Shown here one piece after another: positions 1-20,000 of a stretch of 20,000 bases of DNA. The notes beneath the pieces were generated by a model. That model was not told where the DNA came from and made no database searches. It saw only the letters and a list, made by a program, of their open reading frames with translations. The stretch's first letter is position 1; each line of letters begins with the position of its first letter. The position numbers and the translations under genes were made by a program. This DNA comes from an uncultured virus (IMG/VR IMGVR_UViG_3300046692_000582) (Duplodnaviria; Heunggongvirae; Uroviricota; Caudoviricetes): the IMG/VR virus record IMGVR_UViG_3300046692_000582; one strand, 5' to 3'.

Positions 1-870
1 ATCCAGGGGGTCGGTATCCCCCACCGCTTCAAAGATGATGTTCTTGACCCGGCTGCTTGGCAGGTATTCGACCGTTTTCAGGAAGGCCCATTGGTCTGGA
101 TACGGTTCAAAATGTTCGTCTACAAAGACTGTGCAGCCCTTCTTTACCGAATTACCCTGCTCGGGCATCGAAATCAAATTGCCGTAATTGCCGGGTGGCA
201 GGAAGTCCTGATTAGGTAGTATCCGATCATACGACAGCAGCTTGATTCGCCCAGTGCGATTACACACATGGGTGATGATCGCCGTTGCCAATTGCCTTGC
301 GAGTTGCGCAGGCACCCTCTCATCAAAGAATATCCAGGCATGTGCACCATTGCCGGATCGTGATATTTCAAGGGAAACGGGAATCTTCAGTTCCTGGCAA
401 GACAGGCAGAACTCTTGGGCATCTGCTCGCCAGTCCTCTTTATCAAAGTCTACCGCAACGAAGTAACAGCTGTGATCGAGCAAGATTGGATAAATGCCAT
501 AAATGGCGGCGCCCGTCAGGTGCATTTTCAGGCGTTCATCAGTCAAGCTGAGGTTGGTTTTGTCGATGTCGAGCGCGGGCTGATACCCATATTCTTTTTT
601 GTTCGTGGTATTGGGGTTTCCAAAGAAAACCGCGAAAGCATCAGAGCGGCCCCGGATAAGGCGTCTGTACAGGCTGACTTGCCAATCTTCGATGGGTGTA
701 AGGCTAATATTGCGTTTGAAATTGGGAGTGTTTGCGTCCGGGGGAATTACCACGGGCATGTAATCAAGAGGACTGTGATCAATAGGGGCACACTCAGATT
801 CCGGAGTGCTGCTGGGCTCCGGAAAAAGATCTTCGATGAGGTGTTCTGGATCGACTTTTTTCTTGGTCAT
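1..870 (-). CDS. TOTE-type archaeo-eukaryotic primase (AEP) domain protein, probably the N-terminus of an AEP-SF2 helicase fusion; 3' end lies outside the window
   Basis: Not in the ORF track because it has no stop in the window. Manual translation from ATG 870 (GAGG upstream) gives 290 open codons to base 1, with GRSDAFA, GIYPILLDHSCYFVAVDFDKEDW, EISRSGNGAHAWIFF, SYDRILPNQD, GNYGNLISMP and VFVDEHFEPYPDQWAFL, which are motifs of this family. Confidence 0.88.
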   Translation of the reverse strand, partial: MTKKKVDPEHLIEDLFPEPSSTPESECAPIDHSPLDYMPVVIPPDANTPNFKRNISLTPIEDWQVSLYRRLIRGRSDAFAVFFGNPNTTNKKEYGYQPALDIDKTNLSLTDERLKMHLTGAAIYGIYPILLDHSCYFVAVDFDKEDWRADAQEFCLSCQELKIPVSLEISRSGNGAHAWIFFDERVPAQLARQLATAIITHVCNRTGRIKLLSYDRILPNQDFLPPGNYGNLISMPEQGNSVKKGCTVFVDEHFEPYPDQWAFLKTVEYLPSSRVKNIIFEAVGDTDPLD

Positions 871-991
871 TCTGCCTCATTCCAACCCGGCACCACCGAT
901 CAGGCATGTCGCCTCGGCGTAAAGCTGTCGAATCAGAATAGTCGCAGAATGTCAGGATGGCATTGCTTACAACCAATGAAGCGTTTTAGCG

Positions 992-1654
992 CTATTGAGT
1001 GAACGTGCATCCGAGTGTCATTGCTGTGCATTCTGGCGCATATACAACCCCAAACTGCTCCTCCAGCCATTGATGCAGAAATGGCGCCATCTGCCCCGCA
1101 TCGTCAGTCTTTTGTAGGAAAGGCTTATCGACCAGCTCCATCGCGTAACCATGGCTAAACAAGGCCTTTGTAGAGCCATACAGATAGTCTCTGGCCTGAG
1201 TCATGCTTCTGAATTTCAGTGTCAGCACAAGACCACACAGTGGTGGCCTCTTACCGTCTTCAAATTCATTTATGTGCAAGATATCACTTGTCTGACGCAG
1301 ATTAAGCACTCCCGCCCGCATGTCTTTCATCGCTACAGTCTTAATCGCTTCGCATGTCCTGGAAAACGCATCGCCCCGACCTTCTATGGCATGGCCGGTT
1401 TCACGGCTGCTATTGCAAACATCCAATCCATCAGAGCACTCATTTCCAATGTAAAGAGTGACGTTGTTCGGGACAACCTGTGCAATATGATTTCGAGCCA
1501 TCTTTGCCAATCCAGACCAATCAACAGTGCTGTGATCAGTAAATACTGGCTCTCCATTTTGACTCAATAGGGTTCCAATATCTTTTGGCATATGGGGAAC
1601 AACAAAAAAATGGAAGGCTACAGGAAGACGTGATTTTTGAACATTGCATTCCAT
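992..1654 (-). CDS. hypothetical protein (~220 aa)
   Basis: Long ORF collinear with its neighbours. ATG 1654 preferred; the track start is 1729. Confidence 0.7.
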   Translation of the reverse strand: MECNVQKSRLPVAFHFFVVPHMPKDIGTLLSQNGEPVFTDHSTVDWSGLAKMARNHIAQVVPNNVTLYIGNECSDGLDVCNSSRETGHAIEGRGDAFSRTCEAIKTVAMKDMRAGVLNLRQTSDILHINEFEDGKRPPLCGLVLTLKFRSMTQARDYLYGSTKALFSHGYAMELVDKPFLQKTDDAGQMAPFLHQWLEEQFGVVYAPECTAMTLGCTFTQ

Positions 1655-1749
1655 TGTTTTGTCTCTTGATCGGAAAAGGTAATTGAACTTAACGATTTGT
1701 TTTGTGCATGCCGACATGGCAGATGTCACTGCTAATAATGCGCATCACC

Positions 1750-1770
1750 AAAACCCAGGCTCTGCCTGGG
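1750..1770 (-). terminator. intrinsic terminator
   Basis: Minus strand CCCAGGC-AGA-GCCTGGG-TTTT just after the stop of 1787-2194. Confidence 0.65.
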
Positions 1771-1786
1771 AGCTTTCCAGTGGGTG

Positions 1787-2194
1787 TTAGTCCCTGCCTT
1801 TCATCAGGGTGAGCTTTACAGCAGGTTCTGGTTCAGGCTCAGGGAGCTTACCCCAAGCGTCCTGCGCGTAGTCCATCACACCCGGCAGCGATTCTTGTCG
1901 CGCCTCAATCTCTTTGAGATACAGCCCTTCGGAGCGCTCAATCAGCAGCGATCTCATGTAGGCGCAGCCCGTGTACTGCGAGTCGTCGGTGCGAGGGAGC
2001 TGATTGGCCTGCTTTTGCAGCCATGCAGCTTTCATGACGTCTTCAGTGGTCAGGTATTTCTCGTAAATGCGCTGCTTGGCAATTACCCGACTGCGCACCG
2101 ACCAGGGCTGCGACGAAATGGGATTGTAGAAGTCCCAATCGCCCGTTTCGACGAAGGCATTGATTGCGCATTCAGGAAAAGAGTGGTCTTTCAC
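1787..2194 (-). CDS. hypothetical protein (135 aa)
   Basis: GTG start with GAGA upstream; followed by a terminator. Confidence 0.7.
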   Translation of the reverse strand: MKDHSFPECAINAFVETGDWDFYNPISSQPWSVRSRVIAKQRIYEKYLTTEDVMKAAWLQKQANQLPRTDDSQYTGCAYMRSLLIERSEGLYLKEIEARQESLPGVMDYAQDAWGKLPEPEPEPAVKLTLMKGRD

Positions 2195-2243
2195 GGTAAT
2201 AGTCTCTTGGAGGGCAGCGTAGTAATGATCGACCTGAAGTGAA

Positions 2244-2606
2244 TTATGTGGCTGTTGTGGCCAGAATCCACTGAAGCTCGCTTAGGCTCTCGATGGCACC
2301 GCCATTGAGGTTCAGGCGATAGCCTTTCACCACAATGAATTCGCTATCTGGGAAGCCGATAAGATCGAAATGACGCTCGTCCACTGTATAAACACCAGTC
2401 TCAGTGTTGATTAGACAGGAAGACGACAACTGATAGCCATTACAGATGGTGGTAAATGCACCGGCGACATCTTTAATGGCGAAAGGCTTGAGCGGTTCGT
2501 TTTTCGCAGATTCAGGTACGGCACTTCGTAGGGCGCGGGCAGCCGGTTTGCTTTGCACTATATCGGCGATTGAAAAAATGCGAGCCAGAATTTTGCCAAG
2601 CAACAT
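2244..2606 (-). CDS. hypothetical protein (120 aa), paralog of 2727-3200
   Basis: The track start (2636) overlaps the -10 box, so ATG 2606 is used. Its C-terminal LSSSCLINTETGVYTV...FIVVKGYRL matches the neighbouring gene. Confidence 0.75.
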   Translation of the reverse strand: MLLGKILARIFSIADIVQSKPAARALRSAVPESAKNEPLKPFAIKDVAGAFTTICNGYQLSSSCLINTETGVYTVDERHFDLIGFPDSEFIVVKGYRLNLNGGAIESLSELQWILATTAT

Positions 2607-2623
2607 AATTACACCATCCGCTC

Positions 2624-2674
2624 TTGATGGTGACATTATATCGAACTTGTCGACTAATGTCAGTCACCTTAACA
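2624..2674 (-). promoter_or_regulatory. sigma70 promoter, CATCAA class
   Basis: CTGACA (2663-2658), 17 bp, TATAAT (2640-2635), 5 bp, CATCAAG. Confidence 0.8.
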
Positions 2675-2726
2675 TTATTATTTAGACATTAAGTGGGGCA
2701 GCCTGAATCACGCTGCCCTGCGGTAA

Positions 2727-3200
2727 TCAAGGATAAACGACGGCCAGTGCGTCGTGAAGCGCTTTCATGCTGGTGATCATGTTGTCACCGTCCTCGTCCA
2801 CTTCCAGGCGAATGCCATTGACGGTAATGAAGGCTTCGTCGAGCGTGGTGACTTCATCGGAGTTGTGGGTGTCCTTGACCGTAAAGGAGCCGGTGCGTGG
2901 GTGGATGTAGCAGACCGATTCCAGGGTGGTGCCGCTGTAGACCGATTCAGGATTGGCGCCACCGTCCCATTTGGAGGTGTAGACGCCTTCGATCAGCAGC
3001 GTTTCTGGCGCGACGGTGCCTTTTGCCGCTTTGCGAATCATCTCAAGAATCGCCTCAACAGGCTCGTGGCCAGTCAGGTTGAACTCGGTGGTGATGGCGC
3101 TGAGAATCTTGATGGCATCCTTAATGTCGGCGGCAATCGAAACGTGCGGCTTGGTTTCCACGACAAAGTCTAGGCTGCTGTTGATTTCGTTGATGCTCAT
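2727..3200 (-). CDS. hypothetical protein (157 aa), paralog of 2244-2606
   Basis: ATG 3200 with GGAG RBS downstream of a promoter; C-terminal LESVCYIHPRTGSFTV...FITVNGIRL. Confidence 0.8.
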   Translation of the reverse strand: MSINEINSSLDFVVETKPHVSIAADIKDAIKILSAITTEFNLTGHEPVEAILEMIRKAAKGTVAPETLLIEGVYTSKWDGGANPESVYSGTTLESVCYIHPRTGSFTVKDTHNSDEVTTLDEAFITVNGIRLEVDEDGDNMITSMKALHDALAVVYP

Positions 3201-3223
3201 TGGAACTCCGCTGCGTTGTTTGC

Positions 3224-3274
3224 TTGATGGGATAATTATATGCAAACTGGCGCAGCACGTCAATCACAATGACA
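3224..3274 (-). promoter_or_regulatory. sigma70 promoter, CATCAA class
   Basis: TTGACG (3263-3258), 17 bp, TATAAT (3240-3235), 5 bp, CATCAAG; TGTCA-N7-TGACG overlaps the -35. Confidence 0.85.
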
Positions 3275-3350
3275 TTATTAATTGATCAATATGGGCTTTT
3301 TGATCAGCTGTCTGATTGTTGAAATAGCCAATCGCAAACCCTACAAACAA

Positions 3351-3390
3351 TGTCATTGCTATTGACACTTGCGATTGGAGCACCTATGAT
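3351..3390 (+). promoter_or_regulatory. sigma70 promoter with overlapping TGTCA-N7-TGACA inverted repeat
   Basis: TTGACA (3362-3367), 17 bp, TATGAT (3385-3390), upstream of GGAGG and ATG 3417. Confidence 0.8.
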
Positions 3391-3416
3391 GAACCAACAT
3401 TCACGGAGGTCAATTC

Positions 3417-3629
3417 ATGGGACAGGCTAAAGCACGAGGATCACGAGAAGAGCGAGTTGTTCAGGGCGTCGAAAAGCGGGAACAGCTGCGCGCTGCTTAC
3501 GAACGGCGCGCTATAGAGCGTGAAGCTGCCATGACGCCGCAAGATCGTGCCCGTCGCAAACAGGGCCGACTATTGATGGCCACTGTCCTCGGCCTTACCG
3601 CCTCCGTCCCAAACACTTTCGGAATTTAA
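3417..3629 (+). CDS. small basic hypothetical protein (70 aa)
   Basis: GGAGG RBS and promoter upstream; MGQAKARG N-terminus. Confidence 0.75.
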   Translation: MGQAKARGSREERVVQGVEKREQLRAAYERRAIEREAAMTPQDRARRKQGRLLMATVLGLTASVPNTFGI

Positions 3630-3632
3630 GCT

Positions 3633-3890
3633 ATGACCCAATGGATCAACGAAAAGCCGTACAGCCATACCAGCCACAATGGCACTCACTTCAGTTCGGA
3701 TCGCTGCGACCTGAAAGGCGGCGTAAAGATCACCCGGCCTGATCATGTGGATGACATGAAGTTCGCTGCCGATTGCGCTGAATTTGGCGCCATGCACGTC
3801 ATCCTTGTTCATGATCGCCTGAATGGGTTTTCGGGCTTCTCGGCCATTAATTATGAAATGCAGTCAGAAGCTGATGAGCAGCATGAATAA
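3633..3890 (+). CDS. hypothetical protein (85 aa)
   Basis: Starts 3 bp after the previous stop; operon-like packing. Confidence 0.65.
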   Translation: MTQWINEKPYSHTSHNGTHFSSDRCDLKGGVKITRPDHVDDMKFAADCAEFGAMHVILVHDRLNGFSGFSAINYEMQSEADEQHE

Positions 3891-4290
3891 AGATCAGTTC
3901 CTTGCCGAGCTAAACGCTGACCTAAGCGCCTGGAAATTCAGTTCATCCGAAGGGATGACGCTGGAGAAGGCAAAAAAGATGGCAGAAGAAAGTGTTGTCT
4001 ATAGCCTTCGCATGCTCTGGCTTGGTCGTTACAACAAGCTTGGTCGAGAGCGCGCCCAGGCTCTGAACGCCGCCTGCTTTGCGTATCTGCCTGAGAGCCT
4101 TGGTTACCCAGGCGCTCAAAATGGCGAGATCATCCTTGCTGGGCAAGATGACACTGCGCTTGCCAAGGCTGTATTTGAATGTCTTTGGCAGCAATACGTA
4201 CTGAGTCAAGACTTGGAACACTTGCAGCCAGCCAAGACTCCCCGTGCATCCATTCTGCAACGCCTTCAAAAGTTCTTCGCAGGGGCTTGA
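3883..4290 (+). CDS. hypothetical protein (~135 aa)
   Basis: ATG at 3883 (or 3874) overlaps the end of the upstream gene. Confidence 0.7.
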   Translation: MNKDQFLAELNADLSAWKFSSSEGMTLEKAKKMAEESVVYSLRMLWLGRYNKLGRERAQALNAACFAYLPESLGYPGAQNGEIILAGQDDTALAKAVFECLWQQYVLSQDLEHLQPAKTPRASILQRLQKFFAGA

Positions 4291-4375
4291 TCTGTGGACC
4301 ATAAACGCCGTTGAGAGCGACAGCCTCTACAGCCTGTCGCTTCAACTGTTTTAACGCGATTCAAAAGGAGAAAAA

Positions 4376-4648
4376 ATGTCTATTGCCGTGGAAAATTACG
4401 CAAGAACGGGACGTGTTGTATCTTCAGCTGTTCTTCAGCGTTATGAAGAGGACCAATCCTCTGTTTGGGTATTTGTGCTGGATGGCGATGAGGAAAAATA
4501 CACTGCCCGCATGAAGGATGACCTGAGGCATCCGGTCGTAGGAGACGCGGTGCTTGTGCTACTGCTGAAAGAATTCAAGAATCATGCAAAGGAAGTAATC
4601 TACGACGCCGATCTTCGCCAAACCAGCCGCATTCTTGGCGAGAAATAG
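4376..4648 (+). CDS. hypothetical protein (90 aa)
   Basis: Strong AAGGAG RBS. Confidence 0.75.
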   Translation: MSIAVENYARTGRVVSSAVLQRYEEDQSSVWVFVLDGDEEKYTARMKDDLRHPVVGDAVLVLLLKEFKNHAKEVIYDADLRQTSRILGEK

Positions 4649-4669
4649 CGCAGGAAGCGGATGACGTTG

Positions 4670-5131
4670 TCAGCCTTTGTCCAATGTCATGTTGAAAACA
4701 ACGCACTCTTCGGTGCTGTCTGTGGATTTGGCCATCATGGCGAGTGCTTTTTTGCGCGTGTTGCCAGGGATAACTCCGGCTCGTAGGAGTTCCAAGACCG
4801 AGGGAGCCTGGAGCTGATTGACAGCGCAGTGCACCAACCTTCTAGCGTCGATGTCTTGCAGGTGCATGCCCGTGCACCAGACGTCCAGCTGACTACCGCG
4901 ACTGATCTTTACGGGCTGGTCGATCAGGCCTTGAGCTTTACGCTTTGTCTCGCTGGGTTCATATGCAGTCATGATGGCATTGGCCAGCGCGCCCCGAACT
5001 TCGATGGAGCCTTGCGTGCCGTAGGTGGTGAAATGCTCATCGCCCACAATCACCAGTGCATTGTCGATCTCGCGCTGATCCTCTGGAGTCAATTGGAATG
5101 GCTTTTCGGCATTCAATGGAGTGGTTGTCAT
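4670..5131 (-). CDS. hypothetical protein (153 aa), paralog of 5277-5921
   Basis: Shares IEVxGxLANAIMTA and GLIDQPV with the neighbouring gene; has its own promoter. Confidence 0.85.
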   Translation of the reverse strand: MTTTPLNAEKPFQLTPEDQREIDNALVIVGDEHFTTYGTQGSIEVRGALANAIMTAYEPSETKRKAQGLIDQPVKISRGSQLDVWCTGMHLQDIDARRLVHCAVNQLQAPSVLELLRAGVIPGNTRKKALAMMAKSTDSTEECVVFNMTLDKG

Positions 5132-5183
5132 CAGTTCAAATCGCCCAGTGATGATGTGCAGATTGCGACAGATTTCAGCAATC

Positions 5184-5223
5184 TTGATGGGATAATTTTA
5201 CTTGGATTTCAGCAGCACGTCAA
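5184..5223 (-). promoter_or_regulatory. sigma70 promoter, CATCAA class
   Basis: TTGACG (5223-5218), 17 bp, TAAAAT (5200-5195), 5 bp, CATCAAG. Confidence 0.82.
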
Positions 5224-5255
5224 CCACAATGTCATTGTTATTGACATTGTGGTTG
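5221..5255. repeat. perfect 14-bp inverted repeat with 7-bp spacer
   Basis: CAACCACAATGTCA-TTGTTAT-TGACATTGTGGTTG. Confidence 0.9.
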
Positions 5256-5276
5256 TTGATGAAGCGAATGTAATTG

Positions 5277-5921
5277 TTAGATCTTGTTGATCTCAACATT
5301 CACCCGGTCGATCAGATCGGCGTGGCCTTCTTCGCTGGCGATGAACAGGGCTTGCCGCAGAAGCTTGTGCGAAACGACGCCAAGCTTCAGGGCCTCGGCG
5401 ACTCTCATCGCAATCCACTGATAGTCCACCACAGCGGAGGTGATTACGTGAATCTCCTCCAGGACTTTGCGGGTTTCTTCGTCGATGGCGCTGCTGGGGC
5501 TAAAGGTAACAACCGTTTCGAATCCGGCAGGAACTTGCAGGGGAACGAACAGTGGCAAGTTCGGCTTTTCCTGAGGGTCGGCCACCAGCGGGCGGCTCAG
5601 CAGTTCGCGCACAGCACGGTGCACCAAGCCCCGGACGCCCTTGCCTTCCACGTAAAAGCCGTTGCACCAGATTTCCAGATGGCCGCTACGGCTGACCCGC
5701 ACAGGCTGGTCAATCAAGCCACGGAACTTGCGCACTTCCTCGTCGGGAAAGTGTGCTGTCATGATGGCGTTAGCCAGCACGCCGTGAACTTCGATGTGAC
5801 CCATTTGACCGTCGTTACTGAAGTCCTCGGCCCCAACGATGGACAGCGCCGTGCCGATCTCGATTTGATCTTCAGCGCTGAGGCGCAGTGGTTTTTGGGC
5901 AGTTTCTGAGGTGCTGGTCAT
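5277..5921 (-). CDS. hypothetical protein (214 aa), paralog of 4670-5131
   Basis: Shared ~110-aa N-terminal domain; has its own promoter. Confidence 0.85.
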   Translation of the reverse strand: MTSTSETAQKPLRLSAEDQIEIGTALSIVGAEDFSNDGQMGHIEVHGVLANAIMTAHFPDEEVRKFRGLIDQPVRVSRSGHLEIWCNGFYVEGKGVRGLVHRAVRELLSRPLVADPQEKPNLPLFVPLQVPAGFETVVTFSPSSAIDEETRKVLEEIHVITSAVVDYQWIAMRVAEALKLGVVSHKLLRQALFIASEEGHADLIDRVNVEINKI

Positions 5922-5981
5922 CAGTTCAGGTCGCTCTGGGTTGTGACTGATTAATATGCAGATTGCGATTGTGCAACAATC

Positions 5982-6021
5982 TTGATGGGGTCATTGTAGC
6001 CAACACAAGACCCGATGTCAA
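5982..6021 (-). promoter_or_regulatory. sigma70 promoter, CATCAA class
   Basis: TTGACA (6021-6016), 17 bp, TACAAT (5998-5993), 5 bp, CATCAAG. Confidence 0.85.
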
Positions 6022-6061
6022 TCATGCAAACACTCTCGCAGAATTTTATCCGTCCCTCAGC

Positions 6062-6817
6062 TCAGAGTCGACGTACGACAAAGTAGCCATAAAACTCGCG
6101 GTTTGCACCCATCCCGTTGCTTGTAATCAGTTCAAACAGCAAATCGGTTGCCGTGGGCGGAGTATTGCTGCTGTAAAACGCATCAATTGAACACTGCCAG
6201 CGGGTTTGGTGGGAGGTGGTGGCAGCCTGTTTGAGTTTGTCGGTATCAAAGACATTGGCTTTGATGTCCAGTCGGTAATGCGTGTCATCTATTTTTGTCA
6301 CGCTGGAACCATGAAGTAGCTCAAATCCTGCATCCAATGGCGCGACAGGATTGTCCACCGCTACGGCGTACAGGCAGTCATCAAACGAATCGTAGTCGCC
6401 GATCTGCTGCCCCCGTTCCTTTACACTCAGGGGGCCAACCACTTCAAGCAGAACGGCAAACTCTACAACCTGTTCTTCATTGCCTTCGACATTCATTGAG
6501 GATACTCCGTGGTGATGGGGTCTTGCAGCTCTCTCACGCATATGAGCGTTACAGTCCTCGCGCATTTCATCCGCCAATACGTAAAATCTTTCGGAAATCG
6601 ACTCCCGGACCTCTTGGCTGAGCGTTTTTTTAGCACGATCAAGCTCAAGCAAATCGGACAGGCGCATAAATTCTGAAAATTTATCGGACTGCTCTTTTAC
6701 AAACCCCTTTCCAAAGTCCGGGGACAGCACCTTGTCGAGACGCTTGTTAATAGCGGCCTCTTCGGCGTCGGTAAGATCTTGGAGAGTGCCGTCTGAATGC
6801 CTGATTTTCAAACCCAT
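6062..6817 (-). CDS. hypothetical protein (251 aa)
   Basis: Long ORF coupled to the upstream gene by a TAATG overlap. Confidence 0.8.
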   Translation of the reverse strand: MGLKIRHSDGTLQDLTDAEEAAINKRLDKVLSPDFGKGFVKEQSDKFSEFMRLSDLLELDRAKKTLSQEVRESISERFYVLADEMREDCNAHMRERAARPHHHGVSSMNVEGNEEQVVEFAVLLEVVGPLSVKERGQQIGDYDSFDDCLYAVAVDNPVAPLDAGFELLHGSSVTKIDDTHYRLDIKANVFDTDKLKQAATTSHQTRWQCSIDAFYSSNTPPTATDLLFELITSNGMGANREFYGYFVVRRL

Positions 6818-7209
6818 TATTGAGCCTTCTTCGAGACGCGATAAAAGTCCCGTGCAAACAGGTCATCGCCGTACACGACCTTGGCGTGAATCACTGTCTC
6901 TGGAAGCTCACCCCAGGGAAGCTGCTGCTCGTCCTGTGGATCGAAGGCAATGCCCAGGACGGTTACGCCCTGCTCACACATGGCCTTGCTGGGGCTGGGA
7001 TGAATCTTGATCAGGCTCATGCTGTCAAAAAACAGCGAATCCATCACAAAGATTTCGCCAATCTTCAAATCTTCAAAGCGCGTGACTTTCTCACCAAGGA
7101 TCCAGCCTTTGTAGTTGGCTTTTCCGTTGGCTCGCCACAGGGTCAGGCCTTCGCCCACACGGGGCATTGGCAAATCGGCCTTGGGGGCTGGCTTCCATTT
7201 TGGGTACAT
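6817..7209 (-). CDS. hypothetical protein with one WR-W(I/V)LGE-F(D/E)DL domain (130 aa)
   Basis: PRVGEGLTLWR...GWILGEKVTRFEDLKIG matches 10229 and 11986. Confidence 0.85.
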   Translation of the reverse strand: MYPKWKPAPKADLPMPRVGEGLTLWRANGKANYKGWILGEKVTRFEDLKIGEIFVMDSLFFDSMSLIKIHPSPSKAMCEQGVTVLGIAFDPQDEQQLPWGELPETVIHAKVVYGDDLFARDFYRVSKKAQ

Positions 7210-7291
7210 GATGCGTTCTCAGATAATGGGCCATTTAGACCCATGAATTCAAATTGATTTGAGGAAAACAAGAACTCCTCTAAGTTACTTA

Positions 7292-7319
7292 ATAATACGC
7301 AAACACAAAAATATGTCAA
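7292..7319 (-). promoter_or_regulatory. sigma70 promoter
   Basis: TTGACA (7319-7314), 16 bp, TATTAT (7297-7292). Confidence 0.7.
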
Positions 7320-7480
7320 TAAAGCAAAACGTGTTTTGCGTACAAAAATCCTCTAGCCAGTAAGTCCAGATACCCGCCTCCACGTGAACCTGTACATCCG
7401 AACAGCTGATCTTTGTTCAGTCTTTTTTTGCAGTGGCGTTGACCATATGCTCCGCTTCGAATGCCTTTGGGGATTGGGAA

Positions 7481-7924
7481 ATGAAGTTATCTGACACTGG
7501 GGTGCTGGTCTTTGGGGGCCAGAGCTATACCGCCGAGCAAATGAATGACCGCTCGATTGCTTTGCTTGAGGCTGCAAAATACCTGCTTCTCAATAAGCAT
7601 CGGCTGGCTGGCGCGCAAGATTTGGCTGACCGATTGTCTGCGGAGGCAAGCGAGTGGTTGGTAAGAGTTAGGCGCTGTACCGACGCACTAACACCAGGGC
7701 AGAGGCGGACTTACATCAACCTTCTTGAGTATCTGAAGAACAACGGTTGCAGCCCGACTTTCGTGGAATTAGCTGCCATGGAGGGGCTGTCCTCCACCAC
7801 TGTGCGGAGGAAAGTGCAGGTGCTGATCAAAAATGGGTTTGTGCGCCAAATCCCCAATGCTCGCGGCGGTCTTTCTGTTCACGATTCGCCACGAGCATGC
7901 GAAGTTGAACACAAAATGGATTGA
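7481..7924 (+). CDS. transcriptional regulator with C-terminal LexA-type winged-helix DNA-binding domain and no S24 peptidase domain
   Basis: LTPGQRRTYINLLEYLKNNGCSPTFVELAAMEGLSSTTVRRKVQVLIKNGFVRQIPNARGGLSV parallels the LexA DBD pattern LTxRQ...GYPPTxREIA...S...L.xKG.I.R.P...R. ATG 7481 preferred. Confidence 0.75.
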   Translation: MKLSDTGVLVFGGQSYTAEQMNDRSIALLEAAKYLLLNKHRLAGAQDLADRLSAEASEWLVRVRRCTDALTPGQRRTYINLLEYLKNNGCSPTFVELAAMEGLSSTTVRRKVQVLIKNGFVRQIPNARGGLSVHDSPRACEVEHKMD

Positions 7925-8007
7925 TCAGTTAGCGCCACCCTATAATGCGGAATGGACGAAGCTTTAGCGGGATTCGCGCCCAGGCACTTTTGAATGGCAG
8001 GGAAAGA

Positions 8008-8214
8008 ATGAGCATGTACGAAGTGGACAATCTGATAGCGGGCCTTGAAATTCTCAAGCGATACAAGCCGTCCATGGGCATCTATGCCAGCGGTCGGGCA
8101 AGACAAACCCTTGAAACTCAAGAGGATGAGTTTGGCGACATTGCGCCTGCTGATCGAGCGCGGTTGCTTGAGTTGGGCTGGGAAACGAATGGAGCCTTTG
8201 TCTGGAGGATGTAA
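8008..8214 (+). CDS. small hypothetical protein (68 aa)
   Basis: AGGGA upstream of ATG 8008; plausible protein composition. Confidence 0.6.
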   Translation: MSMYEVDNLIAGLEILKRYKPSMGIYASGRARQTLETQEDEFGDIAPADRARLLELGWETNGAFVWRM

Positions 8215-8300
8215 AGAACCTCCCTCAAAGCACGCCGCCACACCAGCGCGTGGGGCGGTCATTGTGAGGTGGGCAAATCTGGAAATTACGCCCTGCCCGC

Positions 8301-8495
8301 TTAAAACTCAATGATGGTATAGCCGGAACTTTTGGGATTTGAATGGGATTCAAGCTCCTTGAGTTGCTCCGGGGTGTAACCGAATTGCGTTAGGGTGGGA
8401 AGTCTGGAAATCGCCAATCCGGTCTTGGCGTCCAGGCGGGCCTGATCGTTGCTGGCGTGTTCCTGGGTGTTGAGCTGTTGTTTTTCATCTTTCAC
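8301..8495 (-). CDS. small hypothetical protein (64 aa)
   Basis: AGGAG RBS, GTG start. Confidence 0.6.
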   Translation of the reverse strand: MKDEKQQLNTQEHASNDQARLDAKTGLAISRLPTLTQFGYTPEQLKELESHSNPKSSGYTIIEF

Positions 8496-8546
8496 TTTTC
8501 TCTCCTATGACGCACCAACGGGCGTCTGTTGTTTGAATTGAATGGC

Positions 8547-8753
8547 TTATCGGCGCGCAAGATCGGCACACGTCAGGCCGATGATGATGGCGATTGTCGC
8601 CACCAACGCCGCAGGAATGCCGTCATGTACGATTCTCGCTTCCATTGACCAACTGAATAGCGGAGCCATGTGCTGCAATGCCGGATCAAGCACAAAGGTG
8701 TAGATGCCCAGCAATCCAGAAATGATTGCCAACAGTGTTATGGGTGCCCACAT
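8547..8753 (-). CDS. small two-TM membrane protein (68 aa)
   Basis: AAGGA RBS; two hydrophobic segments. Confidence 0.65.
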   Translation of the reverse strand: MWAPITLLAIISGLLGIYTFVLDPALQHMAPLFSWSMEARIVHDGIPAALVATIAIIIGLTCADLARR

Positions 8754-8816
8754 GTCATTTTTCCTTAATCAATAAGTTGTTTGTGTATGGGGAATTGTCA
8801 ATTACAGCCCTTTCGC

Positions 8817-9053
8817 TCACCGAAACGCGAGATCCCTGCGCACATTTCTGTCTTCCGCCTCAAGCGATTCGAGCAGTTGATCGCGCCCTTTAAAGTCGAC
8901 TAGACCCAGATCCCATATCGTCATGATGATGGTTTTTGCTGTTTCGTAACTAACTTGACGGAAGCTATCGTTCGGACTGTTTGGAAGCCTTTCGATGTGC
9001 CATAGAATGGTCCGAATTTGTTCCTGTTTCTTGTCTTCAGAAATTTGATGCAT
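8817..9053 (-). CDS. hypothetical protein (78 aa)
   Basis: GAGGG RBS; part of a minus-strand gene run. Confidence 0.65.
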   Translation of the reverse strand: MHQISEDKKQEQIRTILWHIERLPNSPNDSFRQVSYETAKTIIMTIWDLGLVDFKGRDQLLESLEAEDRNVRRDLAFR

Positions 9054-9120
9054 GCCGCCCTCTGAACACTTCTAGTCAGCCTTAACCGATCTTGCCCGCG
9101 CATAGCGTGGAATGCAGTGC

Positions 9121-9396
9121 TTAAAAGGCCACAGATGCCTTGAGGAGCCTTTCAGCCTCATTGACGTCGTCGTGATAGGCCACACGAACCCGCTTGCAGC
9201 TCAGGGTATGCACGTACAAGCTGGCGTATCCGCCACCATCGTCAGGCCTTACCCGCTGCAAAGAAGCAATTAGTCCGGGGTTGTTGAGGTAGTGTTCCAG
9301 ATTCCTTTTTACCCGGTGACCATCGAGCATTGCGCCAATGGCAAAAAGCGCCATCGTCAGCACGGTAAGCAGCAAAATCTCAAGTGACGTATTCAT
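9121..9396 (-). CDS. hypothetical protein with N-terminal TM anchor (91 aa)
   Basis: ATG 9396 is 1 bp after the upstream stop; hydrophobic N-terminus. Confidence 0.7.
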   Translation of the reverse strand: MNTSLEILLLTVLTMALFAIGAMLDGHRVKRNLEHYLNNPGLIASLQRVRPDDGGGYASLYVHTLSCKRVRVAYHDDVNEAERLLKASVAF

Positions 9397-9397
9397 C

Positions 9398-9868
9398 TCA
9401 CTGCCTTCCAATTTTGTCGGTAACTTCAGACAGCCACTTGGCAGGCAGCTCAGTGTCAAGGATCGCCTGAATGGCGACTTCTTCGCTCACATCATCGATG
9501 TTAACGAGCAGCGACCAATTGTCTTCAATCATCTGACTCAGCGATTGCCCGAGTGCTTTGCTGGCAAAGATGGAAATGATTCGTTTCTTTGTAATCTGTT
9601 TGCCAAGAGCAACGACCAGCAGGCAATCTGGAGCCTCGGTTTCTTGCAAATAGTGCCAATTTCCAATCCCACAAGCATCATCGAACAACGCGGCGTCTTC
9701 TGAGAGAAAGTCGCCATTCCCCTCATAACGAGCATTGATGCCTACGATGTGATCGTTCTTGCGATTATCAACTGACAAATACCACTGTCCTACAACAGGT
9801 TCGGCCTCAATAAAGACGCCAGCGGCAGTTTTGATCGTGCACAAAAGCGTGCGTGGTACTGTGTTCAT
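9398..9868 (-). CDS. hypothetical protein (156 aa)
   Basis: ATG 9868 follows the upstream stop closely. Confidence 0.7.
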   Translation of the reverse strand: MNTVPRTLLCTIKTAAGVFIEAEPVVGQWYLSVDNRKNDHIVGINARYEGNGDFLSEDAALFDDACGIGNWHYLQETEAPDCLLVVALGKQITKKRIISIFASKALGQSLSQMIEDNWSLLVNIDDVSEEVAIQAILDTELPAKWLSEVTDKIGRQ

Positions 9869-9872
9869 GACC

Positions 9873-10232
9873 CTATCCTTGTTTGTGTTTGATACAGGCT
9901 TTTGGGCCATTCATGCGCGGATATTCTCTTCCATCCGGCCCATACCGGACTTCCCCCTTGGGTTCCTTTACAAGCTCAAGAATCTCAACCCCACCACCCA
10001 AATTTGGGTTTGAATCGGACTTCTTAAACTCGTACGCCAAGCCGTTGATGCAAATATCGGTAGAGGTGTTGCTAGTGTTCATGTCCAGCTGAATTGAGTG
10101 CTGCCTTGAAAGGATTAGCGCAAAAGCCACAATCCCAATCATCACACCGAAACCAACGAAAATTGCCGTTGCAGCAACAACTCTCCGACGAGTACCTATC
10201 GTCATCGACGACGGCATTTCTTGATTGTTCAT
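9873..10232 (-). CDS. single-pass membrane protein (119 aa)
   Basis: RRR followed by a TM helix; two Cys in the predicted external part; ATGA overlap with the upstream gene. Confidence 0.75.
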   Translation of the reverse strand: MNNQEMPSSMTIGTRRRVVAATAIFVGFGVMIGIVAFALILSRQHSIQLDMNTSNTSTDICINGLAYEFKKSDSNPNLGGGVEILELVKEPKGEVRYGPDGREYPRMNGPKACIKHKQG

Positions 10233-10675
10233 ACCGCCTGCCCTACTGCACGATGAATCTGATAAAAGTCCTGACCAAACCCGCCGCCACCGAAATACAT
10301 CTCGAAGAAAGCGTATTCTAGGTAGGCAATCGGGCCAGATTGAATATCCTGAGGGTCCAGAGGCTTGAGGTGGATCGCCTTTTCGTACTCCGGTGCCACC
10401 ACCTGATTGTGAGGACGGAAGGCTTCTACTTGCACCAGACTGAGGGAATCCAGATAGGCAGAGTCGGCCAGATACATGCTTCCAGGCTTCAGGTCATCAA
10501 AGGCCTTAATCTTCTCGCCCAACACCCAACCAGTGAAATCGTATTTGGAAGAACCCCGCCATTGAGACACAGGTTGACCCGCCGCTGGAACCTCCGGCTT
10601 GCTCAAGCCGGTTGGTTTTGGTTTGACGACAATTGAAACCACGGGACTGCGCGACTTTGTGCGAATTACGGGCAT
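10229..10675 (-). CDS. hypothetical protein with one WR-W(I/V)LGE-F(D/E)DL domain
   Basis: PAAGQPVSQWR...GWVLGEKIKAFDDLKPG. Start is 10675 (AAGG RBS) or 10750. Confidence 0.8.
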   Translation of the reverse strand: MPVIRTKSRSPVVSIVVKPKPTGLSKPEVPAAGQPVSQWRGSSKYDFTGWVLGEKIKAFDDLKPGSMYLADSAYLDSLSLVQVEAFRPHNQVVAPEYEKAIHLKPLDPQDIQSGPIAYLEYAFFEMYFGGGGFGQDFYQIHRAVGQAV

Positions 10676-10761
10676 GTTTGGCCTTCTTGATAAATTATAG
10701 AGTTTGAATCCCTCTACCGAGGGTAATTGCCCAGCGGTTCTCTGGTGCATCGTGGATTCGC

Positions 10762-11139
10762 TTATATGACCTCGGTGTCTTCACTGATGGCGACAGTGAT
10801 GTCTTGCCATTGGGCAGTGCGAAGCCATGCCCAGAACTCTGGAAGGCCTTGCCCAGCCTCCTGAAGCGTCTCCCACGCCTCATGATTCAGCGGATTGGTG
10901 GGGTACTCTTTGCAAGCGGCGCGTGACATGGCGCTGTCCAGGAACATTGTGTCCATTTTCCAGACCAAAAAATCGTAGGATCGCCAATCCATGCGCAGGT
11001 GGGTCGCGTATTCGGCATCGCACGTGTAGCCGTAATGATCGGGGTAATTGACGTCGCTTTCATCTACGAAGTTTCGGTATACCATTCCAAGCAATGGGTG
11101 CGGGGCGCCGATGATAATGGCTTCATTCTTGTCAATCAT
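10762..11139 (-). CDS. hypothetical protein (125 aa)
   Basis: ORF within a tightly packed minus-strand run. Confidence 0.7.
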   Translation of the reverse strand: MIDKNEAIIIGAPHPLLGMVYRNFVDESDVNYPDHYGYTCDAEYATHLRMDWRSYDFLVWKMDTMFLDSAMSRAACKEYPTNPLNHEAWETLQEAGQGLPEFWAWLRTAQWQDITVAISEDTEVI

Positions 11140-11155
11140 ATGGGATGCGTCTTAC

Positions 11156-11923
11156 TTAGCTACATTTCTTAATGGCTTGCACTTGATGGTCGGCAAGTAT
11201 CGTCGAATTGGGTTTTGGAATGCCGGTTGGAAGGCGTTCAATCAGAGGGAAAAGCCCAAAGGTGTTGCCTTGGCAGATCGGTTCATGCATATAACCGAGT
11301 GGTACTACCAAATTGACCTTCTCGATCAAATCACCACAGGCCTTGATGTCAATTTGTGCATACCAAGCCTCTTGTGGTCGAGTTAGTTCACCGGAGTATC
11401 GGCATCCGTTGAGACCATCAAAGTTTACTGGAACACCTGAGTCTGGAGTAATGGCCTTATTGTTGAGGACTTTTAGGCCGGTCTTGATGTTCTGATCGGT
11501 GATGAGCACGCTAGTGTTATCAGACGGAAACTTTACTTCGCCTTTTGTTGATGCCTCGTTGAGCAGCTTCCAGTCAATTCCGAAATTTGCCATGCCTGTG
11601 TAATGACACACGACAATTTTATCAGCAGCAAGCTCATGACACGCCCCACCTGCTTGTTTAGCGTCTGCAACGACTTTGGCTGCCTGATTAGAGTTTACGA
11701 CTTTGTGCTCTTCCCAGTGTTCTTGAGGAGCAATCTTGACATCGAAAGTTTTTACTTCGACGGAAAATTGATCTTTCTCCCGGCGTTCTTCAGTGTACGT
11801 CTTGATTGCGGCTGCTTGTGCAAGATCTGTAGCTCGTTTTACATCCAGGCTTTCAGTCGAGCTATCCGCCGCCATGGCTGCGCATGAAAGAAAGGCCATG
11901 GTGGTGGCGATTAGTATTTTCAT
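11156..11923 (-). CDS. exported protein with Sec signal peptide (255 aa)
   Basis: MKILIATTMAFLSCAAMA|ADS signal peptide with AxA site; AGGA RBS; six Cys in the mature part. Confidence 0.8.
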   Translation of the reverse strand: MKILIATTMAFLSCAAMAADSSTESLDVKRATDLAQAAAIKTYTEERREKDQFSVEVKTFDVKIAPQEHWEEHKVVNSNQAAKVVADAKQAGGACHELAADKIVVCHYTGMANFGIDWKLLNEASTKGEVKFPSDNTSVLITDQNIKTGLKVLNNKAITPDSGVPVNFDGLNGCRYSGELTRPQEAWYAQIDIKACGDLIEKVNLVVPLGYMHEPICQGNTFGLFPLIERLPTGIPKPNSTILADHQVQAIKKCS

Positions 11924-11985
11924 TCAAAACATCCTAAATAATATGCCACCGAGAATTTCGGCGGCTCAAGTCTTTTGACGATCAT

Positions 11986-12714
11986 TTACTTTTGTTCAAA
12001 AAACACTTCGTATTGAGGCATATTTCTATACCGTTCAAAATCATCCCTCCAGAGAGTAATGACTCTTGTGCTTTTCTCCGCCTCTTTTCCTGGAGTAATC
12101 CATCGAAATCCAATGGAATGGTATTGCGAAATGGCTTGAGTCTGCTTACTGCCCTCCTCCATTCTTGCAATAACCAGTCGATTACCCTGAACTTTGAGAT
12201 AGAAGTGCCCTTCTGTGAGATCGTCGAAGTGCTTAATCTCTTCACCCATCACCCAGGATCGAAAATCCTGCTGGCCTTCTGGGCGCCATGAGTAACTGAG
12301 GCGCTGCCCAGGCTTGGGAATTTGTACTTCAGGCAAGATCGATGCGGGGGCATAGAAAACCTCCCATGCAGCTTTCCAGGCGCCGCCCTCGAAGTTTTCT
12401 GGATGGATTGGATGCTCTTGAGTATCGATGGGCTCTTTATCATCCAGAATAACGTAAGTTCCAAAAAACTTGGTGTCGAGACTGTCCGACGACCTTACTT
12501 TCATCAGGAACAGGCGATCCTGAATGGCGTTGTCGCTCAGGTAATAGCTACCGTCCTTGAGGTCATCAAAGCCAGTAACCTGCTCGCCCAAAATCCAGCT
12601 CTGCAAATTTTGCGGGCCTTCGGTGCGCCAAGACTGATTGATGCGCTGACCGATCTTCGGAAAGCGAATGCCCATTGGATCGTATTCCTGCATGATATGC
12701 CCCATAAATCTCAT
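11986..12714 (-). CDS. hypothetical protein with two tandem WR-W(I/V)(L/M)GE-FDDL domains (242 aa)
   Basis: Internal duplication: PKIGQRINQSWR..SWILGEQVTGFDDLKDG and PKPGQRLSYSWR..SWVMGEEIKHFDDLTEG. Confidence 0.85.
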   Translation of the reverse strand: MRFMGHIMQEYDPMGIRFPKIGQRINQSWRTEGPQNLQSWILGEQVTGFDDLKDGSYYLSDNAIQDRLFLMKVRSSDSLDTKFFGTYVILDDKEPIDTQEHPIHPENFEGGAWKAAWEVFYAPASILPEVQIPKPGQRLSYSWRPEGQQDFRSWVMGEEIKHFDDLTEGHFYLKVQGNRLVIARMEEGSKQTQAISQYHSIGFRWITPGKEAEKSTRVITLWRDDFERYRNMPQYEVFFEQK

Positions 12715-12830
12715 TTGTAAGCGACGCAGTTTTTTCGCCCGCCATGCTGATTGCCATGCGGTTCGCCAGTCGGTTTTTAATTAATGCATTGAGACATCAT
12801 CATTTCCGACAAAGGATATATTGCAGAAAT

Positions 12831-12858
12831 ATAATATCAGCAAATAAAACAATGTCAA
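12831..12858 (-). promoter_or_regulatory. sigma70 promoter for the leftward gene run
   Basis: TTGACA (12858-12853), 16 bp, TATTAT (12836-12831). Confidence 0.7.
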
Positions 12859-12899
12859 TTCAATCGACTAAGATGATTACTTCATTTTTGACAATGCAG

Positions 12900-12937
12900 T
12901 TGACATCATCCCGCTTCCCGCTATAATAAGGCATCAA
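12900..12937 (+). promoter_or_regulatory. consensus sigma70 promoter, CATCAA class
   Basis: TTGACA (12900-12905), 16 bp, TATAAT (12922-12927), 4 bp, CATCAA. Confidence 0.82.
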
Positions 12938-13005
12938 CAAAGCATTCGTCGATCTATTTTAGATTAGATTTCGCTCGATAAGTTACCTTTCTAGTGGTGA
13001 GCACT

Positions 13006-13305
13006 ATGAGTCAATATCCAAATCTGGTGGCAAGACAAATTGGGCCAAAAGGTGACAAAAGTCATTCTTTTCAAGCTGTGAAAGTTACGCAAGACCGACT
13101 TTACGATCTAAGGTCTGCGATGGCCAGCGCTGCTGTTAAGGCAGCCAACCCCTTTTTGCAAGGAAATAGTGGTGAATGGATCATGATTGAATTCTGGACG
13201 AAGGATTTGGATCTCGTTAATGCGGCGTGCCAAAACTTGGCTGAATCGCTTCATACGCCATTGTTTCAAGGGGATTTTTCTCGAAAAGAATTGGGCTTGG
13301 AATAG
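13006..13305 (+). CDS. hypothetical protein (99 aa)
   Basis: Lies between a promoter and a terminator; ATG 13006. Confidence 0.75.
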   Translation: MSQYPNLVARQIGPKGDKSHSFQAVKVTQDRLYDLRSAMASAAVKAANPFLQGNSGEWIMIEFWTKDLDLVNAACQNLAESLHTPLFQGDFSRKELGLE

Positions 13306-13319
13306 GCAGCTAATATTTC

Positions 13320-13345
13320 AAAAAACCGGCGCAATGTCCGGTTTT
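13320..13345. terminator. bidirectional intrinsic terminator
   Basis: AAAAAACCGG-CGCAATGT-CCGGTTTT between convergent genes. Confidence 0.65.
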
Positions 13346-13374
13346 CATTCTAAGCACTCCAGTGCCTCATCAGG

Positions 13375-13743
13375 TTAATCGCACATCGGATCCCCATGCT
13401 TTTGCAGGTACTCCAGCTGTTCAGGTGACAGCGTTGCGTATTTGAGAGGGGCTCCGCCATGCTTCCACGGGCCAGCCTCTGGCTCACCCGCCTCTTCGAT
13501 TCGGCCCATTGCATCCAAAAGCTTGGATGAGCTGGCAGAATGAGGATTTTTCATAATGCCAAGCAAGTACCGGGTCAGTCGAACCTTGCCGAATTTGCTT
13601 TTTGGATTGATGGCGTGTCCTTTGATCTCTTTGATCGCCTGCGCCAACAGATCCAGAAACTCCAGGTGTTTGGGTTCTAGAGGCTCTTTTTGCTGACGCA
13701 TTTTGTGTTTCGGTGACACTTTGCTAATTTCGATTCCAAACAT
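13375..13743 (-). CDS. hypothetical basic protein (122 aa)
   Basis: GAGG RBS; directly downstream of the VWA gene. Confidence 0.7.
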   Translation of the reverse strand: MFGIEISKVSPKHKMRQQKEPLEPKHLEFLDLLAQAIKEIKGHAINPKSKFGKVRLTRYLLGIMKNPHSASSSKLLDAMGRIEEAGEPEAGPWKHGGAPLKYATLSPEQLEYLQKHGDPMCD

Positions 13744-13787
13744 AAAACCTCGCTGAACGCCTGCGCTTGTCTTTGCGTGATATTAAC

Positions 13788-15215
13788 TCACTGATCAAAT
13801 TCGGTCACCCTGAATACTTCACTGATTTGTGGCAGCGCGGATGTGTCATAGGTCGGCACCAGATACCAAAACCAGTTTCTGAAATTAATGCTGTAGTTCT
13901 CATGGACGTTACTGAACTCGCCATCCGTCAGCACAAACACGCCATCAAATTTAATCTCCTTTGACAGCTCCATGGCGTGTTCGTAGACGTTTTCAATCCA
14001 TGTCCCGCCACTGAAGAACTTCGGTTCCTTGAGGTCAATTGCCTCAACTGTCCCGGCAAAAATGTAGGTGTACAGTTCGTACTTGTCTTCGGGCAAGTTT
14101 TTGATCAACGACAGCATGCGCTTGATGTAATCAAAGCAGGATCCAGATGTATCCATGTAGACCAGAATCTTCAGCTTTTCCTGTTCTGGTTTGATTGGCA
14201 CGCGCAAGGACCCAGGCAGCGTGACGCCGGGATTGATTCGTTTCATTACGTCATACAGGCGATTGTTTGGACGACTCCATGAGGCTTTTGATTCGCGCTC
14301 TTTTGAGCGCTTGTTGACTGTTCTGAGGGTGATTGCGAACACGTCATCAAGGCTGCGAGTGACTTCGACCTTGACCGTGAACTGCCCAAAATTCTCATTG
14401 CTGTACGATCCGGACTTCCCCTTGGATGGATGGGTGTTGTTGAGCAGGTCTTCATCAGTGATGTCGTCACCCAGGAACTGATTGATCAGCGCCTGTTCCT
14501 GCATCACCGATTCCCATGAACGAGACTGGTGCTCACTGTGCTGAGCTTGTGCCTGCGCCGGACCTTCAGTCCCGGTGGCAACTGAACGGTAACCATGGGT
14601 CTCCAGCACCTTCTCAGCGCTGCACTCAACGTCCATTGCGTGCTGATGTTTGAGCCAGACTCGGGCATAGAACTCAAACGTTTCATTCAAAGGCAATTGC
14701 TCGACTGCCAGCACCTCTTTAGGAAATACGGTGTCGACAAAGCACAGTCCGCCCTCAAACTGCATCAGCGCCCGGTCAAAACCGTAAGCTGGTGATACCA
14801 GTCCTTCATTGATTTCAATGTCCTGAATGACGTTCAACAGATCGTTGGTCAACAGCTGGTACTGACCACCCTCTTGTTTGATTTCTTCGATCAATACTTG
14901 CTCGCGCTGACAGTGCTTACGCAGGACGTGCATGATTTCGTGCGCCAGGATAAAGCACTGTTTCATGAATCCGATAGAAGCCCAAAACGTTGAGTTGATC
15001 AAAAATCGAAAGCAGCGCCCTTCCCTATCAAAGATGACGGCAGCCCGCTCCACCGAGGGGTCGAATTGAGGGTGCGCCAGCTCATTCATGAAGCTGTATA
15101 GCAGCATGGCGTGCGTTCGGAGAAACGCGGCATGGGCCGGAGTCAGCACCTCGTCACAGCGCGACACGATGCTGTGGCGAAAGGCCGAGTTATCCTGAGT
15201 AACCCGTTGGCTCAT
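13788..15215 (-). CDS. DUF2201-type putative metallopeptidase / VWA domain protein (475 aa)
   Basis: ILAHEIMHV (HExxH) and DIEINE in the N-terminal half; MIDAS YMDTSGS, GGT and VLTDG in the C-terminal half. ATG 15215 is 4 bp after the ATPase stop. Confidence 0.88.
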   Translation of the reverse strand: MSQRVTQDNSAFRHSIVSRCDEVLTPAHAAFLRTHAMLLYSFMNELAHPQFDPSVERAAVIFDREGRCFRFLINSTFWASIGFMKQCFILAHEIMHVLRKHCQREQVLIEEIKQEGGQYQLLTNDLLNVIQDIEINEGLVSPAYGFDRALMQFEGGLCFVDTVFPKEVLAVEQLPLNETFEFYARVWLKHQHAMDVECSAEKVLETHGYRSVATGTEGPAQAQAQHSEHQSRSWESVMQEQALINQFLGDDITDEDLLNNTHPSKGKSGSYSNENFGQFTVKVEVTRSLDDVFAITLRTVNKRSKERESKASWSRPNNRLYDVMKRINPGVTLPGSLRVPIKPEQEKLKILVYMDTSGSCFDYIKRMLSLIKNLPEDKYELYTYIFAGTVEAIDLKEPKFFSGGTWIENVYEHAMELSKEIKFDGVFVLTDGEFSNVHENYSINFRNWFWYLVPTYDTSALPQISEVFRVTEFDQ

Positions 15216-15219
15216 TGGG

Positions 15220-16893
15220 TTACACCCCTGCCATCTTGTCAAAGAACGCATCCATGGTTTTGATTGGGTGCGGGTTTTTGCTGGTGCAGTAATTGGTGAA
15301 GTCGCCAATCGACTCGATCAGGTTTTCGCCAAATTGTGCGTACAGTACTGGCGCCACGTTATTTGAGCGCAGCAGTTTGGTGGCAGCGACATGAAATGCC
15401 TTGAACGTGCGGTTTCCGAAGTAACCAGCAGAGCCTCCACCCCTCAGTGTATGTTCCAGTTCCAGTGCCTTGAGCGCGCCGCCAATGCCCACCATGTCAC
15501 CCAGGAAGCGCATGGCGCCCTCATCTTCAATGCGCTTGCTCACAAAGACCTGAAAGTCATAAGTGGCGAAGTTGGACACCGCTCTCAAGATTTTCGACAG
15601 CTGCGTTTCGTCCTGTTTGGAGTGACGGGCATAGCTCATGACGAACAGCAATTTAGAATGGATGTCAGGCAGGTCGTCGGTCAGGATTTTCCAGGCGCAC
15701 ATCGCAGCTAGCAGCCGATCAGAACGCCCCAATTCCAGCGTTGGCGTCATTGGGTGGCAAACGGTGGCCAGGGTGTAGATTTGGCTGAATGCTTCAAAAA
15801 CTGGCTCCATGAAGGGGATGGAGGAACCCTTGCTGGTGCCGATTATTGAGGCCTTCGAGGGGCCGTTGTTGATTTTCGCCAACAATTCAGTGAGTTTGAA
15901 ATCGCTATTGAGCACAGGCGCCAGCGGCGTATTTTCGCTGTTGAACAGGCCTGCCGTGACGATCAGGTCGGAGAGCCCTGCCGTCTCCGGGGCGCGCTGA
16001 ATCAGCTCGTCCACAACGGCTTTGGACAAGTTAGGCAGCACTTTTTGCTTGAACACTTGTTGATGTTTTTTGAAAAACTCAGCGTGCTCAATAACCCGCT
16101 GCGCCGAAAAATACTCGGGAATTTCTTCTGTCTTCAGGGCATCAATGATCGACAGGATCGAATCCTTGTTCTGCTTTTCCTTGACGCTCTTAAGTAGGCT
16201 GGTGGCATTAATCGCATCCGGCAGGTAATGCTTGAGGTTATCGCCTTCCAGAATGCATTGCACCGCGTCGTCCAGGCGTCTTGGCGAGCACAGCAGTTGG
16301 TGCTCGTAATCCAGATTTCGCCACCACTTCACGGCGACATCGCCCACGCTTTTGCCAAACTTCTGGTGGAAAAACTCGGGCACCACATCGTAGGGGAAAT
16401 GAATTTGTGCTTGAAAGCGGTCTTCTTGCGCAAGATCAAGCACGTCCACGTCGTACTCGCCACCGTGTGAGGGGTTAATGGCGGTCCAGACCACTTCTAG
16501 GTTCTTGAATTTGCGCCCATTGACGCTTTTGCGCTGCAACAGCTCCATGAAGCCGTTTCGGGCCTCTTTGCTGGCTCGATTGAATTCGTCCACGTAAATG
16601 GCGCGAATGTCTGCACTCAACTGCTCAGGCGGCACCATGCGAGTAACTTCCTCGCCCCGGTCGTTTTTAACAAACAGAGGAATTCCCAGCAGGGTGATCC
16701 AGGGGTCCATGGTCGCGCCGTTAAAGTAGACCCAGTCTTTGCCTTCCTCACCATAGACCTCATCAAAAACATCAATGATCACGCCGGTTTTACCGACGCC
16801 ATGACGCCCTGTAATCATGAGGTTTTTACGTCTGCGAGCGATGAGCTTGAGTTCATCGTGACCCGCAAACATGGATGGTGCAGATTTAGACAT
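15220..16893 (-). CDS. MoxR-like AAA+ ATPase with long C-terminal extension (557 aa)
   Basis: Walker A GRHGVGKT, Walker B IYVDEFNR, sensor-1 AINP, Arg finger DLAQEDRF; AGGAGG RBS at ATG 16893. Confidence 0.9.
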   Translation of the reverse strand: MSKSAPSMFAGHDELKLIARRRKNLMITGRHGVGKTGVIIDVFDEVYGEEGKDWVYFNGATMDPWITLLGIPLFVKNDRGEEVTRMVPPEQLSADIRAIYVDEFNRASKEARNGFMELLQRKSVNGRKFKNLEVVWTAINPSHGGEYDVDVLDLAQEDRFQAQIHFPYDVVPEFFHQKFGKSVGDVAVKWWRNLDYEHQLLCSPRRLDDAVQCILEGDNLKHYLPDAINATSLLKSVKEKQNKDSILSIIDALKTEEIPEYFSAQRVIEHAEFFKKHQQVFKQKVLPNLSKAVVDELIQRAPETAGLSDLIVTAGLFNSENTPLAPVLNSDFKLTELLAKINNGPSKASIIGTSKGSSIPFMEPVFEAFSQIYTLATVCHPMTPTLELGRSDRLLAAMCAWKILTDDLPDIHSKLLFVMSYARHSKQDETQLSKILRAVSNFATYDFQVFVSKRIEDEGAMRFLGDMVGIGGALKALELEHTLRGGGSAGYFGNRTFKAFHVAATKLLRSNNVAPVLYAQFGENLIESIGDFTNYCTSKNPHPIKTMDAFFDKMAGV

Positions 16894-16915
16894 ATGTCCT
16901 CCTAGTATTGGCATT

Positions 16916-16944
16916 AATATGTCAAAAACACAAAATAATGTCAA
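16916..16944 (-). promoter_or_regulatory. probable sigma70 promoter of the ATPase-VWA operon
   Basis: TTGACA (16944-16939), 17 bp, CATATT (16921-16916). Confidence 0.55.
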
Positions 16945-17016
16945 TATAAATGGCGCATTCTATTTCGGCGCGATTCTGGTTAAAGGTTATGTTTCCAAGC
17001 TGATAATAATGCCATA

Positions 17017-17613
17017 ATGAATGAACACCTTGAGAGGGCAGTCATTTTGAGTAAACACAAAAAATTTCGTGAGCAGTTGGACACCTATTTGTCAGAGAAT
17101 GAGGTGGCGAACGGGGAAGAACTTCAAACTTTTCTGGCCAGTGGCGAAGATTTGTACTCACGACAGAATCAGTGGGGGCACCTCACTGGATCAGCCTGGA
17201 TCGTCAATCACAGTCTCACACGCGTACTACTGATCCTGCACGGAAAATACAATCGGTGGGTGGCACCCGGAGGACATGTTGATGCTGGAGAAACGCCGTT
17301 TGAGGCGGCGGTCAGGGAAACGGCAGAAGAAGTTGGGATCAGAAGCAGGCTGGCCAAATCATACATCTTTGATCTCGATGTCCATGGCATTCCTCATTCA
17401 GAAAAGAAGAATGAGCCACCCCATTGGCATACCGATCTGCGTTTTATCATGTTTGTGAGTGATCGCGTGACCATCAGGCTTGATGAAAATGAATGCGCTG
17501 GGGTGCAATGGTTTGAGATTGACGCCCTACTGGTCAACGACGATGCCAATCTTAAGCGCATGGCTCAGAAGACTGTCGCCATACGCAATGCGCTGAAGAT
17601 CGTTACTATCTAA
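17017..17613 (+). CDS. Nudix hydrolase (198 aa)
   Basis: Nudix box GGHVDAGETPFEAAVRETAEEVG; also GHLTGSAW and HWHTDLRF. Confidence 0.92.
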   Translation: MNEHLERAVILSKHKKFREQLDTYLSENEVANGEELQTFLASGEDLYSRQNQWGHLTGSAWIVNHSLTRVLLILHGKYNRWVAPGGHVDAGETPFEAAVRETAEEVGIRSRLAKSYIFDLDVHGIPHSEKKNEPPHWHTDLRFIMFVSDRVTIRLDENECAGVQWFEIDALLVNDDANLKRMAQKTVAIRNALKIVTI

Positions 17614-17627
17614 AAAGCTGTGGCCCT

Positions 17628-18038
17628 TCATCTAGCAGCTTCAAGATCGAAGGGCTTCAGGCTCATAACCTGCACAAATCCGAACATCATGCCCCAGATG
17701 AAAAATAGGGTTGCTGAGAGCAGTAGGTTTGAGTAGCTGTTAGCCAAATACCCGAAATACAACGCCGTCCCAATTGGCAGCGACAGAAAGTAGCCCCAGT
17801 ATGACGCCTTCCGCATCCGTGGAAATGGCCGCACTTGCCCAACCATGTTGGCCAGGATCACCAAGACGGTGAACATCAGCGAAGCCGACGCCCAAATCAC
17901 GACGTGCGGAATGACGCTGTCCACATGCTGACCGATCCACATCACTGCATCTATCACGGGCGGCACTATCAGAAACATCAGTCTGAACAAACCGTAAATG
18001 CCAACCGCGATCAAGATCGCGAACATAAGCCAGTTCAT
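17628..18038 (-). CDS. integral membrane protein, ~4 TM (136 aa)
   Basis: GGAGG RBS, ATGA overlap, hydrophobic segments. Confidence 0.75.
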   Translation of the reverse strand: MNWLMFAILIAVGIYGLFRLMFLIVPPVIDAVMWIGQHVDSVIPHVVIWASASLMFTVLVILANMVGQVRPFPRMRKASYWGYFLSLPIGTALYFGYLANSYSNLLLSATLFFIWGMMFGFVQVMSLKPFDLEAAR

Positions 18039-18502
18039 GCTTTGCCTCCCGCATATCCTTTGTCCACTCTTTCCCGATAATCAATGAACATCGGGGCAAA
18101 CCAGAGCATGATCCACAGAAGGCCGTAGATCATGCCCGACAGCCCATGGCGAGGATAGAGTTGATGTTCCAGCAAGGTCAAAGCGAAGCACGCCGCCGAA
18201 CCGACATAGGAGGCGCAATTTGTAAAGTGATAGAACTTCTGGTACTCGGTGTTTTTGGCGTTCTTGCTGGCGATCAGTAGGAAGGCGCTAATGAAAAATG
18301 CAATTGGCGTAACGAGAGGCACGTTGATCACGTCGCCAATTTTGATTGCCAGCGCCTCAAGGGAGGCAACCAGGAGTGAGTAGCCTTGGTCGCGAACCCA
18401 TAGCAGCAACATCAGCATAGCGAGCAGCGCAATGGCGATCAGCAAGCTTTTGAGTGTAATACTCAGTGGCGTTGGCTTTGGCCCGGATTTAAACCAATTC
18501 AT
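18035..18502 (-). CDS. integral membrane protein, ~4 TM (155 aa)
   Basis: GAGGG RBS, ATG 18502, hydrophobic segments. Confidence 0.75.
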   Translation of the reverse strand: MNWFKSGPKPTPLSITLKSLLIAIALLAMLMLLLWVRDQGYSLLVASLEALAIKIGDVINVPLVTPIAFFISAFLLIASKNAKNTEYQKFYHFTNCASYVGSAACFALTLLEHQLYPRHGLSGMIYGLLWIMLWFAPMFIDYRERVDKGYAGGKA

Positions 18503-18504
18503 TG

Positions 18505-19263
18505 TCAACCCTCTTGCTTCATGTAATCGCTGTATTTGATGGAAGTCTTGATGATAACGGCTTGAAGGAAGCCATCTTCACTTTCCAGGCGAACGACGTC
18601 AGTAACGAGCCCCTTGAACACGGATTCTTGCAAGTCCTCAACAAGACGCCATGCCTCGCAGTGGGAGTTGCTACTCACGGTGTCGGCAATGTCGATTACC
18701 AGATTCACTGTGTCAGTGGCTGTAACGCCCACGGCAGGTGCTTGGTAAATCACACTCCGGCCATTGGGTCGGTCAATGGCAATCGGCTTACCCGAATCGG
18801 GAGAGGCGACTACGCCAAACTGCATGCGTGTAGCCCTGTAGAGGAACATGTTCAGTCTGCGTTTGTTCCAGACCCAGTAGTCAACATGAAAGATCTCTTT
18901 ATGAACCCTGGAACAAAAAATTGCATCCAGATTGAAATCGCCGCTGACGGGCAACTCAAACAACTCATCACTCTGAGCGATCAGTTTGTATTGAGTCCCG
19001 GCTGTCGCCTGTGCGACCAGATCGTTGATAAATTCGCTGCGAAAACGATCATCACGCGGGCGGCTTTCTGGTGTTGAGAGCACCGGATCGGTGATCTGTG
19101 CGCCGAATGCCTTGAAGCAGGTGTAGTGCTGCAATTCGACATGAGCCAGGGCATCTTCAAGCGCCTGAGCCATCACGATGTATTCGTGCGTCACCAACAT
19201 GTCAGGTCGACCATGAGGCATGGGTCGTGCGGGCTGGGCGATGATAATTTTAAAGGGGCTCAT
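18505..19263 (-). CDS. hypothetical protein (252 aa)
   Basis: Long ORF with AAGG RBS and its own promoter. Confidence 0.8.
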   Translation of the reverse strand: MSPFKIIIAQPARPMPHGRPDMLVTHEYIVMAQALEDALAHVELQHYTCFKAFGAQITDPVLSTPESRPRDDRFRSEFINDLVAQATAGTQYKLIAQSDELFELPVSGDFNLDAIFCSRVHKEIFHVDYWVWNKRRLNMFLYRATRMQFGVVASPDSGKPIAIDRPNGRSVIYQAPAVGVTATDTVNLVIDIADTVSSNSHCEAWRLVEDLQESVFKGLVTDVVRLESEDGFLQAVIIKTSIKYSDYMKQEG

Positions 19264-19285
19264 AACCGACCTTGGTTGCCGTTGT

Positions 19286-19325
19286 TTGATGAGATGATCA
19301 TAGTAAGCAGCATATTAAATGTCAA
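19286..19325 (-). promoter_or_regulatory. sigma70 promoter, CATCAA class
   Basis: TTGACA (19325-19320), 17 bp, TATGAT (19302-19297), 5 bp, CATCAA. Confidence 0.8.
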
Positions 19326-19347
19326 TGACAAAAACCATTTATTGGAT

Positions 19348-19377
19348 TTGACAAAATCGTCTAGATGCATATATTAT
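19348..19377 (+). promoter_or_regulatory. sigma70 promoter of the candidate ncRNA
   Basis: TTGACA (19348-19353), 18 bp, TATTAT (19372-19377); predicted start site near G19384. Confidence 0.75.
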
Positions 19378-19383
19378 GTGAAT

Positions 19384-19714
19384 GTCAGTGGCGGTGGCTG
19401 CTGAGATCCATCGCATCAAGTGATGCGGCGCAGACAGCATGCGAAAGCATACGGCGCATGTGCGGGAATGCTGCTACCCGTGCTTCTCCTGGGAAAATGC
19501 CTCTGGCCGGGAGTGACTGAAGAGGTTGCCTTATTCCTGAGAGATCGGGCGCGGCTAACGCCGTCAAGGCGCGTGGGAGTATCGGCTCCTCGATGTGGAT
19601 ATGCGGTATTCCACACTGTAAAACACACCGCCGAGACTGAGCGCAGGCCAGGGATGCCTGTAGTGCGTTCTTTCTAGTCCTAAAAGCCCGACTTCTTTGA
19701 GGTCGGGCTTTTTT
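19384..19714 (+). ncRNA. candidate large structured noncoding RNA of unrecognised family
   Basis: Bounded by a promoter and a terminator; 12-bp long-range closing helix; many short hairpins with GAAA, GAGA and UAAC loops; no credible ORF. Confidence 0.72.
19682..19714. terminator. bidirectional intrinsic terminator
   Basis: AAAAGCCCGACTTC-TTT-GAGGTCGGGCTTTTTT; the stronger U-tract is on the plus strand. Confidence 0.9.
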
Positions 19715-19727
19715 CATTTGGAGCGCG

Positions 19728-20000
19728 CTACTCGACTGACAGCTCTTCAATTACCGCACGGTACAGTCGTCGTTGTTCAGTGGTCATTTTGTCAAAGCCG
19801 CAATCCCGGTAGCCGGAATGAATCCAGGCGTGGTGTACGAGGTCTTTAAGACCTGCGGTCTCCGCTTCGTAGCGCTCATCATTGGCCAGGGTATTGGCTG
19901 CGTTCGCCACGGTGCGCATGCTAGCTCTCAGTTCATCATTCAGGCAGGTTTGCGTGTCAGCGGCTTGCTGCACCATGTCTGCGGCTTTTTGAAGCGTCAT
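19728..20000 (-). CDS. hypothetical protein (at least 90 aa; may extend beyond the window)
   Basis: ORF ends just before the terminator; ATG falls exactly at the window edge. Confidence 0.7.

Follow-up and report, generated by a model that had tools for sequence, protein, structure and literature searches.

Towards the end of the window, by which we mean the whole 20,000-nt stretch of DNA analysed here, 464 bases separate two minus-strand genes (18505-19263 and 19728-20000), and this gap harbors a candidate RNA gene on the plus strand (Table 1). The gap displays two back-to-back promoter-like sites, one on the minus strand (TTGACA at 19325), which serves the gene of a 252-aa protein, and one on the plus strand (19348-19377), which comes close to the sigma-70 consensus with either of two -10 hexamers, TATATT or TATTAT, and whose position predicts an RNA start near 19382-19385. 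Four promoter-like sites are found in 19000-20000, as against 0.9 expected. The other end of the gap features an intrinsic terminator that ranks first among the 35 terminator-like sites of the whole window and that also faces the convergent minus-strand gene. A reading of the letters alone (hereafter the sequence-only reading) had proposed that a non-coding RNA is transcribed on its own from the plus strand, from a promoter built from TTGACA and TATTAT at a spacer of 18 to a strong terminator ending at 19714; both signals are borne out. Downstream, the minus-strand ORF 19728-20000 scores 0.29 bits per codon and the plus-strand ORF overlapping it 0.10, under a codon model trained on the genes of the window, 25 of the 26 training genes scoring 0.05 to 0.36 when left out in turn. 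As the minus-strand ORF is gene-like and the plus-strand one scores low, we take the next gene to converge on the RNA, which is thus no ordinary leader. At 12800-12960, the window further shows a cluster of strong, divergent promoter-like sites, among them its only 12 of 12 consensus match (TTGACA, spacer 16, TATAAT at 12900, plus strand); the cluster is located upstream of a 103-aa plus-strand ORF with a codon score near zero (0.02).

Table 1. Features of the candidate RNA gene, in order of position in the window
Feature	Coordinates	Strand	Support and remarks
-35 hexamer TTGACA	19348..19353	+	11 of 12 consensus matches with either choice of -10
-10 region, TATATT (spacer 16) or TATTAT (spacer 18)	19370..19377	+	close to the sigma-70 consensus
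P1 5' strand (P1a 19385-19389, P1b 19390-19396)	19385..19396	+	standard pairs; probability 0.99-1.00 for P1b, 0.00 for P1a
P2, long hairpin	19397..19438	+	outer helices 0.98-0.99; tip in alternative registers (0.33-0.35)
P3, hairpin with GAAA loop	19439..19450	+	probability 0.84-0.99; A19439>G in both relatives turns A-U into G-U
81-nt block, no listed difference in the peat relative	19440..19520	+	0 of 10 listed substitutions fall here
P4, local hairpin or 5' strand of a long-range helix with 19597-19619	19460..19483	+	both drawings made of standard pairs
P5, hairpin	19486..19513	+	standard pairs; retained in the two-sequence consensus fold
P6, hairpin with GAGA loop	19536..19549	+	G19547>A turns U-G into U-A; retained in the consensus fold
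P7, hairpin with UAAC loop	19551..19564	+	retained in the consensus fold
P8, hairpin	19575..19590	+	U19590>C turns G-U into G-C; U19580>G opens the loop-closing pair only
P9, local hairpin or 3' strand of the long-range helix	19594..19615	+	both drawings made of standard pairs
P1 3' strand, with 3-nt bulge 19633-19635	19626..19640	+	standard pairs
Hairpin 3' of the closed domain	19644..19660	+	standard pairs; MFE fold draws a larger version, 19639-19670
Linker before the terminator, pyrimidine-rich, probably single-stranded	19661..19681	+	partly unpaired in MFE and centroid folds; sequence reading
Intrinsic terminator, 14-pair stem 19682-19712 and six U	19682..19714	+	pair probabilities 0.70-1.00

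The divergent operon next to the RNA codes for the 252-aa protein, which is of no known family, and two small membrane-type proteins. The 252-aa protein falls into no Pfam, PHROG, NCBIfam or PADLOC family, and the Atlas gave nothing usable for it; it has one close relative (92%) and four full-length distant ones (23-30% identity; E 6e-20 to 9e-4), whose alignment proved too divergent to guide a locus search. Distant relatives are found on contigs of 1.06 Mb and 938 kb, of which the latter comes from a Pseudomonas syringae pv. actinidiae record. Single-protein scans with the neighboring proteins uncovered no locus, and tblastn of the protein P0009 against plasmids gave no match. Contigs from two of the public runs described below (X2 and X3) join 18048 directly to 18513 and are thus devoid of almost exactly the gene of a 157-aa membrane protein (18035-18508).

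Elsewhere, the window contains a MoxR-like ATPase (574 aa) paired with a DUF2201-type metallopeptidase (506 aa; the gene pair spans 13788-16944), a NUDIX hydrolase, a winged-helix regulator and a PrimPol (AEP-TOTE) protein that is cut by the window end (1-870) and has 115 plasmid relatives annotated as DEAD/DEAH helicase fusions. A survey of defense-system context matched only the distant PrimPol and a NUDIX domain, and the idea of such a context was dropped. A 595-kb uncultured phage and Burkholderia phage BCSR5 contain the ATPase-DUF2201 pair as well, at 23-43% identity; the only phage relatives of the ATPase (31-43% identity) come from the 595-kb phage and the jumbo phages BCSR5 and phiRSL1 (Ralstonia), synteny with these phages extends to the ATPase-DUF2201 pair only, and neither the ATPase nor P0009 has a match in any plasmid of the collection. 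By exact-sequence look-up, five proteins of the window are found on one 876,603-nt contig, and each of the five is the only or nearly the only member of its 90% cluster. To judge from the contig sizes, the carrier is a very large uncultivated soil replicon, be it a huge phage, a megaplasmid or a chromosome, and it may be a near-megabase element. The earlier suggestion of a mobile element is plausible, with both jumbo-phage-like and plasmid-like genes being present. The contig sizes recall the ~1-Mb Pseudomonas megaplasmids (pMPPla107; 10.1101/385575), though we claim no relation. In the gap 5131-5277 between two minus-strand genes of the window, we also observed a perfect 14-bp inverted repeat with a 7-nt spacer (5221-5255), which overlaps promoter-like sites and is operator-like in look.

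We scanned the whole window with the covariance models of Rfam 15, and none of the 4227 families reaches its gathering score. At E-values up to 10, there are 13 weak matches in 19000-20000, mostly restricted to the terminator, and no match at all to RNase P, 6S or SRP RNA or to the ribozyme, group I and group II models. The permuted-tmRNA model attains 14.6 bits as against the 47 needed, with a match that lies over the promoter, and ARAGORN predicts no tRNA or tmRNA gene in the window. These scans agree with the sequence-only reading, which had seen no tRNA, tmRNA, RNase P, SRP or 6S signature. The mmgR/suhB sRNA model aligns to 19649-19723 (19.1 bits; gathering score 41; E 0.31), and the sole match within 19380-19665 is to the alphaproteobacterial speF leader (RF00518; 14.6 bits; gathering score 37), whose best core alignment shares a short ACUGAAGA stretch after a hairpin; however, most of that model is unaligned and there is no speF gene here. 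We regard both similarities as noise.

Nucleotide searches were likewise fruitless. Neither blastn, run with 19300-19730 on plasmids, phages and E. coli genomes, nor megablast, run with the whole window on plasmids and phages, returned a match, and exact or spaced patterns of the RNA recovered no relative from viral and genome contigs with the seeds used. A single pattern match in a viral contig proved to lie in a coding region unrelated by blastn, and a 19-mer found at five loci in metagenome contigs was dismissed as chance, as the similarity ended after 19-20 nt. A covariance model of the closed domain found no match in two jumbo-phage records and one viral contig, an empty answer that is uninformative. 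The stretch is present in only three public runs, and with no relative in the viral, genome and metagenome collections for the seeds used, the RNA family seems rare. Literature searches recovered no description of this RNA; it may or may not be among the 10,006 candidate structured RNAs of the large IMG/VR survey by Fremin et al. 2023 (PMC10690425). From these searches, we infer that the RNA belongs to no described family.

All 14 helices drawn in the sequence-only reading consist of standard pairs only, and of the 65 pairs in the core, 7 are G-U and would turn into A-C mismatches on the opposite strand, in keeping with its argument that such pairs favor the plus strand. P1, with 12 pairs and a 3-nt bulge, closes a domain of ~255 nt. 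The proposal that the first transcribed bases pair with 19626-19640 stands for P1b, whereas P1a finds no place in the thermodynamic ensemble. More generally, that ensemble backs only P1b, P2a/b, P3 and the terminator (probability 0.84 or more), with a probability of about 0 for P4-P10 as the drawn local hairpins, and the local-hairpin model (-116.9 kcal/mol) is 28 kcal/mol costlier than the MFE fold (-145.3 kcal/mol).

The folding energy of the plus strand is itself unusual (z -4.39), with none of 100 dinucleotide shuffles being as good; the minus strand of the same segment has a z of -3.10. When 358 other 331-nt segments (179 positions, both strands) were compared by regression on GC content, the RNA showed the largest excess of any 331-nt segment, with a GC-adjusted residual of -30.2 kcal/mol (3.4 sd) as against -26.4 kcal/mol at most among the others. 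Non-overlapping perfect local hairpins account for 61 bp, as against 43.7 +/- 7.3 in shuffles, at least 61 being reached in 4 of 500. The second-best segment of the energy scan is the plus strand of 5100-5400, with a folding z of -4.78.

The three runs comprise two rhizosphere metagenomes (X1 and X2) and a peat metatranscriptome (X3). X1 may be the source of the window. The relative found in X2 shows 50 differences from the window across the 732 nt of 19106-19837. In X3, a 231-nt contig with a depth of 233.4 spans 19401-19622 plus eight further letters and thus covers the RNA core only, whereas contigs over the adjacent gene have depths of 5.1 (18513-19055) and 4.8 (19061-19257). This 46- to 49-fold excess in an RNA library fits a stable, abundant RNA, since carry-over of DNA would equalize the depths; contig depth is, nevertheless, a poor measure of expression that gives neither strand nor ends and may sum several organisms sharing the RNA, and we accordingly take the contrast as good but not conclusive evidence of expression. 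The high-depth contig excludes the 5' strand of P1 and everything beyond about 19630. The mature species may, hence, differ from the 330-nt primary transcript, or the contig may simply be broken, and its ends (19401 and about 19630) cannot be taken as RNA ends.

The same contig provides a measure of natural variation. Across the RNA, the peat relative differs from the window by 15 substitutions and one gap (an insertion) in 222 nt (93% identity), as against 85 substitutions and two gaps in 543 nt (84% identity) in the neighboring gene, where third codon positions account for 21 of the 30 listed differences by hand count, as expected for a real protein gene. Among the differences of the RNA contig, ten of the 15 substitutions are listed individually and five are outside the listing, so that the absence of a listed change from the 81-nt block makes its identity in the relative likely, but not certain; the few intact 31-mers that retrieve run X3 agree with the block.

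These differences also bear on the choice between folds. In the local-hairpin model, four of the ten listed substitutions fall in pairs, three of which stay paired by switching between wobble and Watson-Crick pairs, while the remaining six, along with the insertion after 19533, fall in unpaired stretches. In the MFE model, by comparison, eight of the ten fall in pairs and seven of these break pairing. The three wobble switches, in P3, P6 and P8, keep pairing on the plus strand only, and at the flank of P7, C19550>U together with C19565>G turns a C/C mismatch into U-G (read by hand). This variation speaks for P3, P6 and P8 as local hairpins and against the energy-minimum fold, with ten listed differences from one relative contig constituting a compatibility test and not covariation. 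A two-sequence consensus fold, combining the window with the changes of the peat relative, keeps P1, P2, P3, P5, P6, P7 and P8 but swaps P4 and P9 for one long-range helix (19456-19479 with 19597-19619). None of the known differences discriminates between these two drawings, and the center of the RNA (P4 and P9) stays ambiguous.

The RNA has four independent kinds of support, from its transcription signals, its folding, its conservation and its abundance in an RNA library. We consider it likely that the gene is genuine and that its structured product represents a new family. We posit that a host-type sigma-70 promoter would drive a ~330-nt transcript ending at the intrinsic terminator, in which the first transcribed bases would pair with 19626-19640 to close the ~255-nt core domain. 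The RNA would then act in trans, rather than as the leader of a downstream gene, and would do so as a folded particle, most likely by binding or sequestering a protein of the replicon or of the host. The folded-particle mode is suggested by a long block in which stems and loops are frozen alike, which a base-pairing seed alone would not need, and by the abundant species being the structured core and not the linker and terminator. We assign a probability of roughly 0.6 to this reading as a whole, namely, that a real structured RNA, constrained at the nucleotide level and representing a new family, acts in trans and probably works as a folded particle together with a protein. The specific mode of action via a protein partner, with the RNA as scaffold or decoy, is tentative, at clearly less than even odds, and the neighboring proteins match no family that would speak for it. 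More speculatively, the RNA could represent a previously unknown class, a compact and very abundant RNA of near-megabase soil replicons that acts as a new RNP core or a ribozyme; here, the 81-nt block would be near invariant while the neighboring genes drift, but we hold this to be possible though unlikely.

Among the alternatives, the one that survives best is a base-pairing sRNA that binds Hfq and uses the linker 19661-19681 or a C/U-rich loop to pair with the ribosome-binding sites of mRNAs, the structured 5' domain serving only to stabilize it. A hairpin followed by a U-rich single strand and a terminator with a long U tail constitutes an Hfq-binding module, and the 3' part of this RNA, with its hairpin, U/C-rich linker and terminator of a 14-pair stem and six U, has this layout and the faint mmgR/suhB likeness noted above. 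However, that likeness scores far below threshold, the abundant contig in X3 and the frozen block both correspond to the core instead of the 3' module and its linker, and complementarity of the RNA to the rest of the window is at chance level (best 15 nt at 93%, E 1.4 or more). We therefore judge such an sRNA unlikely.

A riboswitch-like orphan aptamer, in which P1 would close the ligand-type domain and the terminator would gate read-through antisense to the convergent gene or into an unrecognized plus-strand ORF that opens at 19773, is quite improbable. The usual layout of riboswitches is indeed a P1-closed multi-helix domain followed by a terminator, as seen here, and the plus-strand ORF 19773-20000 has a weakly positive codon score; but it is the opposing minus-strand ORF that is gene-like, leaving no same-strand gene downstream within the window, no riboswitch family matches, and one candidate anti-terminator stretch (19545-19550, picked by eye) is changed at two positions in the relative. 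We give even less credence to a catalytic RNA, be it a ribozyme, self-cleaving or otherwise, or the RNA component of an enzyme made of RNA and protein, which would account for the closed multi-helix architecture with its GNRA-type loops and for the nucleotide-level conservation of the 81-nt block. The sequence-only reading had named a ribozyme-like RNA as one possibility and had pointed to tetraloops that typify tertiary-folded RNAs, and this part of it gains no support here: no catalytic motif is matched by the ribozyme, RNase P, group I and group II models, and the 7-bp loop-loop complementarity between 19468-19474 and 19603-19609 is equaled by 58% of shuffles.

Three ORFs, of 85 aa (plus), 121 aa (minus) and 51 aa (plus), are open in the RNA region, with respective scores of -0.09, -0.26 and -0.28 bits per codon. 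For the 121-aa ORF, a search of 5.8 billion proteins yielded neither a relative nor a called product. In the peat relative, the 1-nt insertion after 19533 shifts both long ORFs. A weak coding hint, with five of nine codon changes in the minus-strand ORF being synonymous, is contradicted by the insertion and the codon usage and is put down to the wobble switches; the stretch has no credible reading frame, and coding ORFs were dropped as an explanation. That there is no RNA gene here, only a small protein gene (the 121-aa minus-strand or 85-aa plus-strand ORF) or a spacer with chance or DNA-level hairpins, could draw on the open frames, the synonymous changes and the presence in just three public runs, but is rendered very improbable by the frameshift, the negative codon scores, the missing protein relatives, the depth of 233 as against about 5 in an RNA library, a block without listed change next to a gene with 16% of its sites changed, and folding that none of 100 shuffles (4 of 500 for hairpins) and none of 358 other segments equals.

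In very large uncultivated replicons such as huge phages and megaplasmids, the function of most genes is unknown, and RNA genes have hardly been explored. The gene described here is small and self-contained and would hence offer a tractable entry point, as its own promoter could drive its expression in a laboratory strain. As an RNP core or a ribozyme, the RNA would amount to a new class; as an ordinary regulatory RNA, it would modestly extend the long catalogue of orphan candidates.

Several known systems invite comparison. As in retron msr-msd RNAs, the two ends of a structured region of ~250 nt are joined by pairing (P1). A retron, however, has a reverse transcriptase gene downstream on the same strand, whereas the RNA described here ends at a terminator of its own and is followed by a convergent gene, and none of the 27 ORFs tested in the 20,000-nt window displays a reverse transcriptase domain. 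The RNAs of IscB/TnpB systems (HEARO, omega RNA) have no Rfam match here, and the same 27 ORFs include no IscB or TnpB domain. A template/variable repeat pair, or other repeats shared with the rest of the window, was tested for and dropped. With RNAs of the CsrB/RsmZ and staphylococcal RNAIII types, it shares an independent transcription unit, a string of short hairpins and high abundance; it differs in the lack of an Rfam match and in having its ends closed by a long-range helix. Sponges of the CsrB/RsmZ type carry many GGA motifs, which are enriched and presented in loops, and we rejected a Csr-type sponge on the count of six such motifs, as against 6.6 +/- 2.1 in 2000 shuffles, 69% of which have at least six.

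ROOL and GOLLD are roughly 580-800 nt in length and form widespread classes that are usually found in the neighborhood of tRNA genes. The RNA described here is shorter, at ~330 nt, is seen in only three runs, matches no Rfam model and has no tRNA genes in its window. It nonetheless resembles ROOL, GOLLD and the candidates of Fremin et al. (PMC10690425): all are standalone, strongly structured RNAs of unknown function, borne on phage-like or mobile DNA and first found by sequence alone.
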